A stretch of DNA of 59,264 nt from Actinomycetes bacterium (GCA_021824095.1 JAKALQ010000004.1:1-59264); one strand, 5' to 3'. Positions 1 through 59,264 are shown, numbered from the stretch's first letter. Numbers and translations are program-made. Notes: generated from the sequence alone by a model not told the origin.

Positions 1-453
1 GAGACCGAGGACGTCGAGGTCGAGATCAATGACGCCGACCTGCGCATCGACGTGTTCCGCTCATCGGGCCCCGGTGGCCAATCGGTGAACACCACCGACT
101 CCGCCGTGCGCATCACGCACCTGCCCACCGGCATCGTCGTGTCCTGCCAGAACGAGAAGTCGCAGCTGCAGAACAAGGAGTCGGCCATGCGCATCCTGCG
201 TGCCCGCCTCATCGCGGCGGCCGAGGAGGCTCGCGCTGCCGAGGCATCGGCCACCCGGAAGGCGCAGGTGCGCACGGTCGATCGCAGCGAGCGCATCCGC
301 ACCTACAACTTCCCGGAGAACCGCATCTCCGACCACCGGGTCGGTTACAAGGCGAACAACCTCGATCGCGTGCTCGAGGGCGACCTCGACGCGGTCGTCG
401 AGTCGCTGCAGGCGGCCGACCGCGAGGCTCGCATGGCGGACGCCGGCGCCTGA
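1..453 (+). CDS. prfA: Peptide chain release factor 1 (5'-truncated by window edge)
   Basis: Frame open from base 1; [17 protein letters not shown] (GGQ) and [11 protein letters not shown] motifs; followed by prmC. Confidence 0.97.
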
Positions 454-551
454 GGCCACCAATGTCAGGGGTCGGTGCGCACCGGCCTGCCTGCCCCACG
501 CATGGGCGCGCCCTGTGCTTCGATTGCCGGCACGAGCAAGGCGAGGAACCC

Positions 552-1466
552 ATGACCACCGCACGACAGGCCCTCATCGACGGCACCGAGCGCCTGCGTG
601 CCGCCGGCATCGACAGCGCGCGCACGGATGCAGAGCTGCTGCTGTGCCACGTGCTCGGCGTCACGCGCACCCGCCTGCTGCTCGTCGACGAGCTCGACCA
701 TGACCAGCGCATGGCGTATGAGCGCCTGCTGTCGCGCCGGCAGAGCCGAGTGCCCCTGCAGCACCTCACCGGTGTTGCGCCCTTCCGGCGTCTCACGCTT
801 GCCATCGGCCCCGGGGCGCTGGTGCCGCGGCCTGAGACCGAGACCGTCGTCGAGGCCGCCATCCGCTGGGTGCGGGCGCGGCGCGACGAGGGCACCCTGC
901 CGCAGGCGGGGGAGCGGCCGCTGCTGCTCGACCTCTGCTCCGGTGCCGCCCCCATCGCGCTGGCCCTCGCCACCGAGCTGCCCGGCGTCGATGTCGTCGG
1001 CATCGAGCGCTATGCCGATGCCCAGGCGTGGGGTCGGCGCAACCTCGCGCTCCATGCGGACGCCGTGCAGGCGAGCAGCAGCAGCCTCGACCTCATCGAC
1101 GGCGACGCCACCGACCCCGGCCTGTTCGAGACCTACGCGGATCGTGCCGCACTCGTCATCACCAATCCGCCCTACATCCCCAACGGCATGGTGCCGCGCG
1201 ACCCCGAGGTGGCGGCCCACGATCCGCATGAGGCGCTCTTCGGCGGGCCGGACGGGCTTGAGATCGTGCGCGGCCTGCTCGACACCGCCGCCCTCGCGCT
1301 GCGCCCGGGCGGGTTGCTCGTCATCGAGCATGCGGACGCTCAGGGTGAGCGGGCTGGCGACGCCGGGGTGCCGGCGGTCGTGCGCGCCCATGGCGCCTTC
1401 ACCGACGTCGTCGACCATGACGACCTCACGGGTCGCCCCCGCTACACGACGGCCCTGCGCACCTGA
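552..1466 (+). CDS. prmC: Release factor glutamine N5-methyltransferase
   Basis: [23 protein letters not shown]-binding and NPPY motifs; GAGGA before ATG 552. Confidence 0.95.
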
Positions 1467-1511
1467 CGCCGCCCGTCACCCCGTCCCCACGACGCATGCG
1501 AGGCTAGGACC

Positions 1512-2153
1512 ATGGAGCACCGCTACCACGTCGGCGACCCCCAGCAGCGGGAGGCCGGACTCGCGCACGCGGTCTCGGCCGCGCGCCGCGGCGAACTCGT
1601 CGTCGTGAACGTCGACGGCGCCCACGCGCTCATCACCGACGCGTTCTCGCACGTCGGCGTCGAGCGCATTCGCACGCTTCGCGCCCGCCCGGGCATGAAC
1701 GTGCCCGTGCTCGTGCCGCGTGCCTCCACCGTCGACGGCCTGGCCTGGCTCACCGGTGACGCCGATCCTGCCGCCCGAACCCTCATGCGCGACTGCTGGC
1801 CCGGTCCGCTCACGATCGTGGCCCCCGCGCAACCGTCGCTGCCCTGGACCTGCACGCCCGATGGTGTCGTCGCCGTGCGCATGCCGATGCACCCGTGGAC
1901 CCTCGACATCCTGCGCACCCTCGGCCCGGCGGCCACGGTGCCCACGCATCGCGCCGGCGAGGCGCCGCACGTCGACGTGGACGCGGTGTGGGAGGCCATC
2001 GGCGCGGTGGCCTCGGTCTACCTCGATGGCGGCCCACTGCTGCCGGACCAGACGTCGAGCATCGTCGACGTCACCGATGGCACACCCCGCCTCACCCGTG
2101 AGGGCGCCTTCACACGCGCCCACCTCACGAACCTGGTGCCCGACCTTGGCTGA
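1512..2153 (+). CDS. TsaC/Sua5/YrdC-family protein with degenerate catalytic motifs
   Basis: RRGELVV, DAF, WPGPLT, VAVRMP, YLDGG, SSIVD and REGA fold motifs; syntenic position after prmC; PTDTVYG, KxR and SxN are not conserved. Confidence 0.85.
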   Translation: MEHRYHVGDPQQREAGLAHAVSAARRGELVVVNVDGAHALITDAFSHVGVERIRTLRARPGMNVPVLVPRASTVDGLAWLTGDADPAARTLMRDCWPGPLTIVAPAQPSLPWTCTPDGVVAVRMPMHPWTLDILRTLGPAATVPTHRAGEAPHVDVDAVWEAIGAVASVYLDGGPLLPDQTSSIVDVTDGTPRLTREGAFTRAHLTNLVPDLG

Positions 2154-2367
2154 CGTCGTGCTCACCCTGGTGCCGTCGCGTGTGGTGGCGGACCTCGTCG
2201 TCGGGCTGCTCGCCGACAATGGCATCCGTGCGCTCGTCGCAGCGGATGACCTGGGTGGCATGCAGCCGTCCCTGCAGATACTCGGCGTGCGGGTGCTCGT
2301 CGCCGCCGATGACCTCGCCGAGGCGCAGGCGCTGCTCGCCTCCGGCATCGAGCCCGACGGCCCCTGA
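2146..2367 (+). CDS. Small DUF2007-like (putative signal-transducing) protein
   Basis: A..V.GLL..NGI.A...GVRVLV...D...A..LL pattern; TTG start overlapping the upstream stop. Confidence 0.65.
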   Translation: MADVVLTLVPSRVVADLVVGLLADNGIRALVAADDLGGMQPSLQILGVRVLVAADDLAEAQALLASGIEPDGP

Positions 2368-2494
2368 GCGCTCACGCCACACTGCGGAACCGCGCGTCGC
2401 TTCGGCGTGGTACCCGTCGGCTCGGGCGACGCGACCGGGGATGGGTCGGGCCCGCTCGGTAGGCTGCGCGCACACCCGACGCGAAGGGACGCAT

Positions 2495-3763
2495 GTGAAC
2501 GCGACGCCATTCTGGGGCCCGGACTTCGACCAGCTTGCCCAGCTCGACCCGCAGATGGCGGACCTGCTCCTGCGTGAGCTCGGGCGCCTGCGCAGTGGGC
2601 TGCAGCTCATCGCGTCCGAGAACTTCACGTCCCCCGCGGTGCTCGCGGCACTCGGCAGCACGCTGTCGAACAAGTACGCCGAGGGCTACCCGGGCAAGCG
2701 CTACTACGGTGGCTGCGAGGTCGTCGACGAGGTCGAGCGGCTCGGCATCGAGCGCGCCAAGGCCCTCTTCGGCGCCGACCACGCGAACCTGCAGCCGCAC
2801 TCCGGTGCCAGCGCCAACATCGCCGTCTACGGCGCCTTCCTGCAGCCGGGTGACACCGTGCTTGCCATGGCGCTGCCGCACGGTGGCCACCTCACGCATG
2901 GCGCCAAGGTGAGCTTCTCCGGCAAGTGGTTCAACGCCGTGCACTACGGCGTCAACCGCGAGACCGAGGACATCGACTACGACCAGATGCGCGACCTGGC
3001 CCGTGAGCACAAGCCGAAGATGATCATCGCCGGCGGCTCCGCCATCCCGCGCCTCATCGACTTCGCGGCCTTCCGCGCCGTCGCCGACGAGGTGGGTGCG
3101 ATCCTCATGGTCGACGCCGCCCACTTCATCGGCCTCGTCGCAGGCAAGGCCATCCCCTCGCCGGTGCCCTACGCCGACGTCGTCACCTTCACCACGCACA
3201 AGGTGCTGCGCGGCCCGCGCGGCGGCATGATCGTGTGCAAGGCGGAGCACGCGGCGGCCATCGACAAGGCCGTGTTCCCGATGATGCAGGGCGGCCCGCT
3301 CATGCACGGTGTCGCGGCGAAGGCCGTCAACCTCGCCGAGTGCGCCACCCCCGAGTACCAGGCCTATGCCCGACAGGTCATCGCCAACAGCCAGGCGCTC
3401 ACATCCACGCTTGCCTCCCACGGGCTGCGCCCCACCACGGGTGGCACCGACACCCACCTCGCGCTGCTCGACCTGCAGGGCGTGGGCGTCACGGGCATCG
3501 ACGCCGAGCAGCGCTGTGGTGAGGCCGGGATCGTGCTGAACAAAAACGCCATCCCCTTCGACCCGGCGCCGCCGTCGATCGCCTCGGGCATCCGCGTCGG
3601 CACACCGTCGGTCACCACGCAGGGCATGGGCGTGCCGGAGGTGCAGCACATCGGCGACCTCATCGCCCGTGCGGTGCTGTCGACGTCCTCCGAGGAGCGC
3701 GTGGCGATCCGGCACGAGGTCGACGCCCTCGTCGCGCGCTTCCCCGCCTACCCCCGCGGCTGA
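2495..3763 (+). CDS. glyA: Serine hydroxymethyltransferase
   Basis: LIASEN, YAEGYPGKRYYGG, GGHLTHG, TTHKVLRGPRGG; GTG start after GAAGGGA. Confidence 0.98.
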   Translation: MNATPFWGPDFDQLAQLDPQMADLLLRELGRLRSGLQLIASENFTSPAVLAALGSTLSNKYAEGYPGKRYYGGCEVVDEVERLGIERAKALFGADHANLQPHSGASANIAVYGAFLQPGDTVLAMALPHGGHLTHGAKVSFSGKWFNAVHYGVNRETEDIDYDQMRDLAREHKPKMIIAGGSAIPRLIDFAAFRAVADEVGAILMVDAAHFIGLVAGKAIPSPVPYADVVTFTTHKVLRGPRGGMIVCKAEHAAAIDKAVFPMMQGGPLMHGVAAKAVNLAECATPEYQAYARQVIANSQALTSTLASHGLRPTTGGTDTHLALLDLQGVGVTGIDAEQRCGEAGIVLNKNAIPFDPAPPSIASGIRVGTPSVTTQGMGVPEVQHIGDLIARAVLSTSSEERVAIRHEVDALVARFPAYPRG

Positions 3764-3851
3764 ATCGGTTCGGCTACCCCGACATCTCCGGCGTCTGTCG
3801 GGACGTTGGCCCCTAGCCTCGCCCAACATCCACAGTTGGGGAGTCGCACCC

Positions 3852-5051
3852 GTGCCACCGTTCCGCCGCGCCGCCGCCGTCCTGCTGCTCGCCCTCACGG
3901 GCATCGCAGCGCCCGCGCACGCCGCACCATCCACGCCTCCGTCAACCGCCGGTGGCGCGAGTGCGGTCATCTACTTCGACGCCGGTTCCAGCCGACTGCT
4001 GCCCTCGGCGCAGCGGACGCTGGCGCGGGTCGCCACCGACCTCAGCGCCGAGGCATCGTTGCGCATCACGGGCTATGTGCAAGCGTCCGGCACCTCGGCG
4101 AACAACCTGTCGCTCGGTCTCGCCCGAGCCGCTGCGGTACGGCAGTTCCTCGTGGGGCACGGTGTGCGGTCCGCGATCTCGATCCACAGTGCCGGCATCC
4201 GCGCCGGTCTGGCCACGACCGCGAGGGCTCGCGCGGCCACCCTGTCGTGGACGACGCCGCAGCAGCCGACCACCCCAGCAACACCAGCGACCGACACCTC
4301 GTCAGTGACCCCACCCTCGCCGTCGACGCCGGACACCTCCACGCCTGCACCCGCAGGCACGGACACCACGACGGCGACGCCGCCTGCACCTGCAACCTGC
4401 ACGGTCGTCTTCGACTCGCAGGCGTCCATGCCCGCTGAGGTCGCATCCGCGGCCGTCGCACCGGGTGCCAGCGTCACGCTCCCGCGCGTTCCATATGGCC
4501 CCGGCAGCTTCGGCGGGTGGTTCACCGATGCCAACAACGCGAAGACCCGCGCCCAGGATCCCAGCGCCTTCGTGGGCTTCGCCACGCAGCAGGTGGCCGC
4601 AACCTGTGCAGCCGGTGGCACGCTCACGCTCTTCGCCCACTGGGTCGTCGACGTTGTCCCGGTGACCACCCGAGGGCAACTGCATGTGACCGCGACGGTA
4701 TTAGCGAACGACACGGTGACGGTGTCCGACTGTGCTTCGGGATGCCCGGTTTCCAAGACGGGTGCCGCCACCGCCTATTCGTTCGAGACGATGACCGCTG
4801 GGAGCGGTGGCAGCATCACGGTCTCGCTCAAGAAGTTCCTGCGTTCCACATCCTGGACGATCACCTATGGCGGAGGCACGTCGGAGAGCGTCTACTCGAC
4901 GACCGCCGTCGGGTCGCGGACGTTCACGGTGACGAACGGGACCTTCACCCGCACCATTGCCTCTGACGGTTCGATCACGATCGTGTGGACGCCGACCTCC
5001 GGTCGATCGGGCACGGACAGCCTGTCGGTCTCTGCCGTCGACAACACCTGA
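3852..5051 (+). CDS. Secreted protein: OmpA-like domain, Pro/Thr linker, InlB B-repeat-like module, Ser/Thr-rich C-terminal domain
   Basis: Signal peptide ending AHA-A; IYFDAGSSRL...ITGYVQ...NLSLGLARAAAVRQFL; TVVFDSQ...FGGWFTD...LTLFAHW. Confidence 0.75.
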   Translation: MPPFRRAAAVLLLALTGIAAPAHAAPSTPPSTAGGASAVIYFDAGSSRLLPSAQRTLARVATDLSAEASLRITGYVQASGTSANNLSLGLARAAAVRQFLVGHGVRSAISIHSAGIRAGLATTARARAATLSWTTPQQPTTPATPATDTSSVTPPSPSTPDTSTPAPAGTDTTTATPPAPATCTVVFDSQASMPAEVASAAVAPGASVTLPRVPYGPGSFGGWFTDANNAKTRAQDPSAFVGFATQQVAATCAAGGTLTLFAHWVVDVVPVTTRGQLHVTATVLANDTVTVSDCASGCPVSKTGAATAYSFETMTAGSGGSITVSLKKFLRSTSWTITYGGGTSESVYSTTAVGSRTFTVTNGTFTRTIASDGSITIVWTPTSGRSGTDSLSVSAVDNT

Positions 5052-5200
5052 TCGATCGCGTGCCGCTGCCGTGGGCCTACACCTGCCTGGTGGGGGCCCA
5101 CGGCCCTTCGCTGACACACGCATTCGCCGAAGTCGACTGGACAGCCCGGCACGTCAGCGCGACCACCGGCCGGCGTGCGCTCGACCGCCATACTGTGCCC

Positions 5201-6301
5201 ATGCGCGAGTACGTGTTGTGCCTCATGGTGGCCGCTGCCGTGACGTACCTCGCCACCCCCGGTGTGCGCGCGCTCGCCCTGCGTGCCGGTGCCTACACGC
5301 ACATCCGTAAGCGTGACGTGCACACCACGATCACGCCGCGATGGGGCGGGCTCGGCATGTACCTCGGCCTACTCGCCAGTTTCGCGCTCGCCTGGAAGCT
5401 GCCGATGATGCGCTCGGTGTTCGAGGACCCGGGCATGGTGTTCGGGCTCCTCGGCGCCACCACCTTGCTCGTCGTCATCGGCCTTGTCGACGACCGCATC
5501 GGCCTCGATGCGCCGACGAAGTTCGCGGGACAGGCGATGGCAGCGGGCATCCTCGCGTGGCAGGGGGTCGGCTTCATCTGGCTGCCGCTCGGCAACGCCA
5601 CCGTGCTCGACCCCATCACCTCGGCGCTGCTCACCCTGCTCGTCGTGCTCGTGTGCGTGAACGCCGTGAACTTCGTCGATGGCCTCGACGGCCTCGCATC
5701 CGGCATCGTCCTTGTCGGTGCGGCCGCCAGCTTCGTGTACTCGTACCTGCTGAGCGTCAACTACGGCTTTGAGCGCGCCACCCTCTCCACCCTCATCTCG
5801 GCCGTGCTCACGGGCATGTGCCTGGGCTTCCTGCCACACAACGTGAACCCGGCGCGCATCTTCATGGGCGACACGGGCGCCATGATGCTCGGGCTGCTCC
5901 TGGCGAGCGGCGCCATCACGCTCACGGGCCAGGTCGACCCCAACGCCCTCAGCGACACCTCGCGGGCCTCCACCGTGCTGCCGATCCTGCTGCCGCTCGC
6001 CACCCTCGCCATCCCGCTGCTCGACCTCGTGCTCGCCGTCGTGCGTCGCACCGCGCGCGGCCGCAGCCCGCTGTCGCCGGACAAGGAGCACCTGCACCAT
6101 CGGCTGCTCAACCTCGGGCACAGCCCACGCGTCGCGGCGTCGCTCATGCACGCCGGTGCGGCAATCCTCGCCTTCTCCACCGTGGCCCTCGCGTTCGCGC
6201 CCTGGCCGGCCGTGCTCGTGGTCTTCCTCATGGCCTCAGCATTGCTCGCCGCTGCCATCCTCCACCGCCCCCATCACGCCGTCCTTGAGGAGCAGGCATG
6301 A
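5201..6301 (+). CDS. wecA: MraY/WecA-family polyprenyl-phosphate GlcNAc-1-phosphate transferase
   Basis: GLVDD, NAVNFVDGLDGL, IFMGDTG, HLHHRL; multi-TM; position before the atp operon. Confidence 0.93.
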   Translation: MREYVLCLMVAAAVTYLATPGVRALALRAGAYTHIRKRDVHTTITPRWGGLGMYLGLLASFALAWKLPMMRSVFEDPGMVFGLLGATTLLVVIGLVDDRIGLDAPTKFAGQAMAAGILAWQGVGFIWLPLGNATVLDPITSALLTLLVVLVCVNAVNFVDGLDGLASGIVLVGAAASFVYSYLLSVNYGFERATLSTLISAVLTGMCLGFLPHNVNPARIFMGDTGAMMLGLLLASGAITLTGQVDPNALSDTSRASTVLPILLPLATLAIPLLDLVLAVVRRTARGRSPLSPDKEHLHHRLLNLGHSPRVAASLMHAGAAILAFSTVALAFAPWPAVLVVFLMASALLAAAILHRPHHAVLEEQA

Positions 6302-6702
6302 GCGATCCCCGAGAGCCCCACGTCAGGGTGCTCCGCGTCGGCGCCCTCGCGGTGCTCCTCCTGCTCGTCGTGGCGGTGCCGCTCGGTGCCCTGCGGGCGG
6401 GTGCTGCCGGGGCCCGGGGGGCGCTCATCGGCGCACTGGTGCCGGCCGTGTTCCTCGGCATCACCATGGCGACGGCCGTCTGGGCGCGACGCCTTCGCGC
6501 CGACCTCCTCGGCTTCGCCATCCTCGGCTCCTGGCTGCCGAAGCTCATCGCGCTCCTCGGTGTCCTGGCCTGGCTGCGGCACGGGCACTGGTACGACCGC
6601 CCCACGCTCTTCGTCACCCTCCTCACCGGCACCGTCGTGCTCCTCGGGCTCGAGGGATGGCTCGTCACCCGCGCCCCGCAGTACTATGCCGACCCCTCCT
6701 GA
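6298..6702 (+). CDS. AtpI-like 4-TM membrane protein
   Basis: Four hydrophobic segments; ATGA overlap with wecA; upstream of the atp operon. Confidence 0.7.
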   Translation: MSDPREPHVRVLRVGALAVLLLLVVAVPLGALRAGAAGARGALIGALVPAVFLGITMATAVWARRLRADLLGFAILGSWLPKLIALLGVLAWLRHGHWYDRPTLFVTLLTGTVVLLGLEGWLVTRAPQYYADPS

Positions 6703-6856
6703 GCGCGGGAAACGCCCCGGAAATCGGGCGATCCGTGTGACGTGCACCACGCGCCACGCGCGTTCACGCTGCCGCTCGTCGCACAGGCCGTCACCGACGG
6801 TCGGCGGGACCTCCCGCCGTCAACTTTCCGTAAATAACCCGGTAGGGTTCGCGGCG

Positions 6857-7084
6857 ATGGGCGAGCAACCTCCGGCTGATCGTCCCGGCACGAATGGCGC
6901 CCCCCACGGTGAGTCAATGGCCTGGGCGGCGATCTCCACCCTCGTGGCCGGGCCGGCGACCTGGGGTGGCATCGGATGGCTTGTCGATCACTGGCTGGGG
7001 ACGGGACGCGTGTTCACCGCCTCTGGTGTGGTCGTCGGGTTCATCGCGAGCGTGTACATCGTCATCACCAAGTACGGGCAGTAG
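6857..7084 (+). CDS. AtpZ/AtpI-family small membrane protein
   Basis: WGGIGWLVDHWLGT signature, 2 TM, directly before atpB. Confidence 0.8.
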   Translation: MGEQPPADRPGTNGAPHGESMAWAAISTLVAGPATWGGIGWLVDHWLGTGRVFTASGVVVGFIASVYIVITKYGQ

Positions 7085-7137
7085 GGCACTGACCGTCCAC
7101 GGGCACCGCCCGCGACTCGAAGGGGAGCGACGCGAGC

Positions 7138-7929
7138 ATGATTCGCGCCATGCTGATGGCCGCTGGCAGCGGCTTCACGGCACCCAACGTCGATGAGTTC
7201 TTCCCGAAGGCCGCGCTCTTCGCGGGCACCGCCTTCCGGATGACCCGCATCAACCTCATCGGCCTCCTCATGACGCTCGTCGTCATGGTCTTCTTCACCA
7301 TCGCCTTCCGCAAGCCGCAGTTCGTGCCGCGTGGCATCCAGAACGCCGGCGAGGTGGCCATCAACTTCGTGCGCATCAACATCGTCGAGGAGGTCCTCGG
7401 CAAGCACGGCCGCGCCTACGAGGGCTACCTGTCGGCGCTGTTCTTCATGGTGCTCGCCTTCAACGTCACGGGCTTCGTGCCGGGCCTGCAGATCGCCGGC
7501 ACGTCGGTCGTCGCCATCCCGATGCTCCTCGCGATCGTGTCCTGGATCGTGTTCAATGCATCGGGCATCCGCCACCACGGCCTCGGGCACTACCTCAAGG
7601 CCAACCTGTTCCCCAGTGGGGTGCCGGCGCCGATCTACCTGCTCGTCACGCCGATCGAGTTCATCTCGACGTTCCTGCTGCGCCCGGTCACGCTCACGGT
7701 GCGTCTGCTCGCCAACATGATGAGCGGGCACCTGCTGCTCGTGCTCTTCTTCTCGGCCACCTCGTACCTGCTCTTCGACGCCACCGGCTTCCTCAAGATC
7801 TTCGGCCTGGCCTCGTACGCGATGGGCTTCGCGTTCACGCTGTTCGAGATCCTCGTCGCCTTCCTGCAGGCCTACATCTTCACGCTCCTCACCGCCGTGT
7901 ACATCGACGGCGCCCTGTCGGAGCACTGA
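7138..7929 (+). CDS. atpB: ATP synthase Fo subunit a
   Basis: PIEFIS, TLTVRLLANM (essential Arg), LQAYIF. Confidence 0.97.
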   Translation: MIRAMLMAAGSGFTAPNVDEFFPKAALFAGTAFRMTRINLIGLLMTLVVMVFFTIAFRKPQFVPRGIQNAGEVAINFVRINIVEEVLGKHGRAYEGYLSALFFMVLAFNVTGFVPGLQIAGTSVVAIPMLLAIVSWIVFNASGIRHHGLGHYLKANLFPSGVPAPIYLLVTPIEFISTFLLRPVTLTVRLLANMMSGHLLLVLFFSATSYLLFDATGFLKIFGLASYAMGFAFTLFEILVAFLQAYIFTLLTAVYIDGALSEH

Positions 7930-8211
<282 letters not shown>

Positions 8212-8232
8212 TCGTCCGGAGCGGATTCGTCC

Positions 8233-8784
8233 ATGGTTCTCTCAGCATTGGTCCTCGCGGAGGGTGACAAGCCCAGCGTGCTGCTGCCCGCCACCGCAGA
8301 CCTGATCTGGGGCACGCTCTCGTTCGTCATCCTGCTCGTCTTCTTCTCGAAGTACGTGCTGCCGACGGCCCGCAAGCTCGCCAACGAGCGTGCGGACAAG
8401 ATCGAGGGCGGCCTGCGCCGCGCCGAGGCTGCACAGGCGGAGGCCGAGCGCCTGCTTGAGCAGTACCGCGAGGCACTCGCCGAGGCTCGGACGGAGGCTG
8501 CGGCCATCCGCAACGCCGCCCAGGCCGATCGCGCGCACATCATCGAGGAGGCGCGCGCCGAGGCGGTCGCAGCGGCGACCGAGATCTCCCAGCGTGCCCA
8601 TGAGCAGATCGCATCCGAGCAGGCGCAGGTCATGAGCGGCCTCAAGCGTGAGGTGGGCGAGATCGCCGTCGACCTCGCTGGCCGCATCGTCGGTGAGGTC
8701 CTTGCCGATGACGCCCGTGCCCGTGCCGCGGTGGATCGCTTCATCGCCGACCTCGAGCGCTCGGCCGCGGAGGCGGGTCACTGA
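8233..8784 (+). CDS. atpF: ATP synthase Fo subunit b
   Basis: N-terminal TM plus long coiled coil; operon order. Confidence 0.95.
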   Translation: MVLSALVLAEGDKPSVLLPATADLIWGTLSFVILLVFFSKYVLPTARKLANERADKIEGGLRRAEAAQAEAERLLEQYREALAEARTEAAAIRNAAQADRAHIIEEARAEAVAAATEISQRAHEQIASEQAQVMSGLKREVGEIAVDLAGRIVGEVLADDARARAAVDRFIADLERSAAEAGH

Positions 8785-9590
8785 TGTCCCTCACGAGCAC
8801 CGGCGCCCGTGCCGACCTCCGCCGCCTGATGGACGACCACGCGCAGGGCTGCAGCCTCGTCGTGGCCGAGCAGCTGTTGGCGGTCGCGACGCTGCTGGCG
8901 TCCGACAAGGCGCTGCGCACCACGCTCGCGGACGCCGGCACGTCGGTCGAGGCGCGGGCAGCTCTCGTGCACGACCTGCTCGATGGACGCGTCGACGCCC
9001 TCGCGGTCGACCTCGTGGCGGCTTCGGCGCGCCTGCGCTGGTCGGATGCCGATGGCCTCGTCGAGGCCATCGACGAGCTGGGTGCCGTCGTCGCCTTCAC
9101 CGCGGCGGAGGCCGATGGCTCGCTCGATGCGGTCGAGGAGGAGCTCTTCCGCTTCGGCCGTGCCGTCGACGCCAACCCCGACCTGCAGATGACGCTCACG
9201 AACCCCGCACTCCCGGCAGCCGCCAAGGCGCAGATCGTGCGGGACCTGGTGGCGGCACAGGCCACGGCCACCACCACGGCGCTGCTCACGCACGCAGCCG
9301 CCACACTGCGCGGTCGCCGCGTCGATGCTGTCGTCACCGCCCTCACGAACCTCGCCGCCGCCCAGCGCGAGCGGGTCGTGGCGCAGGTGCGCGTCGCCGT
9401 GGCGCTCGATGACGAGCAGCAGCGTCGGCTCGCCGCCGCCCTCTCGCGACTGCAGGGTCGCGAGGTGCGGCTCAACGTCGTCGTCGACCCCACGGTCGTT
9501 GGCGGCGCCTCCGTGCGCATCGGTGACGACGTCATCGACGGCACCATGGAAACCCGTCTCACCCAAGCCCGCCGAACCCTCATCGGCTAG
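8784..9590 (+). CDS. atpH: ATP synthase F1 subunit delta (long actinobacterial type)
   Basis: VEEELFRFGR, VDPTVVGG..VRIGDDVIDG. Confidence 0.95.
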   Translation: MSLTSTGARADLRRLMDDHAQGCSLVVAEQLLAVATLLASDKALRTTLADAGTSVEARAALVHDLLDGRVDALAVDLVAASARLRWSDADGLVEAIDELGAVVAFTAAEADGSLDAVEEELFRFGRAVDANPDLQMTLTNPALPAAAKAQIVRDLVAAQATATTTALLTHAAATLRGRRVDAVVTALTNLAAAQRERVVAQVRVAVALDDEQQRRLAAALSRLQGREVRLNVVVDPTVVGGASVRIGDDVIDGTMETRLTQARRTLIG

Positions 9591-9614
9591 TTCGACCCAA
9601 GAGAGCAGGACATC

Positions 9615-11246
9615 ATGACGGAGTTGTCGATCCGGCCGGACGACATCCGCGCCGCCATCGAGCGCAATGTCGCCTCGTTCGCGCCCACGACCACGCGCGA
9701 GGAGGTGGGCCGTGTTTCCGAGACCGGTGACGGCATCGCCCGCGTCGAGGGTCTCCACTCGGCGATGACGAACGAGCTCCTCGAGTTCGAGGGCGGCCTC
9801 CTCGGCCTCGCCCTCAACCTCGACGTCCACGAGATCGGCGCCGTGCTCCTCGGCGAGTTCTCGCACATCGAGGAGGGCCAGCCGGTGCGTCGCACGGGCG
9901 AGATCCTCTCGGTGCCCGTCGGCGACGGCTTCCTCGGCCGCGTTGTCGACCCGCTCGGCAATCCCATCGACGGCAAGGGCCCCATCGCCGCCGAGGGCCG
10001 TCGCGCCCTCGAGCTGCAGGCACCCACGGTGGTGCAGCGCCAGCCCGTGAAGGAGCCGATGCAGACGGGCATCAAGGCCATCGACGCCATGACCGCCATC
10101 GGTCGCGGCCAGCGCCAGCTCATCATCGGTGACCGCCAGACGGGCAAGACCGCGGTCGCCATCGACACCATCATCAACCAGCGCGCCAACTGGCTCTCGG
10201 GCGACCCGAAGAAGCAGGTCAAGTGCATCTACGTCGCCATCGGCCAGAAGGGCTCGACCATCGCCTCCGTGCGTGGTGCCCTCGAGGAGAACGGCGCCAT
10301 GGAGTACACGACGATCGTCGCGGCCCCCGCGTCCGATCCGGCGGGCTTCAAGTACCTCGCCCCCTACACCGGTTCGGCCATCGGCCAGCACTGGATGTAC
10401 CAGGGCCAGCACGTGCTCATCGTGTTCGACGACCTGTCGAAGCAGGCCGAGGCCTACCGTGCCGTGTCGCTCCTCCTGCGCCGCCCGCCGGGGCGCGAGG
10501 CCTACCCGGGCGACGTGTTCTACCTGCACAGCCGCCTGCTTGAGCGTTGCGCCAAGCTCTCGAACGAGCTCGGCGGCGGCTCGATGACCGGCCTGCCGAT
10601 CATCGAGACGAAGGCGAACGACGTGTCGGCCTACATCCCGACGAACGTCATCTCGATCACCGACGGCCAGTGCTTCCTCGAGTCCGATCTCTTCAACTCG
10701 GGCGTGCGTCCCGCCATCAACGTCGGCATCTCGGTGTCGCGTGTGGGTGGCTCGGCGCAGGTGAAGGGCATGAAGAAGGTTGCCGGCCGCCTGCGCCTTG
10801 ACCTGGCCCAGTACCGCGAGCTCGAGGCATTCGCGGCCTTCGGCTCCGACCTCGATGCCGCGTCGAAGGCGCTGCTCGAGCGCGGTGCGCGCCTCGTCGA
10901 GTTGCTGAAGCAGGGCCAGTACACGCCGTTCGCGGTGGAGCACGAGATCATCTCGGTGTGGGCCGGCACGCAGGGCAAGCTCGATGACGTCCCGGTCGAG
11001 GACATCCGCCGCTTCGAGTCGGAGTTCCTCGAATTCATGGGCCGCGAGAAGGGCGACGTCGTCGCTGCGCTGCGCGAGAAGCTCGACCTCACCGACGACA
11101 TCCTGTCGGGCCTTGAGGCGGCCATCGCCGACTTCAAGCGCCAGTTCACGACGTCGGCCGGCCACTCGCTCGTGAAGGACGAGCCGGTGCCCGCGATGCA
11201 TGGTGAGGACGTCCAGCACACGCAGATCACGGTTGTGAAGAAGTAG
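9615..11246 (+). CDS. atpA: ATP synthase F1 subunit alpha
   Basis: [29 protein letters not shown]. Confidence 0.99.
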
Positions 11247-11249
11247 TCG

Positions 11250-13586
<2,337 letters not shown>

Positions 13587-13587
<1 letters not shown>

Positions 13588-13973
13588 TGTCCCTGTCGGT
13601 GTCGCTCGTGTCCGCGGAGCGCAAGCTCTGGAGTGGTGCGGCCACGTCCGTCATCGCGCGGACGGCCGAGGGCGAGATCGGCATCCTCTCGGGGCATGAG
13701 CCGGTGCTCGCCATCCTCGCCGACGGTGGCGTCGTGCGCATCGAGAGCGAGGGTGCCGGCCGCATCACGGCGGCCGTCCATGGTGGCTTCCTCTCGGTCG
13801 ACCATGACGAGGTGATCCTCCTCGCCGAGGTGGCCGAGCTGGCCGATGAGATCGATGCCGCTCGCGCCCAGGCCGCCCTTGATCGGGCACGCAGCGAGGA
13901 GTCGGAGGCGGCCACCGCGGCTGCCCACCGTGCCGAGGCTCGTCTGCGCGCCGTCGCCGGTGTGCACCACTAG
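13587..13973 (+). CDS. atpC: ATP synthase F1 subunit epsilon
   Basis: [18 protein letters not shown]. Confidence 0.97.
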
Positions 13974-13988
13974 GGACTGCCACGCACC

Positions 13989-14023
13989 ACGAAGGCCCGC
14001 CCCCTCGGGGAGCGGGCCTTCGT
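13989..14023. terminator. Intrinsic terminator-like hairpin between convergent atpC and Lrp gene
   Basis: 12-bp stem ACGAAGGCCCGC/GCGGGCCTTCGT. Confidence 0.75.
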
Positions 14024-14034
14024 CGTCCCTGGGA

Positions 14035-14487
14035 TCAGGCGGGCAGGGGGCGATCGCGCACCACGTGCTTCATCACCATGGTGGAGCGGGTGCGCTGCAC
14101 GCCCGGGAGGGAGGCGATGCGATCGTCGAGCAGTTGCTGGAAGGCCGGTAGGTCGCGGCTCACGACCCGCAGCAGGAAGTCAGGGTCCCCGAAGAGGCGC
14201 TGCGCCTCGATGACGAAGGGGATCTGCGCCACCGCCTCCTCGAAGGCGGCGATGGTGGCACGGTCGGCCTGCTGCATGGTGATGAAGACGACGGCCTCGA
14301 AGCCGAGGCCGAGGGCCTCCCGGTCGAGCACGGCGCGATAGCCCGTGATGACCCCGCTGCGCTCGAGGTCGCGCAGGCGGCGGTGGCAGGGGGAGACGCT
14401 CAGCTGCACCCGGGCGGCGAGGTCGGTGACGCTGAGGCGCCCCTCATGCTGCAGCACGGCAAGAATTGCCCGATCGATGGCATCCAT
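14035..14487 (-). CDS. Lrp/AsnC family transcriptional regulator
   Basis: MDAIDRAIL..L...GRLS...LA..V.LS...C.RR HTH; divergent from azlCD. Confidence 0.95.
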   Translation of the reverse strand: MDAIDRAILAVLQHEGRLSVTDLAARVQLSVSPCHRRLRDLERSGVITGYRAVLDREALGLGFEAVVFITMQQADRATIAAFEEAVAQIPFVIEAQRLFGDPDFLLRVVSRDLPAFQQLLDDRIASLPGVQRTRSTMVMKHVVRDRPLPA

Positions 14488-14567
14488 GGCAAGAAGTTAC
14501 CTCGGATCGGGCGAAATCGGGAGAACATCGCAAGCACCTTCGCAGGCGTTCGACGTAGTTTGCCTCC

Positions 14568-15335
14568 ATGGCTCGCACGGATCCCGACGCCCCCGCCAGC
14601 ACCGCCTGGCGGATCGAGCGCGCCGCTCTGCTCCGCACCTCCCTCGTCGTCGCGACCGCGGTGGCCGTGTACGGCCTCTCCTTTGGCGCGCTCGCCGTGG
14701 CTGCCGGCTTCTCGCTGGCCCAGACCTGCGCCATGTCCCTGTTCATGTTCAACGGGGCATCCCAGCTCGCCTTCGTCGGCACCCTCGGGGCGGGTGGCTC
14801 GATGCTGGTGGCCGTGGCCTCGGCGCTGCTCATCGGCGCCCGCAATGCCTCCTACGGTGTGCGCCTGGCGCCGCTCCTCGGCATCCGTGGCCTGCGGCGG
14901 ATGCTTGCCGCCGTCGTCACCGTCGATGAGTCCACGGCCCTCGCGATGGCCAACGAGCGGGCGGACGACCGCGGTCGCGCCGGCCGCTTCGGCTTCTGGA
15001 GCGCCGGCGTGGCGGTGTACCTGCTGTGGAACCTCACGACGGTCATCGGTGCCATTGCCGCACAGCACCTCGGTGACCCGCGTGCACTCGGCCTCGATTC
15101 CGCCGTTGCCGCCGGCCTCGCCGCCCTCGTCTGGCCCAGCCTGCGCGATGCCGCGACGCGCAGGGCCGCTGCGGTCGCCGCCCTCGTCGCCATCGCCCTG
15201 ACGCCCGTGGCCCCCGCCGGCGTGCCGGTCATCCTCGCCGGCCTGGTGGCCGTGGCCGTCGTAGTGCGGGTCGATCGAGCCCTGCCGTCGCGGTCCGCCG
15301 CACTCCCACGGGACGCCTTCGGGACGGCCGCCTGA
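14568..15335 (+). CDS. azlC: AzlC-family branched-chain amino acid exporter, large subunit
   Basis: GLSFGAL, MS...F.GASQ, RN..YG, DESTA. Confidence 0.88.
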   Translation: MARTDPDAPASTAWRIERAALLRTSLVVATAVAVYGLSFGALAVAAGFSLAQTCAMSLFMFNGASQLAFVGTLGAGGSMLVAVASALLIGARNASYGVRLAPLLGIRGLRRMLAAVVTVDESTALAMANERADDRGRAGRFGFWSAGVAVYLLWNLTTVIGAIAAQHLGDPRALGLDSAVAAGLAALVWPSLRDAATRRAAAVAALVAIALTPVAPAGVPVILAGLVAVAVVVRVDRALPSRSAALPRDAFGTAA

Positions 15336-15643
15336 TGTGGGGCCCACTCGGCGCCACCGCGCTCGGGCTCTACCTCGAGAAGCTGGCGGGGTACCTGCTG
15401 CCCGCATCGGTGCTCGAGCAGGCAAGCGTTCGTCGGATCGCCGCGTTGTTGCCCATCGCACTGCTCGCGGCCATCGTCGCCGTGCAGACCGTGGGATCCG
15501 GGCGTGGGGTGGCCCTCGACGCGCGCATCCCCGGTCTCGCGGTCGCCGTGGTGCTGCTCTCGCGGCGCGCCAACTTCCTCGTCACGGTGGTGGGAGCGGC
15601 GGCCACGACGGCCATCGTCCGACACCTCGGCTGGATGGCGTAA
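15335..15643 (+). CDS. azlD: AzlD-family small subunit
   Basis: KLAG, LP.ALLAA..A.QT, DAR; coupled to azlC. Confidence 0.85.
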   Translation: MWGPLGATALGLYLEKLAGYLLPASVLEQASVRRIAALLPIALLAAIVAVQTVGSGRGVALDARIPGLAVAVVLLSRRANFLVTVVGAAATTAIVRHLGWMA

Positions 15644-15703
15644 GCACAGCCCGGCCCATGGCCGGTCCCATGCCCGGCTGTGGCCGTGGCGCCCCCGAGC
15701 GCC

Positions 15704-17395
15704 TCAGTGCGCGGGATGGGCCATGTGCACGCGATTGCCGCCGGCGCGCTTGGCCTCGTACATGGCGGTGTCGGCCCGCTCGAGCACGGTGTCCGTGGCA
15801 TCGCCGGTGGTCGCCGCGCAGACGCCGATGCTTGCCGTCACATGCACCTCGTCGTCACCGAGCAGCACCGGGGCGCTGATGGCCTCGAGCAGCTTGTGGG
15901 CCGTGAGCCCGGCGTCCGCAGTGTCGCGCAGGGCGGTGAGGAAGACGAGGAACTCGTCGCCGCCGATGCGCGCCACGAGGTCGCCGCGGCGGGTGGCACG
16001 GCGGATGCGGTGGGCCACCTCGGTGAGCAGCGCGTCACCTGCCGCATGCCCGAGCCGGTCGTTGACGGGCTTGAAGTCGTCGAGGTCGATGAAGAGCATC
16101 GCCATCGCCTGGCCGGACCGCACCGGGTGGGCCAGGATGGCAGCCACCTCGTCGATGACGGCGCGGCGGTTGTGCAGGCCGGTCATGGGGTCATGGTCGG
16201 CGAGGAAGCGCAGCAGTCGGCGCGCCTCATGGGCCTCGGTGATGTCGGCGAACTGCTCGACGTACCCCACCGGCTCTCCCGCGCGATTGCGCAGCACCCC
16301 GATGATGCGGTCGATCCACACGTCCTGCCCATCCGGTCGTGCGATGCGCTGCTCCGGCAGCGTCACACCCTGGGTGCCGGTGCGCAGTTCGACGCGCGCC
16401 GCCAGATCGGCCGTGTCCTGCTCGGGGCCGAGGAGGTCGCACAGGGGATGGCTCAGCAGCCATGCCTCGTCACGCCCGAGCAGCCGGCACAGGGCGGGGT
16501 TCACCTGGCGGAAGTGCCGGTCAAGGTCCACGAGGGCCATGCCCGTGGGTGCCGACTCCATGGCGAGTCGGAAGCGTGCCTCACTGCGCAACAGTTGCTC
16601 CTGCTGCGCGTGGCGCTCGGTGGCGTCGCGGAACGTGTACACCACGCCATCGCCGACTCGGACGGCCCGCAGGTCGAGGAAGATGGGGCTGCCATCCCGC
16701 AGGCTGTCGACGGGGTAGTCGTCGATTGCCACCGGGGTGCCGCGTTCGATGACGTTGCAGAGCATGGTGAAGATGGGCGACTCGTAGCGCTCCGGCACCA
16801 GTTCGCGGAAGGAGCCGCCGGGGATGCGCGCGATGTCGATGCCGAGGTAGCGAGCGAGGGCGGCGTTGCCCTGGACGCCACGGAGGTCGACGATGCGGCC
16901 GTTCGCGTCGCGCTCGGCCGTGAGCATGACCAGCGGATCGATGAGGGCGTCCTGCATCGCGGCGAGCTGCTCCCGGGCCGCCTCCAGTTCCGTGACGTCG
17001 TGCAGGCCGAGCACCGCACCAAGCACGGTGCCGTCGACGTCGTGGACCACGTGGGCCTGGGCGATGAAGGCCTTCATGACCCCGTCGCGCGTGGGGACGT
17101 GGACGAGTGAGCGACTCAGCCCCCCGCCCTCATAGACCTGGGCGCGATTGCTGGCGCCGAGGTCGGCCTCCTCCGGAGGCACCATGCTGAGGACCGGCCG
17201 GCCGATGAGCTCCGCTGGGCGATACCCCAGCACGCGCTCGACAGAGGGGGAGACCCAGGCGAAGGTGCCATCAGGGTTGGAGCGGATGACGATGTCGGTG
17301 GCGTGCTCGGCGATCGCCTGCAGCTCCCGTTCCAGGGCCGTGGGCCGAGGGGCACCCGAGCCTGCTGCGCCGGGCTCGACCGCGGGGTGCGTCAT
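15704..17395 (-). CDS. Multi-PAS diguanylate cyclase
   Basis: PAS motifs (WVSPSVERVLGY, VNPALCRLLG); DPMTGLHNRR, DLDDFKPVND, intact GGDEF with RxxD I-site. Confidence 0.93.
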   Translation of the reverse strand: MTHPAVEPGAAGSGAPRPTALERELQAIAEHATDIVIRSNPDGTFAWVSPSVERVLGYRPAELIGRPVLSMVPPEEADLGASNRAQVYEGGGLSRSLVHVPTRDGVMKAFIAQAHVVHDVDGTVLGAVLGLHDVTELEAAREQLAAMQDALIDPLVMLTAERDANGRIVDLRGVQGNAALARYLGIDIARIPGGSFRELVPERYESPIFTMLCNVIERGTPVAIDDYPVDSLRDGSPIFLDLRAVRVGDGVVYTFRDATERHAQQEQLLRSEARFRLAMESAPTGMALVDLDRHFRQVNPALCRLLGRDEAWLLSHPLCDLLGPEQDTADLAARVELRTGTQGVTLPEQRIARPDGQDVWIDRIIGVLRNRAGEPVGYVEQFADITEAHEARRLLRFLADHDPMTGLHNRRAVIDEVAAILAHPVRSGQAMAMLFIDLDDFKPVNDRLGHAAGDALLTEVAHRIRRATRRGDLVARIGGDEFLVFLTALRDTADAGLTAHKLLEAISAPVLLGDDEVHVTASIGVCAATTGDATDTVLERADTAMYEAKRAGGNRVHMAHPAH

Positions 17396-17487
17396 GCGCT
17401 GTGGGCGTGGTGGTCCTGCCGCATGGTCACGCCTCCCTGCTGCGGGCGCCCAGCCCACGCACCGACAGCGTAGTCACGCGGGTGACA

Positions 17488-17501
17488 TAGGGGTACCCCT
17501 A
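17488..17501. promoter_or_regulatory. Perfect 14-bp palindrome TAGGGGTACCCCTA, candidate operator upstream of the diguanylate cyclase
   Basis: Palindrome seen directly about 90 bp upstream of the start; function inferred. Confidence 0.4.
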
Positions 17502-17562
17502 CGTGTTGCACAAGGCGCGAGGTGCCGCGACGACCTTGACCGGTCCGTGGGTGGCGGGGTGC

Positions 17563-18162
17563 CTACTCCTCGACGACGCTCCCGTGCTCGCCCGGCTTCC
17601 ACAGCACGTCGCCCCGCTCGCGGTTGGCGTGGCGGGCGAGGATGAAGAGCAGGTCCGACAGGCGGTTGAGGTAGGTGGCCGTGCGACGGTTGACGCCGCC
17701 GTCGATGTCGAGGCCGTAGCGGGTGATGGCATGCCAGACCGAGCGCTCGGCGCGTCGCACCGTCGTGCGGGCCACGTGCAGCAGGGCCGCACCGGGCGTG
17801 CCGCCGGGCAGCACGAACGAGCGCAGGGGCGCCAGGTGCTCGAGGTAGGCGTCACACGCCTCCTCGAGGGTGGTGATGTAGGCCTCGGGGACGCGCAGGA
17901 TGGGGTGATCGGCCTTCTCGTGCAGGGGGGTGCAGAGGTCGGCCCCGACGTCGAGCAGGTCGTTCTGCACCCGCTCGAGCAGCGTCACCACGTCCGCATC
18001 GAGGTTGCCGAGGGCGAGGGCCACGCCGATGGCGGAGTTGGCCTCATCGACATCCGCGTAGGCGGCCAGCCGCGGGTCGGTCTTCTGCGTGCGTGTGAAG
18101 TCGCCGAGGGCGGTCGTGCCGTCGTCGCCGGTGCGGGTGTAGATGCGCGTGAGGTTCACCAT
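17563..18162 (-). CDS. Cob(I)alamin adenosyltransferase, PduO type
   Basis: [31 protein letters not shown]. Confidence 0.95.
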
Positions 18163-18222
18163 GGGGGCAAGGCTAATGTCACCGCGAACCGGCGCCCATG
18201 GGTGCCAACTACGCTTCCGCTC

Positions 18223-19479
18223 ATGGCAGCGATCCGGGTGTCGGGCGGTGCCCGGCTGGCAGGGTCGGTGCGGGTGACGGGCGCGAAGAACAGCGTCCTC
18301 AAGCTCATGGCGGCCGCGCTCCTCGCCCGCGGGTGCACGGTGCTGCATGAGGTGCCGGACATCCACGACGTCGAGATCATGGCCGAGCTGCTGCGTCGCC
18401 TCGGATGCAGCGTCGAGCGTGACCTTGCCGCGCGCACGCTTGCCATCACCGTGCCCGAGCACCTCGAGCACCGGGCCGACTACGACCTGGTGCGTCGCAT
18501 GCGGGCGTCCATCTGCGTCCTGGGGCCGCTCGTCACGCGCGTGGGGGCGGCGGACGTCGCCCTGCCCGGCGGCGATGCCATCGGCTCGCGTGGGCTCGAC
18601 ATGCACATCGACGGCCTCACTCGCATGGGTGCGACCGTGGCCAGCGAGCACGGCTACCTCGTCGCGCAGGCCCCGCGGCTGCATGGGGCCCACGTCGACC
18701 TTGACTTCCCGAGCGTTGGTGCGACCGAGAACATCCTCATGGCGGCAGTGCTCGCGGATGGCACGACCACCATCGAGAACGCGGCGCGTGAGCCCGAGAT
18801 CGTCGATCTGGCGGAGATGCTGCGCGCCATGGGGGCGCAGGTCGACGGAGCCGGCACCCCGACGATCACGGTCGTCGGCGTCGAGGGGTTGCAGCCCGTC
18901 GAGCACACCACGGTGCCCGACCGCATCGTCGCGGGCACCTGGGCCATTGCCGCCGCCATGACCCAGGGCGACGTCACGGTGCACAACGCACGCCCGGAGC
19001 ATCTCGAGCTTGCCCTCGATCGCCTGTCGCTGGCCGGTGCTGCCATCGATGCCACGGCGGACGGCCTGCGGGTGCGCATGGACCGTCGCCCCCGGGCCAT
19101 CGACATCGTGACGCTGCCCTACCCGGGTATCGCCACCGACTTCCAGCCCCAGTTCATCGCCCTCAACGCCGTGGCGGACGGTGCGGCCATGGTCACGGAG
19201 AACCTCTTCGAGGCGCGCTTCCGCTTCGTGCAGGAACTCGCCCGACTCGGCGCCGACGTGCGCACGGACGGTCACCATGCCCTCGTCCGCGGTCGGGCGC
19301 GGCTCAGCGGTGCACCAGTGGAGGCCACCGACATCCGCGCCGGTGCCGGCCTGGTGCTCGCAGGCCTGTGCGCGGACGGCGTGACGACGGTGCACGGTGC
19401 CGAGCACATCGACCGTGGGTACGCCGGCTTCGTCGAGGACCTGCAGGCACTCGGTGCGGACGCGGAGCGCCTGGCATGA
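18223..19479 (+). CDS. murA: UDP-GlcNAc 1-carboxyvinyltransferase
   Basis: [32 protein letters not shown]. Confidence 0.98.
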
Positions 19480-20147
19480 GGCTCGTCGTCGCCACCTGCT
19501 CGGTGGACTATGCCGGCCGTCTCTCGGCCCACCTGCCCATGGCGCCGCGGGTCATCATGGTGAAGGCCGATGGTTCGGTGCTCGTGCACTCCGATGGCGG
19601 CTCCTACAAGCCCCTCAATTGGATGAGCCCGCCGTGCTCACTGCACGTCGAGGACGTGGAGGGCCGCACCGTCTGGACCGTCGAGAACAAGGCCGGGGAG
19701 CGGCTCATCATCACCATCGATGAGGTGCACCATGAGCATGCCCACGAGTTGGGCGTCGATCCCGGGCTGCAGAAGGACGGTGTCGAGGCGCACCTGCAGG
19801 AACTGCTCGCGCTGCACATCGAGACCCTCGGTGCGGGGTACCGACTGATCCGCCGCGAGTACATGACCGCGATCGGGCCCGTCGACATCCTCGCCAAGGA
19901 CGATGCGGGCGGCACGGTCGCCGTGGAGATCAAGCGCCGGGGCGAGATCGACGGCGTCGAGCAACTCACGCGCTACCTCGAGCTGCTCAACCGCGATCCA
20001 CTGCTCGCGCCCGTGTCCGGGGTCTTCGCGGCGCAGGAGATCAAACCCCAGGCACGCACCCTCGCCGCGGACCGCGGCATCCGCTGCGTCGTCCTCGACT
20101 ACGACGTCCTGCGCGGCATCGAGGACCCCACCCTGCGACTCTTCTGA
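19476..20147 (+). CDS. nucS: Mismatch-specific endonuclease NucS/EndoMS
   Basis: MRLVVA.CSVDY.GRL.AHLP, KPLNWM, VDIL, EIKR, QLTRY. Confidence 0.97.
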
Positions 20148-20204
20148 GCGCCGGCCGCTGCGCTGCGGTCGACGGCTGCGGGTCAGCCGCTGCGGGCCAG
20201 CCGC

Positions 20205-20693
20205 TCAGGCGCGATCCACGGCCTCGAACGACGACACCGCCGCGTTGTCGAGCACGATCGGGAAGTAGCCGCGCGCATTGAGCGCGTCGAGCAGCTGGGC
20301 ACGATGCTCCGTCGCATGGTGCACGGTCTGCGCGAGGATCGTGAGGCGCTGGAAGGTGCGCACCGTGCCGTCGGGCAATGTGCGCTCCACCGGGCCGTCC
20401 TCGGTCGCCACGGCCCGCAGCAGATCGGCATCGATCGTGCGCAGGTCGTCGGCCAGTGCCCGCACCTCGGCCATGGTCGTCGGGATCTCGTACTCGCGCC
20501 ACGGCAGTTCGGGCAGCAGGCTGAAGCGCAGGCGCCCAGCCGTGCGCACGATGTGCTGCAGGATGCGTCCCGCCGTCCACTCCGGGTTCTCGATGTATGC
20601 CGCGAGGGCCTCGTCGGGCAGGGTGGCCACCGCGCGGTAGACCTCCTGGTTGGCCCACCCCATGTGCCGCAGCATCAGCGTCGTCATGTCCAT
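20205..20693 (-). CDS. DinB/DUF664-family protein
   Basis: H..WAN, IL.HI, H...HRAQ metal-binding histidines. Confidence 0.8.
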   Translation of the reverse strand: MDMTTLMLRHMGWANQEVYRAVATLPDEALAAYIENPEWTAGRILQHIVRTAGRLRFSLLPELPWREYEIPTTMAEVRALADDLRTIDADLLRAVATEDGPVERTLPDGTVRTFQRLTILAQTVHHATEHRAQLLDALNARGYFPIVLDNAAVSSFEAVDRA

Positions 20694-20893
20694 GCCCCCA
20701 TCCTGCCCGAGGGCGCCCTGCGGGTCGGCGCCGCCGGGGGAAGCCTGACGCGCGGCTGATGTGTCGGCACCGCCGTGGCGGGGATGCGACGACGGTGGTG
20801 CCGTGCCTGACGTCCCCTCGCGCAGCACAGGGCGCGGGAGCGCGCCTGTGCGTGACGGGCTACCCCGGTGCCGTCATCTGGGAGGATGCCGCC

Positions 20894-21196
20894 ATGGCGC
20901 GACGCAACAATCGGCGACGGGACGACGACGAGGGCCTCCGGCCCGGTGCGTCCTACGCCCAGCGCCGCGTGGTTGAGATGCCCGACGGCGAGTGGGTGGT
21001 GCAGTCCATCACCGGGTCGGCGTCGACCAAGCACTACCGCTGCCCGGGGTGCGATCAGGAGATCCGCCCCGCCACGCCGCACATCGTCGCCTGGCCCTTC
21101 GACACGGGCATGAGCGACGACTCCCGCCTGCAGGAGCGCAGGCACTGGCACACGCCGTGCTGGAATGCACGTGCCCGACGAGGACTCGCAAGGTGA
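20894..21196 (+). CDS. Conserved actinobacterial small Zn-finger-like protein (Rv1322-like)
   Basis: YRCPGCDQEI...H.VAWP...RRHWHTPCW. Confidence 0.85.
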   Translation: MARRNNRRRDDDEGLRPGASYAQRRVVEMPDGEWVVQSITGSASTKHYRCPGCDQEIRPATPHIVAWPFDTGMSDDSRLQERRHWHTPCWNARARRGLAR

Positions 21197-21200
21197 GCGC

Positions 21201-21941
21201 ATGAGCACACTCCTCCATGACACGGCGACCTGGCTGGTGTCACACAATCTCTCGGCACCGCTGTTCGCCCTGCTGCTCTTCTTCGCCTTCGCCGAGTCGG
21301 CACTGTTCCTCGGATTCATCCTCCCGGGTGAGACCTCGCTCGTCATCGGCGGCATGCTGGCCGCGCAGAAGGTGTGGGACCTCGGCGACTTCTTCACCTG
21401 GGCCATCATCTGCGCGATCGTGGGCGACTCGGTGGGCTATGAGTTCGGCCGTCACTACGGCCATCGCATCACCGGATCCTGGTTCGGCCGCAAGATCGGT
21501 GACCGACGATGGAAGGTGGCCCAGTACGTGTTGCAGCAGTACGGGCCGCAGACGGTGTTCTTCGGCCGAGCCCAGGCGCTGCTGCGTGCGCTCGTCCCCT
21601 CGCTCGCCGGCATGGCGCGCATGCCGTACCGGCAGTTCCTCAAGTGGAATGCCATGGGTGGCCTCGTGTGGGGCGGTGGGGTCGTCGTGCTCGGCTACGT
21701 GTTCGCACACTCGCTGCACCTGCTCGAGACGGCACTCAAGTACTGGTCACTCGTGCTCGTCGTCGGCATCGTCTTCGCCATCTGGCAGGCGCACAAGCAG
21801 ATCGACGCTGCGATGGAGCGGGTCGAGGCGCGCGTCATCGGCGAGGGTGAGCTGCTGAGCGATGCCGAGCGCCTCGAGTTCGTCGAGGAGCGCGTCGATC
21901 GCATCGAGGACCGGCTGGACGAGGAGGAGCCAGGTGCCTGA
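21201..21941 (+). CDS. DedA family membrane protein
   Basis: ES...G..LPGE, GD..GY..GR, F.GR, AG...MPY..F. Confidence 0.9.
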   Translation: MSTLLHDTATWLVSHNLSAPLFALLLFFAFAESALFLGFILPGETSLVIGGMLAAQKVWDLGDFFTWAIICAIVGDSVGYEFGRHYGHRITGSWFGRKIGDRRWKVAQYVLQQYGPQTVFFGRAQALLRALVPSLAGMARMPYRQFLKWNAMGGLVWGGGVVVLGYVFAHSLHLLETALKYWSLVLVVGIVFAIWQAHKQIDAAMERVEARVIGEGELLSDAERLEFVEERVDRIEDRLDEEEPGA

Positions 21942-22674
21942 GATCGCGGCGAACTCCGTCCTGCCCGCCCGGCGCGAGGTGGTGCGCTTCACGACGAGTG
22001 ACGGGGTGGTCATCGTCGGTGAGTTGGCCCTGCCCGAGCGTCCGCCGCGTCACACCATCGTGTGCCTGCACCCGAATCCGGTGCAGGAGGGCAGCATGGA
22101 TTCGCATGTGCTGCGCAAGATGGCCTGGCGTCTCCCCGCCATGTTCGACATCGCGGTGCTGCGCTTCAACTTCCGCGGTGTCACGTCTCGGGCCGGGACG
22201 AGCGGCGGCACCACCGACGCCGGCAATCGTGAGGGGCTCGACCTCGCCGCGGCATTGCGCTTCGTCGACGACCGCGGTCTGCCGGAGCCGTGGCTCGTCG
22301 GGTGGTCGTTCGGCACCGATGTGACGCTGCGGCATGCGGCGAACGCCCGCATCAAGGGCGCCGTACTGCTGTCGCCGCCGTTGCGCTGGACCGACACGGA
22401 CGACCTCGATCGGTGGGCGGCGAGCGGCAAGCCCCTCGTGTGCCTCGTCCCCGAGCACGACAGCTTCCTCAAGCCGGCCGAGGCGCGTGAGCGCTTCGCC
22501 CGTGTCCCGCAGGCCGTCGTCATCGAGGGCCCCGGCTCCAAGCATCTGTGGATCGGGGAGGTGTCGGTGCGGCAGGCGCTGCAGGGCATCGTCCACGCCG
22601 TCGTCGGGCCCGATGCCCAACTGCCCACCAGCTGGTCGGGGCCCATGGAACGCTGGAACGACCTCGCGTCATGA
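21934..22674 (+). CDS. Alpha/beta hydrolase
   Basis: HP.P...GSMD, LRFNFRG, GWSFG. Confidence 0.88.
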   Translation: MPEIAANSVLPARREVVRFTTSDGVVIVGELALPERPPRHTIVCLHPNPVQEGSMDSHVLRKMAWRLPAMFDIAVLRFNFRGVTSRAGTSGGTTDAGNREGLDLAAALRFVDDRGLPEPWLVGWSFGTDVTLRHAANARIKGAVLLSPPLRWTDTDDLDRWAASGKPLVCLVPEHDSFLKPAEARERFARVPQAVVIEGPGSKHLWIGEVSVRQALQGIVHAVVGPDAQLPTSWSGPMERWNDLAS

Positions 22675-23456
22675 CCGTGCTGCCCCACGATGCGCACGGC
22701 GTCGGGCCCACGCTTGTGCTGCTCCATGCCTTCCCGCTCGACCGGTCCCTGTGGGACGGCGTCGCATCGCCGGTGGCGGCCGCCGGGTGGCAGGTGCTCG
22801 TACCCGACCTGCCGGGCTTCGGCGCGGACGACGAGCCGGCGGCCAGCATCGACGCGATGGCCGATCGGGTGGCCGAGCTGCTCCAGCGGCGCAGCGTGCA
22901 CTCGGCGGTCATCGGCGGATGCTCGCTCGGCGGCTATGTGGCGCTGGCGTTTGCCGAGCACTACCCCGAGCAGACGGCGGGTCTCATCCTCGTCGACACC
23001 AAGGCGAGCGCCGATGACGATGCGGCGCGGGCGAACCGGGCGCGTATCGCCGAGCAGGTGGAGCGTTCGGGGTCGACGGCCGCGTTGGCTGCCACCCAGG
23101 CCGACGCCCTCCTCGCACCCGTGACGCGGGCGCGGCATCCGGAGGTGGCGGTGTGGCTGCACGACACCGTGCTCGCGCAGCGGCCGGCAACCGTTGCGGC
23201 CACGCAGCGGGCGATGGCGGCACGGCCGGCGCGCTTCGACGCCCTGCGCGCGCTGCGCGTGCCGGTGCTGTGCATGCGCGGTGCCGACGATCGCATCGCC
23301 TCGGCCGCGGACCAGGCGGCCATGGTGGCGGCCGCCGGTGACGCGCTCGACGTCACCTTGCCGGACGCCGGGCACCTGCTGCCGGTCGAGCAGCCGCAGG
23401 CGGTCGTGGACCAGGTGGTGGCCTTCCTGGCCCAGGTGCGCGGCCCCGTGTGCTGA
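22671..23456 (+). CDS. Alpha/beta hydrolase
   Basis: LLHAFP, DLPGFG, GCSLGG, G..D, AGH. Confidence 0.9.
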   Translation: MTVLPHDAHGVGPTLVLLHAFPLDRSLWDGVASPVAAAGWQVLVPDLPGFGADDEPAASIDAMADRVAELLQRRSVHSAVIGGCSLGGYVALAFAEHYPEQTAGLILVDTKASADDDAARANRARIAEQVERSGSTAALAATQADALLAPVTRARHPEVAVWLHDTVLAQRPATVAATQRAMAARPARFDALRALRVPVLCMRGADDRIASAADQAAMVAAAGDALDVTLPDAGHLLPVEQPQAVVDQVVAFLAQVRGPVC

Positions 23457-23641
23457 TGCCGGGCGCCCGTGGTGCGGCGCGGCGGCTTGCCGTGGTGTCA
23501 GGGCGGCTTGCCGTGGCGAGGGGCCGGCGTCCGGGTGTGGCGCGGCGGGCGCACCCGCTGGCCGTCCGCCGATGGCGAGCCTGCGATGCCGTGGCCCTGT
23601 CGGGGGCCCGTCCTAGCCTTGCGGCAGGAAGGTGGTGCGTC

Positions 23642-24835
23642 ATGCCGGGTTCGCAGCGGGCAGCGTCGGTCATCGTTGGGGGCGCGCGCACGCCCATCGG
23701 GCGCCTGCTTGGGGCACTCGGGTCGGTGTCGGCCGTGGAGCTTGGCGCGCACGCGGTGCGGGCGGCACTTGCACGCAGTGGCGTCACCGCTGGCGCCGTT
23801 GAACGGGTGATCCTCGGGAACGTGTTGCAGGCGGGGTTGGGGCAGAACCCGGCTCGGCAGGCGGCCGTCGCGGCCGGCATCCCCATGGGCGTACCCGCCG
23901 TCACCGTGAACAAGGTGTGCCTCTCCTCGCTTGAGGCCATCGTGCTCGCCGACCTCATGATTCGCGCTGGTGAGGCAGAGGTGATCGTCGCCGGCGGCAT
24001 GGAGTCGATGACGCAGGCGCCCCATGTCCTGCCGGCGCTGCGTGCCGGGGTGCGCTATGGCGACGCACGCCTCGTCGACACCACGGCGCATGACGCGCTC
24101 ACCTGCGCCTTCGACGGCATCTCCATGGGCGAGGCGACTGAGCGCTACACCGCTGCTGCGGGAATCGACCGCGCCGCGCAGGACGCCGTGGCCGTGGCCT
24201 CGCATGTCCGGGCTGCGGCTGCACAGGCGGCCGGCCGCTTCGACGACGAGCTCGTGCCTGTCGTGGTGCCCCAGCGGAGGGGCGACGACGTCGCGGTCGA
24301 CCGTGACGAGGGGGTGCGTCCCGACACCACCGAGGCGGGCCTCGCGCGCCTACGTCCGGCCTTCGCCGACGAGGGCACCCTCACGGCGGGCAACTCGAGT
24401 CAGATCAGCGACGGAGCGGCGGCGGTCGTCGTCATGTCGCGGGAGCGCGCGGAACGGGACGGGCTGCCGTGGCTGGCCGAGATCGTGGCCACCGGGTCGG
24501 TGGCGGGTCCGGACACGAGCCTGCTGTTCCAGCCGGCGAACGCCATCGAGCAGGCGTTGGCCCGGGCCGGGCTGCGCACTGCGGATGTCGACCTCGCCGA
24601 GATCAACGAGGCCTTCGCTGCCGTCGCGGTCGCCTCGCAGCGGCGGCTCGGCTGGTCCGATGCGATGGTGAACGTCGATGGTGGGGCCATCGCCCTTGGC
24701 CACCCCGTGGGAGCGTCCGGGGCGCGCATCGCGCTGCACCTGGCGCATGCGCTGCGGGCACGCGGTGGGGGGTTGGGTGCGGCCGCGCTCTGTGGTGGCG
24801 GCGGTCAGGGCGCGGCGGTGCTGCTGCGCGTGTGA
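23642..24835 (+). CDS. Acetyl-CoA C-acetyltransferase (thiolase)
   Basis: RTPIG, NKVCLS, NEAF, GHPVGASG, LCGGGGQG. Confidence 0.95.
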   Translation: MPGSQRAASVIVGGARTPIGRLLGALGSVSAVELGAHAVRAALARSGVTAGAVERVILGNVLQAGLGQNPARQAAVAAGIPMGVPAVTVNKVCLSSLEAIVLADLMIRAGEAEVIVAGGMESMTQAPHVLPALRAGVRYGDARLVDTTAHDALTCAFDGISMGEATERYTAAAGIDRAAQDAVAVASHVRAAAAQAAGRFDDELVPVVVPQRRGDDVAVDRDEGVRPDTTEAGLARLRPAFADEGTLTAGNSSQISDGAAAVVVMSRERAERDGLPWLAEIVATGSVAGPDTSLLFQPANAIEQALARAGLRTADVDLAEINEAFAAVAVASQRRLGWSDAMVNVDGGAIALGHPVGASGARIALHLAHALRARGGGLGAAALCGGGGQGAAVLLRV

Positions 24836-25000
24836 GGGGCCTGCCGAGCAGGGGCGCGGCGCCAGGGGTCGCGGCGCGAGGGTTGGGCGTTGTCGTCGGG
24901 TTGCCCGTCAGCGCGTCGGTGTCCGGCTCGGCGGTGAGCCGATGTCAGCCCGACGGCCTGCGAATCGCGGGCACGGGTGAGCCTTTGGCAGGATGTCGCC

Positions 25001-25906
25001 ATGGCCGACATGAACTTGCGCGGCGTCGTTGATCTCGGCGCACTCGCCGCGGCACGCAAGCAGGAGGCGGCGAGCGCGGCCGCCCGGGCGACGGCGCCGG
25101 TGGGCGCCATCATCGATGCCAGCGACGCCACCTTCGAGCGTGACGTCCTCCAGGCGTCCATGCGCGTCCCCGTCATCCTCGACTTCTGGGCAACCTGGTG
25201 CGGGCCCTGCCGCCAGCTGTCGCCCATCCTCGAGCGGCTGGCTGCCGAGTACGGCGGCCGCTTCCTGTTGGTGAAGGTCGACTCCGACGCCAACCCGGGC
25301 CTGTCGCAGGCCTTCCGAGTGCAGTCCATCCCGTCCGTCTTCGCCCTGCTTGGCGGGCAGCCTGCACCGCTGTTCCAGGGCGCATACCCGGAGCCGCAGG
25401 TGCGGCAGTACATCGATCGCGTCCTTGAGGTGGCGGCGCAGAACGGCATCACCGGCACGGTCGGGGGCGCAGCGCCGGAGGCACCGGAGGCGGAGCCCGA
25501 GGAGGATCCGCGCTACGTCGCCATCCACGAGTCCATCGAGGCGGGGCACTTCGATGCGGCGGCCGACGCGGCCAAGGCGCTCGCGGACGCGCGTGATCCG
25601 GAGGGCCCCGCGCTCGTCGCGTATGTGTCGATGCGTCGGCGCATGGCGGGCACCACGGAGGCTCTGGCGCGGGCTGCGTTCGCAGCGGCTCCGTCGAGTG
25701 TCGCGGCGGTGCTGGCGGTGAGCGACTTCGACTTCCTCACCGGGGGGCCCAGCGTCACCTACGACCGCTTGATCGCCGCGCTGCGCACGTCCGCTGGTGA
25801 CGACCGCACGGCCATCCGCGACCGACTGCTCGAGTACTTCGCCGTCGACGGCAACACCCCCGAGACCACGGCCGCCCGCAAGTCCATGACCGCCGCCCTC
25901 TTCTGA
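25001..25906 (+). CDS. YbbN/CnoX-like thioredoxin-TPR co-chaperone
   Basis: DFWATWCGPC, VQSIP, helical C-terminus ending AALF. Confidence 0.9.
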   Translation: MADMNLRGVVDLGALAAARKQEAASAAARATAPVGAIIDASDATFERDVLQASMRVPVILDFWATWCGPCRQLSPILERLAAEYGGRFLLVKVDSDANPGLSQAFRVQSIPSVFALLGGQPAPLFQGAYPEPQVRQYIDRVLEVAAQNGITGTVGGAAPEAPEAEPEEDPRYVAIHESIEAGHFDAAADAAKALADARDPEGPALVAYVSMRRRMAGTTEALARAAFAAAPSSVAAVLAVSDFDFLTGGPSVTYDRLIAALRTSAGDDRTAIRDRLLEYFAVDGNTPETTAARKSMTAALF

Positions 25907-25922
25907 CGCGCCGCCTTCCGCG

Positions 25923-25980
25923 CTAGGACTCAAAACGGGCTGAAATTCGTCCCGAATTGTCCGCCCGTTTTGAGTCCTAG
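25923..25980. repeat. 58-bp palindrome, family A, left copy
   Basis: 18-bp perfect IR CTAGGACTCAAAACGGGC/GCCCGTTTTGAGTCCTAG with 22-nt spacer. Confidence 0.95.
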
Positions 25981-27012
25981 TCCGAAGTCCTCCTGACGGT
26001 GGGAGCGCCGTACTCGGCGCGGGGGCTCCCAGCGCGGGGTCATGCCGTACTCCGGGTCATACGGCTGCAGGGTCACCCCGAGCGCGTGGGCGAGTTCGTG
26101 CCACCGGGGGCCGTCGGGCGCGCCGACGTCGTCGTACTGCATGCGCACCACGCGCCACCCCGCCTGCCGGAGGTCGTCCTCCCGCCGCTTCTCCGCGATG
26201 AGCGCATCCATGCCCACCGCGTACTTCTCACGCCCGTCGAGTTCGAGGACGACCCGACGCTCCGGCCAGGCCAGATCTGCCCGGTAGGACGCCCCGCTGG
26301 CACCCACGAGCGGCAGCTGCAGTCGCGGCTCGGGCAGGTGCCGGGCAAGTGTGCGGCCGCGAGCCATCGACTCCAGCCCCGACTCGGCTGTGGGTTCCGC
26401 CCAGCGAATGGCAGGGCGAAGCACCCGAGTCCCCGGCCAGCCGGACATGTAGCGCGCCAGGAGGACGAGTTCGTCACGACCCGCGCCCAGCGCAAGCGCG
26501 TGGTCGAGGGTGACGAGGGCTCGTTCGAATGGGCAGTTGCGGGCAAGGTCGAGCGCCGTTCGGGCGACCGTCGTCACCCGAAGCCCATTGCGATCGACGA
26601 CGTGGCTGGATGCATACTGTGCGGGAAGTGTGCGGACGTCACCGCCGAGTCGCGCGCCGAAGGCCTCCCGAGTGCGCAGGATGACGAGTTCTCGCGCACG
26701 CGAATCCGTTGTGTAGGGCGTGCGCATACCCCAGACGATCGCTGCGCTGGTGTGGGCGATGATCGCGTCCCTGCCAAGCCTGCGAGCGCGTGCGTCGATC
26801 CATTCGCGTGCGTCCAAGGCCTCGTGCTCCGCGTCGCGATAGAGCCCAGGGCCGACACGTTCGATGCGCCCATTGCCGTGCAGGGTGCGCAGTTGCGCCC
26901 GGGTCAGGCCGGCCGCCTCAGCCTCCTGAAGGCCAAAGACGCCAGCAGGGAGCTTCCCGCGTCGTGCACTGGCGTCGTTCGCGGAGGACTGGGGTGGGGG
27001 CGGCGGCATCAC
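25930..27012 (-). CDS. AbiEi-like N-terminal wHTH + AbiEi C-terminal + DUF559/Vsr-like endonuclease domain protein
   Basis: AGLT...L...G.IERVGPGLY, AH.SAA..WG, VTTVARTALDLAR, AESGLES, ADLAWP...VVLELDG..KY, EKRREDDLRQAGWRVVR; start GTG 27012 or ATG 27009. Confidence 0.85.
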   Translation of the reverse strand: MMPPPPPQSSANDASARRGKLPAGVFGLQEAEAAGLTRAQLRTLHGNGRIERVGPGLYRDAEHEALDAREWIDARARRLGRDAIIAHTSAAIVWGMRTPYTTDSRARELVILRTREAFGARLGGDVRTLPAQYASSHVVDRNGLRVTTVARTALDLARNCPFERALVTLDHALALGAGRDELVLLARYMSGWPGTRVLRPAIRWAEPTAESGLESMARGRTLARHLPEPRLQLPLVGASGASYRADLAWPERRVVLELDGREKYAVGMDALIAEKRREDDLRQAGWRVVRMQYDDVGAPDGPRWHELAHALGVTLQPYDPEYGMTPRWEPPRRVRRSHRQEDFGLGLKTGGQFGTNFSPF

Positions 27013-27081
27013 CGCGTCATGGTGCCGAGCAACCCTCGCAGCCGCGTTGCCCGTCCACAGGCCCACAAGGCGCATTCCATG

Positions 27082-27139
27082 CTAGGACTCAGAACGGGCG
27101 GACAAACCACCACAAAATTCAACCCGTTTTGAGTCCTAG
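27082..27139. repeat. 58-bp palindrome, family A, right copy
   Basis: CTAGGACTCAGAACGGG...CCCGTTTTGAGTCCTAG; spacer GGACAA...TTCA matches the reverse complement of the left copy. Confidence 0.95.
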
Positions 27140-27143
27140 CGTG

Positions 27144-29426
27144 TCAGGAACGAGGGGTGAGCCAGACGGTGGCCATGGGTGGGACGACGATGACCGCGGA
27201 TGCTGGGCGTCCGTAGTGCGGGGTGTCGGTCGCCAGGATGATGCCACCACGTGCGTCCGCGTCACGCTCGCCACCGGGCCGCGCGCTGCCCGCGTCACCC
27301 GCGTCACCCGCGTCACCCGCGTCGCCCGCGCTGCCACCGTTGCCCAGGCCGGAGCCGCCGAAGCGGGCCTCGTCGGTGTTCAGCACCTCCTGCCACTCGC
27401 CCGCGAAGGGCAGTGCGATCCGATGCTGCAGCAATGGCACCGGCGAGAAGTTCGTGACCGACGCGAGCACCTCGCCGTCATGGCCCCAGCGCAGCCAGGC
27501 CAACGTGTTGTGCGCCGCATCATCCGAGTCGAGCCACTCGAAGCCGGCCGGCTCGTTGTCGCGCTGCCACAGCGCGGGCGTCGCGCGGTAGACGCGGTTC
27601 ATCTCGCGCACCGCCGCCTGCACCCCCTGGTGCTCCGCGAACTGCAGCAGCCACCAGTCGAGCGAGTTCGCGGCATTCCACTCGTTCGACTGCGCGAACT
27701 CGCCGCCCATGAAGAGCAGCTGCTTGCCCGGGTGCGCCCACATGAAGCCGAAGTACGCCCGCAGTGTCGCGAGCTGCTGCCAGCGATCGCCCGGCATGCG
27801 GTCGATGAGCGACCCCTTGCCGTGCACCACCTCGTCATGCGACAGCGGCAGGATGAAGCGCTCGCTCCACGCGTAGACGAGCGAGAACGTCATCTCGTTG
27901 TGGTGGTACTGCTTGTAGATGGGGTCGCGCTTCAGGTACTCGAGGGTGTCGTGCATCCAGCCCATGTTCCACTTGAGCCCGAACCCGAGCCCGCCCCACT
28001 GCACGTCATTCGTGACGCCCGGCCACGCGGTGGACTCCTCGGCGATTGCGAGCACACCCGGCGTACGCGCCCGCAGCACCGACGTCATCTCGCGCAGGAA
28101 CTCCACCGCCTCGAGGTTCTCGCGCCCGCCGTATTGGTTGGGCACCCACTCGCCTGATTCGCGCGAGTAGTCGCGGTAGAGCATGGACGCGACGGCGTCG
28201 ACACGCAGCGCGTCGACGTGGAACTGCTCCACCCAGTACACGGCGTTCGCGACGAGGAAGTTGCGCACCTCCGTGCGACCGAAGTCGAAGATGTACGTTC
28301 CCCAGTCCATGTGCTCGCCGATGCGCGGATCCGGGTGCTCGTACAGCGCCGTGCCGTCGAAGCGGCCGAGCGCCCAGTCGTCCTTCGGGAAGTGCGCCGG
28401 CACCCAGTCGACGATCACGCCGATGCCGGCGTTGTGCAGGGTGTCGATGAGGTGGCGCAGGTCGTCGGGATCGCCGAAGCGCGACGTGGGCGCGAAGTAG
28501 CCCGTCACCTGGTAGCCCCAGGACGGCTCGAACGGATGCTGTGCCACGGGCAGGAACTCGACGTGCGTGAAGCCCTGCTCGACGACGTACTCGGTGAGCT
28601 GCTCGGCGAGCTGCCGGTATGAGAGCCCGCGGCGCCACGACCCGAGATGCACCTCGTACACGCTCATCGGCGCGTTCACCGGGTCGACGGTGGCGCGCTG
28701 CGCCATCCACGCATCGTCATGCCACTCGTAGCGTGACGTGTACACGACGGACGCCGTGGCCGGTGGCACCTCGGTGTGCTGCGCCATGGGATCGGCCTTG
28801 TCGCGCATGTGCCCGTCCGGGCCGGTGATGCGGAACTTGTAGACGGCCCCGTCGCCGACGAAGGGCACGAACAGCTCCCACACGCCGCTCACGCCGAGCG
28901 AGCGCATGGGGTGCGCCGAGCCATCCCAGTGGTTGAAGTCGCCGACGACCTGCACGCCGCGCGCATTCGGCGCCCACACCGAGAAGGCCGTGCCCTGCAC
29001 GTCGCCCATGGGGGAGGGGAAGGTGCGGGTGTGCGCCCCGAGCACCCGGAAGGACTCCTGCAGCTGGCCGGCGTGGAACAGGTGCAGGTCGTACTCGCTG
29101 ATGGTCGGGAGGAAGCGGTACGGATCATCGGCCGGCACGGCGTCACCGGAGTAGCGCACCTCAAGCCGGTAGTCCGGCACCTCGGCACCGGGCAGCGTCA
29201 CCGTCCACACGCCACGGTGCTCGTGCCGCGCGGCATGGCGGCCGTCGGCGGTGATGACGACGACGCTGAGCGCGAAGGGACGCAGGACGCGGATCGTGCA
29301 CGCGGCTCCATGCGGATGCGGCCCGAGCACGCTGTGCGGGTCATGGTGGCGGCCCTCGACGATGGCGTCGATGACGGCGAAGTCCACCGGCAGCGTCTCG
29401 AGCGGTGCGTCCTGCGTTCCCATCAT
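27144..29426 (-). CDS. glgB: 1,4-alpha-glucan branching enzyme
   Basis: [48 protein letters not shown]. Confidence 0.98.
27282..27335. repeat. 9-bp in-frame tandem repeat (6 units) inside glgB
   Basis: CGCGTCACC x3 plus variants, encoding GSA-(GDA)4-GSA. Confidence 0.9.
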
Positions 29427-29451
29427 GTGCTCCTCGTCGTCGAGGCTCCCA

Positions 29452-31419
29452 TCATGCCCGTCCGATCGCGATGACGTGCGCGACCGCGCGGAACGGGTCG
29501 AGCTCGACATAGGCCTCGCGACTCCACGTCCACACATTGCCGGAGACGAGGTCCTCGGCGCGAACGGCGGCATCCCAGTCCAGCCCGAGCGCGGGCAGGT
29601 CGAGACGAACGGTGCCATGCGCCGGCACCCGCGGGTCGAGGGTGCAGATGGTGAGCACCACGTCGTCGTGGTCGCGGCGCGAGTAGGCGATGAGCGAGTC
29701 GTTGTCGGTCTCGTGGAAGGTGATGTCGCGCAGCGTCTGCAGCGCGGGATGCTCGCGGCGGATGCGGTTGAGCAACGTGAGGTAGGGCGCGAGGCTGCGT
29801 CCCTCGGCCTCAGCGGCCGCCCAGTCGCGCGGACGGTACTGGTACTTCTCGCTGTCGAGGTACTCCTCGCTGCCCGGACGCACTGCGGTGCCCTCGTACA
29901 GCTCGAAGCCAGCGTAGATGCCGTACGTCGGCACCATGGTTGCGGCGAGTGTGGCGCGGATGGCGAAACCGGCGGGGCCGCTCACCTGCAGGAACTCGTG
30001 CAGGATGTCGGGCGTGTTCGGGAAGAAGTTCGGACGCATGTAGGCGGCTGCCGGGCCACTGAGCTCGCGCAGGTACTCCTCAAGCCCGGCCTTGTCGTTG
30101 CGCCAGGTGAAGTAGGTGTACGACTGCTGGAACCCGACCTCACCGAGCACGCGCATCATGGCCGGCCGCGTGAAGGCCTCGGCGAGGAAGATGACGTCCG
30201 GGTCGGTGGCGTTGATGGCCGCAATGAGCCGCTCCCACATCCACACCGGCTTCGTGTGCGGGTTGTCGACGCGGAAGATGCGCACGCCGTGGGCCATCCA
30301 GAAGCGCACGATGCGCTCCACCTCGGCGTACAGGCCCTCGGGGTCCTCATCGAAGAACATCGGGTAGATGTCCTGGTACTTCTTCGGTGGGTTCTCGGCG
30401 TAGGCGATGGTGCCATCGGCGCGGCGCTTGAACCACTCCGGGTGCGACCGCACCCAGGGGTGGTCGGGGGACGCCTGCAGTGCGAGGTCGAGGGCCACCT
30501 CCATGCCGAGCCGCCGGGTCTCGGTGACGAAGGCATCGAAGTCGGCGAGGGTGCCGAGGTCGGGGTGCACGGCATCGTGCCCACCCGCGGCACCACCGAC
30601 GGCCCACGGCGAACCGGGGTCACCCGCGGCAGGGGTGAGCGAGTTGTTCGGGCCCTTGCGGTGCGTGACCCCGATGGGGTGGATGGGCGGCAGGTACACG
30701 ACATCGAAGCCCATGGCTGCCACTGCGGGCAGGCGCTTCGCGGCCGTCGCGAAGGTGCCCGAGTGCACGCCATCGGAGCCCTCGCTGCGCGGGAAGAACT
30801 CGTACCAGGAGCCGACGAGGGCGCGCCGACGCTCGACCTTCACCGGGAAGCGCGGGGATCGGGCGACGAGGTCGCGCACCGGGAAGTCATGCATGGCACG
30901 GTCGAGCACCGGGTCGAAGGCCACCGTGAGGCGCTGCTGCGGGTCGCCACTCGTATCGCGCAGTGCCGCAATTGCCGCGCGTGCGGCTTCCCGCGCCTCC
31001 GCGGGGGCATTGAGCAGCGTCGACCCGAGGGCGCGCTCGATGAGGTTGGACCCCTCGAGCAGCTCGAGTTCGACGTCGACGCCCGCCGGCACCTTGAGCC
31101 CGGCCGCGTGGTGCCATGTGCCCCACGGGTCGTCCCAGGCCTCGACGACGAAGGCGGCGGACCCGATGAGCGCGGGGCGCACCCGGGCCGACCAGCGGTC
31201 CTGCCGGGTCATCGTGGCGCGCACGGGGTGCTCGCTTCCGTCCGCCTCGATGAGCACCATGGTGACGCCGAGTGCGTCATGGCCCTCACGGAAGACGGTG
31301 GCACGGATGTCGAAGGCCTCGCCCTCGACGGCCTTGATGGCGCGTGCGCCACTCGCGATCGTGGGCTGCACGTCGAGGATCGGGAAGCGGTTGGGGTACT
31401 GGCGCTCGGTTGCGGTCAC
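29452..31419 (-). CDS. glgE: Alpha-1,4-glucan:maltose-1-phosphate maltosyltransferase
   Basis: [42 protein letters not shown]. Confidence 0.97.
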
Positions 31420-31615
31420 GGTGGGCTGCTCCGTCGGTTCGTCACGGCTCGGTCGACCGCCGGGGCGGCCATGGACGACGGGATCGTCCGGCCCAACCGT
31501 ATTGAGTGGGGGTCGCGCAGGGCAGGGCCCGACCGTCCCATGACCGAATCGTTGCGGAGTTGCGTGCCGTTGCGTGCGCGAGGCCCGTGTCGGGCCCGGT
31601 GGATACGATGCCGAC

Positions 31616-32260
31616 ATGGACATGCGGGCACTCGTCGTCGACTGGGGTGGCGTGCTCACGGGCAGTGTGGATGCGGGCATCCAGCGCTTCCTCGACGGTG
31701 AGACGTTCGACCTGCGCGCCTACGCCGAGGTGATGGGTCGCTGGTTCGGCGAGATCGGCCGAGTGGAGGCGCGACTCAACCCCATCCACGCACTGGAGCG
31801 CGGCGAGATGAGCGGGCCCGACTTCGAGGAGCGCCTTGCCCGCGAGATGGCGGCCATCACCGGGGTGCACCTTGAGCCCGCGGGGCTCCTGCAGCGTATG
31901 TTCCAGCACTTCGGCCACGCGCACGAGATGTACGCGCTCGTGCGCCGGGCCCACGAACTCGGCATCGCGACCGGGCTGCTCTCGAACTCCTGGGGTAACG
32001 ACTACCCGCGCGAGATGTGGACGGACATGTTCGACGTCGTCGTCATCTCGGGGGAGGTGGGGCTGCGCAAGCCGGAGCCCGCGATCTTCCACCTCACCTC
32101 CGATCGGCTCGGGCTCGAGCCGCAACAGTGCGTGTTCGTCGATGACCTCCGGCACAACGTGGATGCCGCAGTGGCACTGGGTTGGGTCGGGGTGCACCAC
32201 CGCACCTACGCCGAGACCGCGGCAGAGCTCGAGGCCATCTTCGGGCTGCCGCTGGCATGA
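31616..32260 (+). CDS. HAD-superfamily hydrolase
   Basis: DWGGV, LLSN, RKPEPAIF, FVDD. Confidence 0.92.
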   Translation: MDMRALVVDWGGVLTGSVDAGIQRFLDGETFDLRAYAEVMGRWFGEIGRVEARLNPIHALERGEMSGPDFEERLAREMAAITGVHLEPAGLLQRMFQHFGHAHEMYALVRRAHELGIATGLLSNSWGNDYPREMWTDMFDVVVISGEVGLRKPEPAIFHLTSDRLGLEPQQCVFVDDLRHNVDAAVALGWVGVHHRTYAETAAELEAIFGLPLA

Positions 32261-32267
32261 TGGCGCC

Positions 32268-32636
32268 ATGCGCGTGTACATCCCGGTGACGGTCGCCGAC
32301 GTCGAGCGTCGGCGTGCCGAGGGCTTCTGGACGATTGGGGCGCGACGTGCCTGGGCAGCCAATCGGCAACTTGCGCTCGCGCTGCCCGATGAGGACGACG
32401 AGGGCCGCGAGTTCATCGCCTCACTCACGGCGGCGTCGGAGTCGTCCGCTCACCTCGCCATGGCCTGCGACCTGCCCACCACGATGATGGGCGACGAGGG
32501 TGTGAACGGTGAGGTGGAGGTCGCGGGTGTGGTGCGCGACCACGACGTGGCCTGCCTGTTCCGGCTCGATCCCGATGACGACGAGGCGCTGCAATGGTTC
32601 GCACCGACGGAGTTCGACGGCCTGCTCGCACGCTGA
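32268..32636 (+). CDS. Conserved actinobacterial hypothetical protein (DUF6912-like)
   Basis: MRVYIP.T, D.E..EF.A...AA, L.WF...E pattern. Confidence 0.6.
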   Translation: MRVYIPVTVADVERRRAEGFWTIGARRAWAANRQLALALPDEDDEGREFIASLTAASESSAHLAMACDLPTTMMGDEGVNGEVEVAGVVRDHDVACLFRLDPDDDEALQWFAPTEFDGLLAR

Positions 32637-32667
32637 GGCGTTGCGGGCTGCCGCACCGACCGCGCGC

Positions 32668-33117
32668 TCAGGCGAGCGCCTCGGCCTCGGCTCGCACCGC
32701 CTGCTCGAAGTGCTCGCGCACGATGGCCTCCGCAAGTGCGCTGGCAAGGCCGATGCGGGCCTCGATCGTCACCACCACGTGCAGCACGCAGCGGTCGTCA
32801 TGCTCCTTGAACTCCAGGGTGCCGGTGATGGTGATCGGCAGGCCGGTCACCTCGGCGTGCACGTCGAAGCCCTGCTGGGTCGGCACCCTCGTCTCGAGCA
32901 ACTCGATGCTGTCGGACTTCAGGAAGGAGCGCAGCGTCGACGGTGCCGCATAGACGCGGCTGATCACCGAGGTTCCGTCGGGGCGCACCTCGGCGGCCGA
33001 CGCGAGCGGAGCCGACGCCTGCGCAAGACGTTCAAGCTCGGCGGGGTCCATGAGTCGACCCCGGACCGCCCCCGCAGTCATGGGGATCGGGAAGGTCAGG
33101 TCGACGGTCTTGGCCAC
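32668..33117 (-). CDS. DUF2505-like (START/SRPBCC-fold) protein
   Basis: Size, P....F, P.TI.GT, EARI..G...E pattern. Confidence 0.55.
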   Translation of the reverse strand: MAKTVDLTFPIPMTAGAVRGRLMDPAELERLAQASAPLASAAEVRPDGTSVISRVYAAPSTLRSFLKSDSIELLETRVPTQQGFDVHAEVTGLPITITGTLEFKEHDDRCVLHVVVTIEARIGLASALAEAIVREHFEQAVRAEAEALA

Positions 33118-33121
33118 AGGC

Positions 33122-33316
33122 TCATGGTAGCGAGCGACGTCCGTTGCGGATGGCCTTCGCGATGCCCGCCGCACCGAACACGATGAGCGCGCCGGGGACA
33201 AGCCAGCGCAGGTCAAGGCTCACGTCCATGGTCTCCCGCAGGACGACGAGCCCCGCAACGATGAGGAACACCAAGCCCCAGACGAAGGCCGTGCCGTCGA
33301 AGTCGTGACTACGCAT
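33122..33316 (-). CDS. Small 2-TM membrane protein of the pspC operon
   Basis: MR.H..D....V.GLVF, W..P..LI..G; overlaps the pspC-domain gene end. Confidence 0.75.
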   Translation of the reverse strand: MRSHDFDGTAFVWGLVFLIVAGLVVLRETMDVSLDLRWLVPGALIVFGAAGIAKAIRNGRRSLP

Positions 33317-34424
33317 AGCGCACCTCCAGGGTGCCGATCGAGACGGAGAGGTCGTAGCGAATGACCGGAGCGCCGGGTGTGTCGGTGGCGCCGAGGACCA
33401 GCTGCCGCGATACGTCGGATCCAGAGCGATCCGCGGTGTCGGGGGTGCGCAGCTGGCCGAGGGCGACGTGCGTGGTGAGCACGTACTCGGCGTTCGACTG
33501 TGACGGGATGAGGACCCGGAGGGTGCCGATACCAACGGAGGCAGACCCGCTGCTCGGCATCGAGCCGTCCAGCGTCCGAAGGTCGAGCGTGGCGTCACCA
33601 ACGCCGAGGGAGTACGCGCCCGCAGGGGCCGTCGCCACCGGAATCCAGGTGCGGTTGCCGACGTCGGTGTGACCACGCCACACGGGCGGCGCCGCGAGTG
33701 CGGTGAGCAGCAGGCCCAATGCGATGAGCCCGCGGGCACGCCCGGCGAAGGCAGACACCACGAGGCCGAGGCCGACAATGGCGAGCATCACGGCGAGCAC
33801 GATGGGATACGAGATCGTGCTGCCGGCCCAGTGCATGGCGATGGCGACGCCGATGACGATGAGCAGCAGGTTCCACACGACGCGTCCGATCGGTGAGCGT
33901 GGGGCGTCATGCACGAACGCGGTGCCCGCCGGTGTCTCGATGGTGACGGTCTTGCCGTCGGGCCCCTTGTCGACGGTGACGGTACTGCCCGCCCACTCCG
34001 TCGTGTGCGTCTCGCGCGTGCCACGGAACCAGTCCTGGCCGAAGGCCTGCCAGACGACGACGCCGACGAGCACGAGCAGGAACACGCCGAAGGCGCCCTG
34101 GCCGTTGAATGGCGTGAGGTTGGCCACTGCGGCGAGTGTGAGCGCGGCGAGGACGATGGCGAGGATGAGCTTGCCGAGTCGTGAGCCCTCGCGATGCGAC
34201 GAGACGACGGTGGCGCCGGTGTCGTCCGGGATGAGCAACCAGGCGAGCGCGTAGGCGAACAGCCCCGCGCCACCCGCGATGGTGAAGGCGGCGACGATGA
34301 CGCGCACGATGATCGGGTCGATGCCGAGGGTGCGTGCGATCCCGCCGCAGACGCCGGCGATGACGCGGTCCTCCCGGCTCCGGCGGAGGGGCGGCCGCAT
34401 TGCGGGGTGCTGCTGTTCGCTCAT
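33309..34424 (-). CDS. PspC-domain membrane protein with C-terminal LiaF-like domain
   Basis: RRSREDRVIAGVCGGIA..LGIDP..VR, Y...WLLIP; G.G...LDL. Confidence 0.9.
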   Translation of the reverse strand: MSEQQHPAMRPPLRRSREDRVIAGVCGGIARTLGIDPIIVRVIVAAFTIAGGAGLFAYALAWLLIPDDTGATVVSSHREGSRLGKLILAIVLAALTLAAVANLTPFNGQGAFGVFLLVLVGVVVWQAFGQDWFRGTRETHTTEWAGSTVTVDKGPDGKTVTIETPAGTAFVHDAPRSPIGRVVWNLLLIVIGVAIAMHWAGSTISYPIVLAVMLAIVGLGLVVSAFAGRARGLIALGLLLTALAAPPVWRGHTDVGNRTWIPVATAPAGAYSLGVGDATLDLRTLDGSMPSSGSASVGIGTLRVLIPSQSNAEYVLTTHVALGQLRTPDTADRSGSDVSRQLVLGATDTPGAPVIRYDLSVSIGTLEVRYA

Positions 34425-34458
34425 GGCTCCAGTGTCGACGCCCGCGACGGCCCCGGCA

Positions 34459-34486
34459 TCGGGGATCGACCCTGAGATTCCCCTGA
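34459..34486. promoter_or_regulatory. Candidate response-regulator site (TCGGGG/CCCTGA half-sites)
   Basis: TCGGGGATCGACCCTGA inverted pair plus a second CCCTGA 11 bp later, between the divergent pspC and kinase genes. Confidence 0.45.
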
Positions 34487-34536
34487 TCTCCGTCCAGGAC
34501 GCGTGCACTCGGGCGTCGGACGAGGACAATGGCTGC

Positions 34537-35736
34537 GTGGATCGCACACGTGCCACTCGCCTCGTCGAGGGCAGGATGATCGCCGGCGTGTGCACGGGCC
34601 TCGCCGCACACCTGCACCTCGATGTGCGTTGGCTGCGGGTGGCCTTCATCGCGGCTGCGGTGCTGGCGAAGGGCACGGGCCTGCTGGCCTACCTCGCCTT
34701 CTGGGCCCTGCTGCCACTTGACCCCCACGAGGCATCCACGGCGCATCCGCGTACCCGCGGACTCGGTGCGCTGCTCGTCACGTCGGTCCTCGCGGTCGTG
34801 GGGATCGTCACGCTCACCGCACTCGGCTTCACGTCATGGCTCGGCACCCTGCTGCCGCTCATCCTCGGCTCCCTCGGCATCGCGCTCGTCTGGAGTCGTG
34901 CCGATGAGGTGCAGCGCATGCAGTGGCGTCGCGAGGCGGTGGGCCTCGCCCGCGATGCCGCCGGCGACGGCGGCCGTCGCGAGGCGTGGCCGCTGGTGCT
35001 CGGTGCCGGCGCCGTGCTCACCGCGATCGTCGGCATCGCCCTCACCCGCGTGGACGTCGGCACCATGCTGCAGGGCCTCGCCACCACGCTGCTGCTCATC
35101 GTCGGCCTGCTGCTCGTGGCCTTCCCCTGGCTCAACGCCCGGTGGCGGCGCGAGGTGGAACGTCGCGCGGCGAGGGCACGGGCGGACGAGCGTGCGGAGA
35201 TGGCAGCGCGCATCCACGATTCGGTGCTGCAGACGCTCACCCTCGTGCAGCGTCACGCGGACGATGCCCCCCAGGTGCAGCAGCTTGCGCGGGCCGAGGA
35301 ACGGGAGTTGCGGGCCTGGCTCTACGGCGAGCCTCGCGGTGCGGTTGCCTTCGCCCCGCTGCTCGAGCGCGCGGCGCACGAGGCGGAGGCGCGCTACGGC
35401 GTCACGGTGGATGTCATCACCGTTGGCGACGTGCCGGTGGATGCGCCCGTCGAGGCGCTCCTCGCGGCCGCCCAGGAGGCGATGGTGAACGCGGCCCGCC
35501 ACAGCGGTGCGCCCTCGGTGCAGGTGTATGCGGAGGTGGAGCCCGACACCGTCTCGGTGTTCGTGCGCGATCGAGGGCGCGGCTTCCGCATGGAGGATGT
35601 GCCAACCGATCGCGCCGGCGTGCGGGAGTCGATCGTCGGCCGCATGCAGCGGGCGGGCGGCTCGGCAACCGTGCGCTCCGCACCGGGTGCCGGCACTGAG
35701 GTGGCCCTGCTCCTGCCCCGCGGGCGCACCGCATGA
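34537..35736 (+). CDS. PspC-domain sensor histidine kinase
   Basis: N-terminal PspC motif; IHDSVLQTL H-box; NAARHS, DRGRGF, G.GT. Confidence 0.92.
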   Translation: MDRTRATRLVEGRMIAGVCTGLAAHLHLDVRWLRVAFIAAAVLAKGTGLLAYLAFWALLPLDPHEASTAHPRTRGLGALLVTSVLAVVGIVTLTALGFTSWLGTLLPLILGSLGIALVWSRADEVQRMQWRREAVGLARDAAGDGGRREAWPLVLGAGAVLTAIVGIALTRVDVGTMLQGLATTLLLIVGLLLVAFPWLNARWRREVERRAARARADERAEMAARIHDSVLQTLTLVQRHADDAPQVQQLARAEERELRAWLYGEPRGAVAFAPLLERAAHEAEARYGVTVDVITVGDVPVDAPVEALLAAAQEAMVNAARHSGAPSVQVYAEVEPDTVSVFVRDRGRGFRMEDVPTDRAGVRESIVGRMQRAGGSATVRSAPGAGTEVALLLPRGRTA

Positions 35737-36377
35737 AGGCGGCCGACGCCCTGCGCGTGGTCATCGTCGACGATCACGCCATGGTGCGCGCCGGCGTGCG
35801 CGCCGAGCTCGAGGGTGTGGTGGCGTCCGTGGCCGCGGCCGATGGTGTGGCTTCGGGGATCGCGCTGGTGCGGGCGCAGCAACCGGACGTGGTGCTGCTC
35901 GACGTCCACATGCCCGATGGCGGCGGGCTGGCGGTGCTGCGCGCCTGCCAGGACCAGCTCGGCAGCACGGCATTCCTTGCCCTCAGCGTGAGCGATGCGC
36001 CAGCGGACGTCATCGCGGCGGTGCGTGCCGGGGCGCGTGGCTACGTGACGAAGTCCATCGCCGGCCCCGACCTCGTCGATGCCGTTGCGCGTGTGGCCAA
36101 TGGCGATGCCGTCTTCTCACCCCGGCTTGCCGGCTTCGTGCTCGACGCGTTCATGGGTGAGGCCGCCGACGCGGATGAGGAACTCGACCGACTCACCCCG
36201 CGCGAACGTGAGGTCATGCGGCTGCTCGCCCGCGGGTACACCTACAAGGAGATCGCCGCCGAGCTCGTGCTCAGCGTGAAGACCATCGAGACGCATGCGT
36301 CGGCGGTGCTGCGCAAGCTGCAGCTGTCCAACCGGCGTGAGCTCACCCGCTGGGCCACGGCCCGGCGTCTCGCGTGA
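35733..36377 (+). CDS. LuxR/NarL-family response regulator
   Basis: VDDH, LLDVHMP, GY.TK, LTPREREV...KT...H HTH. Confidence 0.95.
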   Translation: MKAADALRVVIVDDHAMVRAGVRAELEGVVASVAAADGVASGIALVRAQQPDVVLLDVHMPDGGGLAVLRACQDQLGSTAFLALSVSDAPADVIAAVRAGARGYVTKSIAGPDLVDAVARVANGDAVFSPRLAGFVLDAFMGEAADADEELDRLTPREREVMRLLARGYTYKEIAAELVLSVKTIETHASAVLRKLQLSNRRELTRWATARRLA

Positions 36378-36443
36378 GCGCAGGGCGGCGCGCGCCCGCA
36401 ACTCGACCGTCGTCCACAGGGGTCCCACTGCTGGGGTGCATCC

Positions 36444-37502
36444 ATGGACGCGCACCTGGGCCTTGCGGACGCCCGCTTCGGGCCGCTGCAGCCGTTCCTC
36501 GACGATCCGACGGTCGAGGAACTGTGGATCAACGCGCCCGACCGCATCTTCGTCGCCCGGGACGGTCGCAGTGAGCTCACGTCGCTCGTGCTCACCGATG
36601 GGCAGGTGCGCGACCTCGTCGAGCGCATGCTGCGTGGCACCGGCCGTCGCCTCGACCTGAGCACGCCCTTCGTCGACGCCACGCTGCCGGACGGCAGCCG
36701 GCTGCACGCGGTGATCCCGGACATCGTGCCGCAGCACTGGAGCATCAACGTGCGCAAGTTCGTCGCCCGTGCCGGCACGGTGCAGGAGCTCGCGGCCGAG
36801 GGGCTGCTCACGCAGCAGGCCGCCGCGTTCCTCCACGCATCCGTCGTGAGCGGTCTCAACATCCTCGTGTCCGGGGGCACGGGCGCGGGCAAGACGACGA
36901 CGCTCGGCTGCCTGCTCGCATCGGTACCTGCGCATGAACGCATCGTCACCTGCGAGGAGGTGCTGGAGCTGCGCCTGCGCCACCCCGATTGGGTGCGCAT
37001 GCAGACGAGACCCGCGTCCCTCGAGGGCACCGGTGCGGTGCCGTTGCGTCGCCTGGTGAAGGCGTCGCTGCGCATGCGCCCTGATCGTCTCGTCATCGGC
37101 GAGGTGCGGCAGGCGGAGGCCCTCGACCTGCTCATCGCAATGAACAGCGGCCAACCTGCCCTCGCGACCCTGCATGCCAACAGTGCCGCCGAGGCGGTGA
37201 CGAAGCTGTGCACCCTGCCGCTGCTCGCGGGCGCCAACATCACGAGCGGCTTCGTGGTGCCGACGGTTGCTGCTGCCGTCGACCTCGTCGTGCACCTGCG
37301 TCCCACCCCCGACGGGCGCCGCCGGGTCGAGGAGATCACCGCCGTCACCGGGGAGTCGGACGGGCGGAGTGTTGCCACCGAGCCCGTGTTCGCGCGTCGC
37401 GCGGGACGCCTGGTGCGTGACGTGGGCCGGCCGCGACGCGAGGAGCGCTTCGCTGCCCATGGGTTCCGGCTGGACAGTCTGCTGCGATCGGGGGCGCGAT
37501 GA
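36444..37502 (+). CDS. tadA: TadA/CpaF pilus assembly ATPase
   Basis: GGTGAGKTT, EE..EL, LRMRPDRLVIGEVR, TLHANS. Confidence 0.92.
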   Translation: MDAHLGLADARFGPLQPFLDDPTVEELWINAPDRIFVARDGRSELTSLVLTDGQVRDLVERMLRGTGRRLDLSTPFVDATLPDGSRLHAVIPDIVPQHWSINVRKFVARAGTVQELAAEGLLTQQAAAFLHASVVSGLNILVSGGTGAGKTTTLGCLLASVPAHERIVTCEEVLELRLRHPDWVRMQTRPASLEGTGAVPLRRLVKASLRMRPDRLVIGEVRQAEALDLLIAMNSGQPALATLHANSAAEAVTKLCTLPLLAGANITSGFVVPTVAAAVDLVVHLRPTPDGRRRVEEITAVTGESDGRSVATEPVFARRAGRLVRDVGRPRREERFAAHGFRLDSLLRSGAR

Positions 37503-38293
37503 GCGTCGCCATCCCCATGGTCGCGCTTGTCGGAGCGCTGTTGCTGCTCGTCGGTGTGCGCGACCCTCGGCCAGCCCGACGCCGTCGCCGTGCCCATCGC
37601 GGGGACCCCGCCTGGGCGGTCGCGGCCGCGTTGGCCGCCGCGTCGCTCACGCTGCTCATCACGACGGTGCCGGTGGCCGCGCTGCTGGCCGCCGTGATTG
37701 CCGCACGGGTGCCGGCCATGGTGCGCCATCGGCGCGCGCAGCACGCGCACTGGCAACGCGCGCTCGCTTGGCCCGCGGTGCTCGACGACGTCACGAGTGC
37801 GGTGCGCGCGGGCATGGACCTGCCCGAGGCGCTGCTGCATGCCGGGCGTCACGCGCCCGCGGACATGCGTCCGATCTTCGATGCCTTCGCGGTGCGCTAT
37901 GCGCGCGGCGCTGACTTCGTGGGCTCGCTCGACGAGCTGCGTCGGTGTGCCGGCGACCCGATCGTCGATGATGCGACGCGCGCACTCGCCATCGCCCGCA
38001 CCGTCGGAGGCGGTGACCTCACCCAGGTGCTGCGGTCACTCGCCACCTACCTGCGCCTGGACCTGCAGGTGCGTGGCGAGGTGCGTGCGCGGCAGTCCTG
38101 GGCAGTGAACTCGGCCCGCATGGCGGTGGCGGCACCGTGGGTGGTGCTCACCCTGCTCGCCAGCCGACCCAGCACCATGGCGGCCTTCCGCACCGGGACG
38201 GGCATGGCGGTGCTCATCGGGGTGGCGGTGTCGTCTGCTCTCGCCTACGCGGTGATGCTGCGCATCGCCCGACTCGAGGAGGTGCCGGCATGA
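37499..38293 (+). CDS. tadB: TadB-like (T2SS F family) membrane protein
   Basis: WP...D...SAVRAG..LPEAL, GG.L..VLR, ARQSW. Confidence 0.8.
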   Translation: MSVAIPMVALVGALLLLVGVRDPRPARRRRRAHRGDPAWAVAAALAAASLTLLITTVPVAALLAAVIAARVPAMVRHRRAQHAHWQRALAWPAVLDDVTSAVRAGMDLPEALLHAGRHAPADMRPIFDAFAVRYARGADFVGSLDELRRCAGDPIVDDATRALAIARTVGGGDLTQVLRSLATYLRLDLQVRGEVRARQSWAVNSARMAVAAPWVVLTLLASRPSTMAAFRTGTGMAVLIGVAVSSALAYAVMLRIARLEEVPA

Positions 38294-39156
38294 ACGGCCT
38301 TGGCGCGCTGCTCGGCCTCGCGATCGGCACGGGTGCCCACCTCGTCATCACCGCCCCGACCCCATGGGTGGGTCGGCGGGTACGGCTGCGTATCGCCGCA
38401 CATCGGGCGCCCAGCGCAGCGCGGGGGAGTTGGCTGCCGCGACTGGCTGGGGCCGCGCGAATGCGGGGCATCGCCACGCGCCAAGTGCGGGCGGGGCTCG
38501 CGGCCGATCCCACGGCGCACCTGCTGCAGTGCCTGCTCGCCGCCAGCGTGGGCCTGGCGACGGGGCTGCTCGTCGTCGCGGCCATGACGGTGGCCGGCCT
38601 GGTGCACCAGCCGGCAGCGGTCGTCGTGCTCCTAGCCGTGTGCACCCTTGCGGGGTGGTTGCTGGCCGAGCAACGGCTGGATCGCGCGGGTCGTCGTCGG
38701 CTGGCGGAGGCGACGGTGGAGTTGCCCGGGATCGCCAGCACCCTCGCCATCGCAGTGGCATCCGGCGCCGGCCTCGCACACGGCCTGGAGTTGGCGTCGA
38801 CGGGCGGGGACGGGCCGCTCGCGGGTGAGTTCACGCGCGTCCTGCAGGACACCGCGTCCGGCATGCCCCTCGACGCGGCGCTGGCCGCGGTTGCCGAACG
38901 TGTGCCCGTGGCGCCCGTCGCGCGCTTCGTCGACGCCCTGCGCATCACCGTCGAGCGGGGCACCCCGATCCGCGAGGTGCTGCATGCGCAGGCGAGCGAC
39001 GCCCGGGCGGAGGCGAGGCGCCTGCTGCTCGAGCGAGCCGGTCGCAAGGAGGCGCTCATGCTCGTGCCCATCGTGCTGCTCGTGCTGCCGGCCGTCGTGG
39101 TCGTCGCCCTGTTCCCGGGCCTCGCCGAGCTCGGCTCCCTCGCCAACCCCGGCTGA
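38290..39156 (+). CDS. tadC: TadC-like (T2SS F family) membrane protein
   Basis: ELP, ERGTP...VLHAQA.D.R, AG.KE..ML.P. Confidence 0.8.
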   Translation: MNGLGALLGLAIGTGAHLVITAPTPWVGRRVRLRIAAHRAPSAARGSWLPRLAGAARMRGIATRQVRAGLAADPTAHLLQCLLAASVGLATGLLVVAAMTVAGLVHQPAAVVVLLAVCTLAGWLLAEQRLDRAGRRRLAEATVELPGIASTLAIAVASGAGLAHGLELASTGGDGPLAGEFTRVLQDTASGMPLDAALAAVAERVPVAPVARFVDALRITVERGTPIREVLHAQASDARAEARRLLLERAGRKEALMLVPIVLLVLPAVVVVALFPGLAELGSLANPG

Positions 39157-39223
39157 CCGCCCGCCTGCGCTGCGCCCGTACCCCGCTCGTCGCCCGTCCA
39201 ACCCCGAGGAAAGGAAGCCCCCC

Positions 39224-39400
39224 ATGTCCCGACCACTCCAGACCTTCGCCCGGCGCCTGCGCTCCGACCGAGGGGACGTGCCCGGATGGGTGCTCGTCAC
39301 GGTGATGACCGCTGGGCTTGTCACCGCCATCTGGCTCATCGCTGACGGCCAACTCACCGCGATCCTCAACCGTGCGCTCGTCTCCGTCTCGTCGGTGTGA
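39224..39400 (+). CDS. Flp-like major pilin (actinobacterial DVPGWV type)
   Basis: DRG/DVPGWVLVTVMTAGLV; AAAGGA RBS. Confidence 0.8.
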   Translation: MSRPLQTFARRLRSDRGDVPGWVLVTVMTAGLVTAIWLIADGQLTAILNRALVSVSSV

Positions 39401-39449
39401 CGCCGTCGCGGGTCGCCGTTGCCCCGCGGGCTCCGCGCCCGCGGGCTTC

Positions 39450-39776
39450 GTGCTGGTGGCGCCGCTGGTGCTGCTGCTCGTGCTCGCCCTGCTCGAACTC
39501 GTGCTCACGCTGCACGCGCACGCCGTGGTGGCGGGTGCAGCGGAGGAGGCGGTGCGGGTGGCGGTGGCAGGTGGTGGTGACACAGCGGCGGGGGAGGCGC
39601 GCCTGCGCAGCCTCGTCGCGGATGGCCTGCGACCCGACGCCATCACGAGCGTGCGCTGGGCCCGCACCCTCAACACGCTCACGCTGCGCGTCGGGGCCAC
39701 GGTGCCGGTGCTCGGTCCGCTTGTGAACACCGGCATGGTGGCCACCGCGTCCGCCTACGCGGGGGTGGTGCCGTGA
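39450..39776 (+). CDS. TadE-like minor pilin (5' end uncertain, possible frameshift)
   Basis: FVLV.PL.L...Q/E.....H......AA.E..R.A pattern. Confidence 0.65.
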   Translation: MLVAPLVLLLVLALLELVLTLHAHAVVAGAAEEAVRVAVAGGGDTAAGEARLRSLVADGLRPDAITSVRWARTLNTLTLRVGATVPVLGPLVNTGMVATASAYAGVVP

Positions 39777-40216
39777 TGTGGAGGTGGCGCGCGACCATCG
39801 GCCCGGTGGCCACGGGTGCACGCGAGGCCGGCAATGCCGTGGTCGAGTATGTGGCGATCGTCGTCGGCCTGCTCGTGCCGCTCACCATCGGCGTTGTGGC
39901 GCTGGCCCAGCTCGAGAGCGCGGTGGTGGGGGTGCACGGAGCCGTGCAGATGGCATCCCGCGCCTACCTCGCGGCGAGCTCGGACGCGGTGGGGCGCTTC
40001 GCCGCAGTGCGTTCGGCGGCCATCGCCGGACGCAACCACGGGCTGCTCATTGACGACACCGCGGTGCGCATCAGCTGCCCGTCAGCCGACTGCCACGCGC
40101 CGGGCACGACCGTCACCGTGGCGGTCGAGGTGCCGGTGCACGTGGGTGCCGGCGCGCTCGTGCGCGCCGTGCCCGTGCGGGCGGCTCGCACCATCGTCAT
40201 CGGCGGCGCGGCATGA
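39773..40216 (+). CDS. TadE/F-like minor pilin
   Basis: EAG/NAVVEY prepilin site, TM, C...C..PG motif. Confidence 0.75.
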   Translation: MMWRWRATIGPVATGAREAGNAVVEYVAIVVGLLVPLTIGVVALAQLESAVVGVHGAVQMASRAYLAASSDAVGRFAAVRSAAIAGRNHGLLIDDTAVRISCPSADCHAPGTTVTVAVEVPVHVGAGALVRAVPVRAARTIVIGGAA

Positions 40217-40611
40217 GGCGCGTGTGGTGGCGACGCGAGGACGGCACGGTGCTCATCCTCGCCATCGGGAGCACATTGCTCGTCCTCGCCACCGTGCTCG
40301 CCCTGGCGGACGCGTCGTCCCTGCGCATGCGTCGCACGCTGCTCGCCATGGTGGCCGACGATGCCGCGATGGCCGCGGCCCGCGCGGGCGGGGACCCGGA
40401 GCGTGCCGAGGCGCAGGCGATGCTGGCGGTGGCGGCGGATGCGGACACCCGGCTCACGGATGTGCGCGTCGATGCCGTGGCGGTGGGACCCGACGGCGTG
40501 CATGTGGTGCTGTCGGCCGCTCTGCCACCGCCCATCGGGGCCGTCCTCGTGCCTGCGGGGGTGCGTCTGCGTGCGGCTGCCGATGCCCGTCCGCCCGTTG
40601 CGGCGCCCTGA
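40213..40611 (+). CDS. TadG-like minor pilin
   Basis: EDG/TVL TM, D.......R..L...AD.AA.AA. Confidence 0.7.
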
Positions 40612-40641
40612 CCCCAACGCCGTCCGCCCGGTGCGGCCTCG

Positions 40642-40707
40642 CCCCGTGATCTGTTGTTTCGGGCCCGAATTCCGCCAGGAATGGGCCCAAAACAACAGAT
40701 CACGGGG
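40642..40707. repeat. Palindrome family B copy 1
   Basis: CCCCGTGATCTGTTGTTTCGGGCCC/GGGCCCAAAACAACAGATCACGGGG, 16-nt spacer. Confidence 0.95.
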
Positions 40708-40777
40708 AGGCGGGGATGCAGGTCACGGGGCTTGTGGCGCGGGGGCTCGCCCTGGCTGCCAACTAGACTGGCCCATC

Positions 40778-41881
40778 ATGGCTGATGTGCGCGAAACCTG
40801 GACCGAGGTCGACGCGACCCTCACGAGCATCGAGAAGGTCCTCGACGTCGATCGGATGGCGCGTGAGATCGCCGAGCTTGAGGAGCAGGCCGCCGCTCCC
40901 GACCTCTGGAACGACCAGGCCAACGCCCAGCGCGTCACCTCGCGCCTCTCGGCGGTACAGGCCGAGCGCAATCGTGTGGTGTCGCTCCGCCGCCGCGTGG
41001 ACGACGTGCCCGTGCTGCTCGAACTCGCGGAGGCCGAGCAGGACGCCGACGTCATGGCCGAGGCCGAGCGTGAGATCAACGCACTCCACGCGTCCGTCTC
41101 CGAACTCGAGGTGCGCACCCTGCTCTCCGGCGAGTACGACGCGCGCGAGGCTCTCGTCACCATCCGTTCCGAGGCCGGTGGCGTGGACGCCGCCGACTGG
41201 GCCGAGATGCTGCTGCGCATGTACCTCCGCTATTGCGAGCGGCACGGCTGGGGCACCGAGGTGTACGACATCTCGTACGCCGAGGAGGCGGGCATCAAGT
41301 CGGCCACCTTCGCCGTGCATGCCCCCTACGCGTACGGCACGCTCAGCGTCGAGCAGGGCACGCACCGGCTCGTGCGCATCTCGCCGTTCGACAACCAGGG
41401 CCGGCGTCAGACGTCGTTCGCCGGCGTCGAGGTCATCCCGGTGCTGGAGCAGACGGAGTCCGTCGAGATCCCCGAGGACGAGATCCGCGTCGACGTCTAC
41501 CGCTCGTCCGGCCCCGGCGGCCAGGGCGTGAACACCACGGACTCCGCCGTCCGCCTCACCCACCTGCCGACCGGCATCGTCGTGTCGTGTCAGAACGAGC
41601 GCTCGCAGATCCAGAACCGCGCCACCGCCATGGTCGTGCTCCAGGCCAAGCTGCTTGAGCGCCGCCGTCAGGAGGAGCAGGCCAGGCTCGACGCCCTCAA
41701 GGGCGACTCCAGCGGCTCGTGGGGCAACCAGATGCGCTCCTACGTGCTGCACCCGTACCAGATGGTGAAGGACCTGCGCACCGACTTCGAGACGGGCAAC
41801 ACCTCGGCCGTGCTCGATGGCGACATCGACGGCTTCATCGAGGCGGCCATCCGTTGGCGCAAGCAGGGCCAGACCGCCTGA
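40778..41881 (+). CDS. prfB: Peptide chain release factor 2 (no programmed frameshift)
   Basis: SPF tripeptide, [12 protein letters not shown]; single open frame. Confidence 0.98.
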
Positions 41882-42004
41882 CCTCGAGTCAGGGGATCGT
41901 GAGGATCCGGCCAAGGTGACCCCGTCGGGCGTGCCGTGGCCAGCCTCGGGCGGGTGCTTCCGTAGACTCACCGCGTCGACTTCCCCGCACGAAAGACCAG
42001 GCGC

Positions 42005-42694
42005 GTGATCCGATTCGAGAACGTCACCAAGGTGCACAAGGGCCAGCAGCGCCCAGCGCTCCGTGACATCTCCGTCGACATCGAGAAGGGCGAGTTCGTC
42101 TTCCTCGTGGGTGCCTCGGGCTCCGGCAAGTCGACCTTCCTGCGCCTGTGCCTGCGTGAGGAGCGCCCCACGTCGGGCGTCATCTACGTGGCGGGCAAGG
42201 ACCTCACGAAGCTCGCCGGTTGGAAGGTGCCCGCGCTCCGGCGCCAGATCGGCACGGTCTTCCAGGACTTCCGCCTGCTGCCGAACCGCACGGTCGCCGG
42301 CAATGTCGCCTTCGCCCTCGAGGTCATCGGCAAGTCATCGGCCGAGATCGCGGGTGTCGTGCCCAACGTCCTCGAGCTCGTGGGGCTCGAGGGCAAGGAG
42401 GACCGCTACCCCGACCAGCTGTCCGGCGGTGAGCAGCAGCGTGTCGCGATCGCGCGGGCCTTCGTCAACCGGCCGCAGATCCTGTTGGCCGACGAGCCCA
42501 CCGGCAACCTCGATCCCGAGACCTCCATCGGCATCATGAAGCTGCTCGACCGCATCAACCGCATCGGCACCACGGTCGTCATGGCCACGCACGACGCCGC
42601 CATCGTCGACCAGATGCGCAAGCGCGTCATCGAGTTGGAGTCCGGGCGCCTGGTGCGCGATCAGTCGCGCGGTGTGTACGGGAGCGCCGTCTGA
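42005..42694 (+). CDS. ftsE: Cell division ATP-binding protein FtsE
   Basis: [33 protein letters not shown]. Confidence 0.97.
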
Positions 42695-43602
42695 TGCGTT
42701 TGTCGTTCATCCTCTCCGAGGTGCGCAACGGCCTGCGCCGCAACCTCAACATGACGCTCGCCGTCGTCATCACCGTGGGTGTGTCGCTGTCGCTCTTCGG
42801 CGCCGCGCTGCTCGTGCGGGCACAGGTCTCGCAGATGAAGGACTACTGGTACGACCGGGTCGAGGTGTCGATCTTCCTGTGCGGGCCGGTGAGTGAGGCC
42901 CCGTCCTGCAGCGGCGGCGCCGTCACCGATGTGCAGAAGCAGCAGATCCTCGCCGACCTCAACTCGCTGAAGCCGTTGGTGCAGAAGGTCTACTACGAAT
43001 CCAAGGCGCAGGCACTGCAGCGCTTCCAGCAGCAGTTCAAGGGCTCGCCGCTGGCGCAGAATGCCACCGTCGACCAGATGCCCGAGTCATATCGGGTGAA
43101 GCTGTCGGATCCCACGAAGTTCGCCGTCATCGCGTCCGCATTCGCCGGACGTCCAGGCATCGAGGACGTGCAGGACCAGCGGCAGGCGCTCGACCGGCTC
43201 TTCCGGGCCCTCGGTGGTCTGCAGGCGCTGGCGCTCGCCATCGCCTTCGCCATGCTGCTCGTCACTGTGCTCCTCATCGCGAACACCATGCGCGTCGCGT
43301 CCTTCTCGCGACGTCGTGAGACGTCCATCATGCGGCTCGTCGGCGCGTCCAACGCAGCCATCCGCATGCCGTTCGTGCTCGAGGCGGCGGTGGCTGCCTT
43401 CGCCGGTGGCGTGGTGGCCGCCCTCGGGCTGGTGGCCGTCAAGGCCTTCCTCATCGACCGCACCCTCGCATCGACCTTCCAGTTCACCACCTTCATCGGG
43501 TGGGACGTCATCCTGTGGACCATCCTCGAGGTGGTGCTCACGGGCGTCGCACTCGCCGTCGTGGCAGCGTCGGTGACGCTGCGCCGGTACCTGCGGGTGT
43601 GA
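42694..43602 (+). CDS. ftsX: Cell division permease FtsX
   Basis: GLRRN..MT, RRRE..IMRLVGA....I..PF.LE. Confidence 0.95.
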   Translation: MRLSFILSEVRNGLRRNLNMTLAVVITVGVSLSLFGAALLVRAQVSQMKDYWYDRVEVSIFLCGPVSEAPSCSGGAVTDVQKQQILADLNSLKPLVQKVYYESKAQALQRFQQQFKGSPLAQNATVDQMPESYRVKLSDPTKFAVIASAFAGRPGIEDVQDQRQALDRLFRALGGLQALALAIAFAMLLVTVLLIANTMRVASFSRRRETSIMRLVGASNAAIRMPFVLEAAVAAFAGGVVAALGLVAVKAFLIDRTLASTFQFTTFIGWDVILWTILEVVLTGVALAVVAASVTLRRYLRV

Positions 43603-44831
43603 CCGTGCGGGTGCGCTCCGTCCTCGCAGCTGCCCTGGTGGTCGTCCTCGCGATGCCCTGGCAGACGGCCTCGGCCGCCAACCGCACCGCGAACGCGAAC
43701 TCGTTGAACAACCAGATCCAGGCCGCCGGCGAGGATGTTGCTGCCGCGAACGCCACGGTGAAGAAGGCGCTGGCCGACTATTACGCGGCGCAGTCGGCGC
43801 TCGCGCATGCGCAGTCCGTGATGACGGCGGCCAATCAGGCCGCGTCGGCCGCCCAGACGGCCGACGCTCGCGCTGGCGCGGAACTGGCGTCGGCGCAGGC
43901 GCGTACCGATGCGGCGGCCCGCAAGCTGTCGCTCACGCAGTCCAAGCTCGACGGTGAGCATCGGCTCGTCACCGAGCTCATCCAGCAGGTGTACCGCAGT
44001 GGGCCGCTGTCGCAGCTCGATGCCCTCCTGAGTGCGACCTCACCGCAGGACCTCACCGAGCGCCTGCAGATCATCCAGTCATGGACGCGCAGCAAGGCCG
44101 CCACCATCAGCAACCTCACGGTCGTGAAGGCGCAGGTGACGCAGCAGAAGGCGCAGTTGCAGCAGTTGGAGGCGCAACTGCAGCAGAAGAAGGACGCCGT
44201 GCATGCGTCGGCGATCGCGGCCAAGGACACCGCCCGCAAGGCGGCTGACGCGAAGGCGGCGTACGACGCGGCGGCCAAGACGCAGGCGGCGGCACTCAAG
44301 GTGGCACAGTCGCATCGTGCCGAGGTGAAGAAGCGCTACGACGAGCTCAAGGCCGAGCAGGCGAGGTTGGAGGCGCAGGCGCGGCAGGGCTCGAAGCTCG
44401 GGTCGGGCCTCACCTTCACCGGTGAGCTGCTGTGGCCCACGACCACGCGCGTCATCACGCAGGGGCCGGGCCCGCGCATCCACCCGGTGTACGGCTACAA
44501 GTCGTGTCACACAGGCATCGACATCGGCGCCGGGTATGGGCAGCCCATCTATGCGGCGGCCGATGGCATCGTCGTGTCCGTCATCAACGGCGGACCCGAC
44601 GGCCTGCACACGCTGCTCGCGCATGGCAGCGGCCTCACCACGCTGTACGCGCACCAGAGCGTTGCGCTCGTGAAGGCGGGCGAGCACGTGAAGCGCGGGC
44701 AGGTCATCGGGCGCGTCGGTGCCACGGGCTGGGCCACCGGGCCGCACCTGCACTTCGAGGTGCGCATCGACGGCACCGCCTACGACCCGCGTGGATGGTT
44801 CGGCATGCCCAAGGTGCCAATCCGCTGCTGA
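43599..44831 (+). CDS. Coiled-coil M23 peptidoglycan endopeptidase
   Basis: Signal peptide, long coiled coil, HTGID and HLH zinc motifs. Confidence 0.93.
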   Translation: MTVRVRSVLAAALVVVLAMPWQTASAANRTANANSLNNQIQAAGEDVAAANATVKKALADYYAAQSALAHAQSVMTAANQAASAAQTADARAGAELASAQARTDAAARKLSLTQSKLDGEHRLVTELIQQVYRSGPLSQLDALLSATSPQDLTERLQIIQSWTRSKAATISNLTVVKAQVTQQKAQLQQLEAQLQQKKDAVHASAIAAKDTARKAADAKAAYDAAAKTQAAALKVAQSHRAEVKKRYDELKAEQARLEAQARQGSKLGSGLTFTGELLWPTTTRVITQGPGPRIHPVYGYKSCHTGIDIGAGYGQPIYAAADGIVVSVINGGPDGLHTLLAHGSGLTTLYAHQSVALVKAGEHVKRGQVIGRVGATGWATGPHLHFEVRIDGTAYDPRGWFGMPKVPIRC

Positions 44832-44890
44832 CGAGCCCCCGTCACGCGCCCGAGTGCCAGTGCCCGCGTCACGTGTGGCTGCCCCTCTTG

Positions 44891-44952
44891 CGCTTCACTC
44901 CTGCAACGACCCGCTGACACGGCGTGTCGCGGGTCGTTGCAGGAGTGAAGCG
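44891..44952. repeat. 62-bp near-perfect palindrome, family C
   Basis: 24-bp perfect IR CGCTTCACTCCTGCAACGACCCGC plus inner GACAC/GTGTC. Confidence 0.93.
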
Positions 44953-44992
44953 ACGGCGGCGGACGCGATAGCGTCCGGGGCAGGAGGTGCCC

Positions 44993-45262
44993 ATGCAGTC
45001 ACTCGCAATGGTGGTGACGGTGCTCGCGCTCATCGACGTCGTGAGCAGCGCGTCGGCCATGGTCATCGCATGGCGTACCCGCACACTGCGTGGCTGCTTC
45101 GTCGCCGGCATCGTCGGCATGCCCGGTGCCATGGTGGGCATCCAGTTCATCCTGGCCGTGCAGTCGCTTGGCGCCATCCTGTTCGGTGGCTTCGGCGTCC
45201 TCGGCTTCATCGTCGCGGTGATCCGCATGCTGCGCCTTCCGCGCCGCGGCCAGCCGTCGTAG
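44993..45262 (+). CDS. Small hydrophobic membrane protein
   Basis: AGGAGG RBS, three hydrophobic segments. Confidence 0.6.
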   Translation: MQSLAMVVTVLALIDVVSSASAMVIAWRTRTLRGCFVAGIVGMPGAMVGIQFILAVQSLGAILFGGFGVLGFIVAVIRMLRLPRRGQPS

Positions 45263-45280
45263 CCGCGTACGCTACCCCCC

Positions 45281-45763
45281 ATGCCCAGGGAAAAGGGGCG
45301 CACCCTCGTCGCGCAGAACCGCAAGGCGCGCCACGACTACGCCATCAAGGAGACCTACGAGGCCGGTCTGGTCCTCGTCGGCACCGAGGTGAAGTCGTTG
45401 CGCGCCGGACGCGCGTCGCTGGTGGACGGCTTCGTCACCATCGACGAGGGCGAGGCATGGCTGCACAACGTGCACATCCCCGAGTACGACCAGGGCACCT
45501 GGACCAACCATGAACCGCGTCGCAAGCGCAAACTGCTGCTGAACGGTGCCGAGTTGCGCAAGCTGCGCATGGCTGTTGATCGACAGGGCTTCACCATCGT
45601 GCCGCTGCAGCTGTACTTCAAGGACGGGTACGCGAAGGTCGAGATCGGGCTCGCCGAGGGGCGCAAGGCGCATGACAAGCGTCATGCCATCGCCGAGCGC
45701 GACGCCGCCCGCGAGATGGCGAAGGCCGTGGGCAGGCGTTCCAAGGGACGCTACGACGGCTGA
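45281..45763 (+). CDS. smpB: SsrA-binding protein
   Basis: [28 protein letters not shown]. Confidence 0.98.
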
Positions 45764-46008
45764 GCCCGTCGATCCGTCCCTCTGCCGACTCGTCGGCGGC
45801 CCCCGCGCAGCACCGGCGCACCACCCTCCCCGCATTCCCCGCGATCTGTTGTTTCGGGCCCGAAATCCGCGATTTTCAGGCCCAAAACAACAGATCGCGG
45901 ATGGAGAAGGCAACGGTGCCACGCGCGTTCGCTGCTCACGTTGACGCCGCCCGCGAGATGGCGAAGGCCGTGGGTAGGCGTTCCAAGGGACGCTACGACG
46001 GCTGAGCC
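45701..46008 (+). repeat. 66-bp direct repeat of the smpB 3' end (45701-45766 and 45943-46008)
   Basis: GACGCCGCCCGCGAGATG...GACGGCTGAGCC, one mismatch, 242-bp period. Confidence 0.97.
45839..45900. repeat. Palindrome family B copy 2
   Basis: CCGCGATCTGTTGTTTCGGGCC/GGCCCAAAACAACAGATCGCGG. Confidence 0.95.
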
Positions 46009-46035
46009 AGCGCGCCATCGCCTACTGTGGGCGGC

Positions 46036-46611
46036 GTGCAGTACCTGCTGCTCGCGCTCGCCGTGTTCGTTGCCAACGCGGTGCCCGCCTTCGCGCCTCC
46101 GACGTGGTCGATCCTCGTGTGGTTCGAACTCAACCACGAGATGCGCGCGCCCGCCCTCGTCATCATCGGCGTGCTCTGCGCCGTGAGTGGACGCGCCGTG
46201 CTGGCCCTTGTGATGCGGCGCACCACCCGCTGGATGCCCAAGCGCTACGTGGCCAACATGCGATCGGCTGGCGAGGCAGTGACGGCGGTGCGCGGACGAG
46301 CGCTCGCGGTGCTCGCCCTGTTCCTCGTCTCGCCCATCTCGTCGGCGCAGCTGTTCACCGCAGCCGGCATCATGCGCACGGTCCGTCTGCAGCCGTTGCT
46401 CATCGCCTTCGGCCTGGGACGCACGATTTCGTACTCGCTCTACGTCACGGGTGCCCACCTGGTGAAGTCCTCGTCTGCCGGCGACCTGCTGCTCGAGGGC
46501 ATCCGGTCACCGTGGGGTGTGGCGCTGCAGGTTGGGATGGTGCTGGGGGTCATCGCCCTGGGGTCACGCTCCTGGAACCACCGCAGCGGGCAGGCGCCTC
46601 GCCCCGACTGA
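46036..46611 (+). CDS. Membrane protein, DedA/VTT-like
   Basis: N.VPAFAPPTW, SP..SAQLF.AAG, F..GR..SY. Confidence 0.7.
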   Translation: MQYLLLALAVFVANAVPAFAPPTWSILVWFELNHEMRAPALVIIGVLCAVSGRAVLALVMRRTTRWMPKRYVANMRSAGEAVTAVRGRALAVLALFLVSPISSAQLFTAAGIMRTVRLQPLLIAFGLGRTISYSLYVTGAHLVKSSSAGDLLLEGIRSPWGVALQVGMVLGVIALGSRSWNHRSGQAPRPD

Positions 46612-46851
46612 CGGTGCCGTAGCTGGCCTCGGCACGCCAGGGCGCACGGTGCCGGGCACGGACGCCGATCGCTGGCATGTGAGACCGGCGCCCAAGAGCC
46701 CAACGCGCGCGACGATGCATTCGTCCCAACCTCAAATCCAGCCACCGTGGAACGAGGGACACGCGCCGTATCGGCCCCGAATCGCTTCGGCGCACAGGGC
46801 TACTCCCGTGTATGCCACCATTCGCGCGAGGTTGGGTCTGTGTGGGGTGAC

Positions 46852-49020
46852 ATGCGCAGCGCGCTACGCGCGAACACCGCCGCCACAATGGTCGCCGACA
46901 TCGTGGGGGCGATGCTCGTCGCGGTGGCGTCGGCTCTCCTCGCCATGCCATCGCTCCGCGACCGTGGCTTCACCATCACCTGGACGGGTGCCATCGGCCT
47001 GGCCGTGCTGGCGCGCATCGGTCGTCGGCGCTGGCTCGTCTACGTCACCGTGTTCGGCATCATCACCGCGGCCACCTACATGCGCGCTGGCTTCGACTGG
47101 CAGCCATCGTCGGTTCGGGGCCTGGCGGATGCGGTGATCTTCGTGGCGAGCGCCCGCTGGCTGCAGCGATCCGTGCCACGCACACCAGCCACCGTCATGG
47201 AGGCGTGGGCGTTCCTGCGGGTCGCCGGTGGGACGGGGCTGGCGCGAGCCGCTGTCGCCCTCGTCATCTGGATCGTCTGGACGCCCCCGGAGTTCACCGG
47301 CCTGCTCGTGCCGGTGGTCGGGGTGGCGCTGGGGACGGCAATCGGCATCCTCGTCTTCGTCCCCGTCGTGCTGCTGGCCTCGCGCCGCCGCCATTGGCGC
47401 TCTGGTGGCGGTCGGATGTGGCGCAGCGGCAGCGCCTGGGTGGCCGTCACGGCGTTCGTGCAGTTTGCTGCCTTCGTGCACGCCACGGGTGAGCGATACC
47501 TCGGGCTCAGTTTCCTCGTGGTGCCACTCATCGTCATGTTCGCCGCCGTGTACCCACCTGTGCTTCTTGCCATCGAACTCGCGCTCGTGGCGTTGGGCGC
47601 CACCTACGCCACGGCGCTGCGTCTCGGCCCATTCATCGCAGCCAGCGGTGGCGACCTTCGTATTGCCGGCTTCAGCACGCAGGCCTTCCTTATCTCCTTG
47701 CCCGTCGCCGCTTGGCTGCTCGCCGGGGCTGTGGCCGCGAACCGCGCCGACCGCGCTTCGCTACAGCAGCTCGTGGACGTCGACGCCGTTACCGGCTTGC
47801 CAAGTGCCACGCGCATGACGTCCGAGCTGCAGGCTGCCCTTGACGCCCACGCGGGGATGCCGACGGCCGTCGGAGTGATGCTCGTTGACCTCTCGGAGTT
47901 CCACGTGATCAACCGCACCTTCGGCTTCGAGGCGGGCAACGCGGTGCTGCGCACGCTAGGGCAGGCGATTCGAGAGGCGCTTCCGGAGCAGTTCGTCCTC
48001 GGGCGTTTCGAGGGCAACGGCTTGCTTGTCGTCTGCCCTGCCTGCCCGTCCACCGAGGGCCTGGGGTTCGTTGCGGCAGGGGTGCTCGAGGCGGTGGCGC
48101 AGGAGACGGTTGCCTTCGGCCGACGCATCTCGCGCAGCGCCAGCATCGGCATCGCGCTCGCCGGGCCGGACGCCACAGCGGTGAGCCTGCTCCGTGACGC
48201 AGATCAGGCACTGCTGCGCGCCAAGGGCGAAGGACGATCGCGCTTCCACATCTTGAGTCGCGCCTACAGCGAGGGCGAGGCCATCGCCCCGCTTGAACTC
48301 GAGCACGATCTCCGCAACGCGCTGGATGCCGGGCAGTTCGTGCTGCATTACCAACCGCAGGTTCGCTTGGATGACGGTGCCGTCTGCGGGTTTGAGGCGC
48401 TGGTGCGTTGGCAGCATCCGCAACGCGGGCTGCTGGCACCGGCTGCCTTCATCGAGGTGATGGAGGCATCGGGTCTGGTCATACCCCTCGGGCGCTTCGT
48501 GGTGCGCGCAGTGTGTCATCATCTCGTCGCGCATGCGCAACTCGAGGTGCCAGTGAGCATCAACGTGTCGGCGGTGGAGATCGCGGAGCCACAGTGGCTG
48601 CAGGACGTGCTCGCTGTGCTGGAGGAGACGGGTGCGCGGCCCGATCGGCTCGTGCTCGAGATCACCGAGAGCACGGCCCTCGCCCTCACGCCGCGCGCCG
48701 TTGCCGGGCTCGAAGCGCTGCGGGCCATGGGCGTCGGCCTGCACATCGACGACTTCGGGGTGGGCTACACCTCCATTGGGCAGTTGCAGCACCTGCCGGC
48801 GACGGCGATCAAACTGGACCGCACGTTCGTCGTGGGCCTGGAGCCTGGCAATGCAGAGGCCGTGGCCCTCGTGCACGCAATCGCCGCGCTCGCGTCCGGC
48901 CTTGGGCTGGAGACGATCGCCGAGGGCGTGGAGTTCGACGTCCAAGCCGAGGTACTGCGCGCGACGGGCTGGCACATGGCGCAGGGCTACCTATTCGGGC
49001 ATCCAGCCCCCGCTGCCTGA
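46852..49020 (+). CDS. MASE1-like membrane sensor, degenerate GGDEF and EAL phosphodiesterase
   Basis: Multi-TM N-terminus; A-site EGNGL; YQP, EALVRW, DDFG, EGVE, QG. Confidence 0.9.
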   Translation: MRSALRANTAATMVADIVGAMLVAVASALLAMPSLRDRGFTITWTGAIGLAVLARIGRRRWLVYVTVFGIITAATYMRAGFDWQPSSVRGLADAVIFVASARWLQRSVPRTPATVMEAWAFLRVAGGTGLARAAVALVIWIVWTPPEFTGLLVPVVGVALGTAIGILVFVPVVLLASRRRHWRSGGGRMWRSGSAWVAVTAFVQFAAFVHATGERYLGLSFLVVPLIVMFAAVYPPVLLAIELALVALGATYATALRLGPFIAASGGDLRIAGFSTQAFLISLPVAAWLLAGAVAANRADRASLQQLVDVDAVTGLPSATRMTSELQAALDAHAGMPTAVGVMLVDLSEFHVINRTFGFEAGNAVLRTLGQAIREALPEQFVLGRFEGNGLLVVCPACPSTEGLGFVAAGVLEAVAQETVAFGRRISRSASIGIALAGPDATAVSLLRDADQALLRAKGEGRSRFHILSRAYSEGEAIAPLELEHDLRNALDAGQFVLHYQPQVRLDDGAVCGFEALVRWQHPQRGLLAPAAFIEVMEASGLVIPLGRFVVRAVCHHLVAHAQLEVPVSINVSAVEIAEPQWLQDVLAVLEETGARPDRLVLEITESTALALTPRAVAGLEALRAMGVGLHIDDFGVGYTSIGQLQHLPATAIKLDRTFVVGLEPGNAEAVALVHAIAALASGLGLETIAEGVEFDVQAEVLRATGWHMAQGYLFGHPAPAA

Positions 49021-49136
49021 CTCCCAGCGTCGGGTGTGCCCGCTGGACTGTGCATTCGCTGGGGGAATGGCCCAAGGCGGGCCAGCGTTGTGCAGGTGTC
49101 AGATCCTCGCGGTACCCTGACGACACAACTGAACAG

Positions 49137-49513
49137 GGGGGTGACAGGTTTCGACGGTGATCGTTGAGACGAGAGAAGCGGGCTGAGTAGCCGGGGTGAC
49201 CTCACAAATCCGTCCCCGGGACCAATAAATGCCGACAACAGTCGTGCTGACTTCGCCCTTGCTGCATAAGCAAGCGCACTAAATGAAGTCCGTCGGTCCA
49301 CAGTCGTCATCGCTGTGGTCACCGGCGTCGTGAAGATGACTAGCTGCCAGATCCCGGTCACGGGGATCTGAGGGACAGTGACAGTGACTGGGCTGCGTTC
49401 CCTGACGAGCCACGAGATGCAGGGAAGCCGAGAACGCACCAACTGAGGCTGCGCCCGGAGAATGCTCCAATCCTCATCATCGGACCCGGGTTCGATTCCC
49501 GGCACCTCCACCA
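49137..49513 (+). ncRNA. ssrA: tmRNA; tag (A)ADNSRADFALAA at 49231-49269
   Basis: GGGGGTG/CACCTCC acceptor stem with G3-U pair, GGTTTCGAC, TTCGATT T-loop, ACCA end, tag ending ALAA-TAA; TACCCT -10 upstream. Confidence 0.97.
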
Positions 49514-49576
49514 TGGGGGCTAAGTAAGTACTGGCCCCATGGTTAAGTAAGTAGACGCCGAGTGTTCGGCGAGACG

Positions 49577-49610
49577 AGCAGTGGCCAGGCCTTCGGGTCT
49601 GGCCACTGCT
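49577..49610 (+). terminator. cUUCGg-capped 15-bp hairpin downstream of ssrA
   Basis: AGCAGTGGCCAGGCC-TTCG-GGTCTGGCCACTGCT. Confidence 0.65.
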
Positions 49611-49785
49611 GTGTCGTCCTCCGCACGGGTTTCCGCGACTTCGTTCGCCCATGGGACGGGTTCCCGTCATTGCCTGCGCACGGAACAGCGGGAAGCAGCC
49701 CGGCGGGGACTGACCCGAGGGGAACGTTGGGGCGCGGGGCGGGACACCGGGCCTACCATGTATGGAGCGGGAGGTGGCGTCGGGC

Positions 49786-50001
49786 ATGGGCATTGATGAT
49801 GGCGATGCAGCTGGCGCTGATGCTGGAGGTGATCTCCCGACAGAGGAAGATTCGCACCGGATGTTTGAGGCCTACGCGCGCGAGCACCCCGGTCAGCACC
49901 GTGCCGCACCTTGGGGTGGGCCCCAGGACGGGATTCTGAAGCGCCTACTCGCCGCATCGGTCAAGGCCTCGGGTATCAGGATCGGCCGCTTCCCGAGGTA
50001 A
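49786..50001 (+). CDS. Small hypothetical protein
   Basis: GGAGGT RBS and TACCAT -10 upstream; no family recognised. Confidence 0.35.
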   Translation: MGIDDGDAAGADAGGDLPTEEDSHRMFEAYAREHPGQHRAAPWGGPQDGILKRLLAASVKASGIRIGRFPR

Positions 50002-50306
50002 GCGTGCGCGCTCGGAGCGCTGGCCGAGTCTCTGCCGTCGTTGCGTCGACACGCAACGTCTGGCGCTGCTGGGCGCGCCCTGACAGCCTGGGTCATTGGT
50101 CCTATCGCGTGGGGTTTCCCCGGTGTCGCAAGCTGAACCGCTTGGTCTGCTGCCTACGCTCTCGTCGTCCTTCGATGGCACCGTCCCAGCCGCTTGGTCG
50201 GGTGCGGCAGTGCCGTCAGAGGGCTGCCTGTGGGGGATGTGGGTAGCGGCATGGCGGTCCTCGCGCATGCCGAGATGCGACGTGGCGTGTGGAGGTTTGC
50301 CCGCGT

Positions 50307-51932
50307 ATGCAGGCACCAGTCGAGTTGGCGCCGGATGTGTTCTGGGTCGGCCACACACTGGGTGATGATGCGTTCCAGTTGCACGCCTACTTGATTCGCC
50401 ACGGCCAGCAGTCCGTGCTCATCGATCCGGGTTCACTGGTGACGATCGAGCACACGCTGGCGAAGGTGCAACAGGTGGTGGACCTTGATGACATCGCCTG
50501 GATTGTGTGCCATCACCCTGATCCGGACGTCGCCGGCGCGTTGACGCCGCTGTCGGACGTGCTGACGCGACCGGACGTGCAACTGGTCACGGAATGGCGT
50601 GGCGATGCGCTGCTGAAGCATTACCGGCATCGCTTCCCGTCGTATCGCGTCGAGCGCCACGGCTGGGAACTGCCGCTCGGGGATGGGCGCACGCTCGAGT
50701 TCCAGTTCTCGCCCTACCTGCACTTCCCGGGCGCGTTCGTCACCTATGACCCGGTGTCTGCAACGCTCTTCTCGTCGGACATCTTCGGTGGCTTTGTGGA
50801 TGATCCGAGCATGTTGGTCTGCAACGATCCCGACACCGTCGTGGAGGCGGTGCGGCCGTTCCACCAGCACTACATGCCGAGTGGAGCGTTGCTGCGGGCA
50901 AGCCTGCAGCGCATGCAGCAGCGTTGGCCCGACATCGCGCGGGTTGCACCGCAGCACGGGTACGTGTTCGAGGGCGCCGCAGTGGGCCCCACGTTCGCGG
51001 CACTGGAGCAGGTGCAGTGCGGGCTGTTCGTGCAGGAGAGCGCTGATCATGACCTGCAGCGCTTCCTCCAGGTGGCCGAGGGTCGGGCCGAGTTGCAGCG
51101 CAGCATCATGCGCACCGCCGGCGTCGCGTCATGGTTGGGTGCTGTGAATGGCGTGATCGCACGCACCGGGCTGGCTGAGGGCTGCGACATGATCGTGTTC
51201 ATTCCCAACGTCGGATGGCGAAGGTGGGGATGGAGCGTCGATGGTGTGCCTGCTCCGTATCCCACGGGCCCGGACGTGGTGCTGCTGCCCGGTCAGCCGT
51301 TGGCAGCAGTGCAGTTGTTGGGTGCCGCGGACAGCCACGCCATCGCGGAACTGCGAAGCCTGGTGCTGGAGTTCAGTGACGTGCTCCACCCGCTCGTCGA
51401 CGCACTGGTGCGCCAACACCAGCATGCGGACACCGTCGACCACCTACGGCAGGTGAGCGAGACCGACCCACTCACCGGATGCCAGAACCGTCGAGGGCTC
51501 ATGGAGCATCCGCCGACCGGTGCCTACGGGCTGCTCGCCATCGACATCGATCACTTCAAGCAGGTGAACGACAGCGAAGGCCACCAGGCGGGGGATCGCT
51601 GCATCGTCACGGTCGCGCGTGTGCTGCGTGAGTGCCTGCGCCGCAGTGACGTCGTGTACCGGATCGGCGGCGACGAGTTCATCGTCGTCCTGCCCTCGGC
51701 GGATCTCGACCGCACCATGGAGGTCGCGGAGCGCTGCCGGCAGGCGGTGGGCAACGTGCCGTGTCTCGATGACGCCGAGCCGGTCACCTTGAGCATTGGC
51801 GCCACCGCGATCTCGACCGCACGGCCCGTCAGCCTGCAGGAGGCCATCGGCGCCGCGGATTCCGCGCTCTACCAAGCCAAGCGCAACGGCCGCAATCAGA
51901 TCGCCACCGCGACGCCCCTCTCACACCACTGA
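50307..51932 (+). CDS. ODP-like (MBL-fold di-iron) domain diguanylate cyclase
   Basis: LIDPG, HHPDPD, YLHFPG, LFSSD, FH..YMP, APQHG; DPLTG..NRR, DIDHFK, RRSD, GGDEF. Confidence 0.88.
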   Translation: MQAPVELAPDVFWVGHTLGDDAFQLHAYLIRHGQQSVLIDPGSLVTIEHTLAKVQQVVDLDDIAWIVCHHPDPDVAGALTPLSDVLTRPDVQLVTEWRGDALLKHYRHRFPSYRVERHGWELPLGDGRTLEFQFSPYLHFPGAFVTYDPVSATLFSSDIFGGFVDDPSMLVCNDPDTVVEAVRPFHQHYMPSGALLRASLQRMQQRWPDIARVAPQHGYVFEGAAVGPTFAALEQVQCGLFVQESADHDLQRFLQVAEGRAELQRSIMRTAGVASWLGAVNGVIARTGLAEGCDMIVFIPNVGWRRWGWSVDGVPAPYPTGPDVVLLPGQPLAAVQLLGAADSHAIAELRSLVLEFSDVLHPLVDALVRQHQHADTVDHLRQVSETDPLTGCQNRRGLMEHPPTGAYGLLAIDIDHFKQVNDSEGHQAGDRCIVTVARVLRECLRRSDVVYRIGGDEFIVVLPSADLDRTMEVAERCRQAVGNVPCLDDAEPVTLSIGATAISTARPVSLQEAIGAADSALYQAKRNGRNQIATATPLSHH

Positions 51933-52062
51933 GCAACGCACAGCGCGATTTGGATGCGGGCGCGTCGTACGTGTGGACGCCCGGGGACGGCAGGCGCACG
52001 CAGGCTCCGTGAAGCGCACTCGGCTGTCCATGCACTGGCGCGGATGTCCACGCGATGTGCGG

Positions 52063-52668
52063 TCATGCCCTCCGGCGGTAGCGGATGTGCGTCGTGAGCG
52101 GCGAGTGCAGGACCTCGACGGGCTCAAAGTCGAAGGACTCGATGCCATCGAAGAGTCGCTCGCCTGCCCCAAGGAGGACGGGCGCAATGTCGAGCGTGAG
52201 TTCGTCGATGACGCCCGCGGCAAGCGCCTGCCGAACTGTCGATGCGCCGCCAGCGATGTCCACGCCGCCGTCCCCTGCCGCCGCCCGGGCTGCTGCGTAG
52301 GCCGCTGCAAAACCGTCGGTGATGAAGTGGAACGACGTGCCCCCATCCAGGTGGATCGGGTCACGCGTATGGTGCGTGAGAACGAACACCGGTGCGTGAT
52401 ACGGCGGCTCGGCACCCCACCAGCCGTGCCAGTCCTCGTCCCACTCGCCGCGGATGGGGCCGAACATGTTGCGGCCCATAATGTAGGCACCACGCGGTCG
52501 CATGAGCCACGCGGTGGCCTCGCGGTCGGCGGTCGTGGCGCGCGGGTCGCCGATGTGCCACCCATGCAGCTCCTGGCCGCGCATCCCCAGTGGGTGCTCA
52601 CGGCTCTGGTGTGGCCCGGCGACGAAGCCGTCCAGCGAGATCGACATGTGGCAGGTGGTGTCCGACAC
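52063..52668 (-). CDS. Dihydrofolate reductase-like (RibD C-terminal) protein
   Basis: SLDGF.AG, MGR, V.IAGG, IDEL...APVLLG.G.RLF. Confidence 0.92.
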   Translation of the reverse strand: MSDTTCHMSISLDGFVAGPHQSREHPLGMRGQELHGWHIGDPRATTADREATAWLMRPRGAYIMGRNMFGPIRGEWDEDWHGWWGAEPPYHAPVFVLTHHTRDPIHLDGGTSFHFITDGFAAAYAAARAAAGDGGVDIAGGASTVRQALAAGVIDELTLDIAPVLLGAGERLFDGIESFDFEPVEVLHSPLTTHIRYRRRA

Positions 52669-52844
52669 CGCGAACCTCCGATGCGTGCGGGGGCGTCGCG
52701 TCACTGTAGCAATCGCATGGTGACGGGACGGCGGACGTGCGGATCGCACGCACCGAAGGCTGGCGCGCGAGCCGTGTGCGCCATCGCGTTCTGAGGGACA
52801 ATGTGCGGCGCGGCGCCGCGCCGCGGGCACGGAGGGCGAAGGCC

Positions 52845-53258
52845 ATGGTGGACGAGGGTCCGTTCTTCCACGGCACAGTCGCAGACCTGCAGGTTGGTGA
52901 CCTGCTGCTTCCCGGTTTCCGGTCCAACTACCGTCCCGACGTGATCATGCGCCACGTCTACTTCACGGCCCTCCGTGATGGTGCTGGACTCGCAGCCGAG
53001 TTGGCGGTCGAATTGCGGGGAGCGCCAGCGCAACCCCGTGTGTACGAGGTCGAACCCACCGGGCCGTTTGAGGACGATCCCAATGTGACCGACAAGAAGT
53101 TCCCGGGCAATCCCACCCGCTCCTACCGCAGCAGCGAACCCCTGCGGATCGTGCGGGAGCTGACGGACTGGACCAGGTTGACGCCCGAGGCGCTGCAGCA
53201 GTGGCGCGAGCGCTTGGCCGCCATCCTCGCCGATGAGCGCGGCGAGATCATCAACTAG
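52845..53258 (+). CDS. arr: NAD+-rifampin ADP-ribosyltransferase
   Basis: FFHGT.ADL..GDLL, HVYFT, FEDDPNVTDKKFPGNPTRSYRS. Confidence 0.96.
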   Translation: MVDEGPFFHGTVADLQVGDLLLPGFRSNYRPDVIMRHVYFTALRDGAGLAAELAVELRGAPAQPRVYEVEPTGPFEDDPNVTDKKFPGNPTRSYRSSEPLRIVRELTDWTRLTPEALQQWRERLAAILADERGEIIN

Positions 53259-53327
53259 GGCAACGTGTTTGCGCTCGGGGCGGGCCTTCGTCCGTGGCGT
53301 GCCAGCGATGCGGGCGCGCGCGCCGGC

Positions 53328-54005
53328 TCAGTGCCAGCGTGCGACCGATGTCACCGTGTTCGGTGCCACCTCCGTGAAGCCACCGTCGTGCACGGTGACG
53401 TCTGCCTCCGTTTGTGCCTGGGCCCAACCCGCGACATCGGGGTGGACGACCGACACCGGATAGCCCAGCGCACGCCATGCCTCGCGGCGTTCGTCCGGCA
53501 TGGATGCGAGGGCCAGCTGCGCCGCGTGTGCGGCAGCGGCGGCTGCCTTGCCGAGTGACAGCGCTGGCGCGGCGGAGATGTGGACGATCACGGAGCCGAC
53601 CGGGAACGTGGACGGATCCACGGCCCCCAACTCGTCGGGCTCGCTGCCGGACAACTGCAGCTTGCGGATCGGTGCGGGAACGACATCGACGGGGCATGGT
53701 GGGAAGGCGCGAACCTGCGCCCGGCCCACGGTGGCTGTCACCCCGGGCAGTTCCTGCACTGCGTCCCAGGTGGCACCGCGCGCACGTCGTGCGTGCTTGC
53801 GGATGCGGCCGTCTTTCGCCCACGTGGTGAGCGCGTCGAGCCAGAGCCCGCCCGCAGCCGCGTCCGGTGCAGTCAGCAGGCCAACGACAGCACGGGCTGC
53901 TGCCTCGCACAACTCCGTCCGTGACGGAGCGTCTTGCTTGCGCATGTGCAGCACGAGCTGCATCGCCCAGGGCGCGGGCTCATCGCCATGTGTCTCGTCG
54001 GACAT
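53328..54005 (-). CDS. PTH2-like peptidyl-tRNA hydrolase domain protein
   Basis: LS.GKAAA..AHA and V.DGGFTEVAP.T.T; RIRK..RRARG. Confidence 0.8.
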   Translation of the reverse strand: MSDETHGDEPAPWAMQLVLHMRKQDAPSRTELCEAAARAVVGLLTAPDAAAGGLWLDALTTWAKDGRIRKHARRARGATWDAVQELPGVTATVGRAQVRAFPPCPVDVVPAPIRKLQLSGSEPDELGAVDPSTFPVGSVIVHISAAPALSLGKAAAAAAHAAQLALASMPDERREAWRALGYPVSVVHPDVAGWAQAQTEADVTVHDGGFTEVAPNTVTSVARWH

Positions 54006-54050
54006 GCTGTGCCCTCCCAATGTCCCAGCCGTCACGAGTGCGAACCGCGA

Positions 54051-55085
54051 TCAGGGGATGGCGATCGCGTGCGCGGCAGGCTGGACGACCGTGATCGCGT
54101 GGGTGTAGAGCGCCAGATCGTGGCCATTGTGCGCGATGTAGGTGTTGCGGATGGTGATGGGGCCGTTGCTATTGAAGCGTGAACCCTCGTCGATGCCGAA
54201 GTCGCGGTTGTCGACGATGTTGGAGTTCACGATGGTCTTCGTGCCGGTCTTCGACGTCTCGTACATCATGAAGCCGTAGGAGTTGCCATGGATGTTCACG
54301 TGGTCCAGGGCGAGCGATCGCAGGCCGACGATGTGGAAGGCGCAGTGGGCACCCGTGACCTCGGTGTTCGAGACCGTGAGCGCGTCACCCTTGCGCATGC
54401 TCAGCATGTCGCCGGTGTTCGGCCCGTCACCGTGCAGGCGCGAGTTCACGATGGTGATGCGCGCGGTGCCTTGCAGGGCGGTGATGCCCTCGCTTGCACC
54501 CTTGTTGTAGTCCAGTGCTGTCGCGTGCAGCGTGCCGTCGATCGTGCTTTGCGTCTGTGCACGTGCGACCGTCACATGGCGCAGTGTCAGCCTGCCGGTG
54601 GGCAGGACCACGAAGGGGCTCGACTCACCGGTGATGCGCACGTGATCAAGCGTTGCCTGCGCACCGGCCTGCACGGTGATGGCGTTCGTCGCGCCGCTGA
54701 TGGTGCCGTTCGCGACGTCGAGGCCGCCGCGCTGCGCCACGACGACGCCATTCCAGTCGCTGCCGTCCAGCGTGACCGTCCCGGCGGCGCGCAGAGTGCC
54801 CTGCACGACCAGGCGGGCGCCGGAGGTGAAGCGGAGGTGCGAGCCCGGCGCGAGCGTCATGGTCGTGCCCGCGGGCACGGTGAGGGTGCCGGTGATGGTG
54901 CGGATGGCGCCGTGCACATGGGCGCCCGTCGCTCGGGTTGCGATGCCTGCGCGGGCAACCACCTGCGGGGTGGCGGCGGTCGCGGTGGCAACCCCGGCCA
55001 TCGCCAGTGCGACGACCATGGCGGTGATCACGGGAGCCCGGTGGATGCGGTGGCGGCGGGGTGTGGTCGGCGTGGAGCCATTCAT
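54051..55085 (-). CDS. Secreted right-handed beta-helix (pectin-lyase-like fold) protein
   Basis: Signal peptide; repeated I.NS/NT, N..G coils; GDM and AHCAFH. Confidence 0.65.
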   Translation of the reverse strand: MNGSTPTTPRRHRIHRAPVITAMVVALAMAGVATATAATPQVVARAGIATRATGAHVHGAIRTITGTLTVPAGTTMTLAPGSHLRFTSGARLVVQGTLRAAGTVTLDGSDWNGVVVAQRGGLDVANGTISGATNAITVQAGAQATLDHVRITGESSPFVVLPTGRLTLRHVTVARAQTQSTIDGTLHATALDYNKGASEGITALQGTARITIVNSRLHGDGPNTGDMLSMRKGDALTVSNTEVTGAHCAFHIVGLRSLALDHVNIHGNSYGFMMYETSKTGTKTIVNSNIVDNRDFGIDEGSRFNSNGPITIRNTYIAHNGHDLALYTHAITVVQPAAHAIAIP

Positions 55086-55182
55086 GGCAGCGCAACTCCA
55101 GATCGTGGGCGGGCCGTGCGTAGAGGCGTCAACGCCGGTGCCCGTCCGGCAATTCCGGGCCGGCGATGATGACGCCCCTCCG

Positions 55183-55240
55183 GCGATCTGTTGTGCTGGG
55201 CCCATTCCCGGCGGAGTTCGGGCCCAGCACAACAGATCGC
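55183..55240. repeat. Palindrome family B copy 3 (reverse orientation)
   Basis: 21-bp perfect IR GCGATCTGTTGTGCTGGGCCC; spacer is the reverse complement of the copy 1 spacer with 2 mismatches. Confidence 0.95.
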
Positions 55241-55332
55241 GAGGGGGACGTGGTCGCGTGGTGGACGGTCGGCCTCGTGACGCGTGCCAGCGTCCCCTCC
55301 CCACGGGGCGGGTCCATGGATAGTGTGCGCGG

Positions 55333-56229
55333 ATGTCAGCAACACAGGAGCCGGTGAGCACCCGCAACATCCTCGCTGCGGCCGGCATGGTGTTCGCCTG
55401 GAGCGGCGGCTTCATCGGTGCCGAGCTCGGCATCCGCGCCGGTGGCACGCCCTTGATGCTGCTGAGCTGGCGCATGTACGTGCTCACAGCAGTGCTTGGG
55501 CTCGTCATGCTCGTCCGCCGCGCACCCTGGCCGTCGCGCCGTGCGTGGCAGCGCACTGCCGTCGTCGCCACGTTCTCGCAGGCCGGCTACCTGACCCTCA
55601 TCTTCGAAGGGGTGCACCATGGCGTGAGCGGTGGCACGGCCGCGCTCATTGCGGCGGTGCAACCGCTGCTCGTCGCCACCGTTGCCGGGCGCGCGTTGGG
55701 GGAGCACACGACGGTCCGGATGTGGTTGGGCATGCTCGTGGGGTTGCTTGGTGTGGGCCTCGTCGTCTCGGGTGACATCGCAGCCGGCGGCCCACCCGCG
55801 TCCGCCTACGCCTACCCGGTGGCGGGCATGCTGTGCCTCTCCATCGGCACCATCATCGCCCGTCGGGTGCGCGCGAACGAGACCGTGCTGCAGTCCACGT
55901 TCATGCAGGCGGCGGTCACGGGCGTGATCCTCGGCCTGCTGGCGGCCATCGTCGGCGAGGCGGCACCGCTGCACACACCGGACTTCTGGCGGTCCATCGC
56001 CTGGATGGTGCTGGTGCCGAGCCTCGGTGGCTACGCGCTGTACATGTACGTCACGCATCACATGGGTGCGACGACGGTGAGCACCCTGCTGTTCCTCGAG
56101 GCGCCGACGGCCATGGTGTGGGTGTGGATCATGTTCGGCGTCCCACTCACGGCCACGTCGATCGCCGGACTCGTCGTGAGCGCTGCAGGGGTGGTGCTCG
56201 TCCTGCAGGCACGCCGCTCGCGGACGTGA
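55333..56229 (+). CDS. EamA/DMT family transporter
   Basis: WS.GFIG, G.AALI...QP, about 10 TM. Confidence 0.92.
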   Translation: MSATQEPVSTRNILAAAGMVFAWSGGFIGAELGIRAGGTPLMLLSWRMYVLTAVLGLVMLVRRAPWPSRRAWQRTAVVATFSQAGYLTLIFEGVHHGVSGGTAALIAAVQPLLVATVAGRALGEHTTVRMWLGMLVGLLGVGLVVSGDIAAGGPPASAYAYPVAGMLCLSIGTIIARRVRANETVLQSTFMQAAVTGVILGLLAAIVGEAAPLHTPDFWRSIAWMVLVPSLGGYALYMYVTHHMGATTVSTLLFLEAPTAMVWVWIMFGVPLTATSIAGLVVSAAGVVLVLQARRSRT

Positions 56230-56231
56230 CG

Positions 56232-56327
56232 GGCGTCGATCTGGCGCAGGCGATTCGCGACAAGATCGCGAGCAATGCGGCGCGCTACTCCGTCGAGTGT
56301 TCCCGGGGGAACGCGACCAAGCGTTGA
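56232..56327 (+). pseudogene. C-terminal remnant of a MazG-like nucleotide pyrophosphohydrolase
   Basis: GVDLAQAIRDKIASNAARYSVECSRGNATK matches the D....I..K...N..KY.V....G...K tail; N-terminal catalytic part absent. Confidence 0.6.
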
Positions 56328-56334
56328 AGCTGGT

Positions 56335-57204
56335 CTACAGCACCGTGCGCCAGGTGTGCTGCGGCGCGTAGCCGAACACGCGCTTGGCCTTGGCGCTGCT
56401 CATGAGCGCCTCGTGCGGCCCCAACTCCCTCCGGATCTCGACGGACGGCCACAACTCGCGCACGAGGTCAGCGCTATGCCGCTGCATCACCGTGTCATCG
56501 TTCGCGATGATGAACACCTCGGCTCCCGTGGCATCGTGCTCGAGGGCCTTGCGGCATGCCTGCGCGCCGTCGCGGGCGTCGATGTAGGACCACAGGTTCC
56601 ACTTGCGCCGCATGATGTCGGCGTCGAATGACGGGAACTCCTCGTAGTCCTCCGGCAGCATGACGTTCGAGAAGCGCATGCCGAACATCTTGAGATCAGG
56701 GTGTTGGCGGCACAGGTGGTACGCGAGTTCCTCCTCCATGGCCTTCACCATGGAGTACGTGGAGTTGGGGCGCACCCGGTACTCCTCGTCAAGCGGGACG
56801 TACGGTGGCTCCTCGTCGAAGGGCAGGCCGAGCACGGTCTCGCTGGACGCCCACACGATGTTGCGCAGGCCGGCGCTGATGGCCGCGATGACCACGTTGT
56901 ACGAGGTGAGCATGTTGTTGCGGAACGTGGCGGAGTTCGGCAGCAGGCCGGGCGCGGGGATCGCGGCCAGGTGCACGAGTGCGTCCACGGCGGCGAAGCG
57001 ATCCTCCACGCCGAAGAAGAGCGACATGGCCTGGCCGTGATCCGTGAGGTCGGCCTTGAGGAACTGGTAGTCACCACCAAAGCGCTGCTGCACGTCGACG
57101 CTTGTCACCTGGTAGCCGTGCGCCACCAGATCCGCAACCACCACCGAGCCGAGGCGACCTTCGCCGCCCGTCACCACAACCCTGCCACCAGACGGAACTC
57201 GCAT
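56335..57204 (-). CDS. NAD-dependent epimerase/dehydratase
   Basis: VTGGEGRLG, HLAA, ASS, YSMVK. Confidence 0.93.
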   Translation of the reverse strand: MRVPSGGRVVVTGGEGRLGSVVVADLVAHGYQVTSVDVQQRFGGDYQFLKADLTDHGQAMSLFFGVEDRFAAVDALVHLAAIPAPGLLPNSATFRNNMLTSYNVVIAAISAGLRNIVWASSETVLGLPFDEEPPYVPLDEEYRVRPNSTYSMVKAMEEELAYHLCRQHPDLKMFGMRFSNVMLPEDYEEFPSFDADIMRRKWNLWSYIDARDGAQACRKALEHDATGAEVFIIANDDTVMQRHSADLVRELWPSVEIRRELGPHEALMSSAKAKRVFGYAPQHTWRTVL

Positions 57205-57469
57205 ACCTGCAGGGTAGCGCGCCCTCGTCGTGCCGGCGCCCGTGCGCTGTCTGGGGCAGCGAGCAGCCTGTGATGCCGTCGGGCCCCGCGGTGCCGAGTT
57301 CTCGCGGGGTGGGTGTGACGCTTCCTCGCCCTCGCCGTGCCAATGCATCATCGCCCAGGAGCGCCGTCGCGCCAATGCGGCGGGCTCTGCTGGTGGCAAT
57401 ACCTCGGGGTCCCGATGCTTTGTTCGCGGTGGGCCTGCTGCTACGGTCCACGGAGACGAAGGAGGCACC

Positions 57470-58258
57470 ATGGCCAGCAGCGTGACGATGGCAATCCCCG
57501 ACGAGCGGCAGATGAAGTTGCGACGATCCAATGTGATCGCAGGGGTGTTCCACCTCATCCAGGCGATCGCCATCCTCGCCCTGGCGAACTCATTCGCGCT
57601 GCCCGTGACCGCGCACTACCTGCAGGATGCGCCACGCCCGGGTGCTCGGTTCGCCACCATCGAACTGTTCTCCTTCCCCATGGCCTATGGCGTCGCTGCC
57701 TTCTCGCTGCTCAGCGCGTTGGCACACGGATGGATCGCCACGTGGGGCTTCCGTCGATACATCGACGACCTGGCGCACAAGCGCAACATCGCGCGCTGGA
57801 TCGAGTACGCGTTGTCGTCGACGCTCATGATCGTGCTCATCGCCATGCTCAACTCGGTGTGGGACGTGGTGGCGTTGCTCGCGCTCGCGGGCGTCAATGT
57901 GTCGATGATCCTCTTCGGCTGGTTGCAGGAGCGGTACGAGGAGCCGGGACGCGGCAGCCTGCTGCCGTTCTGGTTCGGCTGCATCGCTGGATCGGTGCCG
58001 TGGATCGCCTTCTTCTTCCTGCTGGTCGCACCCGGGAACACGGCCGAACCGCCGGGCTTCGTGTACGCGATCGTCTTCTCCCTATTCGTGTTCTTCAACG
58101 GCTTCGCCCTGGTGCAGTGGCTGCAGTACCGCCAGGTTGGACGGTTCGCGGACTACCTCGCAGGTGAGCGCCTCTACATCGTGCTGAGCTTCGTGGCGAA
58201 AACGGCGCTGGCGTGGCAGATCTTCGGCGGGGTGCTCGGCACCAGCGCCGCAGGGTGA
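57470..58258 (+). CDS. heR: Heliorhodopsin
   Basis: N..AG..H..QA, SA..H, RWIEY..SS..M, N..MILFG, GE..YI.LSFVAK (retinal Lys); 7 TM; AAGGAGG RBS. Confidence 0.95.
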   Translation: MASSVTMAIPDERQMKLRRSNVIAGVFHLIQAIAILALANSFALPVTAHYLQDAPRPGARFATIELFSFPMAYGVAAFSLLSALAHGWIATWGFRRYIDDLAHKRNIARWIEYALSSTLMIVLIAMLNSVWDVVALLALAGVNVSMILFGWLQERYEEPGRGSLLPFWFGCIAGSVPWIAFFFLLVAPGNTAEPPGFVYAIVFSLFVFFNGFALVQWLQYRQVGRFADYLAGERLYIVLSFVAKTALAWQIFGGVLGTSAAG

Positions 58259-58328
58259 TGCCGCCCCAGTGCGGTGACGGCAGCTGCGAGCGATGTGCGA
58301 TTGGCGTGTGGGCGTCGTCGGTCCGAGC

Positions 58329-58426
58329 GCGTTCGCGTCCGTGGGGCGCAGTGGTTGCGCGCTCTGCCGACGGGCGTCCGCGTCCGTGGGGCACAGGGGT
58401 TCCGTGCTCGGCCGTCGGGCGTCCGC
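58329..58426 (+). repeat. 45-bp tandem repeat, about 2.2 copies
   Basis: GCGT(T/C)CGCGTCCGTGGGGC... units at 58329 and 58374, partial unit at 58419. Confidence 0.8.
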
Positions 58427-58466
58427 TCTGCTGACATCGGGGCAGCGTCTGCCTACAGTTCCCGCT

Positions 58467-58709
58467 ATGGCCAATGCGACCGATGGGTGGGACCCCGCGC
58501 TCGCCACGCGGCAGCTGCAGTGCGAGCGATGCGGCACCACCTTCGGGTGTCGCAATGACGGCGAGGAGGGCTCGTGCTGGTGCTCGCGCGAGGCCTTCAG
58601 GCTGCCCGTCCCACTGCCCGACGCCGTCGGTCCCTACGCGGATTGCCTGTGCCCCGCCTGCATCAGGGCCGTGGCGGACGAGCTGCAGGACCAGCGCCCA
58701 CGTGCATGA
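58467..58709 (+). CDS. Cysteine-rich CWC family protein
   Basis: C..CG..F.C, CWC, CLC..C. Confidence 0.85.
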   Translation: MANATDGWDPALATRQLQCERCGTTFGCRNDGEEGSCWCSREAFRLPVPLPDAVGPYADCLCPACIRAVADELQDQRPRA

Positions 58710-58879
58710 CCCCAGTGCACCCGGCCAGTGTGGGGTGACTGGCACGGTTGTGTGACGGCCACGGCGGGGGCGGTCGTGGCGGACGAGCTGCGGGACCAGC
58801 GCCCACGTGCATGACCCCAGCGCACCTGGCCAGTGTGGGGTGACTGCCGCGGCTGTGTGACGGCCACGGCGGGGGCGGC
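58670..58879 (+). repeat. 105-bp tandem duplication including the CWC gene 3' end
   Basis: Units start at 58670 and 58775; about 7 substitutions. Confidence 0.92.
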
Positions 58880-58961
58880 CGAGGTGACCCGGCGGCGAGC
58901 CGGCGTTGCACAGTGGCGAGTGCAGGCATCCGGCGACGACCCCCTGAACTGCGCACGCATT

Positions 58962-59025
58962 GGCGTTCCGCTTTCTGATGCATGAGCGGTACGCGTACCG
59001 CTCATGCATCAGAAAGCGGAACGCC
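58962..59025. repeat. 64-bp perfect spacer-less palindrome, family D
   Basis: GGCGTTCCGCTTTCTGATGCATGAGCGGTACG|CGTACCGCTCATGCATCAGAAAGCGGAACGCC. Confidence 0.97.
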
Positions 59026-59186
59026 GTCTCGCGCGGGGTGACCGTCTGGCGCATTGGGCCAGCCCTACGTCGTGGGACTCTGTCGGCTTTCTCCGACGCT
59101 TTCGACGGAGAAAGCGGTCCAGTGCCCCTTTCGAAAGCCTTCGGCGCGTGATTGGCTCCCGGCGTCGGGTCAGAAGGGTTGGGACC

Positions 59187-59264
59187 ATGCAACCGGACGT
59201 GGCCATGCATGTGGCGCGCTACATCGCGGAATATCGCGCGCTCGTCATCACGGATGCCCTGGCC
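59187..59264 (+). CDS. Possible gene start running off the window
   Basis: MQPDVAMHVARYIAEYRALVITDALA..., open to the edge; only 26 codons visible. Confidence 0.3.
   Translation, partial: MQPDVAMHVARYIAEYRALVITDALA

Follow-up and report, generated by a model that had tools for sequence, protein, structure and literature searches.

Introduction

REPINs are doublets of REP sequences that form hairpins, and they are found with REP-associated tyrosine transposases, the RAYTs, as set out in passages of Bertels and Rainey (2011, PMC3116915). The locus analysed here resembles the system described in those passages (PMC3116915) in three respects: a single-copy gene stands between inverted hairpin repeats that are also dispersed extragenically, several repeat groups coexist in one genome, each beside its own gene, and the unit is a hairpin formed by two short arms in inverted orientation. 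The enzyme is different. P0001, the product of the gene concerned, combines an AbiEi fold with a Vsr-like PD-(D/E)XK nuclease, and no Y1/HUH transposase domain (PF01797) was found in the protein or in its genome, called G000 hereafter (89.65% complete). Whereas RAYTs are described as vertically kept, the P0001 gene is a recent insertion, absent from congeners; its repeat units are longer (~72 nt), and no transposition intermediate was seen. Since it has no HUH transposase, the cassette is not a member of the REPIN-RAYT group.

I-Bth0305I is, according to part of its published description (PMC3239194), encoded in a group I intron of a phage recA gene and cuts the intron-less allele. P0001 shares its catalytic fold with this EDxHD/Vsr-like enzyme (structure 3r3p), and both can be seen as products of selfish nuclease genes lodged in otherwise conserved DNA. 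In contrast to I-Bth0305I, P0001 is free-standing and intergenic, carries an AbiEi module, is flanked by palindromes with dispersed solo copies, and has no relative encoded in phage records. Homing endonucleases cut the empty allele where their gene is inserted, and repair then copies the gene in. For the P0001 cassette, an empty allele exists in congeners, in spacers that contain neither a palindrome nor CTAG. Vsr, DUF559, 3hrl and 3r3p are placed together in a review of PD-(D/E)XK proteins, whose passages on them do not mention repeats (PMC3424549).

The AbiEi antitoxins of type IV toxin-antitoxin systems (6y8q, 1zel) match the N-terminal ~150 residues of P0001 in fold and sequence family. 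P0001 departs from the AbiE system in having no adjacent gene for AbiEii, the DUF1814 nucleotidyltransferase, and in the nuclease fused at its C-terminus; for these two reasons, its annotation as an "antitoxin" is probably misleading. IS200/IS605 elements and MITEs are, like the cassette, small units with hairpin-forming ends and gene-less derivatives in intergenic DNA. Unlike them, the cassette has no TnpA/TnpB or DDE transposase and no recognisable target duplication, and both its ends are complete, mutually inverted palindromes. Compared to DDE-type IS and MITEs, the cassette is also devoid of a transposase, the CTAG of its repeats is not a duplication, and none is visible at the sites that were aligned with relatives.

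Results

One gene between two inverted hairpin repeats

The window, by which we mean the whole stretch of 59,264 nt that was analysed, is contig C117 of G000, a draft genome of 1.95 Mb in 143 contigs with 69.6% G+C and a completeness of 89.65%. The block of 1.2 kb at positions 25916-27146 is a self-contained cassette, made of one gene and two inverted copies of its own ~72-nt hairpin repeat (Table 1).

Table 1. Features of the cassette and its flanks (positions in the window)
Feature	Position	Strand	Remarks
YbbN/CnoX-like gene	24977..25906	plus	Thioredoxin and TPR_20 domains; stop 16 nt ahead of the left core
Left palindrome, gene-distal (3')	25916..25987	minus, by loop	58-nt core 25923-25980; outer extension TTCCGCG at 25916-25922
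P0001 gene	25930..27075	minus	longest ORF, 381 aa; stop codon 25930-25932, annotated ATG 27073-27075
Right palindrome, gene-proximal (5')	27075..27146	plus, by loop	58-nt core 27082-27139; inner extension TTCCATG at 27075-27081
glgB	27144..29618	minus	flanking host gene; stop codon 27144-27146

The core arms of both palindromes are 17 nt long and follow the pattern CTAGGACTCA[A/G]AACGGG, which has four matches in the window against 0.03 expected, a number reached in none of 100 shuffles. The loops, GGACAA..TTCA, are asymmetric, and the GGACAA side of both copies points to the gene; as the loops have opposite orientations, the two palindromes are mutually inverted. The loop of the right palindrome is of the majority type, and a solo copy at C55:2289 is 92% identical to this palindrome. 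The left one has a minority loop, GGACAATTCGGGACGAATTTCAG on the minus strand, which it has in common with solos on contigs C116 and C119. The two flanking palindromes differ in loop subtype and share only 77% identity, so that, as they now stand, they do not represent a fresh duplication.

The stop codon of the P0001 gene lies within the left palindrome, with the consequence that the final ~17-20 residues of the protein are translated repeat. At the other end, the annotated ATG touches the extension of the right palindrome. The conserved core of the protein comprises residues ~41-360, residues 1-40 and 346-381 being unmatched by homologues and modelled as disordered. Given this state of residues 1-40 and the contact of the ATG with the extension, the true start may be further in than annotated. 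The outer CGTG of the right palindrome directly abuts the glgB stop codon and, since glgB is upstream of the P0001 gene on the same strand, read-through transcription from glgB into the cassette is possible. The sole neighbours are glgB and the thioredoxin/TPR gene, convergent with each other on either side of the cassette; no AbiEii toxin gene adjoins P0001. Rfam gave no match at E<=0.1 between positions 25700 and 27400.

A sequence-only reading of this DNA had described two mutually inverted 58-bp palindromes enclosing exactly one gene, with its stop inside the left palindrome, between convergent ybbN and glgB, and had seen no AbiEii toxin beside the gene, no DDE or HUH transposase motif and no target duplication. 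The cores, the loop orientation and the ORF bear this description out, as do the domain, neighbour and site comparisons. Two of its terms have to be amended. The palindromes were called CTAG-terminated, but CTAG bounds the core only, the unit of ~72 nt including an outer extension shared by 24 copies. The gene was called an orphan, which understates the case: six members of the family are present in G000, and four of these have repeat families that are dispersed.

The palindrome belongs to a repeat family specific to its genome

Twenty-four full copies of the palindrome, with cores of 57-58 nt, and one unpaired arm were found in G000. Solo copies away from the gene had been anticipated, and 22 of the 24 are of this kind. 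All 24 have the outer extension, aTTCCRCG before the core and CGYGGAA after it. Since conserved sequence thus continues beyond CTAG, this tetranucleotide is internal, and is neither the end of the unit nor a duplication; the possibility that it was the target duplication of an IS630/IS5-type MITE was rejected on the same ground, the outer sequence being conserved in 24/24 copies. No unoccupied TTCCRCG-CTAG-CGYGGAA site was found in G000, and no full-length element bearing these arms, other than the one unpaired arm, was found there either.

Whole-unit identity among copies averages 82% (range 72-93%). Positions 1-10 of the arm are identical in 47 of the 48 arms, in a search that tolerated three mismatches. 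No compensatory covariation of the stem was detected among the 24 copies, stem variation consisting of mismatches. Invariant arms together with uncompensated stem changes are the signature of a site for a sequence-specific protein, rather than of selection on an RNA structure. According to a crude GC3-based gene caller, the 22 solos mostly occupy short intergenic spacers between co-directional genes, and their orientation is not clearly biased (9 same versus 6 opposite). Among 60 relatives, including four congeners, the same palindrome gave only single hits with two mismatches, at a level comparable to that of a reversed-pattern control.

P0001 joins an AbiEi-like module to a Vsr-like nuclease

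Residues ~44-198 of P0001 form an AbiEi-like winged helix followed by a C-terminal module, and residues ~225-320 a Vsr/DUF559-like PD-(D/E)XK nuclease. The first assignment is based on the Pfam AbiEi_4 model (33.3 bits, cut-off 25) and on 12 AbiEi models of PADLOC, all matching residues ~44-198. An AlphaFold model built with 88 homologues had a pLDDT of 85. Foldseek related its N-terminal part to AbiEi 6y8q (E 1.3e-6) and to Rv2827c (1zel), and its C-terminal part to I-Bth0305I (3r3p, probability 0.99, TM 0.53 on the target), with further matches to Vsr (1cw0, 1vsr). A profile search of PDB sequences with the P0001 family returned a single DUF559 structure, 3hrl, as a weak match (E 0.026).

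Seven residues, E235, D267, E278, D280, G281, K284 and R298, are invariant or nearly so both in a set of 14 homologues and in the set of 88, and P0001 retains them all. Columns conserved at 0.8 or more make up 24 of 96 in the nuclease domain, versus 4 of 42 in the winged helix. Judging from the model, the C-terminal domain is thus a Vsr-like fold with an intact predicted catalytic set. The proposal of a DUF559/Vsr-like nuclease stands as regards fold (3r3p, 1cw0, 1vsr) and conserved residues; the Pfam DUF559 score itself (16.9 bits) is under the cut-off of 20.6.

The AbiEi-DUF559 family is large, with 9116 cluster representatives at E<=1e-3, the best of which is 58% identical to P0001. Relatives are encoded in 5 of 72,556 plasmid records, all large replicons.

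The cassette and its solos occupy sites that are short in relatives

The spacer between ybbN and glgB, measured from stop to stop, is 79 nt in G003 and 55 nt in G004, and contains no gene, palindrome or CTAG in either congener. No P0001 orthologue was found in the 60 relatives, the best hit being 44% identical. The comparison indicates that the P0001 cassette was inserted between two genes that, in relatives, are separated by a short, empty spacer. Both the prediction of empty ybbN-glgB sites and the counter-prediction, that the gene would prove vertically conserved here, had been formulated beforehand; the two congeners agree with the first and contradict the second.

The cassette was also present, at ~98-100% identity, in metagenome contigs from two studies; no RNA data set was among the listed sources that contain it. 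Summed contig depth on the right palindrome was ~26x that of the flanks. No contig bridging an empty site or corresponding to an excision product was detected in four metagenome runs, a type of data in which contigs hide rare variants. A joint that skips 714 was carried by one contig (side 27, depth 2.9), and a joint of opposite strands, 25956/27104, by one contig, both too thinly supported to be interpreted. No transposition intermediate or insertion polymorphism of the cassette was found.

Solo sites were compared in the same way. At seven orthologous sites, the G000 spacer was longer than those of the congeners, typically by ~60-100 nt, and G004 had a short unoccupied spacer at 4/4 syntenic sites. 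Like the cassette, the solos are, on this comparison, insertions relative to relatives. No target-site duplication was discernible at the sites aligned with relatives; at solo sites, a duplication is not definable, because the spacers do not align. CTAG was present in 8 of 16 unoccupied orthologous spacers versus 9-15% of short spacers generally, which suggests some target preference, the sites and genomes counted being non-independent.

The C40 site is occupied differently in each species. In G001 and in G002, it contains a solo from the cassette family of the respective genome; G003 has an 18-nt palindrome centred on CTAG, and G004 has nothing. A general replacement of resident palindromes was considered and discarded: it would apply to C40 only, the other six of the seven sites having unrelated small hairpins or nothing. 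At the C24 site, G001 contains an insert of 1.1 kb whose ORFs, inspected by eye, include no recognisable family member.

Most nuclease paralogues are paired with palindromes of their own

A de novo census of hairpins in G000 (stem >=14, at most one mismatch) yielded 235 hairpins, among which only four families had more than two members (33, 24, 20 and 12). Each of these four adjoins one AbiEi-DUF559 paralogue, on contigs C5, C117 (P0001), C91 and C131. By simple arithmetic, the chance that all four families adjoin paralogues through mere proximity is ~3e-4. The C5 paralogue has its palindrome on one side only; this gene is at a contig end and contains TGA. A fifth paralogue, on C27, has its own pair of palindromes only, and a sixth, on C11, has none.

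A hairpin scan of 13 paralogue loci in G000-G003 found a matched pair of 45-68-nt palindromes at 10 of the 13; a one-sided palindrome was seen at three, and none at one. The pairs are mostly inverted, span 1084-1424 bp, and have a sequence distinct for each paralogue. The cassette palindromes of G001, G002 and G003 are present in ~6, 9 and 14 copies respectively, exclusively in their own genome and in none of the other three. Outside the genus, a Dermatophilaceae MAG has 13 copies of the palindrome of its own cassette, and a complete Frigoribacterium genome has the flanking pair only, with no solos. The G004 genome (95% complete) contains no family member, even by profile search, and no hairpin family was found in a 400-kb sample of it that held 18 hairpins; such sampling is coarse, because a 235-kb sample of G003 was likewise without a family of more than two members.

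Loci from other actinobacteria were collected with an alignment of four sequences, among the matches listed (at least 34). After removal of three duplicated G001/G002 loci and of one without a flank, 30 of the 34 listed were used; they span Gordonia, Geodermatophilus, Nocardioides, Cellulomonas, Frigoribacterium, Dermatophilaceae and others. When the two flanks of a locus were aligned with each other (Smith-Waterman), 13 of the 30 loci scored 60 or more, compared to none of 91 position-shifted controls, whose maximum was 51; at a threshold of 43, the figures were 15/30 and 3/91. Matched flanks are thus absent at 15-17 of the 30 distant homologues, some gene boundaries being estimated only. Where present, they fold at about -26 to -83 kcal/mol, 21 of 26 at -40 or lower (RNA parameters). 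A general lack of palindromes beside homologues, named in advance as the outcome that would tell against the proposal, is not what these loci display.

Palindromes are alike within a cassette and unlike between cassettes, the median similarity being 45 for left versus right copies and 9 between cassettes. Cassettes with more similar proteins also have more similar palindromes (Mantel r 0.45, a value attained in 2 of 2000 permutations, with kin non-independent), and two Gordonia orthologues are alike in both. The expectation that paralogues would have their own flanking pairs, co-varying with the protein, is upheld by this correlation and by the 10 of 13 loci above. Taken together, the dispersed copies, the empty sites, the paralogue pairs, the four families and the congener lacking the gene are strong evidence that one nuclease goes with one hairpin family.

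Discussion

The best explanation of these data, and in our judgement a probable one, is a cognate nuclease-hairpin cassette whose nuclease propagates its own repeat. It is favoured by the anatomy of the cassette, its insertion, the one-to-one pairing of genes and repeat families, the co-variation of proteins and palindromes, and the intact active site. From this association, we infer that the hairpins are propagated by the nuclease. The sequence-only reading had proposed a self-propagating wHTH-nuclease, as a non-HUH analogue of RAYT/REP; the solos, the paralogue pairs and the empty sites fit that idea, while the CTAG end and the orphan gene that came with it do not hold.

The mechanism could be as follows. 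The variable AbiEi/winged-helix module would read the arm GCTAGGACTCA, which is invariant and occurs in every copy as two inverted instances. The conserved nuclease would then nick or cut at or beside the palindrome, in the form of a duplex, a hairpin or a cruciform, and host repair or replication would copy the palindrome into new intergenic sites. The whole unit, gene plus palindromes, would be copied rarely, and each paralogue would serve its own repeat family only. Several observations tell against this explanation: no sign of movement was found, solo families are not universal (C27, C11, Frigoribacterium), 15-17 of the 30 distant homologues have no matched flanks, the two flanking copies differ from each other, and the DUF559 score is under its cut-off. 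We also know of no PD-(D/E)XK enzyme that, acting alone, mobilises DNA in this manner.

The alternative that fares best, which we nevertheless consider unlikely, is that movement is confined to the cassette as a whole, for example through copying of the homing type once a nuclease has cut, and that the solos are footprints comparable to solo LTRs, remnants left when recombination between arms deleted the gene, and never self-replicating. Between the left and right palindromes, the arms do form direct repeats of 17-24 nt and, as a matter of sequence logic, recombination between them would leave exactly one intact palindrome. The solos bear either the loop type of the right copy or, on C116 and C119, that of the left copy, the nuclease fold resembles the homing endonuclease 3r3p, and the cassette arrived as a single block. 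However, such deletions should yield the two loop types at about the same frequency, and among solos they are very unequal (~20 to 2); in addition, each family has one gene copy for 10-30 solos. Between any two cassettes in G000-G003, identity does not exceed ~47%, so there is no sign that any of them recently inserted a second time. Furthermore, the ybbN-glgB spacer of relatives has no palindrome that could act as a homing site.

Less probable still is a regulatory role. P0001 would then act as an autoregulated repressor of the AbiEi type, as a nucleoid protein or as a defence nuclease, with its operator in the palindrome upstream and a terminator or insulator in the one downstream, and the solos would be additional, non-mobile binding sites that form a regulon or act as decoys. 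AbiEi proteins bind inverted repeats in their own promoters, and the N-terminal half of P0001 has the AbiEi fold, as recognised by the 12 PADLOC models. The position of the right palindrome directly upstream of the ORF, the invariant arms, as for a binding site, and the intergenic location of the solos, mostly between co-directional genes, would all suit a regulator. But such a role leaves unexplained why the same sequence stands on both sides of nearly every homologue. Each family is confined to one genome and missing from congeners in which the flanking genes are the same, and both the solos and the gene itself appear as insertions relative to relatives. A regulator also does not account for the conservation of a catalytically complete nuclease with no adjacent AbiEii partner.

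A coincidence, in which the MITE of an unrelated DDE transposase landed on either side of a gene obtained by horizontal transfer, can be given some credit from arithmetic (24 copies in ~2000 spacers would flank ~0.3 genes per genome on both sides by chance), from local clustering (three copies in 5.4 kb on C111), from the CTAG content of unoccupied spacers (8/16 versus a 9-15% background), which hints at sequence-targeted insertion, and from a draft assembly that could hide an IS, but it is nearly excluded by the recurrence of the arrangement with other repeats (10/13 paralogues, and 13/30 distant homologues versus 0/91 controls), by the pairing of 4/4 large G000 hairpin families with a paralogue, and by the absence of a full-length element with these arms and of a duplication, the flanks being conserved past CTAG.

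Returning to the cognate nuclease-hairpin system, the cassette seems to represent a form of selfish DNA not yet described, similar to REP/RAYT and built on a different enzyme. A literature search, with subscription journals and supplements outside its scope, retrieved no description of such a system. New here are the four pairs of gene and repeat family in one small genome, the genome-specific solo families in three congeners, the congener without both gene and families, and the clean empty sites. More tentatively, and with less assurance than for the cassette itself, we suggest that the actinobacterial "AbiEi antitoxin/DUF559" family may provide the enzyme for a hitherto unrecognised class of selfish DNA in bacteria. 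Such an enzyme, a stand-alone Vsr-like PD-(D/E)XK nuclease with a fast-evolving reader of the AbiEi type, would recognise and multiply its own hairpin repeat, build genome-specific, REPIN-like populations, and occasionally move as a hairpin-bounded cassette. If so, the C40 spacer, with its three species-specific families, would be explained by preferred sites at which targeting or replacement recurs.

The system lends itself directly to experiment, since several protein/repeat pairs that differ in specificity occur naturally in each genome, and the combination of a variable reader with a conserved cutter could serve as a scaffold for DNA recognition that is programmable by evolution. The known routes by which bacterial DNA copies itself are those of DDE, HUH, serine and tyrosine recombinases and Cas1. 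If our reading is true, a new enzymatic class would be added to them, thousands of genes annotated as orphan antitoxin or DUF559 would acquire a function, and it would become clear how species-specific families of palindromic repeats arose in high-GC actinobacteria.

Palindromes of other families in the window

Besides the palindromes of the cassette, copies belonging to two paralogous AbiEi-DUF559 genes of G000, the genome of the window, were found (table below). The family with GATCTGTTGTTTYGRGCCCGAA arms, the second in the window, flanks the paralogue on contig C91, and contig C20 alone carries ten copies of it. The CCGCTTTTCAATGCATGAGCGG-type family flanks the paralogue on contig C131.

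Palindromes of paralogue families in the window
Feature	Position	Arms
Solo, C91-paralogue family	40648-40701	GATCTGTTGTTTYGRGCCCGAA
Solo, C91-paralogue family	45843-45896	GATCTGTTGTTTYGRGCCCGAA
Half copy, C91-paralogue family	55217-55238	GATCTGTTGTTTYGRGCCCGAA
Solo, third family	58968-59019	CCGCTTTTCAATGCATGAGCGG-type, 3 mismatches

Spacers compared among congeners

The palindrome at G000:C40:1019-1075 lies in a spacer 3′ of an ABC-ATPase-like gene, and this spacer is orthologous across G000 and its four congeners, G001 to G004. A different, genome-specific cassette palindrome is present there in each of G000, G001 (locus L075) and G002 (L073). G003 (L074) has an 18-nt palindrome with CTAG at its centre, and in G004 (L076) the site is empty, the stop codon being directly followed by the next ATG. 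The spacer that holds a solo palindrome on contig C24 of G000 contains in G001 a 1.1-kb insert of lower G+C (L143, G001:C18:21540-22740), in which no obvious family member was found.

Composition of the cassette gene and its surroundings

Third-position G+C of the cassette gene (25930-27075) is 0.78, compared to 0.89-0.91 in its neighbours. A mirror ORF of equal length is present on the opposite strand (25999-27132). In the adjacent glgB, a 9-nt tandem repeat, CCGCGTCAC, at 27257-27318 in the 3′ part of the gene, produces a low-complexity insert near the C-terminus which the congeners lack; the final 61 of the 400 residues in the query had no match in G003 and G004.

Three palindromes of the family of P0001, the cassette protein, are clustered within 5.4 kb at G000:C111:43031-48484, where the genes around them have a lower third-position G+C (0.78-0.84). 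Possible readings of this region are an island and a local hopping hot spot.
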